From positions 160,001 to 224,000 of the forward strand of contig CAVTHS010000010.1 of the NCBI GenBank assembly GCA_963734535.1: a DNA stretch of 64,000 bases, written 5' to 3'. Of the stretch, positions 1 through 64,000 are shown piece after piece. The translations under genes and the position numbers were made by a program. The notes beneath the pieces were generated by a model. It was not told the origin of the DNA. It saw only the letters and a program-made list of their open reading frames with translations, and made no database searches. Position 1 is the first letter of the stretch. The number at the start of each line of letters is the position of its first letter. This DNA comes from an uncultured Chloroflexia bacterium. Lineage in GTDB: Bacteria; Chloroflexota; Limnocylindria; Limnocylindrales; CSP1-4.

Positions 1-70
1 CTGGCGACGAACCCGTCACGGACCGTCGCGATCGTGGAGCCCCGACGGAACCCCCACGGAGCCCACGCCC

Positions 71-1051
71 ATGACCGCCCGATCCAGGCTCATCCCTTCC
101 CGCCTGACGTCGCATCGCGTCGCTGCCCTGATCGCCGGGCTCGGCCTGCTCTTCGCCGCCTGCAGCGGCTCGGTCGGCGTGGCCGGACCTGTCCCCACGC
201 CGCCGACGGCCGCACCGACCGCCTCGCCTGCGCCGTCGCCCGCCGCATCCTCCCCGGCCGCGTCAGGACCGGGCGCGTCGGGGGTGCCGACGCCAGCTCC
301 GTCCGGCTCCCCGCCGGCGACCACGACCGTTCGGATCTACCTGTTCCAGCCGGATCCAGCCGGTGGCGACGCCCACCTCGTCCCGGTCACGCGGGCCGTG
401 CCGTCCACGCGCGCCGTCGCCACCGCTGCGGTCCGCGAGCTGCTCGCCGGCCCGGCGCGGGACGAGGCGGGTCTCCTCACGATGATCCCGGCAGGTTCGC
501 AGCTCCTGGGGATCACCATCGATGGGAGCGTCGCCACGATCGACCTGACCGGCACGTTCGAGTCCGGCGGAGGAAGCGCCTCCATGCTGGGCCGGCTCGC
601 CCAGCTCGTCTACACGGCAACCCAGTTCCCGACGGTCGACGCCGTCCGGCTGCGGCTCGACGGGAAGCCGGTGGAGAGCATCGGCGGCGAGGGCGTGATC
701 GTGGGCTCCGGGCTCGGCCGCGCCGACAGCACCTATGGCCTGCCGCCGATCTTCGTCGACCAGCCGACCTGGGGCGGGATCTTCCCGTCCCCCGGACGGG
801 TCACCGGCCTGGCGAACGTCTTCGAGGCGCAGTTCCAGCTCCAGGTCCTCGATGGCAGCCGGCGGGTGCTCGCCGAGGCGGCGGTCAGCGCGTCCTGCGG
901 GACCGGCTGTTGGGGCACGTTCGATGTCACGGTCCCGTATCGCGTCGACGCGACGCAGTGGGGCACGCTGCGGGTCTTCGACCCGTCGCCGAAGGACGGC
1001 TCGCCCATCGACGTCCGGGAGTACCCGGTTCGGCTCACCCCGGCGGGATAG
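71..1051 (+). CDS. GerMN-domain / Gmad2 Ig-like lipoprotein
   Basis: Lipobox (LLFAAC), Pro/Ala/Ser linker, GerMN-like core (ATIDLTGTF..GGGSASM..RLAQLVYTATQFPTV), C-terminal Ig-like segment (ANVFEA...CGTGC). Confidence 0.75.
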   Translation: MTARSRLIPSRLTSHRVAALIAGLGLLFAACSGSVGVAGPVPTPPTAAPTASPAPSPAASSPAASGPGASGVPTPAPSGSPPATTTVRIYLFQPDPAGGDAHLVPVTRAVPSTRAVATAAVRELLAGPARDEAGLLTMIPAGSQLLGITIDGSVATIDLTGTFESGGGSASMLGRLAQLVYTATQFPTVDAVRLRLDGKPVESIGGEGVIVGSGLGRADSTYGLPPIFVDQPTWGGIFPSPGRVTGLANVFEAQFQLQVLDGSRRVLAEAAVSASCGTGCWGTFDVTVPYRVDATQWGTLRVFDPSPKDGSPIDVREYPVRLTPAG

Positions 1052-1293
1052 GTGCCCTCGACGCCTTCGTTGCCGGCCGCAGTTGTCATGCCAGGCACCC
1101 GCACCTCCGGGGGCGCGAGCGCGAGGAGGATCTCCATCCAGGGCGTCGTCGTGGTCCGGTCGCGGTCGAGCATGACGGGACGTGGCGGCACGTCGGAGGG
1201 CGCGCGGTCAGCCGGTCGGTGCGCGCGTTGGCCGCGCAGGCGACGGATCACCACCCTATCCTTCAAGGCAGCAGACGTCGCGCCCCGCGCGTC

Positions 1294-1322
1294 TTGCCCG
1301 CCCACCGGGCGCTCGGTACGAT
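1294..1322 (+). promoter_or_regulatory. Putative sigma70-type promoter for the nucleoside ABC operon
   Basis: TTGCCC-17 nt-TACGAT about 85 nt upstream of the BMP start. Confidence 0.45.
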
Positions 1323-1406
1323 GCGTCACAGCAGTCTGCCCGGTCGAAACGGGTGAGCGCGCCCACCGGACCTCGCTCGAGGCCCAGTCCGCGCAAGGAG
1401 GAGTTC

Positions 1407-2621
1407 ATGTTCACACGCACCACCAGGCTCGGGTTGCTCGCCGCGACGCTCGCGATCGTCGCCTCGGCGTGCAGCGGCTCAGCCACCCCCACGCCCGCCC
1501 CGTCGGTGGCACCATCCGTCGCGCCATCGGTCGCCCCGTCCGTCGCGCCGTCGGTCGCCCCGTCCGTCGCGGCCAGCCCGTCCCCGGCGGCCTCGACCGG
1601 CGCCTCGCTCAAGATCGGTGTCGTCACCGACATCGGGACGCTCAACGACAAGAACTACAACGAGTACACCTACAAGGGCGCCTCCGAGGGTGCGGCCGCG
1701 ATCGGCGCCGCCACCCCGGCGTCCATCGTCCCGAAGGACCAGTCTGAGTACGCGGCCGACATCCAGTCGTTCGTCGACCAGAAGTACGACATCGTCGTCA
1801 CGGTCGGCTTCAACCTGACCGCCGACACCGTCAAGGCCGCCAAGGCGAACCCGACCATCAAGTTCATCGGCGTCGACCAGTCGCCGATCTGTGTCACGCC
1901 GGATGGCGCCCCGGACGACAAGTTCGAGTGCAAGGGCGATGCCAAGACCCTGCTCCCGAACTATGAGTCCATCTACTACGCCGAGGATCAGGCCGGCTAC
2001 CTCGCGGGCATCGTCGCGGCCTATGCCTCGAAGACCAACTCCATCGGCGCCATCGGCGGCACGACCCTCTGCGCCCCGTGCGTGCGCTACATCCAGGGTT
2101 ACGAGCTCGGCGCCAAGTCCGTCAAGGCCGACATCAAGGTCAAGACCGCGTACGTCACCAACGACTTCTCCGCGGCCGCCTTCAACGATCCGGCGGGCGG
2201 CAAGGCGTTCGCTCAGACGTTTATCAAGACCAACAAGCCGGACGTTCTCTTCCAGGTCGCCGGCAAGACCGGCAACGGCGTCATCGAGGCCGCCTGCGCC
2301 GCCAACATCTACGGCATCGGCGTCGACGTCGACCAGTGGGTCTCGCTCGGGGCGCCCGCCAACGCATGCGTCATCACGAGCGCCGAGAAGAAGCTCGTCG
2401 TCTCCGTCTCGGCAGCCATCCAGGCCGCCGCGGCCGGCAGCTTCCAGCCGGGCGACGTCCTCTACAACGCCGCCAATGACGGCATCGGCGTCTCGGACTT
2501 CCATGACCAGGCCAAGCTGTTCGGGCCCGAGGTGAAGACCGCGCTCGACACCGCCCTCGCGGCGATGAAGGCCGGCACCCTCAAGACCTGCCCCGACACG
2601 GGTTGCGGCGTCGCGAAGTAA
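1407..2621 (+). CDS. BMP-family (purine nucleoside) ABC transporter substrate-binding lipoprotein
   Basis: SD AAGGAGGAG before ATG 1407, lipobox IVASAC, motifs LNDKNYNE, IGVDQ, EDQAGYLAG, IGVDVDQ; followed by ATPase and two permeases. Confidence 0.9.
   Translation: MFTRTTRLGLLAATLAIVASACSGSATPTPAPSVAPSVAPSVAPSVAPSVAPSVAASPSPAASTGASLKIGVVTDIGTLNDKNYNEYTYKGASEGAAAIGAATPASIVPKDQSEYAADIQSFVDQKYDIVVTVGFNLTADTVKAAKANPTIKFIGVDQSPICVTPDGAPDDKFECKGDAKTLLPNYESIYYAEDQAGYLAGIVAAYASKTNSIGAIGGTTLCAPCVRYIQGYELGAKSVKADIKVKTAYVTNDFSAAAFNDPAGGKAFAQTFIKTNKPDVLFQVAGKTGNGVIEAACAANIYGIGVDVDQWVSLGAPANACVITSAEKKLVVSVSAAIQAAAAGSFQPGDVLYNAANDGIGVSDFHDQAKLFGPEVKTALDTALAAMKAGTLKTCPDTGCGVAK
1497..1568 (+). repeat. Six tandem 12-bp coding repeats (APSV)x6, flexible lipoprotein linker
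   Basis: Translation PAPSVAPSVAPSVAPSVAPSVAPSVAAS with synonymous codon variation. Confidence 0.85.
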
Positions 2622-2644
2622 CGCTCCTCCCTCCGTCGCACCAG

Positions 2645-2675
2645 GAACAGGCCGGCCGGCACGGCCGGCCTGTTC
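2645..2675 (+). terminator. Perfect 14-bp hairpin after the BMP gene (mRNA stabiliser or partial terminator)
   Basis: GAACAGGCCGGCCG-gca-CGGCCGGCCTGTTC, no long U-tract. Confidence 0.6.
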
Positions 2676-2718
2676 GAATCCCGCCCCGCCCGGTCGCCTT
2701 CTCGCGGAGACCCAGCCG

Positions 2719-4296
2719 ATGACGGACCAGCCAGCAGCCGTGCTCGCGCCGGCGCTCGAAATGCGCGGCATCACGAAGCGCTACCCGGGCGTGGTGGCGA
2801 ACGATGGGATCGATCTCGAGGTCCGCCCCGGCGAGATCCATGCCCTCCTCGGCGAGAACGGCGCCGGCAAGACGACCCTCATGAACGTCCTCTACGGCCT
2901 CGCGAGACCGGACGAGGGCGAGATCGTGCTCGACGGGAAGCCGGTCACGATCGCCGGACCGTCGGATGCCATCTCGCGCGGCATCAACATGGTCCACCAG
3001 CACTTCATGCTCGTCCCGGTGCTCACGGTCGCCGAGAACATCCTCCTCGGCGAGGAGACGATGGCGAACCGTGTCTTCCTCGACCGGCGCGAGTCGCACA
3101 CGCGGATCGTCGAGCTCGGCCGGCGGTTCGGCTTCGAGATTGACCCGGAGGCGAAGGTCGGATCGCTGTCCGTCGGGTGGCAGCAGCGCGTGGAGATCCT
3201 CAAGGCGCTGTACCGGAATGCCCGCATCCTCGTCCTCGACGAACCGACCGCGGTCCTGACGCCCCAGGAGACCGAGGAGATCTTCGCCGTCCTGCGACGG
3301 CTGGCCGCCGACGGGCACAGCATCGTCTTCATCAGCCACAAGCTCTACGAGGTCCTCGAGATCGCCGACCGGATCACGGTGATCCGCCGCGGTCGCGTCG
3401 TCGGGCAGCGGCGGCCGGCCGAGACAAACGAGGATGACCTCGCCGAGCTCATGGTCGGCCGCGAGGTCCAGCTCACGGTGGACCGCGGCACGTCCCATCC
3501 GGGCGAGGCAGTGCTACGCGTGACCGGGCTCCAGGCAAAGGACGACCGCGGCCACCTTGCCGTCCGAGGGGTCGACCTGGAGGTGCGTGCCGGCGAGATC
3601 CTGGGTATCGCCGGCGTGGCCGGCAACGGCCAGGACGAGCTCGTCGAGGCGATCATCGGCCTCCGACATCCGACGGCCGGCATGGTCACCCTGGCCGGCT
3701 CCGACGTGACCGGCCACTCGCCGCGGGACATGAACGAGGCCGCCGTCGCATACGTGCCGGCCGACCGACACCGCTTCGGCCTGATCACGCCGTTCTCGCT
3801 CGCCGACAACCTGGTCCTCACGAGCTACTACCGGCACCCGTATGCGCGGGGCATTCTGCGCAACGGGGACGCGATCCACCGGGACGCCGTCTCGGCGATC
3901 GAGCGCTTCGATATCCGCACGCCATCGGCGACGGTCACGGCCGGCACGCTCTCCGGCGGCAACCAGCAGAAGGCGGTGGTGGCGCGCGAGTTCGACCGGG
4001 ACCTGAAGCTGCTGGTCCTGGACCAGCCGACTCGTGGCCTCGACGTCGGCAGCATCGAGTTCATCCATCGCCAGGTGATCGCGAAGCGCGATGCCGGGAC
4101 CGCGGTCCTGCTGGTCTCCGCCGAGCTGGACGAGGTGCTGGAGATGTCGGACCGGATCGGCGTCATGTTTGCCGGCCGGATCGTGGCCATCCTCGATGGC
4201 CGCACCGCCGACAAGAACGAGGTGGGACTCCTGATGGCGACGGGCGGCACCGACCGGGGCGGATCCCAGCCCCAGATCGTGGAGACCGTGCGATGA
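2719..4296 (+). CDS. Nucleoside/sugar ABC transporter ATP-binding protein (two NBDs, NupA/YufO-like)
   Basis: GENGAGKT Walker A, LDEPT, second domain LSGGNQQK / LDQPTRG. Confidence 0.93.
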   Translation: MTDQPAAVLAPALEMRGITKRYPGVVANDGIDLEVRPGEIHALLGENGAGKTTLMNVLYGLARPDEGEIVLDGKPVTIAGPSDAISRGINMVHQHFMLVPVLTVAENILLGEETMANRVFLDRRESHTRIVELGRRFGFEIDPEAKVGSLSVGWQQRVEILKALYRNARILVLDEPTAVLTPQETEEIFAVLRRLAADGHSIVFISHKLYEVLEIADRITVIRRGRVVGQRRPAETNEDDLAELMVGREVQLTVDRGTSHPGEAVLRVTGLQAKDDRGHLAVRGVDLEVRAGEILGIAGVAGNGQDELVEAIIGLRHPTAGMVTLAGSDVTGHSPRDMNEAAVAYVPADRHRFGLITPFSLADNLVLTSYYRHPYARGILRNGDAIHRDAVSAIERFDIRTPSATVTAGTLSGGNQQKAVVAREFDRDLKLLVLDQPTRGLDVGSIEFIHRQVIAKRDAGTAVLLVSAELDEVLEMSDRIGVMFAGRIVAILDGRTADKNEVGLLMATGGTDRGGSQPQIVETVR

Positions 4297-5471
4297 GCGG
4301 CACCACGCCGCCGGCGGCCGCCCCGGCGCCGGCGGCGCCCACGAAGGGCGACCGCTCCCCGATCACGTGGCGGCGGATCTGGAACGCGATCGCCGTCCCG
4401 CTGGTGGTCATCGTCGGATCGCTCGCGCTCGGCGCGATCGTGGTCCTGTTCTCGGAGCTCCTCGTGCCCGGGAAGCCGTTCGACCCCTGGCTCTGGGTGA
4501 CGGCGTACGCCGCGCTCGTGGAGGGCGCGACCGGGAGCTACGACGCGGTCGTCTCCACGCTCGTCAACACGACACCGCTGCTCCTCGGCGGCCTCGCGGT
4601 CGGCTTCGGTTTCAAGGCCGGACTCTTCAACATCGGCGCCCAGGGCCAGTTCCTGATCGGCGCCCTCGGCTCGGTCATCGTCGGTGTCTGGGTCTCCACG
4701 TGGTCCCCCATCCTCGCGATCCCGGCCGCCACGATCGCCGGAATCCTCGCCGGCGCGTTCTGGGGCTTCATCCCGGGCTTCCTCAAGGCGGTCTCGGGCG
4801 CCCACGAGGTCGTCTCCACGATCATGATGAACTACATCGCCGTGGCCACCCTGGCGGCGCTCGTCAGCGGGCCGCTGAAGGTGCCGCGCTCGCCCCAGGC
4901 AATGACGTTCGACGTCAAGAATGCCGCCTTCCCGGTCTTCCTCGGCCGCAACGGGCACATCGGCATCCTGATCGCGCTACTCGCGGCGCTCTTCGTGTGG
5001 TGGCTGCTCAACCGGACCACGTGGGGCTTCGAGGTCCGCTCGGTGGGCGCCAACCCGGACGCCTCGCGGTACGCGGGCATGCGACCCCGCCTCATCATCA
5101 TCGCGACGATGACGTTCAGCGGCGCGCTGGCCGGCCTCGCCGGCACGTCCGTGCTCCTGGGCGTCAACCACGCGATGACCTCGAGCTTCGGGACGACCGT
5201 CGGCTTCGACTCCATCGCGGTGGCGCTCCTCGCACGCTCGAACCCGCTGGGGATCATCTTCTCGGCGCTGATCTTCGGGGCCATGCGCGCAGGGGCGGGG
5301 CTGATGCAGGTCAAGGCGCAGATCCCGGCGGAGCTGGTCGACGTGCTGCAGGCGACGATCCTGCTGCTCCTGGTGGCCACGCCCGTCATCAGGCGCGTGT
5401 TCGGGTTGTCGAACAGGGCCAAGGGCCTGCAGGAGCCGGTCACGCCGATGGGCGGCGGAGCGGTCGTCTGA
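4293..5471 (+). CDS. Nucleoside ABC transporter permease
   Basis: Hydrophobic; GLFNIGAQGQ and GFDSIAVALL motifs; ATGA overlap with the ATPase. Confidence 0.9.
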   Translation: MSGTTPPAAAPAPAAPTKGDRSPITWRRIWNAIAVPLVVIVGSLALGAIVVLFSELLVPGKPFDPWLWVTAYAALVEGATGSYDAVVSTLVNTTPLLLGGLAVGFGFKAGLFNIGAQGQFLIGALGSVIVGVWVSTWSPILAIPAATIAGILAGAFWGFIPGFLKAVSGAHEVVSTIMMNYIAVATLAALVSGPLKVPRSPQAMTFDVKNAAFPVFLGRNGHIGILIALLAALFVWWLLNRTTWGFEVRSVGANPDASRYAGMRPRLIIIATMTFSGALAGLAGTSVLLGVNHAMTSSFGTTVGFDSIAVALLARSNPLGIIFSALIFGAMRAGAGLMQVKAQIPAELVDVLQATILLLLVATPVIRRVFGLSNRAKGLQEPVTPMGGGAVV

Positions 5472-6556
5472 TGGATATCTCGCCCCTCCTCCACGGCCTT
5501 GCGTCCATCCCGATCCTCGGGATCGTCTTCCAGCTGTTCGGCTACCTCGTCGAGCTGATCCCGCCAAATGCCGCCGGCATCCTGACCCAGGCGACGCCAC
5601 TGGCCCTCGCCGCGCTGTGCGGTGTCGTCTGCGAGCGATCGGGCATCGTCAACATCGGCATCGAGGGCACCATGCTCGCGGCCGCCTTCGCGGCGTGGGT
5701 CACGGGGGTCGCGGTCAACCCGATGTTCGGGAACCCCCAGCCGGGCGACATCTTCGGGTTCACGTTCCCGCTGCTCCTCTGCCTCATCGCCGCGATCCTG
5801 GTGGCCGTCCTGATCTCCGGCCTCCACGCCTGGCTTTCGATCTCGCTCCGGGCGGACCAGATCATCAGCGGCACCATCATCAACATCGCCGCGTTCGGCA
5901 TGACCGGATACCTCGACCAGATCATCACGAAATCGTCACCGGCGGGCGCCGGCGCGTTCGCGCGATTCGAGCCTCCCCAGGCGCTCGTCGATCTGCCCGG
6001 GGTGGGGTGGATCTTCTCGATGTTCCTCAACCAGGGTCCGATCGCGCTGACAGCGCTCGTCCTGATCATCGGCACGCAGATCTGGCTCTTCCGCTCGCGC
6101 TGGGGCCTCCGGACTCGCGCGGTCGGCGAGCACCCGCGGGCTGCCGAGACGGTCGGCATCGACGTGGTCCGGCTGCGCTACAAGAACGTGCTGCTCGGCG
6201 GCGTCTTCGCGGGGCTGGCCGGCGCGTTCCTCTCGATCGAGGCGACGAACTCGTTCCAGATCGGGATGACGAACGGACGCGGCTTCATCGCGCTCGCCGC
6301 GATGATCATGGGACGCTGGACCCCGATCGGGGCCCTTGGATCCTCGCTCCTCTTCGCGTTCTTCCTCCAGCTGAGCCAGCTGATCAAGATCGCCCCTCCG
6401 TCCGGCGACCTGGGGAACGTCCTGAGCGCCATGCCGGCCCAGGTGTTCGATGCCCTCCCCTACATCCTGACGATGGTCGTGCTTGCCGGCGTGGTCGGCC
6501 GGAGCGTGCCACCGGCCGCCGACGGCCAGCCGTACGAGCGGGAATCCGCGACGTAG
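5471..6556 (+). CDS. Nucleoside ABC transporter permease
   Basis: ERSGIVNIGIEG and GRGFIALAAMIMGRW motifs; TGATG overlap gives start MDISPLL. Confidence 0.9.
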   Translation: MDISPLLHGLASIPILGIVFQLFGYLVELIPPNAAGILTQATPLALAALCGVVCERSGIVNIGIEGTMLAAAFAAWVTGVAVNPMFGNPQPGDIFGFTFPLLLCLIAAILVAVLISGLHAWLSISLRADQIISGTIINIAAFGMTGYLDQIITKSSPAGAGAFARFEPPQALVDLPGVGWIFSMFLNQGPIALTALVLIIGTQIWLFRSRWGLRTRAVGEHPRAAETVGIDVVRLRYKNVLLGGVFAGLAGAFLSIEATNSFQIGMTNGRGFIALAAMIMGRWTPIGALGSSLLFAFFLQLSQLIKIAPPSGDLGNVLSAMPAQVFDALPYILTMVVLAGVVGRSVPPAADGQPYERESAT

Positions 6557-6623
6557 TCTCCGCCCCGGCAGTCCCGCGCCCGATACCCGGCGTGCCAAAC
6601 CATTCCCAGGAGGTCCAAGACCC

Positions 6624-7853
6624 GTGAGCGTCCCCGTCGCTCCGGCAGAGCTCGGCTACGAGCCGGGCAGCCCGGCCTTCATCGCGGATCCCTATCCCGT
6701 CTTCGCCCGGCTTCGCGCGGATCATCCGGTGATCCATGATCCGACGACCGACCAATGGCTGGTCTCGCGTTTCGCTGACATCAATGCGCTGCTGCGCGAC
6801 CGGCGACTTGGCCGCTCCTACGTGCATGTCGCGACGCACGAGGAGTTCGGGCGCACGCCGCCCCCCGGCTGGCAGGCACCCTTCCACGACAGCCTCCGGG
6901 TCCAGCTCATCGACATGGAGCCGCCCGACCACACCCGGCTCCGTCGCCTGGTCTCGGCCGCGTTCACGCCGCGCACCGTCGAGCGTCTCCGACCGCGCGT
7001 GACCGAGCTGGTGGACGGACTCGTGGGTGCCGCCCGCGGGCGCGGGGAGTTCGACCTCCTCGCCGACGTCATCGAGCCGCTCCCGGTGGCCGTCATCGCC
7101 GAGCTGCTCGGGATCGCGGCTGCCGATCGGCCGTTGCTGCGCCCGTGGTCGGCGGACATGACCCTCATGTTCGAGCTGGCCCGCAGCGAGGACGACGAGC
7201 GGCGGGCGGTCCGGGCCACCGTGGAGTTCTCCGACTACCTGCGCGGCGTCGTCCGGGAGCGGCGCCGGTCGCCCGGGGACGATCTCCTGAGCCAGCTCGT
7301 CCAGGTCGGCGAGGCCGGCGACCGGCTCTCGGAGGACGAGCTGATCGCGACCGCCATCCTGCTCCTCAACGCCGGTCACGAGGCCTCCGTGAACGGGGCC
7401 GCAAACGCATGGTGGACGCTCTTCCGCCATCCCGACGCACTTGCGGCGCTGCGGTCGGACCCCGGGCTCGTGCCGACCGCGGTGGAGGAGCTCCTTCGGT
7501 ACGACACGCCCGCGCCGATGTTCGAGCGCTGGGTCCTCGAGGAGATCGAGCTCGACGGGGTCACGATCCCGCGCGGGCAGGAGCTTGCGCTGCTCTTCGC
7601 GTCGGCGAACCGCGACCCGGCCGCGTTCACGGATCCCGACGGCCTGGTCCTCGAACGCAGCCCGAACCCACACCTCGCCTTCGGGGCCGGAATCCACTAT
7701 TGCCTGGGGGCGCCGCTGGCACGCCTGGAGCTGGCGATCCTGTTCCGGGCGATCCTCGAGCGGATGCCGACGCTGGAGCTCGTCGCCGAGCCGGCCTGGA
7801 AGCCGCGCTTCGTCCTGCGCGGCCTCCAGGCGCTTCCGGTGCGTCTCGGCTGA
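6624..7853 (+). CDS. Cytochrome P450 (CYP107-like)
   Basis: SD AGGAGG plus GTG; PPDHTRLR, I-helix AGHEAS, EELLR (ExxR), heme motif FGAGIHYCLG. Confidence 0.95.
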   Translation: MSVPVAPAELGYEPGSPAFIADPYPVFARLRADHPVIHDPTTDQWLVSRFADINALLRDRRLGRSYVHVATHEEFGRTPPPGWQAPFHDSLRVQLIDMEPPDHTRLRRLVSAAFTPRTVERLRPRVTELVDGLVGAARGRGEFDLLADVIEPLPVAVIAELLGIAAADRPLLRPWSADMTLMFELARSEDDERRAVRATVEFSDYLRGVVRERRRSPGDDLLSQLVQVGEAGDRLSEDELIATAILLLNAGHEASVNGAANAWWTLFRHPDALAALRSDPGLVPTAVEELLRYDTPAPMFERWVLEEIELDGVTIPRGQELALLFASANRDPAAFTDPDGLVLERSPNPHLAFGAGIHYCLGAPLARLELAILFRAILERMPTLELVAEPAWKPRFVLRGLQALPVRLG

Positions 7854-7855
7854 CG

Positions 7856-9013
7856 TCAGCCCCCGAGCGGGTAGCGGCCATCCTCCATGGCAGCGTCCAC
7901 CATCGCGAGGACGTTCTCCGCGGGGACCTCGTCCATGATCGTGTGGACTGCGGCGAGGAGGTACCCACCACCTGGTGCCAGCGTGCCGATCACCCGTCGC
8001 ACCTCCTGCCGGACGTCCGACGTGGTGCCGTAGGGCAGGACGCGCTTCGTGTCGACCGCGCCGCAGAAGCTCAGGTGATCGCCATGGCGGCGCTTGAGCG
8101 TGGCAATGTCGGCCATCCGTCCCGACGAGGTCTGGATCGGGTTCAGGACGTCGACCCCGATCTCGACGAGGTCGTCCACCAGGTCGGACACATCGCCGTC
8201 GGTGTGGAAGAACACCCGCGCCTTCGTGCGGGCATGGATGAACGCGATGTACTCGGCGTGGATCGGCTTCAGGATCCGGCGGTACATCGCGGGCGACATG
8301 AGGAGCAATTCCTCGGTCCCGAGGTCGTCGCCGATCTTGACGATGTCGACGTCGTCGCCGAGCTCGCGCAGGAAGTGGCCCATGAGCCGCGTGCAGAGAC
8401 CCGCAATGCGGCGCAGGAGCGCCTCCGCGAGCTCCGGGTTGAGCGCCATGTTCGCGAGGAACGTCTCCATGCCCTGCATGGCGAACGCACGTTCCAGCGG
8501 GAAGAGCAGCCAGGGCGTCGCCATGATCGCGTACCGGTTGTCCGCCGCCAGCCGGGCCGCCTCCGCGCGCACGTGCGCGACGCGCGATGGGTCGTCCATG
8601 TCGGGCCACGGGTAGGCCTCGATCGCGTCGAGGGTCTCCGCCTCGCTCAGCGGATGGATGCCGGGGAACCAATGGCCTTCGTCGACCTCTACCTGGCCGC
8701 TGCCCCAGTCGTCAATGCAGGGCGCGTGCGGCGGCCGTTCCCGGTTATGGCGCCGGGTCGCGAACGGGATCGCGTCCAGGACGGGCCGTACGTCCGTCCC
8801 GAGTCGCTCCAGGATGGCCTCCGACGGGTGGACCGTGCCCAGCTCAGGCCAGTCGTAGAGGTAACGATCGCCGGGATCGAGCCCGAGGAGATCCGCGATG
8901 CCGCGATATGGCCGCGCCTTGATGCCGGTGGCGTTGCTGACCCCGACGACGATGGGCACACGGTCCGGCTCGGTGTGATCGAGGGCCATCCGGACACGGT
9001 CGCGGGGAGTCAT
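7856..9013 (-). CDS. Uroporphyrinogen decarboxylase / MtaA-CmuA methyltransferase family protein
   Basis: MTPRDRV..EPDRVP N-terminus, GDDLG, FFHTDG, LNPIQ, GGGYLLA..H motifs; start may be the GTG at 9019. Confidence 0.85.
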   Translation of the reverse strand: MTPRDRVRMALDHTEPDRVPIVVGVSNATGIKARPYRGIADLLGLDPGDRYLYDWPELGTVHPSEAILERLGTDVRPVLDAIPFATRRHNRERPPHAPCIDDWGSGQVEVDEGHWFPGIHPLSEAETLDAIEAYPWPDMDDPSRVAHVRAEAARLAADNRYAIMATPWLLFPLERAFAMQGMETFLANMALNPELAEALLRRIAGLCTRLMGHFLRELGDDVDIVKIGDDLGTEELLLMSPAMYRRILKPIHAEYIAFIHARTKARVFFHTDGDVSDLVDDLVEIGVDVLNPIQTSSGRMADIATLKRRHGDHLSFCGAVDTKRVLPYGTTSDVRQEVRRVIGTLAPGGGYLLAAVHTIMDEVPAENVLAMVDAAMEDGRYPLGG

Positions 9014-9142
9014 GGACACGCAGTGGGCCTCCAGCTCGGGCGTGGGTGGCGCAAGTATGGCGTCCGATGGTGGTTCGTCGCGTGCCTCTCGGGCCGCGGT
9101 GCGCTCGCAGCCGGGCGGACGCGCCCGTGCCATGATCCTCAC

Positions 9143-9625
9143 ATGGACGCCGCGGAGCGATCGCGCCTCGCCGCCATCCTGGACCTCCAGGAGGGACGCG
9201 GCGACGTGTCGCTCCTCGACGACGGGGCGATCCGGGAGCTCCTCCGGACGGCCCGCCGGGTCGCGGTGATCGGGGCGTCGGACCGGCCGGGCCGGCCGTC
9301 GCGCGAGGTCTTCGCGGCGCTCCTCCGGGCCGGCTACGACGCGGTCCCGGTCACTCCCCGCTTCGCGATGGTCCTGGACCGGCCCGCGTACCCGGACCTC
9401 GCCGCCGCGGTGGCCGCTACGGGTCCATTCGAGATCGTCGACGTCTTCCGCCGTGCCCAGGACTGCCCGGCGCACGCCCGCGAGGCGGTCGCGGCGAGTG
9501 CTCTCGTCCTCTGGCTCCAGCTGGGCATCGTCAGCTGGGAAGCCGCGGCGATCGCCCGCGACGGCGGCGTCGACGTCGTCATGGACCGCTGCATCTCGGT
9601 GGAGCGACACCGGCTGCTGCGCTGA
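9143..9625 (+). CDS. CoA-binding protein (YccU-like)
   Basis: VAVIGASDRPGRPS, IVDVFR, LWLQLGI, VVMDRC motifs. Confidence 0.85.
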   Translation: MDAAERSRLAAILDLQEGRGDVSLLDDGAIRELLRTARRVAVIGASDRPGRPSREVFAALLRAGYDAVPVTPRFAMVLDRPAYPDLAAAVAATGPFEIVDVFRRAQDCPAHAREAVAASALVLWLQLGIVSWEAAAIARDGGVDVVMDRCISVERHRLLR

Positions 9626-9666
9626 GACGTGCTCGTGCGCGCCTTGTCGAGGATGCGAGCCGGTCG

Positions 9667-9945
9667 CTACCGGATGACGAGCCCGGCCACGGCCAGCACC
9701 ACGCCCGCGCCAGCGACCACGAGCGCCTCGCGCACGCGCGAGCGCAGGATCGACTTCATGACGTCGGCGCCCGTCGTGTCGCCGACCGCGCGGCCGGGAC
9801 CGCCCCGCCAGGCGCGGTAGCGCTCCGCATTAGCTTCCTGCGCTCGGAGCGCCTGGTAGCGCCCCCACGGCCTGCGCGCTCGCCACAGGCCGATTGCGAC
9901 GAGCGCGACCCCGGCGACAACAAGGACGAGGCCGAGCGGGCTCAT
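9667..9945 (-). CDS. Small hypothetical membrane protein (2 TM), coupled to gatB
   Basis: ATGA overlap with the gatB stop; two hydrophobic segments flanking a charged loop. Confidence 0.65.
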   Translation of the reverse strand: MSPLGLVLVVAGVALVAIGLWRARRPWGRYQALRAQEANAERYRAWRGGPGRAVGDTTGADVMKSILRSRVREALVVAGAGVVLAVAGLVIR

Positions 9946-11456
9946 GCCGGCTCCCCTCCCCCGCCCTCGAGCCGCGCCCGGAGCGCGGCCTGGACGAGAG
10001 CCGCATTCGCCTGGCCCCGGGTCGCCTTCATCACCTGGCCGACGAGGAAGCCCGCCGCCTGGGCCTTCCCGGCGCGGTAGTCGGCGACGGCCGTCGGATT
10101 CGCAGCGAGCACGCCGTCGAGGATCGCGGCGAGCGCTCCGGAGTCGGAGATCTGGGCGAAGCCACGCTCGGCGATCAGCTCCGCCGCGGGCCGGCCGGAT
10201 TCCAGGTGCAGCGCCACGACCTCCTTGGCGTTCGGACGTGAGAGGTGGCCGGCGTGGACCTCGCGCAGGACGTGCACGAGCGACGCCGCGTCGGCACGGC
10301 CGACGAGGCCGCCCGCGGTCCGTTCCGGGCTCTCCTTGGCCACCCGGCCGTAGTCGCCGCTCACGAAGTTCGCGAGCTCCTTGGCGGGGAGGTCCGGGCC
10401 GGCCGCGCGCAGGGCCTCGAAGGCTGCGCTCATCGTCTCGTCCGCGACGATGACGGCCGCGTCGTACGGCGAGAGGCCAAGCTCGTCGCGATAGCGGGCC
10501 CGCCTGGCCGCGGGCAGCTCCGGGAGCCCGGCCCGGATCTCGGCGAGCCATTCGCGGTCCAGCTGGAGCGGCGGCAGGTCGGGCTCCGGGAAGTAACGGT
10601 AGTCGTCCGAGTCCTCCTTCACCCGCATCACGTAGGTGGCGCCCTTCGCGTCGTCCCAGCCACGCGTCTCCTGGCGGAGCGTCTCGCCGGCGTCGAGGGC
10701 AGCAGCCTGGCGCTCGATCTCGTGGGCGACCGCGCGCTCCACCGCGCGGAACGAGTTCATGTTCTTGACCTCGGTCCGGATCCCGAACGGTTCCGTGCCG
10801 CGGAGGCGCAGCGAGACGTTCGCCTCCACCCGCATCTGGCCGTTCTCCATCTCCGCGTCGGAGACGTCGATCGCGCGGAGCAGGAGCCGGAGCTCCTCCG
10901 CGTACCGGCGCGCCTGCTCGGCGCTCCGCACGTCGGGCTCGGTGACGATCTCCATCAGCGGCACGCTGGAGCGGTTGAAGTCCACGAGGCTCACGCGGCT
11001 CCCGTCGGGGCCTGCCGCGTGGACCAGCTTTGCCGTGTCCTCCTCCAGGTGCGCGCGCCGGATCCGGATCGTGATCGGACCCTCGGAGGTCAGGAACGTG
11101 AGCGAGCCGTCGGCAGCCAGCGGAAGGTCGTACTGGCTGATCTGGTACCCCTTCGGGAGGTCCGGGTAGAAGTAGTTCTTGCGGTCCCAGCGCGTGGTGG
11201 CAGGCGCGGCTGCCCCGATCGCGGCCCCGGTTGCCAGCACGTGCTCCACGGCCCGCCGGTTGAGGGTGGGAAGCGTGCCTGGCAGGCCCAGGCAGACCGG
11301 GCACGTGTGCGTGTTCGGGGCGGCGTCCGGGTGCGGGACCGCGCAGGCGCAGAACATCTTGCTCGCGGTCCGGACCTGGCAGTGCACCTCGATCCCGATG
11401 ACTGCCTCCCAACGGGTGGCGTCGGCCGCGCCCGGGAGCGTCGCGGCGCCGGTCAT
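9942..11456 (-). CDS. gatB: Asp/Glu-tRNA amidotransferase subunit B
   Basis: VIGIEVH, CPVCLGLPG, RKNYFYPDLPKGYQISQ, HLEED, YRYFPEPDLPP. Confidence 0.97.
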   Translation of the reverse strand: MTGAATLPGAADATRWEAVIGIEVHCQVRTASKMFCACAVPHPDAAPNTHTCPVCLGLPGTLPTLNRRAVEHVLATGAAIGAAAPATTRWDRKNYFYPDLPKGYQISQYDLPLAADGSLTFLTSEGPITIRIRRAHLEEDTAKLVHAAGPDGSRVSLVDFNRSSVPLMEIVTEPDVRSAEQARRYAEELRLLLRAIDVSDAEMENGQMRVEANVSLRLRGTEPFGIRTEVKNMNSFRAVERAVAHEIERQAAALDAGETLRQETRGWDDAKGATYVMRVKEDSDDYRYFPEPDLPPLQLDREWLAEIRAGLPELPAARRARYRDELGLSPYDAAVIVADETMSAAFEALRAAGPDLPAKELANFVSGDYGRVAKESPERTAGGLVGRADAASLVHVLREVHAGHLSRPNAKEVVALHLESGRPAAELIAERGFAQISDSGALAAILDGVLAANPTAVADYRAGKAQAAGFLVGQVMKATRGQANAALVQAALRARLEGGGGEPA

Positions 11457-11485
11457 GCGGACGTCGCCGTCATGCGGACGTCGCC
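11452..11485. repeat. Perfect 17-bp tandem duplication over the gatB start
   Basis: GTCATGCGGACGTCGCC x2 (11452-11468, 11469-11485). Confidence 0.9.
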
Positions 11486-11618
11486 GTCACGCCGGCTGGG
11501 GGGTGTCAGGGTCACGGCGAGCATGCCACGCAGTGTCGCATAGGGCCCGTCCCTCCGCCGCTCCGGGCGGCCCCGTGGCCGCTCACGGCGACCCGGGCGG
11601 CCCCGCGACGGCCGATGC

Positions 11619-12614
11619 TCAGGCCGTGACCGACGGGCGCCCCCCGCAGGTGCCGTCGGCCCTGGGCGCAACGCAGCCCGCGAAGTGGCCCGCCTCGAGC
11701 TCGGCAAGACCAGACCCCGCGGGGCCGGCGAGACTCCCACCGGTCGCCCCGTCGGGCAGCGCCCCGTGGTAACGGCACGGCTCGGTCGGCCCCGGCGCCC
11801 AGCCCGATCCGGCCCGGACGCCGGCATCGATCTGTCCCCACTTCTCGTGGAGCCGGGGGACCGACGCGATGAGCATCCGGGTGTACGGGTGGATCGGGTG
11901 CCCGAAGACGGCCGCCGTGGCCCCCATCTCGACGATCCGTCCCCGACGCAGGATCACGGTTCGTTCGCTGATGTAGTTGCCGAGCGAGAGGTCGTGGGTG
12001 ATGAACAGGATCCCGAGGCCACGGGCCTTGAGATCGCCGAGCAGGTTCAGCACGTCGATCCGGGTCGACGCGTCGAGCATGCTGATGATCTCGTCGGCCA
12101 CGAGGTATCGCGTGTCGAGCAGCAAGGCCCGCGCGATGAGAAGGCGCTGCAGCTGCCCGCCACTCAGCTGGTGCGGGTACTTGTGGAGAACCTGGGCGGG
12201 ATCGAGGGTGACCGCCTCCAGCGCGTCCTCGAGGCGGCGCTGCCAGTCGGCGGTCGACGCCGATCCGAAGTAGACGCCCCGGATCAGGCCGAAGACGTGG
12301 TCCGCCTTGAAGATCGGGTTGAACGAGCTGAACGGGTCCTGGAAGACACCCTGGACGGTCTGGTAGTACGAGCGCAGCCCGGGCCCGCGGAGCGTCGCGA
12401 TGTCGGTCCCATCGTGGGTGATCGTGCCGCCGTTCACGGACAGCAGCCGCAGGATCATCTTGCCGATCGTGGACTTGCCGCTCCCGCTCTCGCCGATCAG
12501 CGAGATCACCTCGCCGGGCTGGAGCGAGAAGCTCACGTCGCGGACAGCCGGGAGGTCGGTCCCGCCGAAGAGGCCAACCTTGTAGGTCTTGGAGACCCGC
12601 TCGAGCGTCAGCAT
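11619..12614 (-). CDS. Oligopeptide/oligosaccharide ABC transporter ATP-binding protein (OppF-like)
   Basis: GESGSGKS, LSGGQLQR, HPYT; start MLTLERVSK overlaps the upstream stop. Confidence 0.92.
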   Translation of the reverse strand: MLTLERVSKTYKVGLFGGTDLPAVRDVSFSLQPGEVISLIGESGSGKSTIGKMILRLLSVNGGTITHDGTDIATLRGPGLRSYYQTVQGVFQDPFSSFNPIFKADHVFGLIRGVYFGSASTADWQRRLEDALEAVTLDPAQVLHKYPHQLSGGQLQRLLIARALLLDTRYLVADEIISMLDASTRIDVLNLLGDLKARGLGILFITHDLSLGNYISERTVILRRGRIVEMGATAAVFGHPIHPYTRMLIASVPRLHEKWGQIDAGVRAGSGWAPGPTEPCRYHGALPDGATGGSLAGPAGSGLAELEAGHFAGCVAPRADGTCGGRPSVTA

Positions 12615-13567
12615 CAGGAGGCCATCCAGCAGGCCACCGAGTGGCCGGGCTCGAGCTCCACGAAGGGGGGCTCCTCCTCCGCGCACCTCGCGATGGCGAT
12701 GGGACAGCGATCCCGGAACCGGCAGCCGGTCGGGGGGTTCAGCAGCGGCGGCGGCGTCCCGGGGATGCCCGTCAGGCGCTGCTCCTCGAAGCGCACGCCG
12801 ATCTCCGGGAGCGACGAGATCAGCAGGCGCGTGTAGGGATGGCGTGGACTCGACATGATCTCGTCGGTCGGGGCCTTCTCGGCCAGCTTGCCGGCGTACA
12901 TGATCGCCAGCGTGTTCGAGATCTGATAGAGGATCGAGACGTCGTGCGTGACCACGATCATGCTCTTGACGAAGCCCCGGTCGCGGAACTCGACGAGCGT
13001 CTGGGCGACTGCGCGCTGGCTCGACACGTCGAGGGCCGACGTGATCTCGTCGGCGATCAGCAGCGACGGGTCCAGGAGCGTCGAGAGCACCATCACCATC
13101 CGCTGCTTCATCCCGCCGGACAGCTCGATCGGGTATCGCTCCAGGACGTCTGGGCTGAGCCCCACGAGGACAAGCCGACGCTCGAGCTCCTCGCGGGCGT
13201 CGCGGAGGCGCACGCCCCGGGTTGCCAGGAGCTCCCCCACCATCTTCCCGATCTTGCGTGTCGGGTTCAGGGCGCTCATGGCGTACTGCGGGATGAGCGA
13301 GACCTCGGCGAACCGGAAGTGGTTCATCTCGGCCTGGTCGTCGATCGGGAGTGGGACCCCGTCGAGCGTGACCGTCCCGCCCACGTGACGCATCCGCCCC
13401 TCCATCCGGATGAGGCTGTTGCCGAGGGTCGACTTACCGCAGCCGGACTCGCCCGCGAGGCCCATGATCTCGCCGTCCGCGATGCCGAAGGTGACCCCGT
13501 CGAGGGCCTGGACGTCGCCGGCGAGCGTCCGGTAGTAGACGCGGAGGTCCGTTACCTGGAGGCTCAC
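12614..13567 (-). CDS. Oligopeptide/oligosaccharide ABC transporter ATP-binding protein (OppD-like)
   Basis: GESGCGKS, LSGGMKQR, C-terminal GCRF..RCP; GTGA overlap. Confidence 0.92.
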   Translation of the reverse strand: MSLQVTDLRVYYRTLAGDVQALDGVTFGIADGEIMGLAGESGCGKSTLGNSLIRMEGRMRHVGGTVTLDGVPLPIDDQAEMNHFRFAEVSLIPQYAMSALNPTRKIGKMVGELLATRGVRLRDAREELERRLVLVGLSPDVLERYPIELSGGMKQRMVMVLSTLLDPSLLIADEITSALDVSSQRAVAQTLVEFRDRGFVKSMIVVTHDVSILYQISNTLAIMYAGKLAEKAPTDEIMSSPRHPYTRLLISSLPEIGVRFEEQRLTGIPGTPPPLLNPPTGCRFRDRCPIAIARCAEEEPPFVELEPGHSVACWMAS

Positions 13568-14529
13568 GTGTTCCTCAGCTTGGGGTTGAAGACCTCGTCG
13601 AGGCCCACGTTGGTGATGTACAGCGCGCCGACGATGGCGGTGATCGCCACGCCGGGGGGGATGAACCACCACCACAGGCCGAGCTGGAGGGCGCTCCAGG
13701 CGACCGCGTCGTACATCATCAGCCCGAGGGACGACCCGGTCGTCGGACCCAGCCCGATGAAGTCCAGCGTGGCGGCGATCAGGATCGCTCCCCCGAAGAG
13801 CAGGATGAAGGTCAGGAACAGGTACGAGCTCATGTTCGGCGCGATCTCGCCGAAGACGATCCGCATGCCGCGGACGCCGCTCATGCGGGCGAGGCTCACG
13901 AACTCCCGTGACCGCAGGGAGAACGTCTGTGCGCGAATGGCCCGGGCGGCCCACGGCCACGACGTGAGGCCGATGAAGAGCGCTTCCACGACCACGCCGC
14001 GGGCCGACAGGTAGGCCGCCGCGACGAGGAGAAGGGCGAGGGTCGGGATCACGAGGACGACGTTCGTGATCATGTTCAGGACCTCGTCGACCCAGCCACC
14101 CCGGTATCCGGCCACGAACCCGACCGTCATCCCGATGATCGCCGCGAGCCCCCCGCCGAGCGCGCCGACGAGGAACGTGGAGCCGAGGCTGTAGACGAAC
14201 TGGGCGAAGATGTCCTGCCCGAATGAGGTGGTCCCGAACCACCAGTCGGCGGACGGCGAGGCGCCCAGGGGTCCGATGAGCGCATCCGGATCGCCCGGCC
14301 GGATGATCGGGCCGATCACGGCGAGGATGACGAAGAACGCGATGATCGCCAGGCCGATGATCACCTTCTTCGTTCGCAGCGCGAAATAGAGGATCTCGCC
14401 GCGGCGGCTCATCGGTCGTGGAGCGGGGCGCCCACCCACCGGGACCGCGCCGGGAACCGTCGGCACGCCCTGGGGGCCCTGCACGACGTCCGGGGCCGGC
14501 GCGCCCGCCGCGGGGACGCGGGTCGTCAT
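13564..14529 (-). CDS. ABC transporter permease (OppC-like)
   Basis: WFGTTSFGQDI, hydrophobic helices, FNPKLR terminus. Confidence 0.9.
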   Translation of the reverse strand: MTTRVPAAGAPAPDVVQGPQGVPTVPGAVPVGGRPAPRPMSRRGEILYFALRTKKVIIGLAIIAFFVILAVIGPIIRPGDPDALIGPLGASPSADWWFGTTSFGQDIFAQFVYSLGSTFLVGALGGGLAAIIGMTVGFVAGYRGGWVDEVLNMITNVVLVIPTLALLLVAAAYLSARGVVVEALFIGLTSWPWAARAIRAQTFSLRSREFVSLARMSGVRGMRIVFGEIAPNMSSYLFLTFILLFGGAILIAATLDFIGLGPTTGSSLGLMMYDAVAWSALQLGLWWWFIPPGVAITAIVGALYITNVGLDEVFNPKLRNT

Positions 14530-15524
14530 GCTTCTTCTCCGCTCATGGCGACCCGCACCCGCGGGTCCACGACCACGTAGGCGATGTCCACGATGAAGTT
14601 GGCGACGAGCACGCCGACGATGATGAAGAGGAAGATGCCCTGGAGCAGGAAGAAGTCCTGGTTCTGGATCGAGGCCAGCAGCAGCTTGCCCAGCCCCGGG
14701 TAGGAGAACACGATCTCCGTCACGAGCGCGCCGGCAACGACCACGCCCAGGCTCAATGCCAGCCCGGTGATCTGCGGCAGCATCGCGTTGCGGAACGCGT
14801 ACTTGCGCACGAGCCGGCTCGGCGCACCGAGCGCCTCGAGGTAGCGAGAGTAGTCGGCCTCGAGCTCATAGATGATCATGTTGCGCATCCCGATGGCCCA
14901 GCCGCCGAGCCCGACCAGGAAGAGCGAGGCGAAGGGCAGGACCCAGTGCGAGAAGAGGCTCCCGATGAACTTCCAGGTCAGGGCGGGCTCCAGCGAGTAG
15001 CTGTACCCGCCGGAGATCGGGAAGATGTTGAAGATGAAGCCAAGCACCCACGCAAGGACGATGGCGAGCCACATGTACGGCGTCGCGGTCAGCACGTAGC
15101 CGACCGGCAGGACCGTGTTGTCGAGCCACTTCCGGCGGGCGGCCCGCGCCCCGATCGTGTTCCCTACCCACCAGCTCAACAGGACGGCCGGGATGAGCAG
15201 GGCCAGGGTGTACGGGACGGCGCTGAGGATCACGCTCGTCACGGGCCGGCCGGTCAGGTAGACGCTGCGGCCGAGATCCCCGTGGAGCAAAGACACCCAG
15301 AAGTTGAAGTATTGCTCCCAGATCGGGCGGTTCAGCCCGAACAGGTTGTTGTAGTACGTGACGAGCGCCTGCGATCCCTCGGGGCTGAGCCCGAACCCGG
15401 TCCGGCTCACCAGGCTCTGGACCGGGTCCCCGGGCATGAAGCGCGGGATCAGCCAGTCGATCGTGGCCGCGATGAAGAACGTGGCCGCGTAGATGAGGAG
15501 CTTGCGCCCGAAGTAGCGTCGCAA
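14526..15524 (-). CDS. ABC transporter permease (OppB-like)
   Basis: RFMPGDP, GDLGRS, EIVFSYPGLG, DPRVR motifs; TTG start. Confidence 0.9.
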   Translation of the reverse strand: MRRYFGRKLLIYAATFFIAATIDWLIPRFMPGDPVQSLVSRTGFGLSPEGSQALVTYYNNLFGLNRPIWEQYFNFWVSLLHGDLGRSVYLTGRPVTSVILSAVPYTLALLIPAVLLSWWVGNTIGARAARRKWLDNTVLPVGYVLTATPYMWLAIVLAWVLGFIFNIFPISGGYSYSLEPALTWKFIGSLFSHWVLPFASLFLVGLGGWAIGMRNMIIYELEADYSRYLEALGAPSRLVRKYAFRNAMLPQITGLALSLGVVVAGALVTEIVFSYPGLGKLLLASIQNQDFFLLQGIFLFIIVGVLVANFIVDIAYVVVDPRVRVAMSGEEA

Positions 15525-15564
15525 TGGGTGTCCCCTGGGCGCCCGCCGACGGGCCGGGCGTGGA

Positions 15565-15597
15565 CGTCCCTCCCCCCGCAGCGCGGGGGGAGGGACG
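15565..15597 (-). terminator. Perfect 15-bp hairpin downstream of the substrate-binding gene
   Basis: CGTCCCTCCCCCCGC-agc-GCGGGGGGAGGGACG between the SBP and first permease. Confidence 0.6.
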
Positions 15598-15612
15598 GTT
15601 CTCGACGGACGT

Positions 15613-17412
15613 CTACTGGGCGGGCGGAACCGGCTTGAGCTCGGTGAGCATCAGGACGGCGCCAAGCTGCCAGTAACCATTCCATGTCGACGGGAGCCAG
15701 TGGTTGCTGCCGTCGGCGCTTGACGGCCAGTTGGTCCAGACCGCGTTGCTGACCTGGGACCACATGCCGTTGTACCACATGGGGATGACCGGAAGATCCG
15801 TAAGCTGGATCTTCTGGAGCTTCGAGGTGATCGCCTGCATCGCCGCGATGTCGGTGACCGGCGTCTTGTCAAGCTGCTGGACGAGGGCCCAGGCGTCAGC
15901 GTTCTCGTAACCGCCGTAGTTCCGGTTCTTGCCTGCACCCGTCATCAGGGGCATGTGGAAGATGTAGTCGTAGTAGGTCCACGGCGTGTTGCTGATCTGG
16001 ACCTCGTTGTTGATGACGAGGTCGAAGTCGCCGGCATTCCGCGCCGCGACGAGGCCGTTGTAGTCGAGAGGCTTGGACTCGACGTTGATCCCGGCGGCCT
16101 TCAGGCTCGTGATGATGATGTCGCGCGCCGCCTCCCAGTCCGACCAGCCGGTCGGCACCGAGATGGTGAGCTTGATCGGCGAGCCATCCTTGTTGGTGAC
16201 GAAGCCATCAGCGCCCGCCTTGTAGCCGGCCGCAGCCAGCATCGTCTTGGCCTTGGCGAGGTCGAACTTCGTGCCGAGGTCGGCCACGACGGCCTTGTCG
16301 ACGTACTTGTCCCACGAGGGGAGGAGGCCGGTCGGGTTGGCGGGGGCCACGATGTTGGCATAGGCGTTGCTGACGATCTGGGGGACGTTGATCGCCGTCG
16401 CGATCGCCTTGCGGAACGCCGGGTCGCTGGTGGGCGTCTTCTTGTCGTTCGTGACGAGCCAGGCCGTGTTGGCCGACAGCATGTACGGCGCCGCCGGATA
16501 GTAGGTCTTCACGTAGCCGCGATTGACGAGCTCGCCGATGCCCGGCAGGAAGTTGTTGCTCAGGTCGAGGCCGCCCTGGAGCACCATGCCGAGCGCGACG
16601 CTGTTGGCGCCGTTGACGATGTCGACGATGTACTTGGGCTTGACGTCCAGGTTGAGGGCCGTCTTGGCCCACCAGTTGTCGTTCTTGACCCAGACCATTC
16701 GGTCATCCGCATGGGTCTTGTACATGTAGGGGCCCGTCCCGACGCCGTTCTCGTTCGTGGTCTTGAGGATGTCCTCGTTTGCCAGAGACGACCAGACGTG
16801 CTTCGGGAGGATGGGGCTGTTGTAGGTCCAGGTCGCCCATTCCTGGTAGGCCGGATTGGAGAACTTGACCACGACCGTCGAGGCGTCTGTCGCCGTCGCG
16901 TCCGTGACGTAGGTCCACAGGTTGGAGCCGATGGCCTTGATCTTGGCGAGGCCGATCGTAAATGCCACGTCATCCGCCGTGAGCGGCTGGCCATCCGACC
17001 AGTTGACGCCCTGGCGGACCTTGATCGTATAGGTGGTCGGATCGGTCCACGACGCGCTCTCGGCGAGCCATGGCTTGAACTCGTCCTTCTGCGGGTCGTA
17101 CAGGAACAGGGTCTCGTACTGGAGGCCCACGGTCCCCATCGCCGCGTTCGGATCGAGCGGGTTCCAGGTGGACGGGGCGCCGTACTGCTTGCCGCTCGTG
17201 TAGAGCGTCTCGGCGCGCGGGTAGTCGACGACCGCGGCTTCCGAGGGCGCCGCGGACGGAGACGCGGGCGCAGACGGGGACGCCGCGGATGCGGCCGCGG
17301 ATGCGGCAGCCGACGGCGCGACGGACGGCGCCGTGGTGGCTCCGCTCGAGCAGGCCGTCGCCACCAGGCTCAGGACCGCGAGCAGGGCAACGATTCGATG
17401 CCTCTGTGCCAT
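15613..17412 (-). CDS. Family-5 ABC substrate-binding lipoprotein, probably cello-/manno-oligosaccharide binding
   Basis: Lipobox VATAC, SBP_bac_5 motifs (WSDGQPLTADDVAFT, GTGPY), GWSDW motif, context of GH1/GH94/GH130. Confidence 0.88.
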   Translation of the reverse strand: MAQRHRIVALLAVLSLVATACSSGATTAPSVAPSAAASAAASAASPSAPASPSAAPSEAAVVDYPRAETLYTSGKQYGAPSTWNPLDPNAAMGTVGLQYETLFLYDPQKDEFKPWLAESASWTDPTTYTIKVRQGVNWSDGQPLTADDVAFTIGLAKIKAIGSNLWTYVTDATATDASTVVVKFSNPAYQEWATWTYNSPILPKHVWSSLANEDILKTTNENGVGTGPYMYKTHADDRMVWVKNDNWWAKTALNLDVKPKYIVDIVNGANSVALGMVLQGGLDLSNNFLPGIGELVNRGYVKTYYPAAPYMLSANTAWLVTNDKKTPTSDPAFRKAIATAINVPQIVSNAYANIVAPANPTGLLPSWDKYVDKAVVADLGTKFDLAKAKTMLAAAGYKAGADGFVTNKDGSPIKLTISVPTGWSDWEAARDIIITSLKAAGINVESKPLDYNGLVAARNAGDFDLVINNEVQISNTPWTYYDYIFHMPLMTGAGKNRNYGGYENADAWALVQQLDKTPVTDIAAMQAITSKLQKIQLTDLPVIPMWYNGMWSQVSNAVWTNWPSSADGSNHWLPSTWNGYWQLGAVLMLTELKPVPPAQ

Positions 17413-17474
17413 TCGTGAACTCCTCCGTGATCCTCGCGATGTGCTCCCACCAGCGATGGGAGCGATCGAACGTC

Positions 17475-18485
17475 TCAGGGGCGCGTCACACCTCCCACCG
17501 TCGACTGGCGGATGACCAGCTCCGTCGGCAGGATCACGCGGCGCGGCGTGCCATCGCTGTCCGCCATGAGCTGGAAAAGCGTGCGCGCCGCCTCGGCACC
17601 CTGTTCACGAACGCCCTGGCGGACGGTCGTGAGCGGCGGGTCGAGGCGGGCGGCAAAATCGAGGTCGTCGAAGCCGGCTAGGGCGATGTCGTCGGGTACG
17701 CCGAGGCCCTGGGTGCGGATCGTCTCGAGGGCGCCCATCGCTGTTGCGTCGTTGGCGCAGAAGATCGCGTCGCAGCGGCGCTCGAGGAGCACCTCGGCCC
17801 CGGAGGCGCCGGAGGGCGAGTTGAAGTCGCCATCCACCATGAGGCCGTCTGTCGACAGCCCCGCCCGCTCCATCGCGCGTTGATAGCCGGTGATGCGATC
17901 CTCGGCCGCGACCGTGCCCCGCATCCCGGTGATGTGCCCGATGCGCGTGCGGCCGATCTGGATCAGGTGCGACGTCACGCTGTCCGCGGCGTGCACATGG
18001 TCGACGTCGACGTAGCTTGCGGTGCGATCGTGGCGACGGTGCCCCACGAGGACCGTCGGAAGGTCCGATGCGAGCAGGCCGTCGACGAGGGGGTCCTCGC
18101 GGTAGTGGGCGGTCACGATGACCCCGTCCACGAGGCCCATGGACAGGATGTTGTCGAGCGTCTCCTCCTTCGTGCGGTTCCCCAGCCACAGCATCATCCC
18201 GGCCGCCAGGTCGACGAACTCGTCGCTCATCCCCTGGAGCAGCTGCCCGAAGTACGCGTCCCGGAAGAGCAGGTGCGGATCGATGTGCATCACCACGCCG
18301 ACGACCCCGGAGCGCCCCGACGCGAGCGACCGGGCGGCGAGGTTGGGCCGGTACCCCGTCTCCGCGAGCATGTGCTCGACGCGGCGTCGGGTCTTGTCGG
18401 AGACCGAGCCGCCATTGATCACGCGCGAGACGGTCGCCCGCGACACCCCGCTCAGTCGCGCGAGCTCGTCGATGTTCGGTGCCAC
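17475..18485 (-). CDS. LacI-family transcriptional regulator
   Basis: HTH NIDELARLSGVSRATVSRVIN, AIFCAND, GFDD, LTTVRQ; GTG 18485 preferred as start. Confidence 0.93.
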   Translation of the reverse strand: MAPNIDELARLSGVSRATVSRVINGGSVSDKTRRRVEHMLAETGYRPNLAARSLASGRSGVVGVVMHIDPHLLFRDAYFGQLLQGMSDEFVDLAAGMMLWLGNRTKEETLDNILSMGLVDGVIVTAHYREDPLVDGLLASDLPTVLVGHRRHDRTASYVDVDHVHAADSVTSHLIQIGRTRIGHITGMRGTVAAEDRITGYQRAMERAGLSTDGLMVDGDFNSPSGASGAEVLLERRCDAIFCANDATAMGALETIRTQGLGVPDDIALAGFDDLDFAARLDPPLTTVRQGVREQGAEAARTLFQLMADSDGTPRRVILPTELVIRQSTVGGVTRP

Positions 18486-18508
18486 CCGGTTGCCAGCCCT
18501 CGGTAGGA

Positions 18509-18524
18509 TTGGAAGCGCTTCCAA
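18509..18524. promoter_or_regulatory. LacI-type operator, perfect palindrome TTGGAAGCGCTTCCAA
   Basis: 16-bp palindrome with central CG typical of LacI operators; second half-site GCGCTTCCAA at 18613-18622 before GH1. Confidence 0.8.
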
Positions 18525-18553
18525 AAAGTACCGACCCGCAACCGCAATGTCAA
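18525..18553 (-). promoter_or_regulatory. sigma70 promoter of the lacI-ABC operon
   Basis: TTGACA (18553-18548)-17 nt-TACTTT (18530-18525), immediately followed by the operator. Confidence 0.7.
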
Positions 18554-18637
18554 GTCAATGCTGTACCATTCCCGGCGATGCGATCCCATCGCGTCACCAA
18601 TTTGACATGTACGCGCTTCCAATCCGGAGGAGCAGGC

Positions 18638-19993
18638 GTGGAATCTCGATCCTTCCCAGGGGACTTCACGTGGGGTGCAGCGACGGCCTCGTACCAGATC
18701 GAGGGAGCCGTCCACGAGGACGGCCGCGGCGAGTCGATCTGGGACCGCTTCTCGCACACACCGGGCCGCGTCCTCGACGGTGACACCGGTGACGTGGCGT
18801 GTGACCACTACCACCGCTATCGCGACGACGTGGCCCTCATCGCCGGGCTCGGCCTCACGGCCTATCGCTTCTCGGTGTCGTGGTCGCGGGTGATCCCGGA
18901 CGGGACCGGCGCCGTGAACGAGCCGGGGCTCGACTTCTACGAACGGCTCGTCGACGAGCTGCTGGCCCACGACATCGCGCCGTTCCTGACGCTCTACCAC
19001 TGGGACCTGCCGCAGGCGCTCGAGGATGCCGGCGGATGGCCCGTTCGCGCGACGGCCGACGCGTTCGCCGACTATGCCGGGGTCGTTGCCGAGCGGCTCG
19101 GCGACCGGGTCCGCAGCATCGCCACCCTGAACGAGCCATGGGTTGTCGCCGATCACGGCTACCGCGTCGGAGCGCACGCCCCGGGGCGGCGCGATCCCGC
19201 GGCGGCGCTCGGTGCGGCCCACAACCTGCTGCTTGGGCATGGCCTGGGCATGCAGGCGATCCGCGCCGCCGCGCCCGCGATCCCGGCCGGGATCGTGCTG
19301 AACCTGGGGCCGCAGCATCCGGCGTCTTCGCACCCACTCGACGTGGAAGCGGCCGCGGCGGAGCATGACTGGCTCAATCGCTGGTTCCTCGACCCGCTCG
19401 TTGGACGGGCGTACCCCGCAGTCCCATCGTGGGCCGGTCGGAACGGTGTCGATGGCGTCCGTGATGGCGACATGGCGCTGATCGCCGCGCCGATCGATTT
19501 CCTCGGCGTCAACTACTACAGCAGGAACGTGGTCCGCGCGCCGGGACTGCCCCCGGTCGCCAGGATCGAGCCGACCGAGCGGACCGCGATGGGCTGGGAG
19601 GTCTACCCGGCCGGCCTCGTGGAGATCCTGGAGTTCGCGAGGTCGAGAACGGGTTCACTGCCGCTCTACATCACCGAGAATGGCGCGGCCTATGCGCTGG
19701 ACGCGGCGAACCCGGCGCGTGACCCCGAGCGTGTCGCATTCCTCAGCCGCCATCTCGACGCGGCGCTCGAGGCCATCGCGGCGGGCGTCCCGGTGCGCGG
19801 CTATTTCGTCTGGTCCCTGCTCGACAACTTCGAATGGGCCCAGGGCTATGGCCCGCGGTTCGGGATCGTTCATGTCGATTACGCGACGCTGGAGCGGCGC
19901 GTCCGCGACAGTGGCCGGTTCATGGGCGCGGTGGCTCGCTCCGGTCGGCTCCCACTCGACACCGGCACGCCGGACGCCAGCGGACGCGACTGA
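18638..19993 (+). CDS. GH1 beta-glucosidase
   Basis: [19 protein letters not shown] (acid/base), ITENG (nucleophile), WSLLDNFEW; SD GGAGG before GTG. Confidence 0.95.
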
Positions 19994-20046
19994 GAACTGC
20001 TGCCAGCGATCCACCACCATCCCCGCCACGCGAAGAGGGACTCCCG

Positions 20047-21057
20047 ATGACGACCCAGGAGCCGGCGCCCAGCCCCCCGACCTCGCCGCGTGCGGCTCCG
20101 TTTCCCTGGGAGGACAGGCCCGCGGGCTCGACAGGCGTGATCTGGCGTTCGTCGCGGAACCCGATCATCGGCCGCGATCATCTGCCGCGATCGAACAGCA
20201 TCTTCAACTCGGCCGTGGTCCCGTACGAGGGCGGGTATGCCGGCGTCTTCCGGGTCGACGACACCACGCGGGCCATGAACATCCACGCGGGCCGGAGCGC
20301 GGATGGCGTGACCTGGCGGATCTCGCCCCAGCCGATCGAGTTCGCGGCGGCGGACGCCCGGGTGCCCGAGATCCAGACCAGGTTCGAGCACGCCTACGAC
20401 CCGCGCGTGACCTGGCTGGAGGACCGCTACTACGTCACGTGGTGCAATGGCTACCACGGCCCCACGATCGGCGTGGGGTACACGCACGACTTCGAGTCGT
20501 TCCACCAGCTCGACAACGCCTTCCTGCCGTTCAACCGCAACGGGGTCCTGTTCCCGCGTCGCATCGGCGGCGCCTACGCCATGCTCAGCCGACCCAGCGA
20601 CAACGGGCACACCCCGTTCGGTGACATCTTCTTCTCGGAGAGCCCCGACCTGGTCCACTGGGGCCGCCATCGCCATGTCATGGCGCCCATCGGGTGGACG
20701 TGGGAGTCCACCAAGATCGGCGCGGGGCCGACGCCGATCGAGACGCCGGAGGGCTGGCTCCTCATCTACCACGGCGTGCTGACGTCCTGCAACGGGTATG
20801 TCTACTCGATGGGCGCGGCGCTGCTCGACCTCGACGAGCCGTGGAAGGTGATCGCGCGCAGCCGGGACTACCTCCTGTCCCCCCAGGTCTCGTACGAGCA
20901 GGTGGGCGATGTCCCCAACGTCGCGTTCCCCTGCGCCGCGCTCGTGGACCAGCCGGCGGACCGGCTGACGATCTACTATGGAGGCGCCGACACGGTGGTA
21001 TGCATGGCCCACGGATCCCTCTCCGGGGTCATCGATTTCGTTCGGTCGCGGTCCTGA
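20047..21057 (+). CDS. GH130 beta-1,4-mannooligosaccharide phosphorylase-like
   Basis: [56 protein letters not shown]. Confidence 0.88.
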
Positions 21058-21083
21058 CCGGCACCCCGCGGTAGAGGTCACCC

Positions 21084-23567
21084 ATGCGCTACGGCCATTT
21101 CGACGACGCCAGGCGCGAGTACGTCATCACGCGCCCGGACACACCGCTGCCGTGGATCAACTACCTCGGCAGCGAGGACTACTTCGGGATCATCTCGAAC
21201 ACCGCCGGCGGGTACTCCTTCTACCGCGATGCCCGGCTCCGGCGGCTGACTCGCTACCGCTACAACAACGCCCCGCTCGACCTCGGCGGCCGGTACGTCT
21301 ACCTCCGCGACGACGCCTCCGGCGACTATTGGAGCCCCAGCTGGCAGCCGACCCAGCGAGACCTCGAGGACTACACCTGCCGTCACGGCCTGGGCTACTC
21401 CGTCATCTCGTCGCGCTTCCTGGGAATCCGGGCGGAGACGCTCTACTTCGTTCCCGCGGGGGAGACCCTCGAGGTCTGGCGGGTTCGGGTCACGAACGAG
21501 CGGCCCGTTCCGGCGACGCTTTCCCTGTTCAGCTCCGTCGAGTTCTGCCTCTGGGATGCCCAGGACGACGCCACCAACTTCCAGCGCAACTACTCGGTGG
21601 GCGAGGTGGAGGTCGAGGACGGCGTCATCTACCACAAGACCGAGTACCGCGAACGGCGCAACCACTTCGCGTTCTTCGCCTGCTCCGAGCCGCTGGCCGG
21701 CTTCGACACGCAGCGGGACGCATTCCTCGGGCCGTACCGGAGCTGGGACCGTCCGATTGCCGTCGAGCGGGGATTCGCCTCCAACTCGATCGCCCACGGG
21801 TGGCAGCCATCGGGCTCGCACCACGTCCGTCTCGAGCTGCACCCGGGAGAGACCAGGGAGATCGTCTTCCTCCTGGGCTACGCGGAGAACCCCGCGGACG
21901 CCAAGTTCGATCCTCCCGGGTCGCAGACGATCGACAAGCGGCGCGTCCGGCCGACGATCACCCGGTACCTCCAACCCGACGTGGTCGGCGACGCGTTCGA
22001 GGCGCTCCGATCGCGGTGGACCGACCTCCTCGGGATCTGCCGGGCGGAGACCGGCAACGAGCACGTGGACCGGATGCTCAACATCTGGAACCCGTACCAG
22101 TGCATGGTCACGTTCAACATGTCCCGCTCCGCGTCGCTGTTCGAGTCGGGCATCGGCCGTGGAATGGGGTTTCGCGACACGAGCCAGGACCTGCTGGGCT
22201 TCGTCCACCTCGTGCCCGCCCGGGCGCGCGAGCGGCTCCTCGACGTCGCCTCGACGCAGCTGCCGACCGGTGGGGCGTACCACCAGTACCAGCCGCTCAC
22301 CAAGCGCGGCAACAACGACATCGGGTCCGGGTTCAACGATGACCCCGCGTGGCTCGTGCTCTCCGTCGCGGCATACCTCAAGGAGACCGGCGATGCGTCG
22401 ATCCTCGACGAGGCGCTGCCGTTCGACAACGAGCCGGGAACCGAGCGCCCGCTCTACGAGCATCTCCAGCGGTCGATCCAGTACACGCTCGACCGCCTCG
22501 GCCCGCACGGCCTGCCGCTCATCGGCCGCGCCGACTGGAACGACTGCCTCAACCTGAACTGCTTCTCGGAGACGCCCGGCGAATCCTTCCAGACCACCGA
22601 GAACCGAAGCGGAGGGGTCGCCGAATCGGTCTTCATCGCGGCCCTGTTCGTGGTGGCCGCTGGCGAGCTCGCCGCGATCGCCGCGCTCCGCGGCGATGCC
22701 GCCGAGGCCGCCCGTTCCCGTGCCGTTGCCTCGGAGATGCGCCGGGCGGTCGATCAGCACGGCTGGGACGGCGCCTGGTTCCGGCGCGCCTACGACTTCC
22801 TGGGCCGGCCCGTCGGGTCCGCGGAGAACGACGAGGGCCAGATCTTCATCGAGCCCCAGGGCATGTGCGTCCTGGCCGGCATCGGGATCGACGATGGGCG
22901 GGCACGGACCGCGCTCGATTCCGTCCGCGAGCGGCTGGCGACCCCGCATGGGATCGTGCTGCTCCAGCCCGCCTTCACCCGGTATCACCTGCACCTGGGC
23001 GAGATCTCCACCTACCCGGGTGGATACAAGGAGAACGCAGGCGTCTTCTGCCACACGAACCCCTGGGTGATGATCGGCGAGACCCGGGTCGGGAACGGCG
23101 ATGCGGCCCTGGACTACTACCTCCGGATCAACCCGTCGGCGCGGGAGGACCTCTCGGAGACGCACCGTGGCGAGCCCTACGTCTACGCCCAGATGATCGC
23201 GGGAGGGGACGCGGCGACTCCCGGCGAGGCGAAGAACACCTGGCTGACGGGGACCGCGGCCTGGAACTTCGTCGCGATCAGCCAGTGGATCCTGGGCATC
23301 CGGCCCGAGCACGACGGCCTGCGCATCGATCCGTGCGTGCCCGTGGCGTGGGGCGACTTCACGGCCACACGACGCTTCCGGGGAGCGACATACCGGATCG
23401 CCGTCCGGAAGCGGCCGGGCACGTCCGGCCGCGTGAGCCGGCTCCGCGTCGACGGTCGGACGATGGAGGGCAACCTGGTCCCGCTGCCGTCCTCGACCGG
23501 GGCCGTGATCGAGGTGGAGGCCTTCGTCGACGCGCCCGTGGAGGATGTCGTCGAGGCGACCCCGTGA
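21084..23567 (+). CDS. GH94 cellobiose phosphorylase
   Basis: MRYGHFDD..REYVIT, PWINYLG, GRGMGFRD, catalytic ADWNDCLNL, KENAGVFCH, WLTGTAAW. Confidence 0.92.
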   Translation: MRYGHFDDARREYVITRPDTPLPWINYLGSEDYFGIISNTAGGYSFYRDARLRRLTRYRYNNAPLDLGGRYVYLRDDASGDYWSPSWQPTQRDLEDYTCRHGLGYSVISSRFLGIRAETLYFVPAGETLEVWRVRVTNERPVPATLSLFSSVEFCLWDAQDDATNFQRNYSVGEVEVEDGVIYHKTEYRERRNHFAFFACSEPLAGFDTQRDAFLGPYRSWDRPIAVERGFASNSIAHGWQPSGSHHVRLELHPGETREIVFLLGYAENPADAKFDPPGSQTIDKRRVRPTITRYLQPDVVGDAFEALRSRWTDLLGICRAETGNEHVDRMLNIWNPYQCMVTFNMSRSASLFESGIGRGMGFRDTSQDLLGFVHLVPARARERLLDVASTQLPTGGAYHQYQPLTKRGNNDIGSGFNDDPAWLVLSVAAYLKETGDASILDEALPFDNEPGTERPLYEHLQRSIQYTLDRLGPHGLPLIGRADWNDCLNLNCFSETPGESFQTTENRSGGVAESVFIAALFVVAAGELAAIAALRGDAAEAARSRAVASEMRRAVDQHGWDGAWFRRAYDFLGRPVGSAENDEGQIFIEPQGMCVLAGIGIDDGRARTALDSVRERLATPHGIVLLQPAFTRYHLHLGEISTYPGGYKENAGVFCHTNPWVMIGETRVGNGDAALDYYLRINPSAREDLSETHRGEPYVYAQMIAGGDAATPGEAKNTWLTGTAAWNFVAISQWILGIRPEHDGLRIDPCVPVAWGDFTATRRFRGATYRIAVRKRPGTSGRVSRLRVDGRTMEGNLVPLPSSTGAVIEVEAFVDAPVEDVVEATP

Positions 23568-25963
23568 GATCGGTCGCGGAGCCGCCGGCGGTCTCCCCGT
23601 ACGGGCACCTCGACGCCACGACCCACGAATACGTGATCCGCCGGCCCGACACGCCGACGCCCTGGATCAACTACCTGGGGCAGGGCGGTTACGGCGGGAT
23701 CATCTCGAACACCGCGGGCGGCTTCTCGTTCGACCGCGATCCTCGCGAGCGCCGCGCCACCCGCTACCGCTACAACGCCATCCCGGCCGACCAGCCGGGA
23801 CGCTACGTCTACCTGCGGGACCAGGCGACCGGGCGGTTCTGGAGCCCCACCTGGCAACCCGTCAAGGCAGACGTGGAGGACTACGAGTGCCGGCACGGGC
23901 CCGGCTACACGCGGATCCGGAGCTCGTTCGACGGGATCGAGAGCCAGCTCCTGTACTTCGTCCCACCGGGCGCCGGCCACGCGGCCTGCCCGTGCGAGCT
24001 GTGGGTCGTGCGGATCCGGAACACGGGCCGGCAGGCCCGCCGAATCCGCACGTTCTCGTACGCCGAGTTCGGCTACTTCGACAGCCCCAGCGATCAGCAG
24101 AACCTGGACTGGTCGCAGCACATCATGTCGAGCCGGCGCGAGGGAAACGCCGTCCTCGCGTCCACGCGATTCCGCGCGACGACCACGTTCCTCGGGGCCA
24201 GCCAGCCGCCCGTGGGCTGGACCGGCGATCGGGACGACTTCGTGGGCCGCTGCCGCGATCTCGCGGCGCCGATCGTCGTCGAGACGGGCGAGCCGACGAA
24301 CGCCGGTTCGCCGCGCGGCAACTCGATCGGCTCGCTGTCCCACGACCTCGACCTCGGGCCGGGCGAGGAACGGCGCCTCGTCTACGTCCTCGGCATCACC
24401 GATCACCCCGAACAGATCGCAGCCGTGGTCGCGCGCTACGCCGATGGATCGGAGGTTGACCGGGCCTTCGACGACCTGCGCGCCGACTGGAGCGCGTACC
24501 TGGGACGCTTCACGGTTGTCACGCCCGACCTCGAGATCACCGAGATGCTCAACGCCTGGAACCAGGTCCAGTGCCGGACGACGCTCAACTGGTCGCGCTT
24601 CGTCTCCGGCTACGAGACGGGGCTGGGCCGCGGCATGGGAACCCGGGACTCCGCCCAGGACACGCTCGGGACGATGCACAGCCTGCCGGCGCAGGCCCGC
24701 ACGACGCTCACGCGCACGTGGGCGCTCCAGTTCCGCGACGGTCACACCTGGCACCAGGTATTCCCGCTCACCGGCGAGGGCGGCCCGGGGCTCGCCGCGG
24801 AGTTCCCCGCCTGGCCCCAGTGGTTCTCCGACGACCACCTCTGGCTGGTCCTCGCGACGTGCGCGTACCTGCGCGAGACCGGCGATCTCGCCTATCTCGA
24901 TGACCGGGTCGCGTGGGCCGACGGCGACGAAGCGACGATCTGGACGCACATGCACCGGGCGATCGAGTTCACCCTGGCGAACCGCGGCCCCCACGGCCTC
25001 CCCCGGGCGGGCTTCGCCGATTGGGACGACACGCTCAACATCGACCATGGGTCCGGCAAGGCCGAGAGCACCTGGAGCGCGATGCTCTTCTGCCGCACCG
25101 TCCTGGACCTCGCGGACGTGTGCGGGCACGCGGGCCGGCCCACGGAGGCCGCCCACCTCGGAGACCTTCATGCCGAGATGGCCCGGATCGTCAACGCGGT
25201 CGCCTGGGACGGGGCGTGGTACGCCCGGGCGTTCGACGACGACGGCATCCCCATCGGGGTCTCGGCCGAGGAGCGCCATCGCATCAACCTGATCCCGCAG
25301 ACCTGGTCCGTCATCGGCGAGGTCGCTCCGCGCGACCGTGCGGAACGGGCACTGGCATCCGCGGACGAGCTCCTCGCGACGCCGTTCGGGACCGCGCTCC
25401 TGTGGCCCCCATACGACGGCGGCGACGAGCGCGTCCGGGGCACGGCCACCTACCCGCCGGGCGCCAAGGAGAACGGCGGCATCTTCTGCCACGCCAATGC
25501 ATGGCTCGTCATCGCCGCAGCCATGCTCGGCCGTGGCGATGACGCCGTTCGCCACCACCGGCGGATCCTGCCCCTGGCCCAGGCCGGCGTGGACCGGTAC
25601 CGGGCAGAGCCCTACGTCTACTCCCAGAACATCTGCGGGCCGGCCCATCCGCAGTTCGGCATGGCCCGCAACGCGTGGCTCACGGGGACGGCCGCCTGGG
25701 CGTTCGTCGCAGCCACCCAGTGGGTCCTGGGGATCCGGCCGACCTTCGAGGGCCTGATGATCGCCCCCGCGATCCCGGCATCCTGGCCCGGCTTCGAGGC
25801 GCACCGCGCGTTCCGCGGCGTGAGCTACGAGATCCGCACGCGGCGAGATGGCCCCGGAAACGCCGTGTCGCTGCTCGTGGACGGCCGGCCCATCGAGGGA
25901 TCCGTCGTCCCACTGCCGGCGCCCGGCACGAGCCTCGTCAGGGTCGACGTCGCCCTGCGCTGA
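23564..25963 (+). CDS. Second, divergent GH94 glycoside phosphorylase
   Basis: GTGA overlap; PWINYLG, GRGMGTRD, ADWDDTLN, KENGGIFCH, WLTGTAAW. Confidence 0.88.
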   Translation: MRSVAEPPAVSPYGHLDATTHEYVIRRPDTPTPWINYLGQGGYGGIISNTAGGFSFDRDPRERRATRYRYNAIPADQPGRYVYLRDQATGRFWSPTWQPVKADVEDYECRHGPGYTRIRSSFDGIESQLLYFVPPGAGHAACPCELWVVRIRNTGRQARRIRTFSYAEFGYFDSPSDQQNLDWSQHIMSSRREGNAVLASTRFRATTTFLGASQPPVGWTGDRDDFVGRCRDLAAPIVVETGEPTNAGSPRGNSIGSLSHDLDLGPGEERRLVYVLGITDHPEQIAAVVARYADGSEVDRAFDDLRADWSAYLGRFTVVTPDLEITEMLNAWNQVQCRTTLNWSRFVSGYETGLGRGMGTRDSAQDTLGTMHSLPAQARTTLTRTWALQFRDGHTWHQVFPLTGEGGPGLAAEFPAWPQWFSDDHLWLVLATCAYLRETGDLAYLDDRVAWADGDEATIWTHMHRAIEFTLANRGPHGLPRAGFADWDDTLNIDHGSGKAESTWSAMLFCRTVLDLADVCGHAGRPTEAAHLGDLHAEMARIVNAVAWDGAWYARAFDDDGIPIGVSAEERHRINLIPQTWSVIGEVAPRDRAERALASADELLATPFGTALLWPPYDGGDERVRGTATYPPGAKENGGIFCHANAWLVIAAAMLGRGDDAVRHHRRILPLAQAGVDRYRAEPYVYSQNICGPAHPQFGMARNAWLTGTAAWAFVAATQWVLGIRPTFEGLMIAPAIPASWPGFEAHRAFRGVSYEIRTRRDGPGNAVSLLVDGRPIEGSVVPLPAPGTSLVRVDVALR

Positions 25964-26135
25964 GCGCGCGGCGGGTGCGCGCTCACGCGACTCCGCCCGC
26001 AGGGCCGTCTGCGCGCAGGCCACGCCGGGCGCCCTGCGAAGGTCCACTATGCGCGCATCTGGAGCGCTGCCGGCCACGCGATCGATAACGGCCGCAGCCT
26101 CACGTGAGACCTTTCCGCTTCAGAAGGTGCCAACG

Positions 26136-27065
26136 GTGTCACCGGACGTCTCCCTGGACGACGGATTCCTGTTTCGCTCCCTGATGGAGACGATGGTCGA
26201 CAGCATCTATTTCAAGGATCGCCAGTGCCGGCTCGTGCGCGTGAACCGGAAGATGGCGCTGGACCTCGGACGCGCCGATCCGGCGGAGCTCATCGGCAGG
26301 ACCGATATCGAGCTGTTCGGCCGGGAGTTCGGCGAGATCACCATGGTCGACGACTCGAGGATCATGGAAACGGACGAGCCGATCATCGGCCTGACGGAAA
26401 GCCGCCGGCTCGAGAGCGGGCAGGTCAACTGGACGCTGACCACCAAGACGCCGCTGCACGACGCGGCGGGCAATGTCGTGGGGCTTCTCGGCATCACGCG
26501 GGAGATCAACGAGCTCAAGCGGGCCGAGATCACCCTCGAGCACCTCGCCACGCACGACACGTTGACCGGGCTGCCGAATCGCTATCTCATGTTCGACCGC
26601 CTGAACCAGCTCCTGGTGCGGGCCGCGCGGTACGAGACGAGCTTCGCGATCCTCTTCATCGACCTCGACGGCTTCAAGCGGATCAACGATTCTCGGGGGC
26701 ATGACGTGGGCGACCTGGTGCTCCGCGGGGTTGCAGAGAGGCTTACCCAGAGCCTTCGAGCCGCCGACACGGTCGCCCGCATCGGCGGCGACGAGTTCGT
26801 GATCCTGCTCGAGTCGCTCCGGGCGGGCGCTGATGCGATCGCGCTCGCCGACAGAATCTGCTCGGCCGTGGGCGCGCCATTCGCGTTGCCGGGCGGCGAC
26901 GCGACGGTCACGGTCAGCATCGGAATCGGCCTCTATCCGGACGATGGCCGCGACGCGGAGGAGCTGCTCAAGGCCGCCGACGTGGCGATGTACCGAGCCA
27001 AGAGAGAGATCGCCGCGCCCGCCCCGCCTCGTCCATCCGGCACGCCGGGTTCGCGCTCCGGCTAG
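26136..27065 (+). CDS. PAS-GGDEF diguanylate cyclase
   Basis: PAS (IYFKD..KTPL..GLLGITREI), HDTLTGLPNR, DLDGFKRIND, GGDEF; start approximate. Confidence 0.9.
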   Translation: MSPDVSLDDGFLFRSLMETMVDSIYFKDRQCRLVRVNRKMALDLGRADPAELIGRTDIELFGREFGEITMVDDSRIMETDEPIIGLTESRRLESGQVNWTLTTKTPLHDAAGNVVGLLGITREINELKRAEITLEHLATHDTLTGLPNRYLMFDRLNQLLVRAARYETSFAILFIDLDGFKRINDSRGHDVGDLVLRGVAERLTQSLRAADTVARIGGDEFVILLESLRAGADAIALADRICSAVGAPFALPGGDATVTVSIGIGLYPDDGRDAEELLKAADVAMYRAKREIAAPAPPRPSGTPGSRSG

Positions 27066-27077
27066 GCAGCGAGCGCG

Positions 27078-28289
27078 CTACCCATCCGTGGAGGTCGCTG
27101 CCCGGCGAGCGACGAACCGGCCGATCCGCGCCAGCGCCTCCTCGAGCTTCTCGTAGCTGGTCGCGTAGCACATCCTGACATGGCCCGCGCCGGACGGGCC
27201 GAAGGCGCTCCCCGGGACCGCCGCCACGTGCTCCTCGGCGATGAGTCGCTCGACGAAGCTCTCGTCGTCCAGCCCGGTCGAGGTGATGCGCGGGAACGCG
27301 TAGAAGGCGCCGCGCGGCTCGAACGTCTCGAGGCCCAGCCCGTTGAGCCCGTCGACGAGGAGCCGGCGGCGGCGGTCGTATTCCGCGCGCATCGTCTCGA
27401 CGTCGCCGTCGGCGGTCGTGATCGCGACCAGCGCCGCATCCTGGGCGGTGGTCGGGGCGGACATGATCCCGTACTGGTGGACCTTGACGATCCCCTCGAG
27501 GATCCCGGCGGGCGCGCACGCATACCCGACCCGCCAGCCGGTCATCGCGTAGGCCTTCGAGAAGCCGCCCATCAGGATGGTCCGCTCGCGCATGCCCGGC
27601 AGGGCGCTCATCGCCCGGTGCCGGTAGTCGCCGTAGGCGAGGCGGTCGTAGATCTCGTCGGAGTAGACGAGCAGGTCGTGGCGGACCGCGATTGCCGCCA
27701 GCTCGTCCTGGACGGCCACCGGGAGGACGGCGCCGGTCGGGTTGCAGGGGTACCCGAGGAAGAGAGCCTTCGTCGCCGGCGTGATCGCGGCCTCCACGGC
27801 GGCGGGATCGAGCGCGAAGTCGTCCTCGAAGCGGGTGGCGACGTGGCGCACGACGCCGCCCGCGAAGACGACCGCCGGCACGTACGCGACGTACGACGGC
27901 TCGTGGAGGATCACCTCGTCGCCTGGATCGATCGTGGCCCGGAGCGCGAGGTCGACCGCCTCGGACGCCCCCACGGTCACCAGGATCTCCGACGTCGGGT
28001 CGTAGCGGACACCGTAGCGGCGAGCCAGGTGGTCGGAGATCGCGACGCGCAGCTCGAGCGTCCCGTAGTTCGAGGTGTAGTGCGTCCGCTCGGCGCGGAG
28101 CGACGCGATCCCGGCCTCGATGACCTGGACGGGTGTCGCGAAGTCCGGCTCCCCCACCCCGAGGCTGATCACGTCCTCCATCGTCGCCGCGATGTCGAAG
28201 AAGCGACGGATGCCCGAGGGCGGCACGGCGCGGACGCGCGCCGAGAGGGCACGCTCCGCGAGCGGACGGCGCAGCTCGGTCGGTGTCAT
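27078..28289 (-). CDS. PLP-dependent class I/II aminotransferase (aspartate aminotransferase-like)
   Basis: [34 protein letters not shown]; ATGA overlap with the gatA stop. Confidence 0.92.
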
Positions 28290-29842
28290 CGGACCGCCTC
28301 CACGGGCTCCCGGAGGGCGGCAAGGCCCGCAGGCTCCCGGCCCCGCCACGGCGCGTCGGCGGTGATCGCCTCGTAGGCGCGCGCGAGGCGCAGGAGCGCC
28401 AGCTCGCTCCACGCCGGACCGATCAGCTGGAGCCCGACGGGAAGCCCGTCGGAGAGCCCGGCCGGGATGCTCATGCCGGGCAGACCGGCCATGTTGACCG
28501 GCAGCGTGCAGGCATCGGAGAGGTACATCGCCACCGGATCCTCCATCTTTGCCCCCAGCGGCCAGGCAACCGACGGGCTGGTCGGGGCAACAAGGGCATC
28601 GATCCCGGCCCCGAAGGCGGCGTCGAAGTCGGCCTTGATGAGCGTCCGGACCTTCTGCGCCTTCAGGTAGAACGCGTCGTAGTAGCCGGCCGAGAGCGCG
28701 TACGTGCCGAGCATGATCCGGCGCTTCACCTCGGCGCCGAAGCCGGATCCGCGGGTCGCGAGGTAGTTGGCCAGCACGTCCCCGTCGCGGACGGCGCGGC
28801 CGAAGCGGATCCCGTCGTAGCGCGCGAGGTTCGCGGACGCCTCTGCCGGCGCGACGATGTAGTAGGTCGCCAGCCCGTACTCCGTGTGGGGGAGGCTGAC
28901 GTCCACGATCTCGGCGCCCGCAGCTGCGAGGGCGGCCACCGCCTCCCGGATCCGCGCCTCGACACCGGGCTCCATGCCCGCCACGAAGTACTCCCGCGGA
29001 AGGCCCAGGCGAAGGCCGCGAAGATGGCCGGCCGCCTCGTCGTCGCCCGCCGCGAGGTGGAGCAGCTCGTCCGGGACCGGGCGCGGCGCGGAGGTCGAGT
29101 CGCGCTCGTCGCGGCCCGCCACCGCGTGGAGCAGCATGGCCGCGTCGCGGGCGTCGCGCCCGAACGGCCCGATCTGGTCGAGCGAGGAGGCGAAGGCGAC
29201 GATCCCGTAGCGGCTGACCCGCCCATAGGTCGGCTTGAGCCCCACGATTCCCGTCATGGACGCGGGCTGGCGGATGGAGCCGCCCGTGTCCGTGCCCAGG
29301 CTCAGGGGCACGTGCCCGGCGGCAACGCTCGCCGCGGACCCGCCGGAGCTGCCCCCGGGAACGCGACCCAGGTCCCAGGGGTTGGCGACCGGCCCGTAGG
29401 CGGAGTGCTCCGTCGACGAGCCCATCGCGAACTCGTCCATGTTGAGCTTGCCCAGGATCACCGCACCCGCGTCGCGCAGCCGCTCGGTGACGTGGGCGTC
29501 GTACGGGGCGATGTACCCTGCCAGGATCTTCGAGCCGGCCGTGCACTGGCCGCCGCGAACCGAGACGAGGTCCTTGAGGCCGACCGGCACGCCGCACAGC
29601 GGATGCAGCACGGTCAGCGCGGCGGCTCCCTCCGCGCGGGCCACCGCCAGCCGGGCGTCCGCGTCGTCGGCCGCGGCCCGTGCGCCGGCCGCGTCGATGA
29701 CGAGCCATGCGTTGAGGGCGGGATTCTCACGCTCGGCGAGGGCCAGGTGCGCCTCCACGAGCTCACGGGACGAGAGGTCGCCGGCACGCAGCCGGTCGCT
29801 CATGGCGGCCGCCGTCAGGCGCGTCAGGCCGGGATCCGTCAT
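28286..29842 (-). CDS. gatA: Asp/Glu-tRNA amidotransferase subunit A
   Basis: [54 protein letters not shown]. Confidence 0.97.
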
Positions 29843-29849
29843 GCGAGGC

Positions 29850-30146
29850 TCAGTCCCCGCCGAGGATGGCCGGCACCACGACGTAGCTGCCGTCCCGTCT
29901 CGGGGCGTTGGCGAGCGCCTCGGCCTGCGAGAGCGAGGGCCGCGACACATCCTCGCGGAGGATGTTCTCCAGCTCGATCGTCTGGGCCGTCGGCGGGATG
30001 GCGTCCGTGTCGAGGCGGGCCAGCACCGCGTACTGCTCCAGGATGTGGTTCAGCTGGACCTCGAGCCGCGCGAGCTCGTCCTCGACGAGGCCCAGCCGCG
30101 CCAGGTGCGCCACGTGCTCGACGTCCGCGCGCGAAAGCGTTGCCAT
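29850..30146 (-). CDS. gatC: Asp/Glu-tRNA amidotransferase subunit C
   Basis: [26 protein letters not shown]; directly upstream of gatA. Confidence 0.95.
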
Positions 30147-30173
30147 GCGGCCGATGATAACGGACGGGCAGCG

Positions 30174-33476
<3,303 letters not shown>

Positions 33477-33552
33477 CTGCCATCGCCCGTACGAACGGGT
33501 CGCCGTCCGTCGCCATCCGCGAGCGGGCGGCTGCGCGTGATCGTCGGGTCGC

Positions 33553-36249
<2,697 letters not shown>

Positions 36250-36365
36250 GTCTCGATTGTACGGCGGGAGCCTGCACCGGCCATCGACTGCGCCCGCCGC
36301 GTTCACGAAGGCCGGGCCGGCCCGCCGGGTGGTTCGGCCGTCCGGAGCTGCGGCCTCCCCGTCCG

Positions 36366-37148
36366 CTACGCGCCGGGCGGCGGGGTGATCGTCACGGGAT
36401 CGCCGATCCTGGAGAGCGAGAGTGCCACGTTGACCGTTCCGCCCGTACCGAGCGGCACGTCGAAGCTCAGCTTCACCAGGCGCGGCGTGTCGGTTCGTAC
36501 CAGCGCCGTGACCGCGACGTCGCCCAGGACGAGCCCGCCCGGCAGCCCTGCCGACGAATTCCCGCCGGTGACCTGGGCCGCAGGAATCGTGAACGCGACG
36601 GTATAGCAGTCCGCGTCGTCGCAACGCTCGTTCGAGAGCGTCCTGGGCGCCACGCCGGGCCGCGCGAGGAACGTCCCGAGCTGGGCCAGGACCACCGCCG
36701 GGTCGGCGAGCAGGCCGAAGATCGAATCCGCGCCCGCCTGCCGGGTCCAGCCGCCCGACCCGATGAGCGGAACCCTGAGGTAGACGACCCCGTCGATGGC
36801 GACAACGTCTGCCGTCACATTGAAGAGCGCGGGGACGGCGAGCGACAGGGATGCCCGCTTCCCGACAAGATCACCGTCCCCGGTGATCGTGGATCCGTCG
36901 AGCGCGATCGGCGCCCCCGATCCCGTCCCCGTCGACCCCCCGAGGCTCAGGACCAGCTTGCCGGTCGCCGTCCCGTCGACGTGGAACGTCTTCGCCGCCT
37001 GGAGGCCAGAGATCCCCGCCTCCAGGATCTGCTTCGGGTCGCGGAGCGCGGGCGCCGCCGGGCCGCCGCACGCAGCGGCGACGAGACCGAGCAGGACGAC
37101 CGCCGCCAACAGCGCCCGCGGCGCCCGCGTGAGGCCTCGACAGGACAT
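36366..37148 (-). CDS. Lipoprotein, LppX/LprAFG-like beta-rich fold
   Basis: Lipobox VAAAC, TFHVDG, IDGVVYL, PVTITPP terminus; SD GGAGG. Confidence 0.65.
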   Translation of the reverse strand: MSCRGLTRAPRALLAAVVLLGLVAAACGGPAAPALRDPKQILEAGISGLQAAKTFHVDGTATGKLVLSLGGSTGTGSGAPIALDGSTITGDGDLVGKRASLSLAVPALFNVTADVVAIDGVVYLRVPLIGSGGWTRQAGADSIFGLLADPAVVLAQLGTFLARPGVAPRTLSNERCDDADCYTVAFTIPAAQVTGGNSSAGLPGGLVLGDVAVTALVRTDTPRLVKLSFDVPLGTGGTVNVALSLSRIGDPVTITPPPGA

Positions 37149-37269
37149 GCTGCCTCCCGGATCGGCACGGCGTGCCGCGCCACGCTCCAGGGCGCGGGGC
37201 CTTCCGCCGTCAGCGTGGCGCGACGGGGCCACGCTCGTCAACCGCCGTCGTCAGTCGGGGCCGGCGGCA

Positions 37270-37296
37270 CGGCCGGCGACCCGAGGTCGCCGGCCG
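37270..37296 (-). terminator. 12-bp hairpin downstream of the methyltransferase cluster
   Basis: CGGCCGGCGACC-cga-GGTCGCCGGCCG. Confidence 0.45.
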
Positions 37297-37364
37297 CGGG
37301 CACGCAGCGGAGGCCGTCGGCGCGGATGCCGGCCGCCCACGAGCGACCCACGGGCAGGGGCCGA

Positions 37365-38891
37365 TCACCCGCCCGCGAGCGCCCGCTCCGCTCGATCCGC
37401 GACCACGCCGGGCAGATCCCCGAAGCCGACGGCCCGCAGCGCGGCGCCGACCCGGCCCACCAGCTCGTCCGCGCAGGCGGGGTCGAGGGACGACGGCACG
37501 CTCCCGGCGAGGAGCGCGTCGACGCGCGACCGGGCCCGGGCGAACGTGTCGCCGCCGCCGCCTTCCAGCCACGCCCGGAGCGAGCCGCGGTCCACGACCG
37601 ACGAGGGCAGGTGCTGCTCCTCGCGGAATCGCCGGCGTGTCTCCGGCAGCTCCAGGAATCGTCCTGCGAAGCCCGCCTCGCGGATCGCGTCGCGCCCGAG
37701 CGATCCCTCGGGGATCGCGATCCCGCGGACGAGGCGAAGCGCGTTCGAGATCGCCTCCGCGTCGATCACGAGCTTCTCGGCGCTTTGGCAGCGCAGCGAG
37801 TCGAGCATCCCGGCGCCCGACACCAGGTCGATCCCCGCGAGCGCACCGACGAGCGCCGTGGTGGCGCTCTCCATGCCGGCCTGGGCATCGACGATCTTGG
37901 CATCGGTGGCGCCCAGATAGCCGTGCGTCGGCAGGCCGAGCGACCGCCCGACTGCCGCGTTCCCCGCGTCGAGCATCGCCGTCTCGATCGCGCCCATCGG
38001 CGTCGCGCCGATCCGCATGTCCAGAATCGCCGGCGCCCCACCCCACACGATCGGGGCGCCGGGCGCCGCCGCCTGGTGGATCACGATGCCGGCAAGGCAT
38101 TCCGCGGCGTGCTGGACGACGGAGCCGGCCAGTGCCACCGGGCCCGCGCCGCCGGCAAGCGGCATCGAGACCATCTGGGCCGGGACGCCGGCCCGCGCGA
38201 GCCCGATCAGGCACCGCGACGCGAACGCGGTCCAGTCGAGCGGCGGGGAGGGGCAGACATCGAAGACGGCGCGAGGCCGCGCCCGGAGCGCGTCCGGGCC
38301 GCCCGCGTCGACTGCGAGCAGGTCCAGCATCGGCCCCAGGCCATCAGCCGTGAAGGCGCCGGTCACGACGGGCTTGTCGGACCCGAGCAGCACGAGAAGG
38401 AGCCGGTAGCGGTCGCCGAGCTCCGCGGGGACGTCCGAGCAGACGACGGCCGTGGACTGGGCGGCATAGGCGGGCAGGCGCTCGGCCACGGCCACCAGCC
38501 GGACCAGGTCCACCGCCGTCGAGGGCCGGTGCTCCCCCGTCTCCGGGTCGAGCACGGCAACGCCGCACGAGCCCGGATCGAAGGCCACCTCGCCGACGCC
38601 GTAGCGGACCGCCGCCGAGCCGTCGCGGCCATGGAGCGTGAAGGAGCGCGGGACGGTGGCGAGCGCAGCCCGGACGGCGCGCTCGGGGATGCGGGCAACG
38701 CCCTCGTGGACGGTCGCGCCAGCGCCCTCGAGCAGCGCCCGTGCCTCCGCGTCCGCGACCCGGACGCCCGGGTCACGGAGGACCTCGAGCGCCTCGTCGA
38801 GGATGCGCTCGATGTCCGCGCCGTCGAGGAGGTCGAGCGTCGGACGGCGGCCGGCGCGCCGGGTCACCGGTTCGGCTCCGCGGCCGGTCAC
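37365..38891 (-). CDS. MttB-family corrinoid methyltransferase (non-pyrrolysine)
   Basis: PSPPL, GPVALAGSVVQHAAE, DMRIG, TDAKIVDAQAGMES, GAGML, EKLVID; no in-frame TAG; GTGA overlap. Confidence 0.88.
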   Translation of the reverse strand: MTGRGAEPVTRRAGRRPTLDLLDGADIERILDEALEVLRDPGVRVADAEARALLEGAGATVHEGVARIPERAVRAALATVPRSFTLHGRDGSAAVRYGVGEVAFDPGSCGVAVLDPETGEHRPSTAVDLVRLVAVAERLPAYAAQSTAVVCSDVPAELGDRYRLLLVLLGSDKPVVTGAFTADGLGPMLDLLAVDAGGPDALRARPRAVFDVCPSPPLDWTAFASRCLIGLARAGVPAQMVSMPLAGGAGPVALAGSVVQHAAECLAGIVIHQAAAPGAPIVWGGAPAILDMRIGATPMGAIETAMLDAGNAAVGRSLGLPTHGYLGATDAKIVDAQAGMESATTALVGALAGIDLVSGAGMLDSLRCQSAEKLVIDAEAISNALRLVRGIAIPEGSLGRDAIREAGFAGRFLELPETRRRFREEQHLPSSVVDRGSLRAWLEGGGGDTFARARSRVDALLAGSVPSSLDPACADELVGRVGAALRAVGFGDLPGVVADRAERALAGG

Positions 38892-40402
38892 AGGCCTGGC
38901 TCCGCGGCCGTCTCCGCGATCCGCACGAGCTCCGCGGCGAGCACCGGATCGAGCGGGGCCCCCGGCGCGGTCGCGAGCAGCTCGAGGGCGCGCTCGTGCG
39001 CGTGCTTCAGTGCGTCGACCCTGGGTGTGCCGTCCGGCGACGGCGGCCGCCGGTCGATGAGCGCGGGGCTCCAACGCTCACGCATGTGCCGCCGCGTGTG
39101 CGGCTCGGCGAGGAAGTCGCCACCCGGGCCGACCCCGCGGATCACGTCGAGCGCCAGCGACTCGTCGTCGACGGGGATGCCGCGGCAGATGCCACGGACA
39201 AGGCCGAGGATCTCCGCGTCGAGCAGGAGCTGCTCGTAGGACCAGATCCGGCTGCCGGCGAGCAGTCCCATGCCGAGGAGCATGTCCGCGCGGCCGACGC
39301 ACGCGGCGAGCGCCGCGAGGCCATTCTCCAGGCCGGCCCGCCAGTCCGGGACGTGCGCGCCGGTCGCGAAGGCACCCATCGAGAGCGGCACGTGATATCG
39401 CTCGGCCAGCTCCCCCGAGGCCAGTCCGAACAGGACGTCCTCGGGGCCGCCCCCCGTGTAGGCACCCGTCCGCAGGTCCATCGCGGTCTGCGCCGCGGCG
39501 TAGTAGACAGGCGCGCCGGGGAAGGCCAGCTGGACGAGGGCGAGCGCCGAGAGCACCTCTGCGTTCCCGACCGCCAGGGTCCCGGCGAGTGTCGCCGGAC
39601 CGGTGTGCGCACATGACGCCATGGTCATGAAGCCGGTGGGGATCCCGGCCTCCGCCGCGACAAGCGCGGCATCGAGCGCTCCGGCTTCGTGGGCGAGCGG
39701 GCTGATCGTGCAGAACGTCAGCGACAGGGGCGGCCGCGCGCGGAGCGCGGCATCGCCGCCGGCAAGCGCCAGCGCCATCTCGACCGCGACGGCGGCCTCG
39801 CGCGGGTGCATCACCGATTCGGTCTGGACGTGCTTCGACGTGATGCCGAGCGCGGCCGCGAGCTCCCGGAGCGCGCGTGTCTCGGGCGGGACGTCCTGGG
39901 CCGAGACCGGCATCCAGATGAAGCCCACGTCGGGCAGCTCCTCGGCGACCCGGCAGATCGCCGAGATGTCGTCGAGCGTGGAGCGTCGCCGCTCCCCGGT
40001 GGTCGGGTCCGCGACCTCCACGCCGCAGCCGTCCGTGGCCGCCCAGACATGGTGGCCATCCAGGGGCAGGTCGCGGTCCGGGTCGCGGCCAGCCAGCGCG
40101 AAGGTGGCCGGAGCGTGGCGCAGGGCGGAATTGATCACGTCGGCCGGGACGCGCACGATCCCGGTTCCCGGGTCGACGTGCGCACCGTGGGCCGACCAGA
40201 TCGCCTGCGCACGGGCCGACGGGAAGCGGACGCCGACCGTCTCGATCAGCTCGAGAGTGGCCGCGTGGATTCGATCGAGCCCGGCGGCGTCGAGCACCTC
40301 GAGCCGGATCGCGGGATCGACGAGCGCTGCAAGCGGTCGACGCGCCGGTGTCGACGCCGGCTGGACGGAGAGGGTCGCGGGCGTCACGTCGGCCGCCCTC
40401 AT
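38888..40402 (-). CDS. MttB-family corrinoid methyltransferase (non-pyrrolysine)
   Basis: ISPL, GPATLAGTLA..NAE, DLRTG, EQLLLD, VGPGGDFL..HT. Confidence 0.88.
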   Translation of the reverse strand: MRAADVTPATLSVQPASTPARRPLAALVDPAIRLEVLDAAGLDRIHAATLELIETVGVRFPSARAQAIWSAHGAHVDPGTGIVRVPADVINSALRHAPATFALAGRDPDRDLPLDGHHVWAATDGCGVEVADPTTGERRRSTLDDISAICRVAEELPDVGFIWMPVSAQDVPPETRALRELAAALGITSKHVQTESVMHPREAAVAVEMALALAGGDAALRARPPLSLTFCTISPLAHEAGALDAALVAAEAGIPTGFMTMASCAHTGPATLAGTLAVGNAEVLSALALVQLAFPGAPVYYAAAQTAMDLRTGAYTGGGPEDVLFGLASGELAERYHVPLSMGAFATGAHVPDWRAGLENGLAALAACVGRADMLLGMGLLAGSRIWSYEQLLLDAEILGLVRGICRGIPVDDESLALDVIRGVGPGGDFLAEPHTRRHMRERWSPALIDRRPPSPDGTPRVDALKHAHERALELLATAPGAPLDPVLAAELVRIAETAAEPGL

Positions 40403-41052
40403 GCCGCCGCGCCGACGAGTCGGCGTGCGGTGTCGACGGCGGCGATGGCATCTTCCGCGTAGGCGTCCGCGCCGATCTCCTCCGCCCACGCGCGCGTCAC
40501 GGGAGCGCCGCCCACCATCACCTTGATGCCCGGCCGAAGGCCGGCCGCGACGAGCGCCTCGACCACGGCGCGCTGCCCGGTCATGGTCGTGGTGAGGAGC
40601 GCCGAGACGCCGACCAGGTCCGCTTGTACCTCGGCGGCCTTGGCGACGAACGCCGCCGGGGAGACGTCGACGCCCAGGTCGTGGACCTCGAAGCCGTTCG
40701 CCGAGAGGAGGGTCGCCACGAGATTCTTGCCGATCTCGTGGATGTCGCCTGCTACCGTCCCGAGCACGACGCGGCCGGCGGTCGCGCGCTGCTCGCCACC
40801 CGCGGTGAGCGCGGGCTCGATCACCCGCATCGCGGCCTGCATCGCCCGCGCGGCGAGCATCAGGTCGGGCAGGAACAGGTCGCCGTTGGAGAACCCCTCG
40901 CCGACCTCGCGCAGGGCCGGCATGGCGGCCTCATCGATGAGCCGGAGGGGTGGGATCCCCGCTGCGAGCGCCTCCCGCGCGGCCGCCTCCGCCTTGGCCG
41001 GCTCGCCATCCGTGACGGCCTGTCGCAGGGCCGTGAAGCTCGTCTCGTCCAT
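40399..41052 (-). CDS. Corrinoid (B12-binding) protein, MttC-like
   Basis: Cap domain plus GDIHEIGKNLV (DxHxxG), DLGVDV, SALLTTT, GGAPV. Confidence 0.93.
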   Translation of the reverse strand: MDETSFTALRQAVTDGEPAKAEAAAREALAAGIPPLRLIDEAAMPALREVGEGFSNGDLFLPDLMLAARAMQAAMRVIEPALTAGGEQRATAGRVVLGTVAGDIHEIGKNLVATLLSANGFEVHDLGVDVSPAAFVAKAAEVQADLVGVSALLTTTMTGQRAVVEALVAAGLRPGIKVMVGGAPVTRAWAEEIGADAYAEDAIAAVDTARRLVGAAA

Positions 41053-41142
41053 CGCACTACCTCTCGCCGCGTCGCGCGGCTCCTCCGCACCACCCGCCGC
41101 GACCCGTTGAGGTGCGCGGCCCGACCGATCGTGAGGCGGGGG

Positions 41143-42627
41143 TCAGAGGCCGGCCCGTGCTTCGGCCCGGGCCACGATCTCGCGGAGCTCCGCCGAGGCC
41201 GCCTCGGGGAGCGGTGGCGGGATGGACCGGCCAGCGAGGATCGCATCCACGCGGTCGGCCGCCCGGGTGCCCAGCGCGTTCCCGCCTGCGGCGGCCCAGG
41301 CGCCGCGCGACCGGCGATCGAGCAGGGTGGGATACCACCGCGTGCGGTAGTGGGCAAGCGTGTGGTCGGCCTCCAGGAACGACCCGCCGGGCCCGAGCTC
41401 GTCCACGAGGTCGAGCGCCAGCGCGTCGTCGGAGAGATCGAGCGGCGCGGTGGCCGCCCGCGTCCAGCCGACCAGCTCATCGCAGATCGCGAGCTGTGCG
41501 AGCGACCCGGCCAGACCCGACTCCAGGTACCCGCTGTCGTGGGTGACCTGGCCCGCGGCGAGCGCGTCGAGGAGGATCGCGGCGGCAGCCTCCGCGGCGG
41601 CCTGGCCGTCGACGATCTTCGAATCCGCGCCCCCGCCGAGGCTGAACATCGGGAGCCCCAGGTGGTGCGCGAGCGCCTCGGCGGCGCCCTTCGGATCGGG
41701 GCCAACGTACGGGTCGACCGTGGTCCGAAGGTCCAGCGCGTCGCCGCCGAAGCCTGGCACGACGACCGGAGCGCCCTCGCGAACCAGCTGGGCGATGACG
41801 AGACCGGCGAGCACGCCCGCGTGATTGACCGCGAGCGTCCCGGCGAGCGTCACGGGTCCCGTCGTCCCGCCCGAGGTGACGGGGATCCAGAGCGCCGGCA
41901 GGCCGCGCCCGGCGAGGAACAGGAGCCGGTCGACCGCGTCCGCGTCGAGGAGCAGGCCGCGCGTCACGTTGATGTACCAGGCCACCGACGGCCGTGCCGC
42001 CAGCTCACCGGCGCCGCCCGCGACCGCTTCGGCCATCGCGAGCACGTCGCGCAGGCCGGACATCTCGTAGGTGACGACGATGAGCGGCTTTGTCGTGCCC
42101 GTCAGCATCGCGACTGCCTGGTGACGATCGGCGAGTACCCCGTCCACGTCCGACGGAAGGAACATCGACATCGCGAACGCCATGTTCGGGAGCGCGTCGA
42201 CCAGGGCGATGCCCGCGCGAACGTCGTCGAGCGTCGCCAGACGCCGGTCGCCCGTTCGCGCATCGACGATGGATGGGCAATCCGACCCGGGTCCGAACCA
42301 GGCCGTCTCGCCCCCCCATTCGATCGCGGGGCGACCGGACCGGTCGTGGAGCGTGAGCGCCTTCGGCGCGACCGCGAGTGCCTCGCCGACCAGCCGGGCG
42401 GGGATCCGGACGCGATCCGTCTCGTCGACGCTGGCGCCGGCCGCCGCGAGGAGACGGCGCGCCTCCGGGTGGTCGACCCGGACGCCGGTCCGCTCGAGGA
42501 TCGAGCACGCGGCCGCGTGGAGCCGCGCACACCCGTCGGCGGACGTGCGATTCCAGCGGCCGGCGCCGGGCGTGATCGCCGCGGGGCCGGACCGATGGCT
42601 GTCGCCAGCGGAAGCGGTGATTGGCAT
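41143..42627 (-). CDS. MttB-family corrinoid methyltransferase (non-pyrrolysine)
   Basis: SD GGAGGT; GPVTLAGTL, DLRT, DSKIVDGQA, GYLESG, GPGGSFL..HT. Confidence 0.88.
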   Translation of the reverse strand: MPITASAGDSHRSGPAAITPGAGRWNRTSADGCARLHAAACSILERTGVRVDHPEARRLLAAAGASVDETDRVRIPARLVGEALAVAPKALTLHDRSGRPAIEWGGETAWFGPGSDCPSIVDARTGDRRLATLDDVRAGIALVDALPNMAFAMSMFLPSDVDGVLADRHQAVAMLTGTTKPLIVVTYEMSGLRDVLAMAEAVAGGAGELAARPSVAWYINVTRGLLLDADAVDRLLFLAGRGLPALWIPVTSGGTTGPVTLAGTLAVNHAGVLAGLVIAQLVREGAPVVVPGFGGDALDLRTTVDPYVGPDPKGAAEALAHHLGLPMFSLGGGADSKIVDGQAAAEAAAAILLDALAAGQVTHDSGYLESGLAGSLAQLAICDELVGWTRAATAPLDLSDDALALDLVDELGPGGSFLEADHTLAHYRTRWYPTLLDRRSRGAWAAAGGNALGTRAADRVDAILAGRSIPPPLPEAASAELREIVARAEARAGL

Positions 42628-42775
42628 CTGACCTCCAGCCACGCGAGCGTGCCGGGGCGTGCAGCGGGTCCGCCAGTGCGGAATGGCCCATTCCTGACCC
42701 CGCGCGCTCGACGCCCGGACACCCCGCGAGCGCCGAGCCGGACAGGCGGCCATGAGACCCGGGCCTACACGCACC

Positions 42776-42803
42776 GACGCCCCCGGATTGCTCCGGGGGC
42801 GTC
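42776..42803 (-). terminator. Hairpin terminator after the secreted-protein gene
   Basis: GACGCCCCCGGA-ttgc-TCCGGGGGCGTC, 22 nt after the stop. Confidence 0.6.
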
Positions 42804-42825
42804 TTCAGCGAGGGTTACGCGCAGG

Positions 42826-43611
42826 TCATCGGAGCGCCTTGAGCGCGGCGACGCATGCCCGGGCATCGGCCCTGGCTCCCGCAAGCAGCCCACGGCCGGC
42901 CTGGAGGCTGGTCCGCGCGCTCGCCAGGATGGGCGCGGCCGTCCCGCCGTTGTACTGGGCCGGCGTCAGGGGGAGAACCGCTGCGGGGACTCCCTGCACC
43001 AGCGGGGAGACCTGGGCAGCTTTTGCGTTCATCGCATCGAGGTCGGACTGCGCCTGGGTGATGTCTTTCCCGGCCGCATGGGCGGCATCGATCCGCGCCT
43101 GGAGCCTCGTGGTCAGCGTGCCCAGCCGAGCGACTGCCGCGAGCTCGTTGTCGGCCGCGAGCACGTGGGCAGCCTTCGGGGCCATGAGCAGGTAGACCCG
43201 GAAATCCGTGACGATCTTCCTGAGGTCCGCGCGGAGCGCGCTGACGTTCGTCTCGTGATCGATCTGCGTCCGCAGGCCCGCGAGCCCGCTGGCGTCGGCG
43301 GCGAGCTGCGACTGGAGCGCGGCGCGGTCGGCGGCGGCCAGGGCTGCGGCTCCGGCGACCCGGGCCTGGAGCTTCGTGATCGTGTCGAGTCGCCGATCGA
43401 TCTCGCAGTCACCGAGCGAACGGAGACTGCCCACGCCGTTGTCACGGGCGGCGATTGCTTCCGGGCGGCACGGCCGGGCGCCGATGGCCGCGTTGGCCTC
43501 CGACACCAGCGTGGAGGGCGCTTGAACAGCGTACGTCGGCGCAACCGATCCGATGGCGAGCAGGCCACCCACGACGATGGATGCGAGCGTGCCTCGAGCG
43601 ATGAGCCTCAT
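42826..43611 (-). CDS. Hypothetical secreted alpha-helical protein
   Basis: SD AAGGAG, signal peptide (..APTYA), Ala-rich helical body, downstream hairpin. Confidence 0.7.
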   Translation of the reverse strand: MRLIARGTLASIVVGGLLAIGSVAPTYAVQAPSTLVSEANAAIGARPCRPEAIAARDNGVGSLRSLGDCEIDRRLDTITKLQARVAGAAALAAADRAALQSQLAADASGLAGLRTQIDHETNVSALRADLRKIVTDFRVYLLMAPKAAHVLAADNELAAVARLGTLTTRLQARIDAAHAAGKDITQAQSDLDAMNAKAAQVSPLVQGVPAAVLPLTPAQYNGGTAAPILASARTSLQAGRGLLAGARADARACVAALKALR

Positions 43612-43911
43612 GGGCCTGGTCTCCTTGCGACTGGGTGCATGGCTGACGGCCCGAGCCCGTTCGATCGGCGGGATCGGAGACCGTCATGTGTCACCATCCA
43701 GCGCGTCCGTAAGGGCGTCCCCGTGGCACGTTCGGGCGATGTAAGGCGGCAGGCGAGCACTCCTCCCGTGAGCACCCGACGTCCGCGACCGCAGCGGCAC
43801 GCGTCGTCGTGGCCCGGGCGCACGAGAGCCGGGCATCCACGGATGGATGACCGGCTCCCGGCACGCTGCGCGTGCTACCCGCTGGCACTGACGCCAGCGA
43901 AGCGAACGGTT

Positions 43912-45917
<2,006 letters not shown>

Positions 45918-46073
45918 CGGGTGACCCTCCTGTGCACTGCGGGTGGCGCCTCCGCCGGGCATGCCGGCGGGCCCCCTCGATGGTCCGATGCGCGGATCTC
46001 CGCGCGGCTCCCGGCAGCGATTTCAGCGATCGCGACCGCAGGTTGGTGGGTCGCGACGGTGGCTGCGCCATTG

Positions 46074-46100
46074 CTGGCACTCTCGCTGTGAGAGTGCCAA
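46074..46100. promoter_or_regulatory. CIRCE element (HrcA operator)
   Basis: CTGGCACTC-N9-GAGTGCCAA versus consensus TTAGCACTC-N9-GAGTGCTAA, upstream of groES. Confidence 0.92.
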
Positions 46101-46101
46101 G

Positions 46102-46130
46102 AATGTAACGGAGGCGCTCGATCGTGTCAA
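46102..46130 (-). promoter_or_regulatory. sigma70 promoter of groESL
   Basis: TTGACA (46130-46125)-17 nt-TACATT (46107-46102), abutting CIRCE. Confidence 0.8.
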
Positions 46131-46187
46131 GCGCGACGCGGCGCCGAGGCGGCGCAGCGGCCCCGAAGACGCGCTACGCTTCCAGCG

Positions 46188-47021
46188 ATGGCCCCCTCCG
46201 CCCCGCTCGTGACACTCCGCGCCGGTCGGGCCGAGGCCGTCCTGGACCCGGGCGCAGGGGGCCGGATCGCGGCGCTCCGCGTCGACGGCGTCGATCTCCT
46301 GGTGACCCGCGGCGATGGGCCGCTCACGTGGGGCGCCTACCCGATGGTTCCCTGGGCCGGCCGGCTCCGGGACGGTCTCCTGCGCTGGGATGGGACGGCC
46401 CACGCGCTGCCGACGGACCTGCTGCCACCCCATGCGATCCACGGGACCCTGGTCGGGACCGCCTGGCGGATCGGCGTGCCGGTCGGCGACGCGACGGCCA
46501 TCCTCGAGGCGTCGCTCGGGGCCGCGTGGCCGTTCGGCGGCCGGGCGGTGCATCGGGTGACCCTGGGGAACGAGACCCTGGCCGCCACGCTCGAGGTCCA
46601 CGCGGACGAGCGGCCCTTCCCCGCCATCGTGGGCTGGCATCCATGGTTCCCTCGCGTCCTCCGGGGTCCCGGCGGCGCGACAGGCGACCCGGTGGAGGTC
46701 CAGATTCACGCCGGCGGGATGCTCCGCCGCGGCGACGACTACCTCCCGACCGGCGAGGTTGTGCCCGTTCCACCGGGAGCGCTGGATGATTGTCTCGTCG
46801 GCGTCACCTCCGCGCCGGTGGTGCGCTGGCCGGGCGCGTTCGAGATCACGATCGAGAGCGACGCCCCCTACTGGGTCGTCTTTACCGAGCACGCGGACGG
46901 CGTCTGCGTGGAGCCGCAGACGGGACCCCCGAACGGGCTGAACACCGGCGACTTCACGCTCGTCGAGCCGGGCCGGCCGCTGATCGCTTCGATGACGCTC
47001 CGCTGGCGGCGCCTCGGCTGA
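46188..47021 (+). CDS. Aldose 1-epimerase family protein
   Basis: MVPWAGR, HAIHG, GWHPWF, CVEPQT motifs. Confidence 0.85.
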   Translation: MAPSAPLVTLRAGRAEAVLDPGAGGRIAALRVDGVDLLVTRGDGPLTWGAYPMVPWAGRLRDGLLRWDGTAHALPTDLLPPHAIHGTLVGTAWRIGVPVGDATAILEASLGAAWPFGGRAVHRVTLGNETLAATLEVHADERPFPAIVGWHPWFPRVLRGPGGATGDPVEVQIHAGGMLRRGDDYLPTGEVVPVPPGALDDCLVGVTSAPVVRWPGAFEITIESDAPYWVVFTEHADGVCVEPQTGPPNGLNTGDFTLVEPGRPLIASMTLRWRRLG

Positions 47022-47031
47022 GGGTCCCCGC

Positions 47032-47859
47032 TCAGCCGGTCGCACGCCCGAAGATGCGATCGTGGTTCGCCACGAGCTGCTCCCCCAGCTCGTCAGGATC
47101 CTCGCCGCGTCGCTCAGCGACCCAGCGCGCGGTCACGCGCACCCATTCGGGCTCGTTGCGTCGGCGTGGGGCGCCGGGCGGCGAGAGGTACGGCGCGTCG
47201 GTCTCGACGAGGATGCGATCCGGCGGCACGAGCCGAACGCTCTCGGCGGTGGCCTCCTCGCCGCGCCTGAACGCGAGGCCCGAGACGCTGACCGCGCACC
47301 CGAGCGCCAGCGCGGCCGCCACGTAGTCGACCGGGCCCGAGACGGAGTGCAGGATCGCGGGCGGACGGTCTCCGAACGTCGCGTGCGCGGCGGGCGTCCC
47401 AAGCCCGGCCGCCTCGAGCTCGGTCACGAGCGCATCCTGGGCATCGCGCTCGCCGGCTTTCGACCGGCAATGGAGGATGGCCGGCTTCCCGGTCGCGAGC
47501 GCCAGCACGAGGCCCCGCCGCAGGTTCTCGAGCTGGGCCGCGGCAGGCGAGAACATCCGGTCGAAGTCGAGCCCCGTCTCTCCGATGGCCACGACGCGCG
47601 GATCCCCCGCAAGGGCCACGACCCGAGCCCACGCGGCCAGATCCGTCTCCGCGGCGGCGTGTGGATGAACCCCGACCGCGACGCCTGCGAGGCCGGGAAA
47701 GTGGTCGATGAGCGCCAGCGCGGCGATCGACGACGCCTCGTCCCAGCCCGGGACGAGGATCCGCTCGACGCCGGCGGCCTGGGCCGCCCCGATGACCTCG
47801 GCAGCATCACTCGCGAACTGCTCGGCGTTCAGGTGGCAGTGGCTGTCGACGAGGCGCAC
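47032..47859 (-). CDS. TatD-family nuclease/hydrolase
   Basis: DSHCH, GVHPH, IGETGLD, ETDAPYL; follows metG as commonly seen. Confidence 0.92.
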   Translation of the reverse strand: MRLVDSHCHLNAEQFASDAAEVIGAAQAAGVERILVPGWDEASSIAALALIDHFPGLAGVAVGVHPHAAAETDLAAWARVVALAGDPRVVAIGETGLDFDRMFSPAAAQLENLRRGLVLALATGKPAILHCRSKAGERDAQDALVTELEAAGLGTPAAHATFGDRPPAILHSVSGPVDYVAAALALGCAVSVSGLAFRRGEEATAESVRLVPPDRILVETDAPYLSPPGAPRRRNEPEWVRVTARWVAERRGEDPDELGEQLVANHDRIFGRATG

Positions 47860-47861
47860 GG

Positions 47862-49520
47862 TCAGCCGGGCTCGGCGCCCGCGACCTCCGCGGATTCTGT
47901 CTCCAGGCGCGGGAAGAGGGGCACGGCGGCCGTCAGCGTGCCGGCCTCTCCGGCGCGGGCCCCCCAGCGGAGCTCGTCGAGGATGGCCGGGCCGCCGTTC
48001 CCGTCCGCGGCGTAGGCGAAGGCGTGGCCGAGCTGGTGCATGACCCGGGGCGCCAGGCCTGGCATCACGGGGGCCACGGCAAGCGCCACGAGCCGGCACG
48101 CCTCGACGAGGTCGCCCAGGACCCCCCGCATGCGCTCGGAGCTGCCTTCCTCGCCGGCCTTCACCGCCCGCGCGATGACCCACGGCTGCTCCGCCTCGAC
48201 GAACCGGTTGCCCGCTCCGACGAACTCCCAGAGCGCGGCGAGCGCCTCGTGGAGGAGGCATCCCTCCAGCTTCGCCACGAACAGGTCGCGGACCGCGGGC
48301 CAGGCGGCCCCGAGCGGGCTGTCCGCCGCATCGCGCGGCGCGGGCCGTTCCCCGCCGAGGTAGCGCCCCGCCATGGACACGGTCCGGTTGACGAGGTTCC
48401 CGAAGTCATTGGCGAGGTCCGCGTTGTACCGGCGCGTGAAGGCGTCCCACGAGACGTCGCTGTCGCGGTCGAAGCCGGCCTCGCGGAGCGCGACATAGCG
48501 CGCCCCGTCGCTCCCGAACGCGGCTACGAAGTCGATCGGGTCGAGGAAGTTGCCCCGGCTCTTGCTCATCCGCTCACCCTGGGCCAGCAGCCAGCCGTGG
48601 ACCCACACCCTGCGGGGCGCCTCGAGCCCCGCGGACCAGAGCATGGCCGGCCAGAAGATCGTGTGGAAGCGGGCGATATCCTTGCCGATGACGTGGAGGT
48701 CGGCGGGCCACCAGCGCGCGAACGCCACGGGATCATCCGGGAACCCCGCCCCGGTGATGTAGTTGATGAGCGCGTCGTACCAGACGTAGATCGTGCCACC
48801 GGCCGGGTCCCAGGAGCCGTCCGCGCGCTGCGCGCTGCTCCCGTCGGGAAGGAGCGGGAACGGGATCCCCCACCCCGAATCGGGCCGGCTGATCGAGAAG
48901 TCCTCGAGGCCACCCCGGATGAATCCCAGCATCTCGTTGCGTCGGTGGTCGGGTTGGACGAGGTCGGGATTGTCCTCGAACCAGCGCTCGAGGCGCTCCT
49001 GGTAGGCCGAGAGCCGGAAGAACCAGTTGCGCTCGGTGAGCCACTGGAGCGGCACGTCGGGGTGGTTCGGGCAGATCGTGCCGGCGGCCGTCTCCGTGAC
49101 GTCGGTCGCGTTCCTGAATCCCTCGTTCGGGCAGTACCAGCCCTCGTAGGTGCCAACGTAGATGTCGCCGTTCGCATGCGCGCGGCGGACCATCTCCTGG
49201 GTGGCCCGAACATGGTCCGCATCCGTGGTCCGGATGAACCGGTCCGGGCTGATGAGGAGGGCGTCCTCGGCCGCCTGAAAGAGAGCGACCTGTGCGTCGA
49301 CGAAGTCGCGCGGCGAGCGTCCTTCCTCGGCGGCCCGCATGGCGATGTTGACGCTGTGCTCGTCGGTCCCGGTCTGGAAGCGGGTCGGGACGCCGCACAT
49401 GCGATACCAGCGCGCCAGGGCGTCCGCCCCGATCACCTCGTAGAGCGTGTGCAGACCTGGCCGGTTGTTCGCATACGCGATCGAGGTCGTGATCGAGAAG
49501 CGGTCGCGAAGTTCGGGCAT
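47862..49520 (-). CDS. metG: Methionyl-tRNA synthetase (short form, non-canonical HIGH motif)
   Basis: TGTDEH, FIRTT, YVWYDALINY, IGKDIARFH..WPAML, RMSKS, LANDFGNLVNR; HIGH position reads GLHT. Confidence 0.95.
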   Translation of the reverse strand: MPELRDRFSITTSIAYANNRPGLHTLYEVIGADALARWYRMCGVPTRFQTGTDEHSVNIAMRAAEEGRSPRDFVDAQVALFQAAEDALLISPDRFIRTTDADHVRATQEMVRRAHANGDIYVGTYEGWYCPNEGFRNATDVTETAAGTICPNHPDVPLQWLTERNWFFRLSAYQERLERWFEDNPDLVQPDHRRNEMLGFIRGGLEDFSISRPDSGWGIPFPLLPDGSSAQRADGSWDPAGGTIYVWYDALINYITGAGFPDDPVAFARWWPADLHVIGKDIARFHTIFWPAMLWSAGLEAPRRVWVHGWLLAQGERMSKSRGNFLDPIDFVAAFGSDGARYVALREAGFDRDSDVSWDAFTRRYNADLANDFGNLVNRTVSMAGRYLGGERPAPRDAADSPLGAAWPAVRDLFVAKLEGCLLHEALAALWEFVGAGNRFVEAEQPWVIARAVKAGEEGSSERMRGVLGDLVEACRLVALAVAPVMPGLAPRVMHQLGHAFAYAADGNGGPAILDELRWGARAGEAGTLTAAVPLFPRLETESAEVAGAEPG

Positions 49521-49615
49521 GGCCGGGGGATCGTAGCAGGGCCGGTGCGGGCCCCGCGCAGGGCAGGCCGGCGCAGCGGCGGGCCGCGCGCAGCGGCGAC
49601 GACCCGCTCCTGGCC

Positions 49616-51886
49616 TCAGTGACGGAAGTGGCGCGTCCCCGTGACGAGCATGGCCGCCCCGGATGCGTCCGCGACCGCGGTCACCTCGGCGTCCCGGAGC
49701 GAGCCACCCGGCTGGACGAAGGCGGTGACGCCCGCCGCCAGGCAGGCCTCGACCGCGTCGGGAAACGGGAAGAAGGCATCCGAGGCGACGGCGGCGCCCG
49801 CCACTCGTTCCGGCCCGAGGATCGAGCGGGCCTTCTCGACGGCCTGGCGGGCCGCGTCCACCCGGCTCGTCTGGCCCGATCCGAGGCCGATCAGCATCCC
49901 GTCGCGCACGAGGACGATGGCGTTGCTCGTGACGCCCCGGGCCAGGCGCCAGGCGAGGTCGAGGTCCGCCCGTTCGGCGTCCGTCGGAATACGGCGCGTC
50001 ACGCAGGCCCAGCCGCCCGGGTCGTCGGGGATCGTGTCCGCCGCGGTGACGAGGACTGCGCCCCCGGCCGTCCGGAAGGACCCGCGGCGCTCGGGCCAGG
50101 GCGGATCTCCCGCGACTCCCAGCCGCCGGTCGACGACAAGGCGCAGGTTGGGCCGCCGCGCCAGGACGGCGCGGGCATCGGCGTCGAAGCCGGGCGCGAC
50201 GACGATCTCCAGGAAGATGCTCGCGAGCTGCTCGGCGACGGTGCCGTCCATCTCGCGGGTCACTGCGACGACGCCCCCGAACGCGCTCACCGGGTCGGCC
50301 GCGAGCGCGTCATCCCAGGCCGCGGCGAGGCTCCCCCGCTCCGCCGCTCCGCACGGGTTCATGTGCTTGACGATGACGCAGGCGGGTCCCCGGAGCGCCC
50401 GCCCGAGCGCCGCGGCTGCCGACGCGTCGAGGATGTTGTTGTAGCTGAGCGGCTTGCCCTGCAGCGGCGCCTCGCCGGTGGCGAACGGGCCGTCCGCGTC
50501 GGTCCCACCGGGCCGCCGGTAGCGCGCCGCGGGCTGGTGCGGGTTCTCGCCGTAGCGGAGCGTCTCGACCTTCTCGAGGCCGATGACGAGCGCCTCGGGA
50601 AACGGGTCGACGCTCCGCGGGAGGCCTGGCTCGTCCGGCATCGCGATCCCCGCCCGGTCCAGCTCGCATGGCAGGACGTCGGCGATCCGCGCGTCGTACG
50701 CGGCCGTGTGCCGGAACGCCTCGACCGCGAGCGCGGCCCGCAGGCCGGCCGGGATGCCCCCGGGTACGTCGAGCGCCTCGAGGATCGCGGGGTAGCGCGC
50801 GGGCGAGGTCACGATCGCCACGTTCCGCGCGTTCTTGGCCGCCGCCCGAACCATGGACGGGCCGCCGATGTCGATCTCCTCGACGAGGCCGTCGAGGTCC
50901 AGGTCGTGGCGGGCCGCGCGCTCGGCGGCCTGGCCGAACGGATACAGGTTGACGACGACGAGCTCGAACGGCTCGATCGCCGCGGCCGCGAGCTGCCGGC
51001 GATGGTCGGGGTTCCGAGCATCGGCGAGGATCGCCGCGTGGACCCGCGGGTGGAGGGTCTTCACCCGCCCGTCGAGCATCTCCGGGAAGCCGGTGACCGC
51101 GCCGACGTCCGTGACCGGCATGCCCGCCGCGCGGAGAGCCCGCGCCGTCCCGCCCGTGCTGACCAGCTCGAAGCCGCGGCGCACGAGTCCCCGGGCGAGG
51201 TCCACCAGCCCCGCCTTGTCCGAGACCGACAGGAGGGCCCGCCGCGAGGGCGGAAGGGCCGCCTCGGCTCGGGCGGCGTCGATCGTGACGCGCCGCCCGT
51301 CCACGTCGAGCGCACCACCGAGGAGGAGCGCCACTGCTCGGGGGAGGACCCGGTGCTCCACCGCGTGGAGCCGCTCGAGAAGCGCCGCCTCGTCGTCGCC
51401 GGGCCGGACGTCGACCGCCTCCGCAAGCACGATCGGGCCTCCGTCGAGCGACGCGTCGACCAGGTGCACGGTCACGCCGGTGACCGCCGCGCCGGCCGCC
51501 AGGGCATCACGGACCGCGTGCGCGCCCGGGAAGCTCGGCAGGAGCGACGGGTGGACGTTGAGGATGCGTCCGGCGAACGCCTCCAGGAGCACTGGGCCCA
51601 CGAGACGCATGAAGCCCGCCAGGACGACCGCGTCGGTGCCCAGGGCACGAAGCGTCCCGGCGAGCGTGCGGTCAGCCGCTTCCCGCTCGGCCGGCTCGCG
51701 GGCGGCCAGGCCCGGAACCAGGGCCGTGTCGAGGCCCGCGTCTGCCGCCCACTCGAGCGCCGGGCAGGGCCGGTCGGAGAAGACGAGCACGATCCGGGCC
51801 GGGAGGGCGCCTCGCGCGATCCGGCCCTGGAGGGCTCGCAGGTTGCTGCCGCTGCCGGAGACGCCAATCGCGATCCGATCGCTCAC
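49616..51886 (-). CDS. purH: Fused PurN (GAR transformylase)-PurH (AICAR transformylase/IMP cyclohydrolase)
   Basis: N-terminal SGSGSNL, LAGFM, NVHPSLLP; from about residue 215 RALLSVSDK, GRVKTLHP, IDIGGP, LRYGENPHQ, RHFRH; single open frame. Confidence 0.92.
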   Translation of the reverse strand: MSDRIAIGVSGSGSNLRALQGRIARGALPARIVLVFSDRPCPALEWAADAGLDTALVPGLAAREPAEREAADRTLAGTLRALGTDAVVLAGFMRLVGPVLLEAFAGRILNVHPSLLPSFPGAHAVRDALAAGAAVTGVTVHLVDASLDGGPIVLAEAVDVRPGDDEAALLERLHAVEHRVLPRAVALLLGGALDVDGRRVTIDAARAEAALPPSRRALLSVSDKAGLVDLARGLVRRGFELVSTGGTARALRAAGMPVTDVGAVTGFPEMLDGRVKTLHPRVHAAILADARNPDHRRQLAAAAIEPFELVVVNLYPFGQAAERAARHDLDLDGLVEEIDIGGPSMVRAAAKNARNVAIVTSPARYPAILEALDVPGGIPAGLRAALAVEAFRHTAAYDARIADVLPCELDRAGIAMPDEPGLPRSVDPFPEALVIGLEKVETLRYGENPHQPAARYRRPGGTDADGPFATGEAPLQGKPLSYNNILDASAAAALGRALRGPACVIVKHMNPCGAAERGSLAAAWDDALAADPVSAFGGVVAVTREMDGTVAEQLASIFLEIVVAPGFDADARAVLARRPNLRLVVDRRLGVAGDPPWPERRGSFRTAGGAVLVTAADTIPDDPGGWACVTRRIPTDAERADLDLAWRLARGVTSNAIVLVRDGMLIGLGSGQTSRVDAARQAVEKARSILGPERVAGAAVASDAFFPFPDAVEACLAAGVTAFVQPGGSLRDAEVTAVADASGAAMLVTGTRHFRH

Positions 51887-53037
51887 CGTGCCACCTCCAC
51901 GTAGCGGGCCCCGCCGACGTCAGCCGCCGCGACGATCTCCCCGGCGACGCACGCGCCGATGCCCAACCGGATCGCGGCGGGAATCGCCGCGCGAACCCCG
52001 TCCGGCGGCATCGCGAGCACCATCCCGAGGCCACCGTTGAACGTCGCCCGGATCTCCGCGTCGTCGAGGGCGCCGATCCCGCCGAGGAGGCGCATGACCG
52101 AGGGCATTGGCCACGCCGTCGAATGGAGCCGCGCGGCGAGCCCGTCGGGCACGATCCGCGGCACCGCCCCCGCAAGCCCGCCGCCGGTCACGTGGGCGAT
52201 GCCGTGGACGTCGGCACCGGTCGCCCGGACCGCTTCCCGGATGGCGAGGACGGCCCGCGCGTAGATCCGCGTCGGGGTCAGCAGGACGTCCCGCAACGAC
52301 GCGTTCGCGTGCACCGCCTCGGGCGCTGCGCCGGCGGACCGGGCCGCGAGGAGGTCCGCGTACGGCCCGTCCAGGTCCAGGCCGGCCTCGGCCACGAGCC
52401 GTCGGACGAGCGAGAAGCCGTTGCTGTGCAGCCCGGAAGCCTCGAGCCCGACGAGCAGGTCGCCGGCCCGCACGGCCGACCCGTCGATGGCCTCGTCGCG
52501 CTCGACGACGCCCACGCACGTGGCGGCGAGGTCCAGGTCGGTCGACGCCATGGCCCCTGGGTGCTCGGCCGTCTCGCCACCGAGCAGCGCGCAGCCGGCC
52601 GCCCTGCAGCCCGCCGCGACCCCCGCGACGACCTCGGCGATCTCCTCGGGGACCAGCCGGCCGACCGCCACGTAGTCGAGCAGGAAGAGCGGCTCCGCGC
52701 CGGTGCAGACCACGTCGTCGGCGCACATCGCGACGAGGTCGATCCCCAGGCCGCCGAGCCCGCCGCCCGCCCGCGCCAGGGCCGTCTTCGTCCCGACCCC
52801 GTCCGTGGACGCCACGAGGAGGGGGCGACGATAGCCGGCGGGGATCTCGATGGCGCCGGCGAAGCCGCCCAGGCCGCCGACCACCTCCGGCCGTCGAGTG
52901 GAGGCGACGGCCGTGCGCATCAGGGTCACGGCACGCTCGCCCGCGTCCACGTCGACGCCGGCCGCCCGGTACGCCTCGCGGCGGGCAGGGGCCCGCATTC
53001 CGGAAGGCACGCCGCCGCCCCCATCAGCCACGGGCAC
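51883..53037 (-). CDS. purM: Phosphoribosylaminoimidazole (AIR) synthetase
   Basis: YRAAGVD, TDGVGTK, GGETAE, HSNGFSL, HVTGGG; start uncertain. Confidence 0.95.
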   Translation of the reverse strand: MPVADGGGGVPSGMRAPARREAYRAAGVDVDAGERAVTLMRTAVASTRRPEVVGGLGGFAGAIEIPAGYRRPLLVASTDGVGTKTALARAGGGLGGLGIDLVAMCADDVVCTGAEPLFLLDYVAVGRLVPEEIAEVVAGVAAGCRAAGCALLGGETAEHPGAMASTDLDLAATCVGVVERDEAIDGSAVRAGDLLVGLEASGLHSNGFSLVRRLVAEAGLDLDGPYADLLAARSAGAAPEAVHANASLRDVLLTPTRIYARAVLAIREAVRATGADVHGIAHVTGGGLAGAVPRIVPDGLAARLHSTAWPMPSVMRLLGGIGALDDAEIRATFNGGLGMVLAMPPDGVRAAIPAAIRLGIGACVAGEIVAAADVGGARYVEVAR

Positions 53038-54469
53038 CGACGCGTTCCTCCAGGACGAACTTGCGGCTTGCCGCGTCGTACGGCACGGGCTCGGGATACC
53101 TGCCGTCGAAGCAGGCGAAGCAGAACCGATCGTACGGCAGGTCGAGCGCCGCGAGGACGCCGCGGATCGAGAGGTAGCCCAGCGAGTCGGCCCCGATGAA
53201 GTCGCGAATCTCGTCCACGGAATGCGTCGCCGCGATCAGCTCGGTCTCGACCTGGGTGTCGATCCCATAGAAGCAGGGGTGGAAGATCGGCGGCGCGCTG
53301 ATCCGGACGTGGATCTCCGCCGCCCCCGCGCGGCGGAGCAGCTCGACGATCGAGCGCGTCGTCGTCCCGCGGACGATCGAGTCGTCCACGACCACGAGGC
53401 GCTGGCCGCGGACGATCTCGCGAAGCGGCGAGAGCTTCACGGTGACGCCCCGCTGGCGCATCGACTGGGAGGGCTGGATGAACGTGCGGCCGGCGTACCG
53501 GTTGCGGATCATCCCCTCGCGGTATGGCAGGCCGGACGCCTCCGCGTAGCCCACCGCCGCCGGCGCGCCGGTGTCCGGGACCGGCATCACGAGGTCGGCT
53601 GGCACCGGCTGCTCGCCGGCCAGCTGGATTCCCATCTGGCGGCGCGCCTCGTAGAGGTTGACGCCCTCCATGTAGGAGTCCGGGCGGGCGAAGTAGATCA
53701 GCTCGAAGACGCAGAGAGCCGGGGTCGCCGGAGCGAACCGGACCGACGCGGGCGCCTTTCCCGCCTCGAGGATGACGATCTCACCCGGCTCGACGTCGCG
53801 GACGTACGCGGCGCCGACGACGTCGAGGCCGGTCGTCTCCGAGCTCAGGACCCAGCCGGCCTCATCGTCGCCATCGTCGCGGCGGCCGAGGGCGCGCAGC
53901 TCCGTGGCCGGGAGCCGGCCGAGGACCAGCGGCCGGAACCCGTGCGGGTCGCGGACGCCGATGACGCGCCGCTCGTCGAGGATGACCAGGCTGTAGGCGC
54001 CCCTGGTCGCCGGCAGGACGCGGCGGAGCGCGTCCACGGTGTCCGCGGCCGGCTCGTCGGCCAGGAGTGCGGTGAGCAGCTCCGTGTCGGTGCTTGCGGG
54101 GAGGCGCGCCCGGCCGCCGGCGAGCGTCGCGAGCAGCTCGCGCGTGTTGACGAGGTTCCCGTTGTGCCCGATCGCGAGCGCGCGCCTGGGCCCCAGGCGG
54201 AGCGTCGGCTGCGCGTTCTCCCAGACCGTGGAGCCGGTCGTCGAGTACCGGCAATGCGCGATCGCGAGCTCCCCGCGAAGGCTGGGCAGGCGGCGGTCGT
54301 CGAGCACCTGCGCGACGAGCCCGAGGTCCTTGTAGAGCATGAGCTGATCGCCGTCGGAGACCGCGACCCCGGCGGACTCCTGGCCGCGGTGCTGCAGCGC
54401 GAAGATGCCGAGCGCGGCGATCCGGGCGGCCTCCTGGCCGGGGGCGACGACGCCGAAGACGCCGCACAT
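53024..54469 (-). CDS. purF: Amidophosphoribosyltransferase
   Basis: N-terminal MCG, QHRGQE, HNGNL, VDDSIVRGTT. Confidence 0.97.
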   Translation of the reverse strand: MCGVFGVVAPGQEAARIAALGIFALQHRGQESAGVAVSDGDQLMLYKDLGLVAQVLDDRRLPSLRGELAIAHCRYSTTGSTVWENAQPTLRLGPRRALAIGHNGNLVNTRELLATLAGGRARLPASTDTELLTALLADEPAADTVDALRRVLPATRGAYSLVILDERRVIGVRDPHGFRPLVLGRLPATELRALGRRDDGDDEAGWVLSSETTGLDVVGAAYVRDVEPGEIVILEAGKAPASVRFAPATPALCVFELIYFARPDSYMEGVNLYEARRQMGIQLAGEQPVPADLVMPVPDTGAPAAVGYAEASGLPYREGMIRNRYAGRTFIQPSQSMRQRGVTVKLSPLREIVRGQRLVVVDDSIVRGTTTRSIVELLRRAGAAEIHVRISAPPIFHPCFYGIDTQVETELIAATHSVDEIRDFIGADSLGYLSIRGVLAALDLPYDRFCFACFDGRYPEPVPYDAASRKFVLEERVGARG

Positions 54470-54473
54470 CGAG

Positions 54474-56800
<2,327 letters not shown>

Positions 56801-56804
<4 letters not shown>

Positions 56805-57538
56805 CCGGCCACCGCGTGCGGGCTGGTGCCGGCGCGCTCGCCCGCCGATTCGACGAGCGATCGCAGGACCAGCATCCCGTCCTCCGAGCCCAGCAGCGCG
56901 TCGGCGGCACGTTCGGGGTGCGGCATGAGGCCGGCCACGTTTCCGGCGGCGTTGATGACGCCGGCGATCGCCCGGAGCGACCCGTTCGGGTTCGCCCGGT
57001 CCCCGGCCGGAGCCGGGGTCCCTGCGTCGTCCACGTAGCGGAAGAGGATTCGGCCGTCCCGCTCGAGCCCATCGAGCGTGGCCGCGTCGGCGTAGTAGCA
57101 GCCCTCGCCGTGGGCAACCGGCATGCGGAGCACGCCGCCACCCCGCACCCGGTGGGTGAAGGCGGTGTCCACCCGCTCGGCGCGGATGGTGATGTCGCGA
57201 CAGACGAAGCGAAGCGATCGGTTGCGCAGCAGCGCGCCCGGGAGGAGACCTGCCTCGGCCAGGACCTGGAAGCCGTTGCAGATGCCGAGCACGAGGCCGC
57301 CGGCCGCGGCGTAGCCGGCCACGGCCCGCATCACCGGGCTGAAGCGGGCGATGGCGCCGGCGCGGAGGTAGTCGCCATATGCGAAGCCGCCGGGCAGGAC
57401 GACTGCGTCCACGCCCTGGAGGTCGGCGCTCTCGTGCCACAGCTGGACGGGCTCGGCGCCCGCCGTTGCGAGCGCCCACGCCGTGTCCGCGTCGCAGTTC
57501 GAGCCAGGAAAGACGACGACACCGACCCGGACGCTCAC
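56801..57538 (-). CDS. purQ: FGAM synthase glutaminase subunit
   Basis: FPGSNCD, GGFAYGD, GICNGFQ, MPHPER. Confidence 0.96.
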
Positions 57539-57837
57539 CCGCCCGGCCCGGAACGCGCCGCCGAGATGGCGCCGAGCGCCTCGATCGCGTACTGCTCGAT
57601 CAGGGGGTTGCAGAGAAGCTCCCGGGCGAGCTCGTCGACGACGACGCGGGCGGCGGCGGCGTCCGGCGCGTCGACGGCGAGCTCCACGCGGCGGCCGACG
57701 CGGACCTCCCCGATCCCCGCCAGCCCAAGGTGCGGCAGGCTCCGCTCCACGGCGCGACCCTGCGGGTCGAGAATCCCGTCCTTGGGGAGCACGTTGACCG
57801 CGAATCGGAAGCGGGCGGCGACGACCTCGGCACTCAT
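57535..57837 (-). CDS. purS: FGAM synthase PurS subunit
   Basis: LDPQG and LLCNPLIE motifs. Confidence 0.93.
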
Positions 57838-58769
57838 GGGGCGATGACGTCCTCCTCGAGATAGCGGGCAAAGGTCGCCCCGGTGATCCGTTCGAACGCC
57901 TCGATGTAGCGCGCGCGGGTCCCGGATACCACGCCGTCCGGGAGCGCCGGGCCCGGGTCCGTCCTGTCCCACGCCGACCGGTCCAGCCAGTCGCGGACAT
58001 ACTGCTTGTCGAACGAGGCCTGCGGACCGCCGGGCGCGTACGCGGCCGCGTCCCAGAAGCGCGACGAGTCCGGGGTGAGGACCTCGTCCGCGAGGACGAG
58101 CGTCCCGTCACCCGCCAGGCCCATCTCGAGCTTCGTGTCCGCGAGGAGGATCCCCGCCCGCGCGCAGGCTGCGGCCGCGTGCGCGTAGAGGCGCAGCGCG
58201 ACGGCGCGAACCCGCTCGGCGAGCTCGCCGGCATCGCGCCCCGGCGCTGCCAGGAGATCGACCAGGGTGTCGAACGAGATCGGCTCGTCGTGGCCGGACT
58301 CCGCCTTCGTGGAGGGCGTGAAGATGGGCGCCGGCAGCCGGTCGCCCTCCCGCAGGCCGGGTTCAAGCCGGATCCCGGAGACCGCGCCCGTCGCCGCGTA
58401 GTCCTTCCAGCCCCCGCCAGCGAGATAGCCTCGGACGACTATCTCGACCGGGAGCATGTCGAGGCGCCGACAGAGCAGCATTCGGCCGCGCAGCTCGGCG
58501 GCCCGCCCGGCCCACCGCGGCGGGAGCGACCCGGGCTCGGTGGCGAGGAGGTGGTTCGGCACGATCCGGGCCGTTTCCGCGAACCAGAACCGCGACAGAC
58601 CGGTCAGCACCTTCCCCTTGTCGGGAATCTGGGTCGGCAGGACCACGTCGTAGGCGGAGAGCCGGTCGGAGGCGACGAGGAGCAGGCGGTCCGCATCCAC
58701 GGCGTACAGGTCGCGGACCTTGCCCGCGCGGATGAATGCCGCAGCGGTGGAGGTCCCGGTCGCCGTCAA
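57834..58769 (-). CDS. purC: SAICAR synthetase
   Basis: GKVRDLY, SDRLSAYD, FTPSTK, DEVLTPDSSRFW, DKQYVRDW. Confidence 0.96.
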   Translation of the reverse strand: MTATGTSTAAAFIRAGKVRDLYAVDADRLLLVASDRLSAYDVVLPTQIPDKGKVLTGLSRFWFAETARIVPNHLLATEPGSLPPRWAGRAAELRGRMLLCRRLDMLPVEIVVRGYLAGGGWKDYAATGAVSGIRLEPGLREGDRLPAPIFTPSTKAESGHDEPISFDTLVDLLAAPGRDAGELAERVRAVALRLYAHAAAACARAGILLADTKLEMGLAGDGTLVLADEVLTPDSSRFWDAAAYAPGGPQASFDKQYVRDWLDRSAWDRTDPGPALPDGVVSGTRARYIEAFERITGATFARYLEEDVIAP

Positions 58770-60082
58770 CGCACGATCCCCGGGTCGATGGCGTCGAGGC
58801 GCGCGATGATCGTCGGCACGTGGACCAGGAAGCCGGTGTCGTCGAAACAGGCGTCAAGGCTCGCCAGGGTCAGGCGCGGCGCCACGCTCGCGTCTGTTGC
58901 CAGGAGGTCTCGCAGCGGGCGTCGCTCGTCGGCGGCCCGGAGGGCGTTCCGCTGGATGATCGCGTATGCCTCCTCGCGCGAGAGGCCGCCCTCCTCGACC
59001 AGCGCGACCAGGACGCGTGACGACGCGTGAAGGCCGAGCCCGCGCTCGATGTTCTCGCGCATGCGCTCCGGCCGCACGACGAGGCCCTCCACCAGCCCCG
59101 TCATCTTCGCCAGCATGTAGTCGAGGAGGATCGTTGCGTCCGGAAGGAGCACCCGCTCGGCGCTGCTGTGGCTGATGTCGCGCTCGTGCCAGAGCGGCTG
59201 GTTCTCGAACGCGGCGCCCGCGTAGCCGCGCAGGAGCCGCGCCAGTCCTGCGATCCGCTCGCACAGGATCGGGTTGCGCTTGTGCGGCATCGCCGAGCTG
59301 CCCTTCTGCCCGGCCCGGAACGGCTCCATCAGCTCGCCGATCTCGGTGTGCTGGAGATTCCGGACCTCGGTGGCGAATCGTTCGAGAGATCCGCCGGCGA
59401 TCGCGATGGCGGCCATGACCGCGGCGTGGCGGTCACGCTGGACGATCTGGGTGCTCACGGGGTCGGCGGCAAGCCCGAGATCGGCGAGGACCTCGGCCTC
59501 GAGGTCCGGGGCGAGCAGGCTGTACGTCCCGACCGGTCCAGAGATCTTGCCCGTCGCGATGTCGTCGAAGGCACGCGCGAGGCGCGCACGATCGCGATCG
59601 AGCTCGAAGGCCCAGCCGGCCAGCTTGAGCCCCAGGGTCGTGGGCTCGGCATGGACGGAGTGGGTCCTGCCCATCATCACGGTGCCGGCCTCGGCCCGGG
59701 CGCGGGCGACGAGTGCGGCGAGGAGCCGGTCGGCGCCACCCAGCAGGAGCGCGCCTGCGGCACGGAGCTGGAGCGCCAGCCCGGTGTCCACGACGTCGCT
59801 GCTCGTGAGGCCGAGGTGGAGGTAGCGGCCTTCCGGGCCGACCGATTCCGCGACCTGGCTCACGAAGGCGATGACGTCGTGGTCGGTGGTCCGCTCGATC
59901 TCGGCGATCCGATCGACGTCCACGCGGGCCCGCCGCTCGATGGCCGCGTTCGCCTCGGCCGGCACCGTGCCGCGGGCGACCTGGGCCCTTGCCACGGCCA
60001 GCTCCACGCGGAGCATGGCCGCGAAGCGCGCCTCCTCGGACCACACCGCGCCCATCTCGGCGCGGGTGTAGCGGCGGATCAC
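58766..60082 (-). CDS. purB: Adenylosuccinate lyase
   Basis: HLGLTSSD, GRTH, GSSAMPHKRNP, WHERD; GTGA overlap start. Confidence 0.96.
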   Translation of the reverse strand: MIRRYTRAEMGAVWSEEARFAAMLRVELAVARAQVARGTVPAEANAAIERRARVDVDRIAEIERTTDHDVIAFVSQVAESVGPEGRYLHLGLTSSDVVDTGLALQLRAAGALLLGGADRLLAALVARARAEAGTVMMGRTHSVHAEPTTLGLKLAGWAFELDRDRARLARAFDDIATGKISGPVGTYSLLAPDLEAEVLADLGLAADPVSTQIVQRDRHAAVMAAIAIAGGSLERFATEVRNLQHTEIGELMEPFRAGQKGSSAMPHKRNPILCERIAGLARLLRGYAGAAFENQPLWHERDISHSSAERVLLPDATILLDYMLAKMTGLVEGLVVRPERMRENIERGLGLHASSRVLVALVEEGGLSREEAYAIIQRNALRAADERRPLRDLLATDASVAPRLTLASLDACFDDTGFLVHVPTIIARLDAIDPGIVR

Positions 60083-61452
60083 CGGGCCGTCCCCGTCGTG
60101 ACGGGCACGGTCGCGCGCCGGGTCGGCGCCGCGGCTGCGATGTCGTGGCGGCGCTGGAGCCCGTCGAAGTGGATCGCGTCCACGGCGCGCTCCGCGGCGG
60201 CCCGCGCCGACGTGAGGTCCGAGCCCAGGCCCACCACCGTGAGCACGCGCCCTCCCGTCACTCGCCAAGTCCCATCGGCATCGCAGGCCGTCCCCGCGTG
60301 GAAGACACGCCCGCCGCGGGCGCTCGCCTCCGCGAGCCCCGAGATCATATCGCCCGACCGGGGTGCAGCGGGGTACCCGGCGGCCGCGACCACGATTCCG
60401 ACGGCCGCCTCCGGCGTCGACGGGAGGAGCCGGCCCGCGAGGCCGGCCTCCGCGGCGGCCGATGCCAGGCGACCCTCCGCGGCCGCAAGCAGGAGCGGCG
60501 CGAGCGGTGCCGCGCAGCGCGGCAGGATCACCTGGGATTCCGGGTCGCCGAACCGCGCGTTGCACTCGAGCAGCGCCGGGCCGTCCGCCGTCATGATCAG
60601 CCCCGCGTAGAGGGCGCCCCGGAAGGGCGCGCCGAGTCGGGCGAGCTCGGCGAGGATCGGGACGTGGAACGACTCCACGATTCCGGCCACGTCCGCATCG
60701 GGCAGATCCGGGAGCGGGCTGTACGCCCCCATCCCGCCGGTGTTCGGCCCCGTGTCGCCGTCCGCGAGCCGCTTGTGATCGCGGGCGGCGGGCAGGGCAA
60801 GGGCCGCCGTCTCGTCCGCCAGCACGATGACGCTCGCTTCCGGCCCGCGAAGGCGCTCCTCCACCACGACGCGCGGGACCCCTGGCGCCTCCCGGCCGGC
60901 GTCGAGGAGGATCGCGTCGAGGGCCGCCGTTGCCTCGTCGAGCGTGTCGCAGACGGTGACGCCCTTGCCCGCGGCGAGGCCGTCCGCCTTGACCACGATC
61001 CCGCGCCCGGCGGCATCGAGGGCGGCCGCGAAGGCCACCGCGGGGCCGAGCGCGGCGAATGCGCCGGCCTGCGCCATCCGCACCCCGGCAGCGTCCGCCA
61101 CCGCGTGACAGAAGGCCTTCGAGCTCTCGATCCGGGCCGCAGCCGCGGTCGGGCCGAACGTCGGGATCCCGGCAGCCACGAGCGCATCTGCCACGCCTGC
61201 GGCAAGCGGCGCCTCGGGGCCGACCACCGCGAGGTCCACGCGCGCCGTGATGGCGGCTGTCACCACGGCGGCAGGATCGAGCGGATCACCGGCTACGATC
61301 GATACGCCGGAAACGCTCGCGATCCCGTCGCTGCCGGGGAACGCGACGATCGACTCGACCCCGGGCTCCCCGGCGAGCTGGACGGCAAGCGCATGCTCGC
61401 GGCCGCCCCCGCCGACCAGCAGGATCCGGCGTGGCGTGCGCGCGGGGCCCAT
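60079..61452 (-). CDS. purD: Phosphoribosylamine-glycine ligase
   Basis: GGGGREHA, KADGLAAGKGV, GPNTGGMG, RFGDPE. Confidence 0.96.
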   Translation of the reverse strand: MGPARTPRRILLVGGGGREHALAVQLAGEPGVESIVAFPGSDGIASVSGVSIVAGDPLDPAAVVTAAITARVDLAVVGPEAPLAAGVADALVAAGIPTFGPTAAAARIESSKAFCHAVADAAGVRMAQAGAFAALGPAVAFAAALDAAGRGIVVKADGLAAGKGVTVCDTLDEATAALDAILLDAGREAPGVPRVVVEERLRGPEASVIVLADETAALALPAARDHKRLADGDTGPNTGGMGAYSPLPDLPDADVAGIVESFHVPILAELARLGAPFRGALYAGLIMTADGPALLECNARFGDPESQVILPRCAAPLAPLLLAAAEGRLASAAAEAGLAGRLLPSTPEAAVGIVVAAAGYPAAPRSGDMISGLAEASARGGRVFHAGTACDADGTWRVTGGRVLTVVGLGSDLTSARAAAERAVDAIHFDGLQRRHDIAAAAPTRRATVPVTTGTAR

Positions 61453-62756
61453 CAGGCCCGGCCGGCCGCGAGCGGGCGGTCGTCGAGCATCACCGTCTGG
61501 GTCCGCTCGGGCCCGACGGAGACGAGCGTGATCGGGACGCCGGCCAGCGCGGCGAGCGCTGCGACATAGGCCCGTGCGTTCGGCGGGAGGTCATCGGGTG
61601 TGCGGGCCGCGTGGATCTCCTCGTGCCAGCCCGCGAACGTCTCGTAGACCGGCACCGCGCGGGCCACCTCCTCGGCCGAGGCGGGCCAGCGCTCGACGCG
61701 CCGGCCGTCGATGTCGTAGGCGACGCAGAGACGGATCTCGTCGATTCCGGAGAGGATGTCCAGCTTGTTGAGGATGATGCTGCTGACGCTGTTGACATCG
61801 ACCGCGTACCGGAGCGGGACCGCGTCGAACCACCCGACGCGCCGGCGCCGGCCGGTTGTCGTCCCGAACTCGTGGCCCCGCATGGCGATCCCCTCGCCGA
61901 CGGCGTCGAGGAGCTCGGTCGGGTACGGGCCGGCGCCCACCCGCGTCGTGTAGGCCTTCATGATGCCGATCACCGCCGAGACCTGGAGCGGGCCGACGCC
62001 CCCGCCAGTGCAGGCGCCCCCGGCGACCGGGTTTGACGACGTCACGAACGGGTAGGACCCATGGTCGAGGTCGAGCAGCGTTCCCTGCGCGCCCTCGAGG
62101 AGCACGTGGTCGCCGGCCCGGAGCGCGTCCTGCACGAGCGTCGTCGTGTCCGCGATCTGCCCGCGGAGGCGCACGCCCCAGCTGAGGCCGGCCTCGACCA
62201 GCGCCTCGACGGCGAACGGGCGGCCCTTCTCACCGAGCTGGGCAAGCCAGGCGTTCTTGTCGGGGACGAGGCGCTCGAGCTTGCGCCGGAGCGCGGGCTC
62301 GTCGAGGAGGTCCTCCATCCGGAGCCCGACCCGGGAGGCCCGGTCCGCGTATGCCGGACCGATTCCACGATTCGTCGTGCCGATCCCGTCGCGGCCGAGG
62401 CGCGCCTCGGAGGCTCGGTCCTCCGCAACGTGGTAGGGCATGATCACGTGGCAGGCGTGCGAGACGCGGACGCGGCTCGTATCCACGCCCCGCGCCGTGA
62501 GGGCGTCGAGCTCGCCGATCAGGGTGGCCGGGTTGACGACGACCCCCGGGCCGATCAGCGGCACGATGTGGGGGTAGAGCACGCCACTCGGCACGAGGTG
62601 GAGCTTGAAGACCTCCGAGCCCAGCACGATCGTGTGGCCCGCGTTGTCGCCGCCCTGGTAGCGGACGACCCAGCTGACCTGCCCGGACAGGAAGTCGGTT
62701 GCCTTGCCCTTCCCCTCGTCGCCCCACTGGAGGCCGACGATCACCGTGGCCGGCAT
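61452..62756 (-). CDS. purA: Adenylosuccinate synthetase
   Basis: QWGDEGKG, GGDNAGH, EGAQG, YPFVTSS, EFGTTTGR. Confidence 0.97.
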   Translation of the reverse strand: MPATVIVGLQWGDEGKGKATDFLSGQVSWVVRYQGGDNAGHTIVLGSEVFKLHLVPSGVLYPHIVPLIGPGVVVNPATLIGELDALTARGVDTSRVRVSHACHVIMPYHVAEDRASEARLGRDGIGTTNRGIGPAYADRASRVGLRMEDLLDEPALRRKLERLVPDKNAWLAQLGEKGRPFAVEALVEAGLSWGVRLRGQIADTTTLVQDALRAGDHVLLEGAQGTLLDLDHGSYPFVTSSNPVAGGACTGGGVGPLQVSAVIGIMKAYTTRVGAGPYPTELLDAVGEGIAMRGHEFGTTTGRRRRVGWFDAVPLRYAVDVNSVSSIILNKLDILSGIDEIRLCVAYDIDGRRVERWPASAEEVARAVPVYETFAGWHEEIHAARTPDDLPPNARAYVAALAALAGVPITLVSVGPERTQTVMLDDRPLAAGRA

Positions 62757-62787
62757 GGCTGCTCCCCCGCGGAACCGGCCTTCGGGC

Positions 62788-62823
62788 AACAAAAAAGGCC
62801 CTCGGCGCGCGCGCCGGGGACCT
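62788..62823 (-). terminator. Intrinsic terminator inside the purA 5' leader (attenuator)
   Basis: Minus-strand AGGUCCCCGGCG-cgcg-CGCCGAGGGCCU followed by UUUUUGUU, about 30 nt before the purA ATG. Confidence 0.8.
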
Positions 62824-62892
62824 GCCGGGTAGCCCCTCCCGCCCGGACGGCACCGCAGGCGCGGTGCCCGGCAGGGCACGAAGCCACTCGGA

Positions 62893-62925
62893 TCATGGGG
62901 TGACCGAGATGCCAGCCTCGGACAA
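62893..62925 (-). CDS. Candidate leader peptide MSEAGISVTP upstream of the purine operon
   Basis: SD AAGGAG (62938-62933), 7-nt spacer, TTG start, TGA stop; no direct evidence of translation. Confidence 0.4.
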   Translation of the reverse strand: MSEAGISVTP

Positions 62926-62976
62926 TCGCTCGCTCCTTCGGGGGGGCCGGACGGCCCACGGCGTCGGGACCCGGGG

Positions 62977-62985
62977 AGTATACCA
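62977..62985 (-). promoter_or_regulatory. Extended -10 promoter of the purine operon
   Basis: TGgTATACT, conspicuous in a very GC-rich background. Confidence 0.7.
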
Positions 62986-63206
62986 GCCGGCGTCCGGGGC
63001 ACCCAGGGTCCTCTCGCCCGCAGCGTCCGTTTGGGTCCCCGGGTCCGGCGGCGCGCGGCTTCCGCCGGTGCCTCCGCACGTGCCTCGCCCGGCCTGTGGC
63101 CTCTTGGCGGGTGCCTGGGCCGGCGGCCGCGACCGGGACTTCCGGCGCCCGGCGGAGTACCTTCGGTACGGGCGATTCGGCCTGTCCCGAGGGCTACGGT
63201 AGCAGG

Positions 63207-64000
63207 GTGATACGCGCCCTCAGCGGGTTGGGGTTGCTGGCTCCAATTGCCTTCCTGGCCCTTGCGCTCCTTCTGAGCCCCGGGGGTCCCTTCCTGACGG
63301 CTGGCCCCGCGGCGGTTGTCCTCGTGGCTGCGGCCGTCCTCGGCGCCAGCGTCACCGCGGCGATCGCGAGCATCTGGATCCGGGCGCACGTGATCCCGGT
63401 CGTGAACGCAGCGGAACGCCTCGCGGCGGGCGAGCTCACGACCCTCGTGCCGGCGCAGAACAGCGGCCTCGACGGCAGGCTGGGGCGTGCCGTCGCCCAG
63501 CTCGGCGCAACCCTCGCGACGACGCATGATGCGGCAACCGTCGACCGCCTGACCGGGATCGCCAATCGCCCGGCCCTCCTCGGCATGCTCTTCGGGGAGG
63601 TCGAGCGGGGGGCGCGCTACAACAGGCCGCTCTCCGTTGGCTTCGTCGACATCGACCTCTTCAAGGTGGTCAACGACTCCCACGGCCACCACGCGGGCGA
63701 CCTCGTCCTCCGGGGCGTGGCCGACGTGCTGCGGACGAACCTCCGCGCCACCGACATGCTCGGCCGGTATGGTGGCGAGGAGTTCATGCTCATCCTCCCC
63801 GAGACCGACGTGGAGGATGCCGCCTCGCTCTCCGAGAAGCTGCGCCTCCTCGTCGGGGGCACGCACTTCAGGATCGACGATGACCTGACCGTGGACGTGA
63901 CCGTGTCGATCGGGGTCGCCGGCGGAGTGGGGGGCAACCTCCACATCGACGAGCTCGTCCGGGACGCGGACGCCGCGATGTACTCGGCGAAGTCGCTCGG
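63207..64000 (+). CDS. Membrane HAMP-GGDEF diguanylate cyclase (runs off the window)
   Basis: Manual translation from GTG 63207: two hydrophobic segments, HAMP-like helix pair, DRLTGIANR, DIDLFKVVND, RYGGEEF, ADAAMY; absent from the ORF track because no stop lies in the window. Confidence 0.88.
   Translation, partial: MIRALSGLGLLAPIAFLALALLLSPGGPFLTAGPAAVVLVAAAVLGASVTAAIASIWIRAHVIPVVNAAERLAAGELTTLVPAQNSGLDGRLGRAVAQLGATLATTHDAATVDRLTGIANRPALLGMLFGEVERGARYNRPLSVGFVDIDLFKVVNDSHGHHAGDLVLRGVADVLRTNLRATDMLGRYGGEEFMLILPETDVEDAASLSEKLRLLVGGTHFRIDDDLTVDVTVSIGVAGGVGGNLHIDELVRDADAAMYSAKSL

What the first reader, a model, noticed from the sequence alone, without database searches (positions are those of the whole stretch)
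49446..49457. MetRS with a swapped class-I signature: GLHT instead of HIGH
Seen: the N-terminus reads IAYANNRP-GLHT-LYE where MetRS normally has Y.N..P-HIGH/HLGH-AY. His and Gly are exchanged between motif positions 1 and 3. The second signature is RMSKS and the Zn knuckle is reduced (CPNE...CPNH). The rest of the ORF is intact and sits in the usual metG-tatD context, so it looks like a housekeeping copy. Established, from memory: a similar 1/3 swap (GxHH-type) occurs in mupirocin-hyper-resistant type-2 IleRS. Inference: a lineage-specific active-site rewiring of MetRS that may alter ATP/adenylate binding or give resistance to an adenylate-mimic inhibitor.
Basis: partly seen in the sequence, partly recalled or inferred. 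Interest (0 to 1): 0.72.

Follow-up and report, generated by a model that had tools for sequence, protein, structure and literature searches.

The report
Methionyl-tRNA synthetase with swapped signature motif
The only methionyl-tRNA synthetase found in this Chloroflexota genome has the key histidine of its ATP-site signature two residues further along than usual, a rewiring shared by its whole bacterial class and so far described only for a mupirocin-resistant isoleucyl-tRNA synthetase.

Summary
Window 47862-49520 (-) encodes a 552-aa MetRS whose class-I signature reads G22-L-H-T25 (49446-49457) where relatives have H-x-G-x.

It is not an error. All 30 relatives read, and about 200 genomes of the same class, carry [G/A/P]-[LVI]-H-[T/S/H/Y/F], with synonymous codon variation at each motif codon and dN/dS of 0.05-0.22. 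It is the only MetRS found in the genome.

Thr at position 4, the C-x-x-E...C-x-x-H knuckle and DEHS are common in the wider subfamily, so they are ordinary. The new part is the exchange of positions 1 and 3.

A second Chloroflexota family holds both states (HLGF/HLGY and ALHY/ALHH). The tree needs at least two changes of state (AU p 0.0018). The other Met-AMP contact residues are kept, and the AlphaFold model is a confident MetRS fold.

Best reading (0.75): an active housekeeping MetRS in which His24 takes over the role of the canonical first histidine, as crystal structures showed for GXHH IleRS2. The inhibitor-resistance idea remains untested. My literature searches found no description of this in MetRS. 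I class it as a new variant of a known kind.

The parts
47862..49520 (-). metG: 552-aa methionyl-tRNA synthetase, the only MetRS found in the genome (stop codon included)
   Evidence: ORF and translation. PF09334 at 2e-86 and TIGR00398 at 386.4 bits, above the 336.35 cut-off. AlphaFold2 pLDDT 94.7 and pTM 0.93. Foldseek top hits are 2x1l and 6ax8 with TM 0.85/0.92. Whole-genome PF09334 search.
49446..49457 (-). Swapped class-I signature G22-L23-H24-T25 (canonical H-x-G-H), at the N-terminal tip of the first Rossmann helix
   Evidence: The model helix starts at residue 23 and the block pLDDT is 96. Ungapped alignment to PH[IV]GHAYE. Conserved in 30 of 30 relatives with synonymous codon variation.
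49437..49439 (-). Glu28, equivalent to MtMetRS Glu24, which binds the ribose 3'-OH; retained
   Evidence: Alignment. The contact is described in PMC6038951. E is present in all 57 swapped rows.
48558..48572 (-). Second signature R317-M-S-K-S321 (KMSKS variant; the catalytic second Lys is kept)
   Evidence: First residue is R in 43 of 57 swapped rows against 7 of 99 canonical rows, with only 2-3 independent contrasts.
49122..49133 (-). Knuckle half C130-P-N-E133 (second Cys replaced by Glu)
   Evidence: C-x-x-E is also the commonest form in the canonical outgroup, so this is ordinary for the subfamily.
49062..49073 (-). Knuckle half C150-P-N-H153
   Evidence: C-P-x-H is common in the outgroup.
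47032..47850 (-). tatD-family hydrolase directly downstream of metG. Context only; the exact start was not determined
   Evidence: ORF. PF01026 at 3.4e-57 over residues 1-267 of the 271-aa stretch tested.

Best explanation
This is the working housekeeping methionyl-tRNA synthetase of a Chloroflexota bacterium. Near homologues are labelled Candidatus Limnocylindrales. In its ATP-site signature the histidine has moved from motif position 1 to position 3, and glycine has moved the other way.

Shown here:
- The exchange is real.
- It is fixed across the class under purifying selection.
- It lies in an otherwise intact MetRS active site and fold.
- No second MetRS was found in the genome.
- The swapped and canonical states have interconverted at least twice in this MetRS clade.

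Inferred, by analogy with the IleRS2 GXHH crystal structures:
- The imidazole of His24 reaches the place normally occupied by that of the first histidine, which contacts the adenine/ATP and stabilises the transition state of methionine activation.
- Gly22 vacates that space.
- Position 4 (Thr here) is not needed as a histidine in this subfamily, because many canonical relatives also lack it.

The enzyme therefore activates methionine and charges tRNA-Met with a single, relocated signature histidine. What selected the exchange is unknown. The evidence fits a change tolerated in a permissive MetRS background at least as well as it fits an adaptive one.
For: Identity and integrity:
- The AlphaFold2 model has pLDDT 94.7 and pTM 0.93. 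It matches the M. smegmatis and M. tuberculosis MetRS structures at TM 0.85/0.92.
- The Met-AMP contact residues listed for MtMetRS (PMC6038951) are kept in all 12 rows of the window's order and nearly all other swapped rows. They are I14, Y16, E28, D53, W247, A250, L251, N253, Y254, G279, D281, I282, H308, G309 and K320.

Sole copy:
- PF09334 over the whole genome finds one MetRS. The other hits are longer Leu/Val-type or other class-I enzymes.
- In the 41 genomes (the window's own included), 37 have a strong match of this type. 4 incomplete genomes have no MetRS match at all. Only G005 has a second MetRS, and it looks like a proteobacterial contaminant.

Selection:
- His at position 3 is present in 57 of 57 swapped rows.
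- All four motif codons vary synonymously.
- dN/dS is 0.05-0.22 in 10 pairs.

Spread:
- Class sample: 209 of 401 genomes match a context pattern, and all 150 listed rows read G-[LVI]-H.
- Family f4 has [PA]-L-H-S in 20 of 20 N-termini read and in 16 of 16 genomes.
- Family f3 has GLHH in 50 genomes and GLHY in 4.

Interconversion:
- Family f19 has 22 HLGF, 1 HLGY, 1 QLGF, 5 ALHY and 1 ALHH among 30 loci.
- The trees need 3 changes, at least 2 of them on well-supported branches.
- The AU test rejects a single swapped clade, p 0.0018.

Precedent: in IleRS2 the N-epsilon-2 of the third His of GXHH sits where that of the canonical first His sits, and activity is only mildly affected (PMC10485003).
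Against: - No biochemical data exist for any of these enzymes.
- I could not obtain model coordinates, so the position of the His24 side chain is not shown.
- The same exchange abolishes activity in IleRS1 (PMC10485003), so tolerance depends on the background and cannot be assumed.
- Unlike IleRS2 GXHH, the window's motif also lacks the fourth His. In MtMetRS that His binds the alpha-phosphate.
- One canonical-type relative reads QLGF, with no histidine in the motif at all (L095). This hints that the signature histidines may matter less in this subfamily.
- At least 4 genomes of family f3 carry only a different, canonical ~600-aa MetRS, so the swapped enzyme can be replaced.
- The genome is 89.9% complete with 7.1% contamination. 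A second MetRS in the missing part is not excluded for this genome alone.
- My screen found no consistent compensating substitution.
Confidence: 0.75

Rival explanations
1. The exchange was selected because it makes MetRS insensitive to a natural inhibitor that occupies the adenylate/ATP site, as GXHH makes IleRS2 hyper-resistant to mupirocin. The enzyme is active either way, so this rival concerns the cause of the change.
For: - In IleRS2 the exchange of positions 1 and 3 raises the Ki for mupirocin about 200-fold or more, because the third-position His clashes with the drug (PMC10485003).
- The state flips between close relatives in family f19, as might be expected under patchy selection.
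- The same genomes also carry a GXHH-type IleRS.
Against: - No natural MetRS-specific inhibitor turned up in my search. One search listed 3 papers, none about one by title or abstract. I recall none either.
- The trait is fixed across a whole class, including ~1.1-Mb streamlined genomes. That looks more like ancient inheritance than an ongoing arms race.
- The IleRS motif is GIHH in 4 of 4 f19 genomes whatever their MetRS state, so the two do not co-vary.
- No biosynthetic or resistance context was seen beside the gene. Its neighbours are purine genes and tatD.
Confidence: 0.13
2. The signature is simply degenerate in this MetRS subfamily. The enzyme works without help from any motif histidine, and His at position 3 plays no catalytic part.
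For: - Position 4 is not His in 43 of 99 canonical rows.
- One relative reads QLGF.
- Position 1 can be G, A or P.
Against: - Position 3 is His in 57 of 57 swapped rows, in all 150 listed rows and in all rows.
- CAC and CAT both occur at that codon, which indicates strong selection on the residue itself.
- Every row with Gly at position 3 has His at position 1, except the single QLGF row.
Confidence: 0.07
3. It is an inactive or repurposed MetRS-like paralogue, and a canonical MetRS elsewhere does the housekeeping work.
For: - The genome is only 89.9% complete.
- MetRS-like pseudo-synthetases exist in other lineages. The earlier notes listed describe some, but they concern a different kind of protein.
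Against: - One MetRS in the genome.
- No canonical second copy in relatives apart from one probable contaminant.
- A full-length anticodon-binding domain and intact substrate contacts.
- dN/dS of 0.05-0.22.
- The metG-tatD context.
Confidence: 0.03
4. It is a sequencing, assembly or alignment artefact.
For: None found.
Against: - The same motif occurs in 30 of 30 independent assemblies and in about 200 genomes.
- Public contigs of other runs agree, differing only by synonymous changes at the motif.
- The HMMER alignment across the motif has no gaps.
Confidence: 0.01

Closest known systems
Type-2 isoleucyl-tRNA synthetase (IleRS2) with the non-canonical G/AXHH motif (Brkic et al., Nat Commun 2023, PMC10485003; passages read)
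   Same: - A class Ia synthetase in which signature positions 1 and 3 are exchanged: G or A at position 1, His at position 3.
- The exchange is tolerated in a natural housekeeping enzyme.
- It arose more than once, and natural reversion is reported.
- Family f3 of the window's class even has the identical G-L-H-H form.
   Different: - A different enzyme family: MetRS, not IleRS.
- The window's motif also lacks the fourth His (GLHT), so a single histidine remains.
- Position 1 can also be Pro (family f4).
- No inhibitor or resistance phenotype is known.
- In that paper 'MetRS' occurs 0 times and 'methionyl' twice. It calls the exchange 'adopted exclusively in IleRS2'; in the passage read, the contrast drawn is with IleRS1.
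Mycobacterial MetRS1 (M. smegmatis 2X1L; M. tuberculosis 6AX8/5XET; PMC6038951)
   Same: - The closest solved structures: phmmer 2.9e-124, about 40% identity, TM 0.85/0.92.
- The same domain order.
- A single knuckle without a full Cys4 metal site.
- The Glu after the motif and the other Met-AMP contacts are conserved.
   Different: - They carry canonical H-[IV]-G-H. His18 contacts adenine N7, His21 the alpha-phosphate, and Gly20 packs on the adenine.
- In the window's enzyme these three positions are G, T and H.
- They have KMSKS, not RMSKS.
Canonical H-x-G-[T/F/Y/S/N] MetRS of the same subfamily (unnamed representatives such as P0129, P0133, P0136, P0144; family f19 HLGF enzymes)
   Same: - 42-53% identical.
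- The same P-x-L-x-[T/F/Y]-x-Y-E context, C-x-x-E...C-x-x-H knuckle and DEHS.
- Position 4 is already non-His.
   Different: His is at position 1 and Gly at position 3. The window's clade has them exchanged.

Membership tests
Methionyl-tRNA synthetase (metG; Pfam PF09334, NCBIfam TIGR00398) | Profile score above the curated cut-off | tested here: met
   PF09334 scores 290.6 bits against a cut-off of 20.1. TIGR00398 scores 386.4 against 336.35. The full-length equivalog NF008900 scores 486.4, below its cut-off of 598.
Methionyl-tRNA synthetase (metG; Pfam PF09334, NCBIfam TIGR00398) | Rossmann catalytic domain with CP insertion, KMSKS/stem-contact domain and helical anticodon-binding domain | tested here: met
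   The AlphaFold2 model has pLDDT 94.7. The best Foldseek hits shown (ranks 1-50) are all MetRS chains, with TM 0.85/0.92 to 2x1l and 6ax8 over about 540 aligned columns.
Methionyl-tRNA synthetase (metG; Pfam PF09334, NCBIfam TIGR00398) | Canonical class-I HIGH signature (H-x-G-H/T, with Gly at position 3) | tested here: not met
   The motif reads G-L-H-T. The sequence signature is not met in its canonical order. A histidine is present two residues away.
Methionyl-tRNA synthetase (metG; Pfam PF09334, NCBIfam TIGR00398) | KMSKS signature with the second lysine | tested here: met
   R-M-S-K-S at residues 317-321. K320 is kept in 12 of 12 rows of the window's order.
Methionyl-tRNA synthetase (metG; Pfam PF09334, NCBIfam TIGR00398) | Methionine- and adenosine-binding residues as in MtMetRS (Ile10, Tyr12, Asp49, Trp228, Ala231, Leu232, Asn234, Tyr235, Gly261, Asp263, Ile264, His290, Gly291) | tested here: met
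   The equivalents I14, Y16, D53, W247, A250, L251, N253, Y254, G279, D281, I282, H308 and G309 are all present. The contact list is from PMC6038951. I mapped the residues by motif register.
Methionyl-tRNA synthetase (metG; Pfam PF09334, NCBIfam TIGR00398) | Catalyses Met-AMP formation and charges tRNA-Met | not testable with these tools
   Needs enzyme assays or complementation.
Class-I synthetases with an exchanged signature (the G/AXHH type defined for IleRS2) | Gly or Ala at position 1 and His at position 3 | tested here: met
   G22 and H24. In relatives, position 1 is G, A or P and position 3 is always H.
Class-I synthetases with an exchanged signature (the G/AXHH type defined for IleRS2) | His retained at position 4 | tested here: not met
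   Thr25 in the window. His at position 4 occurs only in family f3 (GLHH) and in one f19 row (ALHH).
Class-I synthetases with an exchanged signature (the G/AXHH type defined for IleRS2) | Member of the IleRS2 clade | tested here: not met
   It is a MetRS. The genome's own IleRS is a separate 1127-aa gene with GVHH.
Class-I synthetases with an exchanged signature (the G/AXHH type defined for IleRS2) | The exchange confers inhibitor hyper-resistance | not testable with these tools
   Needs Ki measurements on the wild type and a revertant.

The most novel reading that the evidence does not exclude
The exchange is an adaptive and reversible switch. It protects MetRS of abundant uncultured Chloroflexota against an as yet undiscovered natural adenylate-site inhibitor, in parallel with mupirocin and IleRS2. 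The HLGF/ALHY polymorphism in family f19 would mark lineages with and without that pressure. A corollary is that a class-I synthetase can work with a single signature histidine placed at the 'invariant glycine' position.
Probability: 0.13. Interest if true: 0.85.

Novelty: new variant of a known kind. Interest (0 to 1): 0.62.

Why it matters
- HIGH is one of the two signatures that define class-I aminoacyl-tRNA synthetases, and its glycine is treated as invariant. The only described exception, GXHH in IleRS2, was called highly unexpected and was tied to antibiotic hyper-resistance.
- This finding shows the same exchange of positions 1 and 3 in a second synthetase family. There it is the only MetRS found in the genomes of this class that carry it. 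In the window's order the fourth histidine is gone as well.
- Close natural relatives carry either state (HLGF and ALHY within one family). That gives enzymologists a ready-made pair for asking what makes an active site tolerate the exchange, a question that mutagenesis of IleRS did not settle.
- It also matters for motif-based annotation and for MetRS inhibitor design, since compounds that lean on the glycine or histidine positions may not bind these enzymes.

Tried and rejected
- **Mistyped pattern.** It had two extra N, gave 0 of 401 and is void. I corrected it after a local test.
- **Covarying residues.** The screen found only positions 22 and 24 themselves, plus a few inconsistent columns.
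- **Arg at the first KMSKS position.** It is R in 43 of 57 swapped rows against 7 of 99 canonical rows, but this rests on 2-3 independent contrasts (sign test p 0.5). Family f4 keeps K. The LeuRS of the same GC-rich genome also has RMSKS. I do not claim coupling.
- **Whole-collection scan (185,579 species) for the swapped motif with a non-E/D/G/A/V residue three places after it.** It gave 13 hits and none is a MetRS. The scan deliberately excluded Glu-type contexts, so it says nothing about those.
- **Sample of 401 genomes of the phylum of a Nonomuraea record, using the Glu-type pattern.** It gave 5 hits and none is MetRS-like, by my reading of the rows.
- **Model coordinates.** None are available to scripts, so I made no side-chain geometry or ligand superposition.
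- **RNA evidence.** Two metatranscriptome runs hold short contigs 88-99% like parts of the gene. One of them (X19, record 16) reaches codons 24-25. Contigs in an RNA library do not show transcription. Uncovered parts of the gene mean nothing.
- **AU test.** The first run did not finish. The repeat did. I named the tested group after seeing the tree, which weakens the p-value.
- **Earlier notes of this scan on MetRS.** They concern motif-less pseudo-synthetases and do not bear on this gene.
- **Second MetRS of G005.** It is a 704-aa E. coli-like enzyme beside an Mrp/ApbC-like gene. I set it aside as probable MAG contamination, judged by its look only.
- **Complex prediction.** Not used, because no protein-protein claim is made.
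- **Supplementary files of the two papers.** They were closed. The IleRS alignment and tree in the supplements of PMC10485003 might show whether other synthetases were inspected.
Full report
**1. What is there**

Window 47862-49520 on the minus strand is an open frame of 552 codons. Pfam calls it a class-I (M) synthetase (PF09334, 2e-86). NCBIfam's metG model TIGR00398 scores 386.4 bits against a cut-off of 336.35. The full-length equivalog NF008900 stays below its cut-off, at 486 against 598.

Residues 14-28 read IAYANNRPGLHTLYE. The flanking Pro, the hydrophobic second residue, the Tyr and the Glu all stay in register. Only His and Gly have changed places, and position 4 is Thr.

RMSKS lies at residues 317-321, CPNE at 130-133 and CPNH at 150-153. 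Directly downstream is a TatD-family gene. Upstream are a PurN-PurH fusion and PurM.

**2. Not an error, and not a spare copy**

- In the 41 genomes (the window's own, 24 of its genus and 16 of a second family of the same order), 37 have a strong match to this protein. 4 incomplete genomes have none.
- I read 30 loci, and 30 of 30 have P-G-[LV]-H-T.
- All four motif codons vary synonymously among relatives. For example, Gly is GGC, GGT, GGA or GGG and His is CAC or CAT.
- Ten pairwise dN/dS values lie between 0.05 and 0.22.
- Contigs of other public runs laid on the gene differ at or beside the motif only at 49452 and 49458. Both changes are synonymous.
- A PF09334 search of the whole 3.2-Mb genome (89.9% complete, 7.1% contamination) finds this gene and otherwise only longer class-I enzymes. 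I read two of them: a LeuRS-like protein with HVGH and a ValRS with HLGH.
- Only one relative (G005) has a second MetRS. It is a 704-aa E. coli-like protein that I take for contamination.

**3. How far the trait reaches**

The tool gives group codes, not names. Near homologues are labelled Chloroflexota or Candidatus Limnocylindrales by their sources.

- **Class sample.** In 401 genomes of the window's class, a context pattern that allows either order matched 209. All 150 listed rows read G-[LVI]-H. By family the matches were f1 129/137, f2 15/16, f3 62/92, f4 0/153 and f5 2/2. Another 61 matches were not listed.
- **Family f4.** It failed the pattern only because it lacks the Asn and Pro that the pattern demanded. 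Its MetRS reads [P/A]-L-H-S in 20 of 20 N-termini read. Two of these are from genomes flagged unpublished. With a looser pattern it matched in 16 of 16 genomes.
- **Family f3.** It has G-L-H-H in 50 genomes and G-L-H-Y in 4. Three and one of these, respectively, are from unpublished genomes. Two further rows were chance hits.
- **Family f5.** It has G-L-H-F.
- **Replacement in f3.** At least four f3 genomes (G055, G094, G067, G044) lack the swapped enzyme. They carry only a ~600-aa canonical MetRS with HLGH, two CxxC knuckles and KFS[TS]S.
- **Outside the class.** A sample of 355 further genomes of the phylum gave 7 pattern hits, of which one (G753) is a MetRS.
- **Family f19, which holds G753.** It is mixed. 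Of 30 loci, 22 read HLGF (one from an unpublished genome), 1 HLGY, 1 QLGF, 5 ALHY and 1 ALHH. The states follow genera.
- **Library representatives.** Among the best 150 representatives of a 1.84-billion-protein library, 131 cover the motif. The 7 at 61% identity or more to the query are swapped. The 124 at lower identity have H-x-G-x.
- **Whole collection.** A scan of one genome from each of 185,579 species, for the swapped motif in non-Glu contexts, gave 13 hits and no MetRS among them.
- **Another phylum.** A 401-genome sample of the phylum of a Nonomuraea record, searched with the Glu-type pattern, gave 5 hits. None is MetRS-like.
- **Limit.** I therefore found the trait only in this Chloroflexota MetRS clade. 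Glu-type contexts in other phyla were sampled only thinly.

**4. What is ordinary**

- Position 4 is not His in 43 of 99 canonical rows of my alignment (T, F, Y, S, N or W).
- C-x-x-E...C-x-x-H and DEHS are frequent in the canonical outgroup.
- These features belong to the subfamily and not to the exchange.

**5. History**

I built trees with the motif and its neighbours (residues 20-28) left out.

Rows left out:
- 4 loci from unpublished genomes.
- 6 fragmentary loci.
- 18 of 30 f1/f2 loci and 12 of 21 f19 HLGF loci, to thin near-copies.
- 59 of 150 representatives that were fragments, outside 480-720 aa, or lacked the N-terminus.
- 1 row without a recognisable motif.

Results:
- FastTree on 156 rows and IQ-TREE (quick, LG+C20) on 55 rows both need 3 changes of state, at least 2 of them on well-supported branches.
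- IQ-TREE joins the class's two MetRS lineages and family f19 into one clade (SH-aLRT 99). The three-way split inside it is unresolved.
- An AU test rejects the best tree that holds all swapped rows together (delta lnL 96, p 0.0018). I named that group after seeing the tree, which weakens the p-value.
- The two states have therefore interconverted. The unrooted tree cannot tell repeated gains from one gain followed by reversions.
- Each conversion needs about four nucleotide changes.

**6. How it probably works**

In the closest solved enzyme, M. tuberculosis MetRS, the contacts are as follows (PMC6038951; passages and Table 3 read):
- His18 (position 1) bonds adenine N7.
- His21 (position 4) bonds the alpha-phosphate.
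- Gly20 packs against the adenine.
- Glu24 binds the ribose 3'-OH.

The window's enzyme keeps the Glu (E28) and the other contacts. These are I14, Y16, D53, W247, A250, L251, N253, Y254, G279, D281, I282, H308, G309 and K320 of RMSKS. They are kept in all rows of the window's order and almost all other swapped rows.

The AlphaFold2 model is confident (pLDDT 94.7, pTM 0.93). GLHT sits at the start of helix 23-41, and the model superposes on 2X1L and 6AX8 at TM 0.85/0.92.

For IleRS2, Brkic et al. report the following (PMC10485003; passages read):
- The first His stabilises the transition state of activation.
- Gly makes room for the adenine.
- In GXHH enzymes the N-epsilon-2 of the third His takes the place of that of the first His.
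- IleRS1 is killed by the same exchange.

I infer the same relocation here. His24 is invariant in every swapped sequence, which is what a functional residue would show. I could not examine side-chain geometry, and I found no consistent compensating substitution.

Arg at the first KMSKS position accompanies the exchange in most lineages, but not significantly so.

**7. Rivals**

- **Resistance to a natural inhibitor** is possible but unsupported. I found no natural MetRS inhibitor (listing only). The trait is ancient and fixed even in ~1.1-Mb genomes. The neighbouring genes are housekeeping genes.
- **A merely degenerate motif** is contradicted by the invariance of His at position 3.
- **An inactive paralogue** and **an artefact** are contradicted by sections 2 and 6.

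**8. Novelty**

- The string GXHH occurs in one paper of the searched library. In that paper 'MetRS' occurs 0 times and 'methionyl' twice.
- Searches for MetRS with a non-canonical HIGH motif listed nothing on this, judged by title and abstract. The search for Limnocylindria with tRNA synthetase found no paper.
- Earlier notes of this scan hold nothing on it.
- I recall from memory that the PROSITE class-I pattern allows T at position 4 but fixes Gly at position 3. No call checked this.
- I class the finding as a new variant of a known kind: a genuine MetRS with the IleRS2-type exchange, here reduced to a single histidine.

**9. Aside**

The same genome's IleRS lies outside the window. It is 1127 aa and its best model is ileS at 609 bits, just under the cut-off. 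It reads G-V-H-H, the published IleRS2 form. Four f19 genomes have GIHH whatever their MetRS state.

Noticed in passing
window 49616-51886 (-): A single 756-aa ORF fuses PurN (Formyl_trans_N, residues 4-185) to PurH (MGS plus AICARFT_IMPCHas). PurM follows at 51883-53037.
   Followed up: partly
G000 contig C10, about 85.7-89.1 kb (outside the window); locus L132:859-4242 (-): The genome's IleRS is 1127 aa. Its best model is TIGR00392 at 609 bits against a cut-off of 621, followed by MupA/MupB, and it has a DUF5915 tail. It carries the published non-canonical G-V-H-H signature. Four genomes of family f19 have G-I-H-H whether their MetRS is canonical or swapped (L135-L138).
   Followed up: partly
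L064:943-2736 (+), L067:934-2736 (+) (genomes G055, G044; also G094, G067): Some genomes of family f3 lack the swapped MetRS. They carry only a ~600-aa canonical MetRS, 30-34% identical, with WPYTNGPRHLGH, two CxxC knuckles and KFSTS/KFSSS in place of KMSKS. This looks like replacement by another MetRS type.
   Followed up: partly
L095 (genome G591, family f19): One otherwise canonical-type MetRS reads Q-L-G-F (CAG for the first residue), so the signature has no histidine at all. It could be a true variant, an intermediate state or a consensus error of the assembly.
   Followed up: no
L068:1459-3573 (+) (genome G005, contig C9): A second MetRS in one relative. It is 704 aa and E. coli-like, with PIHIGH and a C-terminal tRNA-binding domain, and lies beside an Mrp/ApbC-like gene. 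It is probably contamination of that assembly.
   Followed up: partly
loci L112-L131 (families f3 and f5), alignment position equal to window residue 55: In 17 of 20 rows with GLHH, GLHY or GLHF, the otherwise nearly invariant His of the G-T-D-E-H motif is Asn (GTDENA/GTDENG). In 5 rows of the window's order it is Tyr or Phe.
   Followed up: no
window about 48800-48860 (-), MetRS residues about 222-243: The window's MetRS has an insertion of about 15 residues (around DGSSAQRADGSWDPAGG) relative to the mycobacterial structures. Part of its order shares it. This accounts for its 552 aa against about 520 in other families.
   Followed up: no
genome G120 (family f3), contigs C108 and C191: Two different GLHH MetRS N-termini occur in one assembly. 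This may be strain mixture or a real duplication.
   Followed up: no

What the first reader, a model, noticed from the sequence alone, without database searches (positions are those of the whole stretch)
62757..62985. Candidate novel attenuator (leader peptide, switchable helices, terminator) heading the whole purine operon
Seen on the minus strand: an extended -10 (TGgTATACT), then a leader of about 210 nt. It contains SD AAGGAG, a 10-codon uORF (62925-62893) and a helix GUGGCUUC (62887-62880) / GGGGCUAC (62836-62829). That helix encloses an 8-bp hairpin (62868-62849) followed by the G-rich run GGGCGGGAGGGG (62844-62833). A U-tailed terminator (62823-62788) follows. CCUGCCGGG (62875-62867) is perfectly complementary to CCCGGCAGG (62829-62821), which overlaps the base of the terminator, so it could act as an antiterminator. 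Established: purine operons are controlled by guanine, ZTP (pfl) or PRPP (ykkC-2b) riboswitches or by PurR, and E. coli pyrBI uses a leader peptide plus UTP-sensitive pausing. I cannot see those aptamer consensuses here. Inference: this is either a purine-nucleotide analogue of pyrBI attenuation or an undescribed riboswitch. In the first model, RNAP pauses in the G-run when GTP is low and a ribosome at the uORF stop masks GUGGCUUC, freeing the antiterminator. The antiterminator overlaps only about 3 nt of the terminator, which weakens the model.
Basis: partly seen in the sequence, partly recalled or inferred. Interest (0 to 1): 0.82.

Follow-up and report, generated by a model that had tools for sequence, protein, structure and literature searches.

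The report
Conserved uORF-terminator leader of purine operon
A roughly 190-base leader with a promoter, a ten-codon mini-gene, two hairpin domains and a transcription stop signal sits in front of the purine-synthesis operon of a family of uncultured soil Chloroflexota; it matches no catalogued regulatory RNA and probably acts as a switch on purine synthesis.

Summary
The element is real. I collected 81 full leaders (83 with two cut at contig ends) from at least 15 genera of one Limnocylindria family (Chloroflexota) and one genome of a second family. Each sits directly upstream of purA, once per genome.

Conserved parts:
- an extended -10 box
- a Shine-Dalgarno site plus a 10-codon uORF, found in 67 of 81
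- a hairpin that holds the uORF stop codon
- a second hairpin domain
- a purine-rich run and a near-invariant linker
- an intrinsic terminator

A covariance-model alignment supports this terminator-formed fold: 88.7% of cells pair, and 33 of 34 pairs show changes on both sides. Rfam gave no relevant hit, and three literature searches found no description.

No antiterminator could be fixed by covariation. Ten leaders have lost the uORF start codon yet keep the rest, so translation of the uORF is not indispensable.

Best reading, at 0.45: a ribosome-coupled transcription attenuator of the purine operon. Rivals are a new riboswitch or a protein-bound antiterminator site. I class it as a new variant of a known kind. 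The sensed signal and the mechanism are still open.

The parts
62977..62985 (-). Extended -10 promoter box TGGTATACT. The transcription start is inferred about 7 nt downstream, at G 62970.
   Evidence: Sequence. A TATACT-like box was found in 80 of 83 leaders (TATACT itself in 69), and TG stands two bases upstream in 74 of those 80. The base 7 nt after the box is G in 51 of 80, and GTCC starts there in 44 of 80. The start site itself is an inference.
62953..62971 (-). 5' terminal hairpin GGUCCC / GGGCC. Its 5' arm resembles the terminator 5' arm and its 3' arm (CGCCGUGGGCC) resembles the terminator 3' arm.
   Evidence: Folds. The resemblance was read from the alignments. A functional long-range pairing of this region with the terminator arm was not supported statistically.
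62933..62938 (-). Shine-Dalgarno-like AAGGAG, 7 nt before the uORF start.
   Evidence: GGAG is at least 95% conserved in the 75-row alignment. It is also kept in the leaders that lack a start codon.
62893..62925 (-). uORF of 10 codons: TTG ... CCA TGA, peptide MSEAGISVTP.
   Evidence: The script found 64 of 81 leaders with SD + start + 6-14 codons + stop (59 with exactly 10 codons; 61 TTG, 3 GTG; 63 TGA). Three more that it missed (L139, L167, L208) I added by reading, giving 67 of 81.
62880..62919 (-). Hairpin H1/H2. Its 5' arm is uORF codons 3-8 and its loop and 3' arm hold the stop codon. H2 is CUCGG 62908-62904 with CCGAG 62891-62887; H1 is GAGGC 62919-62915 with GCUUC 62884-62880.
   Evidence: Per-sequence folds. 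In the CM-fitted alignment these helices pair in 78-97% of cells and every pair shows changes on both sides.
62849..62868 (-). Hairpin H4 (GGCACCGC GCCU GCGGUGCC), enclosed by a C-rich/G-rich helix H3.
   Evidence: H4 pairs in 95.3% of cells, for example CG:32 / AU:23 at one pair. H3 pairs in 75.1%.
62823..62844 (-). Purine-rich run (GGGCGGGAGGGG, 62844-62833) and linker (CUACCCGGCA; family consensus GUCUAYCCAGG).
   Evidence: The linker is among the most conserved unpaired stretches. The G run can pair with the terminator 5' arm in 85.6% of cells, but this does not exceed the shuffled or slid controls.
62787..62822 (-). Intrinsic terminator: GGUCC-C-CGGCG / CGCCG-A-GGGCC with a C.A mismatch, then UUUUUUGUUG.
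   Evidence: 96.4% of cells paired; 9 of 10 pairs show changes on both sides across genera; 74 of 76 have at least 5 U in the next 8 nt, the median hairpin energy is -17.3 kcal/mol, and the C.A mismatch occurs in 55 of 76.
61452..62756 (-). purA (adenylosuccinate synthetase), the first gene of the purine gene row. Its own SD, GGGGGAG, lies at 62768-62762.
   Evidence: Pfam. Downstream genes.

Best explanation
The stretch is the transcribed leader of the purine operon and works as a transcription attenuator.

Transcription starts a few bases after an extended -10 box. By default the RNA folds into three successive stem-loop domains: H1/H2 around the end of a 10-codon mini-ORF, H3/H4, and the terminator. 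Transcription then stops 40 nt before purA. All purA and downstream pur expression must come from read-through, because there is no room for a second promoter.

I think the ribosome that translates the mini-ORF sets the read-through level. While it sits on the ORF and its stop codon, H1/H2 cannot form. That changes which partner the G-rich run and the C-rich 5' arm of the terminator find at the moment RNA polymerase reaches the terminator.

The signal is most likely the supply of purine nucleotides, read out through the relative speed of polymerase (purine-rich run just before the terminator) and ribosome.

Shown here: the parts, their conservation, and the terminator-formed fold. Inferred: the start site, translation of the ORF, the read-through conformation, the direction of the ribosome's effect, and the signal.
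For: - The same layout sits upstream of purA in 81 leaders from at least 15 genera of family f1 plus one f4 genome.
- There is one copy per genome. In the window's own genome only this site hits model R1 (E 4.2e-6; the next hit is 0.15).
- In a class-level sample the model hit 33/44 f1, 0/6 f2, 0/49 f3 and 3/50 f4 genomes.
- The fold H1-H2-H3-H4-terminator pairs in 88.7% of cells against 74.5% when shuffled. 33/34 pairs show changes on both sides against 10-16 in slid controls, and 283 cells against 23-50.
- The terminator hairpin is more stable than shuffles (mean z -2.6; 31/34 below -1.5), and a U tract follows it in 74/76.
- uORF: 67/81 leaders have SD + start + about 10 codons + stop. The start switches TTG to GTG in three separate genera. 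Length changes among the called uORFs are whole codons (8, 9 or 11 codons, with TGA kept in frame), except L080, whose TGA is out of frame and which ends at TAG. Five of the 7 genus-g1 leaders without a start codon have also lost the TGA.
- The spacer from terminator to purA is only 23-145 nt in the first 63 leaders and is not conserved.
- RNA-library contigs of relatives bridge leader, terminator and purA, and none extends upstream of 62943 (a weak hint only).
- Earlier notes of this scan report several leader-peptide attenuators in Chloroflexota (not checked here).
Against: - 10 of 81 leaders have TCG in place of the start codon and no other start. Four more have an altered ORF. These fall in at least two separate clades and keep the SD-like motif, the hairpins, the linker and the terminator. 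uORF translation is therefore not required to maintain the leader or for viability.
- The peptide is not conserved and holds no run of codons tied to purine synthesis. Third codon positions vary less than first and second (0.68 against 1.02 and 0.99 bits), so RNA-level constraint dominates.
- The uORF stops about 70 nt before the terminator, so a ribosome cannot mask the terminator directly (except perhaps in L216).
- No antiterminator could be established. The 5'-region:terminator-arm duplex gives mean z -0.54. G-run:terminator-arm pairing is no better than its controls.
- The covariation counts rest on an alignment fitted to the model, and on related sequences that are not independent.
Confidence: 0.45

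Rival explanations
1. A new riboswitch. The H1/H2 and H3/H4 stems, together with the conserved loop around UGA, the purine-rich run and the invariant linker, would form an aptamer. Its ligand (a purine-pathway metabolite such as PRPP, ZMP, a purine base or a nucleotide) would decide whether the terminator 5' arm is captured. The uORF would be secondary or a later addition.
For: - Leaders without a start codon (10/81) keep the SD-like GGAG, the hairpins, the linker and the terminator. In g11/g26 they also keep the CCG-UGA loop.
- The most conserved unpaired bases lie in the linker next to the terminator.
- The genome shows no purine riboswitch and no ZTP riboswitch above cut-off, so another sensor for purine control is plausible.
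Against: - No Rfam family matches.
- H4 and the internal loops of H3 vary freely in sequence, which is unlike a ligand pocket.
- The SD + start + 10 codons + stop arrangement is kept in 67/81 with start-codon switching, which an aptamer does not need.
- No read-through conformation is supported by covariation.
Confidence: 0.25
2. A protein-dependent antitermination or termination site. The near-invariant purine run, linker and terminator 5' arm (about 30 nt) would be the binding site of a purine-responsive RNA-binding protein, of the general kind of the sugar-operon antiterminator (RAT) sites or PyrR sites. The similar GGUCC motif at the 5' end could be a second site.
For: - Conservation here is of sequence rather than of pairing: the linker and the outer terminator stem are almost invariant across genera whose purA proteins are only about 70% identical.
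- The 5' end of the transcript repeats the terminator 5' arm motif in many genera (GTCC at the inferred start in 44/80).
Against: - No candidate protein gene was found, and none was searched for systematically.
- The PyrR RNA family RF00515 gives no hit in the genome or on the leaders.
- In more distant genera (g8, g11, g38, f4) the terminator arms do vary and covary like an ordinary terminator.
Confidence: 0.15
3. Not a sensor. It would be a small-peptide or small-RNA gene with its own leaky terminator, or a constitutive partial terminator that merely sets the purA transcription level.
For: - The terminator-formed fold is the only conformation supported by covariation.
- Two species (L005, L007) have a degenerate terminator without a U tract, and others have lost the uORF start, so each part can be lost.
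Against: - Such a device would not need about 190 nt of conserved sequence, two conserved hairpin domains and an invariant linker maintained across at least 15 genera.
- The peptide sequence is not conserved, which argues against a functional small protein.
Confidence: 0.1

Closest known systems
E. coli pyrBI (and pyrE) attenuation: a leader ORF plus NTP-sensitive polymerase pausing (recalled knowledge, not read here)
   Same: A nucleotide-synthesis operon is preceded by a translated leader ORF and an intrinsic terminator. A run of the pathway's own nucleotide class lies shortly before the terminator (here purines), and no regulatory amino-acid codons are needed.
   Different: In pyrBI the leader ORF runs through the terminator, so the ribosome blocks the hairpin directly. 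Here the ORF has 10 codons and stops about 70 nt upstream. Only the f4 leader L216 has an ORF that reads through the terminator. Pausing was not tested.
Classical leader-peptide attenuators (trp, his, leu, thr; recalled knowledge)
   Same: The order promoter, SD, short ORF, a hairpin covering the end of the ORF, further hairpins, terminator, then the first structural gene. The upstream segments that resemble the two terminator arms are what a 1:2 / 2:3 / 3:4 design would produce.
   Different: There are no runs of regulatory codons and the peptide is not conserved. An extra hairpin domain lies between the ORF hairpin and the terminator. No antiterminator was demonstrated. The ORF has been lost in 10/81 leaders.
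Riboswitches that control purine genes: purine RF00167, ZMP-ZTP RF01750, and the PRPP / ykkC subtype
   Same: A cis-acting leader with a terminator in front of purine biosynthesis genes.
   Different: No match on the leader at E up to 10 in the window or up to 1 in 10 related loci. RF00167 gave nothing and RF01750 nothing above cut-off in the whole genome. The PRPP subtype was covered only by the all-Rfam scans of the leader, not by a genome-wide search.
PyrR-dependent attenuation of pyr operons (RF00515)
   Same: A nucleotide operon leader with a conserved loop in the first hairpin, followed by a terminator.
   Different: RF00515 gives no hit in the genome or on the leaders. No PyrR-like gene was looked for. 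The loop resemblance is only recalled, not tested.

Membership tests
Leader-peptide (ribosome-mediated) transcription attenuator | A short ORF with SD and start codon in the leader, conserved in position | tested here: met
   67/81 leaders (64 by script, 3 by reading); 59 have exactly 10 codons; TTG 61, GTG 3. Ten of 81 lack any start.
Leader-peptide (ribosome-mediated) transcription attenuator | An intrinsic terminator between the leader ORF and the first structural gene | tested here: met
   Hairpin paired in 96.4% of cells with covariation. U tract in 74/76. 23-145 nt before purA.
Leader-peptide (ribosome-mediated) transcription attenuator | A mutually exclusive antiterminator that captures the terminator 5' arm and depends on ribosome position | tested here: inconclusive
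   Three candidates were tested. Complementarity exists in each, but none exceeds its controls.
Leader-peptide (ribosome-mediated) transcription attenuator | Regulatory codons for the controlled end product in the leader peptide | tested here: not met
   The peptides vary (MSEAGISVTP, MPQEGVLFAP, MLEEGAWLVP and others) and contain no codon runs.
Leader-peptide (ribosome-mediated) transcription attenuator | The ORF is translated, and translation changes termination | not testable with these tools
   Needs ribosome profiling, toeprinting or reporters.
pyrBI-type NTP-sensitive attenuator | The leader ORF extends into the terminator so that a coupled ribosome blocks the hairpin | tested here: not met
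   The stop lies about 70 nt before the terminator in the window and in the 67 uORF-bearing leaders. The exception is L216.
pyrBI-type NTP-sensitive attenuator | NTP-sensitive pausing in a homopolymer-like run before the terminator | not testable with these tools
   A purine-rich run is present and conserved. Pausing needs in vitro transcription.
Purine riboswitch RF00167 / ZMP-ZTP RF01750 / any Rfam 15 family | A match to the family covariance model | tested here: not met
PyrR binding site RF00515 | A match to the family covariance model | tested here: not met

The most novel reading that the evidence does not exclude
This would be the first attenuator in which a complete de novo purine operon is controlled by a translated mini-ORF coupled to a terminator, sensing purine nucleotide supply through transcription/translation kinetics rather than through an amino acid. 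It would be a purine counterpart of pyrBI with a new relay architecture: the ORF hairpin, a second hairpin domain, and an invariant linker. Alternatively, the same RNA could be an undescribed riboswitch class for a purine-pathway metabolite.
Probability: 0.55. Interest if true: 0.8.

Novelty: new variant of a known kind. Interest (0 to 1): 0.68.

Why it matters
Purine operons are known to be controlled by repressors (PurR) and by guanine, ZTP and PRPP riboswitches. My three full-text searches found no leader-ORF attenuator described for purine genes. If this leader senses purine nucleotides through ribosome/polymerase coupling, it fills the purine side of a mechanism known only for pyrimidines. 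If it binds a ligand or a protein, it is a new RNA class. Either way it gives a defined 190-nt element with natural variants (start codon lost, terminator degenerate, ORF running through the terminator) that make the question directly testable. It also adds to the regulatory repertoire of an abundant, uncultured soil and peat lineage.

Tried and rejected
1. It is perfect in the window, but on the MAFFT alignment of 17 genus-mates only 49% of cells pair and there is no covariation.
3. A long-range helix between the 5' region (a copy of the terminator 3' arm) and the linker plus terminator 5' arm. RNAfold predicts it in many truncated transcripts. Against 200 dinucleotide shuffles of the 5' region in 27 representatives, the mean z is only -0.54, and it is absent in g40, L080 and L062.
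4. G run: terminator 5' arm as antiterminator. It is possible in 85.6% of cells, but this equals the shuffled and slid controls.
5. Pairing of the uORF start region with GGGGCAG, and of the UGA loop with GUCU of the linker. I read these from the alignments. They are present in some genera and not in others, and a scan of all column pairs of A4 found no further covarying pairs beyond lineage-confounded ones.
6. Pairing of the 5' end GUCCUCGA with uORF codons 2-4. It is real (6-8 bp) in g8, g38, g40 and g27 but absent in g1, g10, g42 and g7. The script mis-placed the start in many rows, so its counts are not used.
7. Folding-energy z-scores for H1/H2 (mean -0.81) and H3/H4 (mean -1.16) are weak in this G+C-rich RNA.
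8. The simple terminator and promoter scan found nothing in 61000-64000.
9. RNA-library contigs come from relatives (89-95% identical). They can show neither ends nor strand, and DNA carry-over cannot be excluded.
10. Two weak model hits in family f4 (G454, G460) are terminator-like hairpins after another gene, with no purA.
11. I scanned listings only for the literature searches: 0, 193 and 17 papers held the terms, and none of the listed titles or abstracts concerned a purine-operon leader. No paper was opened.

Full report
WHAT IS IN THE WINDOW.
- an extended -10 box, TGGTATACT (62985-62977)
- a 5' hairpin (62971-62953)
- AAGGAG (62938-62933)
- a 10-codon uORF, TTG..TGA (62925-62893), peptide MSEAGISVTP
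- a hairpin that buries the second half of the uORF and its stop codon (62919-62880)
- an 8-bp hairpin (62868-62849) inside a C-rich/G-rich helix
- the run GGGCGGGAGGGG (62844-62833) and a short linker
- a terminator hairpin with a C.A mismatch (62822-62797), followed by UUUUUUGUUG

purA follows 40 nt later. Behind it, on the same strand and tightly packed, come purD, purB, purC, purQ, purL, purF, purM and a purN-purH fusion.

Folding energy does not distinguish the leader from shuffles in this G+C-rich RNA (z +0.86). The argument rests on comparison with relatives.

CONSERVATION AND DISTRIBUTION. The window lies in a MAG of the Limnocylindria/"Candidatus Limnocylindrales" lineage of Chloroflexota, going by the record titles of near-identical loci.
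- In 17 genus-mates the sequence upstream of the -10 box is unrelated. From the box onward about 190 nt are conserved, and conservation ends at the U tract.
- A hairpin pattern and then a covariance model recovered the leader in further genera: g7, g8, g10, g11, g23, g24, g26, g27, g38, g40, g42, g45, g49, and one genome of a second family, f4.
- In total there are 83 non-identical leaders, two of them cut at contig ends. 81 were scored for the uORF.
- Every true instance lies directly upstream of purA. Pattern matches elsewhere were inside coding sequence and had no U tract.
- Of the 22 hits outside genera g1, g10, g40 and g42 that I examined, 20 precede purA. The other two are weak terminator-like hits.
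- In the window's own genome only this site matches the model (E 4.2e-6; the next is 0.15).
- In a class-level sample the model hit 33/44 f1, 0/6 f2, 0/49 f3 and 3/50 f4 genomes. Eleven purA upstream regions from the sister family f2 show a different, short leader.
- These counts come from samples of incomplete MAGs. They read as "not found in those searched", not "absent".

FOLD SUPPORTED BY COVARIATION. I built model R1 from 22 g10 leaders with five hand-placed helices (H1, H2, H3, H4, terminator; 34 pairs) and aligned 78 matches to it.
- 88.7% of cells form standard pairs, against 74.5% after shuffling partners.
- 33 of 34 pairs show changes on both sides, against 10-16 when the partner is slid by 1-3 columns.
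- 283 cells are compensatory, against 23-50 in the slid controls. The 58-sequence version gave the same picture.
- Examples: H4 has CG:32 / AU:23 at one pair. H2 has UA:23 / CG:21 / UG:10 / GC:7. The terminator has GC / GU / AU at one inner pair (64 / 7 / 7).
- In distant genera the terminator arms change together: GAACCCCGG/CCGGGGUUC, GGUCUCGA/UCGAGGCC, AGUCCCUGA/UCAGGGGCU, GCCCACGGC/GCCGUGGGC.
- Caveats: the alignment was fitted to the model, and the sequences are related. The slid-partner control is the fairer comparison.
- The terminator hairpin is also more stable than shuffles (mean z -2.6; 31/34 below -1.5), and at least 5 U follow in the next 8 nt in 74/76.
- What covariation supports is the terminator-formed (OFF) conformation: three successive stem-loop domains.

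THE uORF.
- 64 of 81 leaders have SD + TTG/GTG + 6-14 codons + stop by script. Three more (L139, L167, L208) were added by reading, giving 67 of 81. 59 have exactly 10 codons, and the stop is TGA in 63 of 64.
- The start is GTG instead of TTG in three different genera (L064, L077, L224).
- Length differences among the called uORFs are whole codons (8, 9 and 11 codons, with TGA kept in frame). The one exception is L080, where TGA is out of frame and the frame ends at TAG after 12 codons.
- In genus g1 the 7 leaders with TCG in place of TTG have also lost the in-frame TGA in 5 cases.
- These points suggest a translated ORF.
- Against this: 10 of 81 leaders have no start at all, and 4 more are altered. 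L219 and L220 have an in-frame GTG two codons later with a long SD spacing. L223 has an upstream ATG. L216 has a 46-codon frame that reads through the terminator to a TGA overlapping the purA ATG.
- On a 130-residue purA tree the losses fall in at least two clades: g11+g26, and part of g1 (weak resolution).
- These leaders keep the SD-like GGAG, the hairpins, the linker and the terminator, and there is no room for a second promoter before purA in the g1 cases. Translation of the uORF is therefore not needed for sufficient read-through. That fits better with a modulating or termination-promoting role of the ribosome than with a trp-like requirement.
- The peptide is not conserved. Third codon positions vary less than first and second (0.68 against 1.02 and 0.99 bits), so RNA-level constraint dominates within the ORF.

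SEARCH FOR THE READ-THROUGH CONFORMATION. None of the candidates could be established.
It pairs in 49% of cells across 17 genus-mates, without covariation.
A helix (H3) does enclose H4 in all groups, but in shifting registers.
- RNAfold of transcripts cut before the terminator 3' arm often pairs the terminator 5' arm with the 5' end of the leader, which carries a near-copy of the terminator 3' arm. Against shuffled 5' regions the duplex energy is only weakly better (mean z -0.54 in 27 representatives) and it is absent in some genera.
- The G run can pair with the C run of the terminator arm in 85.6% of cells, but no better than the controls.
- A scan of all column pairs found nothing further.
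- The repeated motif classes are what an attenuator with exchangeable strands would look like. GGUCC-type motifs occur at the 5' end and in the terminator 5' arm. CCGAGG-type motifs occur in the 5' region or uORF codons 2-4 and in the terminator 3' arm. In 72-76% G+C RNA I cannot separate this from chance.

KNOWN FAMILIES.
- Rfam 15 scans of the leader gave only chance-level hits. The window was scanned at E up to 10 and ten related loci at E up to 1. A SAM riboswitch was found elsewhere in L074.
- Genome-wide searches for the purine riboswitch, the ZMP-ZTP riboswitch and the PyrR site gave nothing above cut-off.
- Three full-text searches (listings only) turned up no purine-operon leader peptide or attenuator.
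- Earlier notes of this scan describe several leader-peptide attenuators in Chloroflexota in front of other operons. They raise the prior for a ribosome-mediated device, but I did not check them.

RNA EVIDENCE. Contigs from two RNA libraries, from relatives 89-95% identical, run from inside purA across the terminator into the leader (62253-62943 and 62628-62878). None extends upstream of 62943, while a DNA contig continues. This is compatible with a transcript that starts near the predicted site and reads through. But contigs show neither ends nor strand, and DNA carry-over is possible.

HOW IT MOST LIKELY WORKS. Established: a promoter-proximal leader whose default fold ends in an intrinsic terminator directly before an essential operon, so expression depends on read-through.

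My best reading (0.45) is a ribosome-coupled attenuator. A ribosome on the uORF and its stop codon keeps H1/H2 open and so changes the partners available to the G-rich run and the terminator 5' arm when polymerase arrives. Purine NTP supply, acting on polymerase speed in the purine-rich run before the terminator, is the likely signal.

The natural loss of the start codon argues that the ribosome is not required for read-through.

Rivals:
- a new riboswitch (0.25)
- a protein-bound antiterminator or terminator site centred on the invariant linker (0.15)
- a non-sensing leaky terminator or small gene (0.10)

The signal, the direction of the ribosome's effect and the read-through structure are inferences.

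NOVELTY. The parts are of known kinds. Their combination in front of a purine operon, the relay of two hairpin domains, the invariant linker, and the absence of any catalogued match make this a new variant of a known kind. If a ligand or protein turns out to be the sensor, it would be a new class.

Noticed in passing
L216 (G514, family f4), leader upstream of purA: In the most distant leader the uORF has no early stop. It reads for 46 codons through the hairpins and the terminator to a TGA that overlaps the purA ATG (TGATG). That is a pyrBI-like geometry. It is a single example and could be chance in G+C-rich sequence.
   Followed up: partly
L210, L213, L214 (g7); L209, L212 (g8): between terminator and purA: A second short frame starts at an ATG or GTG inside or next to the terminator U tract and ends at a TGA overlapping the purA ATG. 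It occurs in 3 of 3 g7 and 2 of 5 g8 leaders, and may reflect translational coupling. The motif CTGATG at the purA start recurs in other genera.
   Followed up: partly
L005 and L007 (genus g1), terminator position: Two species have a weakened terminator stem (-9 kcal/mol, z about 0) and no U tract, although the rest of the leader and the uORF are intact. Model R1 missed both at E 0.01.
   Followed up: partly
L209, L212, L215, L224 (g8), L217, L218, L222 (g38), L074, L075 (g40), L207 (g27): The first bases of the inferred transcript (GUCCUCGA) are complementary to uORF codons 2-4 (CUCGAGGA) over 6-8 bp, enclosing the SD and start codon. The pairing is absent in g1, g10, g42 and g7. In g11/g26, where the start codon is lost, the codon 2-4 sequence is also not conserved.
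   Followed up: partly
window 49616-51886 (-): One 756-residue frame carries Formyl_trans_N (PurN), MGS and AICARFT_IMPCHas (PurH) domains. It appears to be a purN-purH fusion at the end of the purine gene row.
   Followed up: no
L074:1865-1977 (+), genus g40: A SAM riboswitch (RF00162, 67.5 bits, E 7e-14) lies about 230 nt upstream of the purA leader on the opposite strand, so it reads away from purA in that genome.
   Followed up: no
window 63096-63998 (+): The divergent neighbour of the leader is a GGDEF (diguanylate cyclase) gene. The sequence upstream of the -10 box is not conserved between genus-mates, so this neighbour is probably not part of the unit.
   Followed up: no
L227, L228 (G454, G460, family f4): The weak model hits there are a GC-rich hairpin plus T tract directly after a gene end, followed by a TATCAT box. 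It is an ordinary terminator and promoter with no purA.
   Followed up: yes
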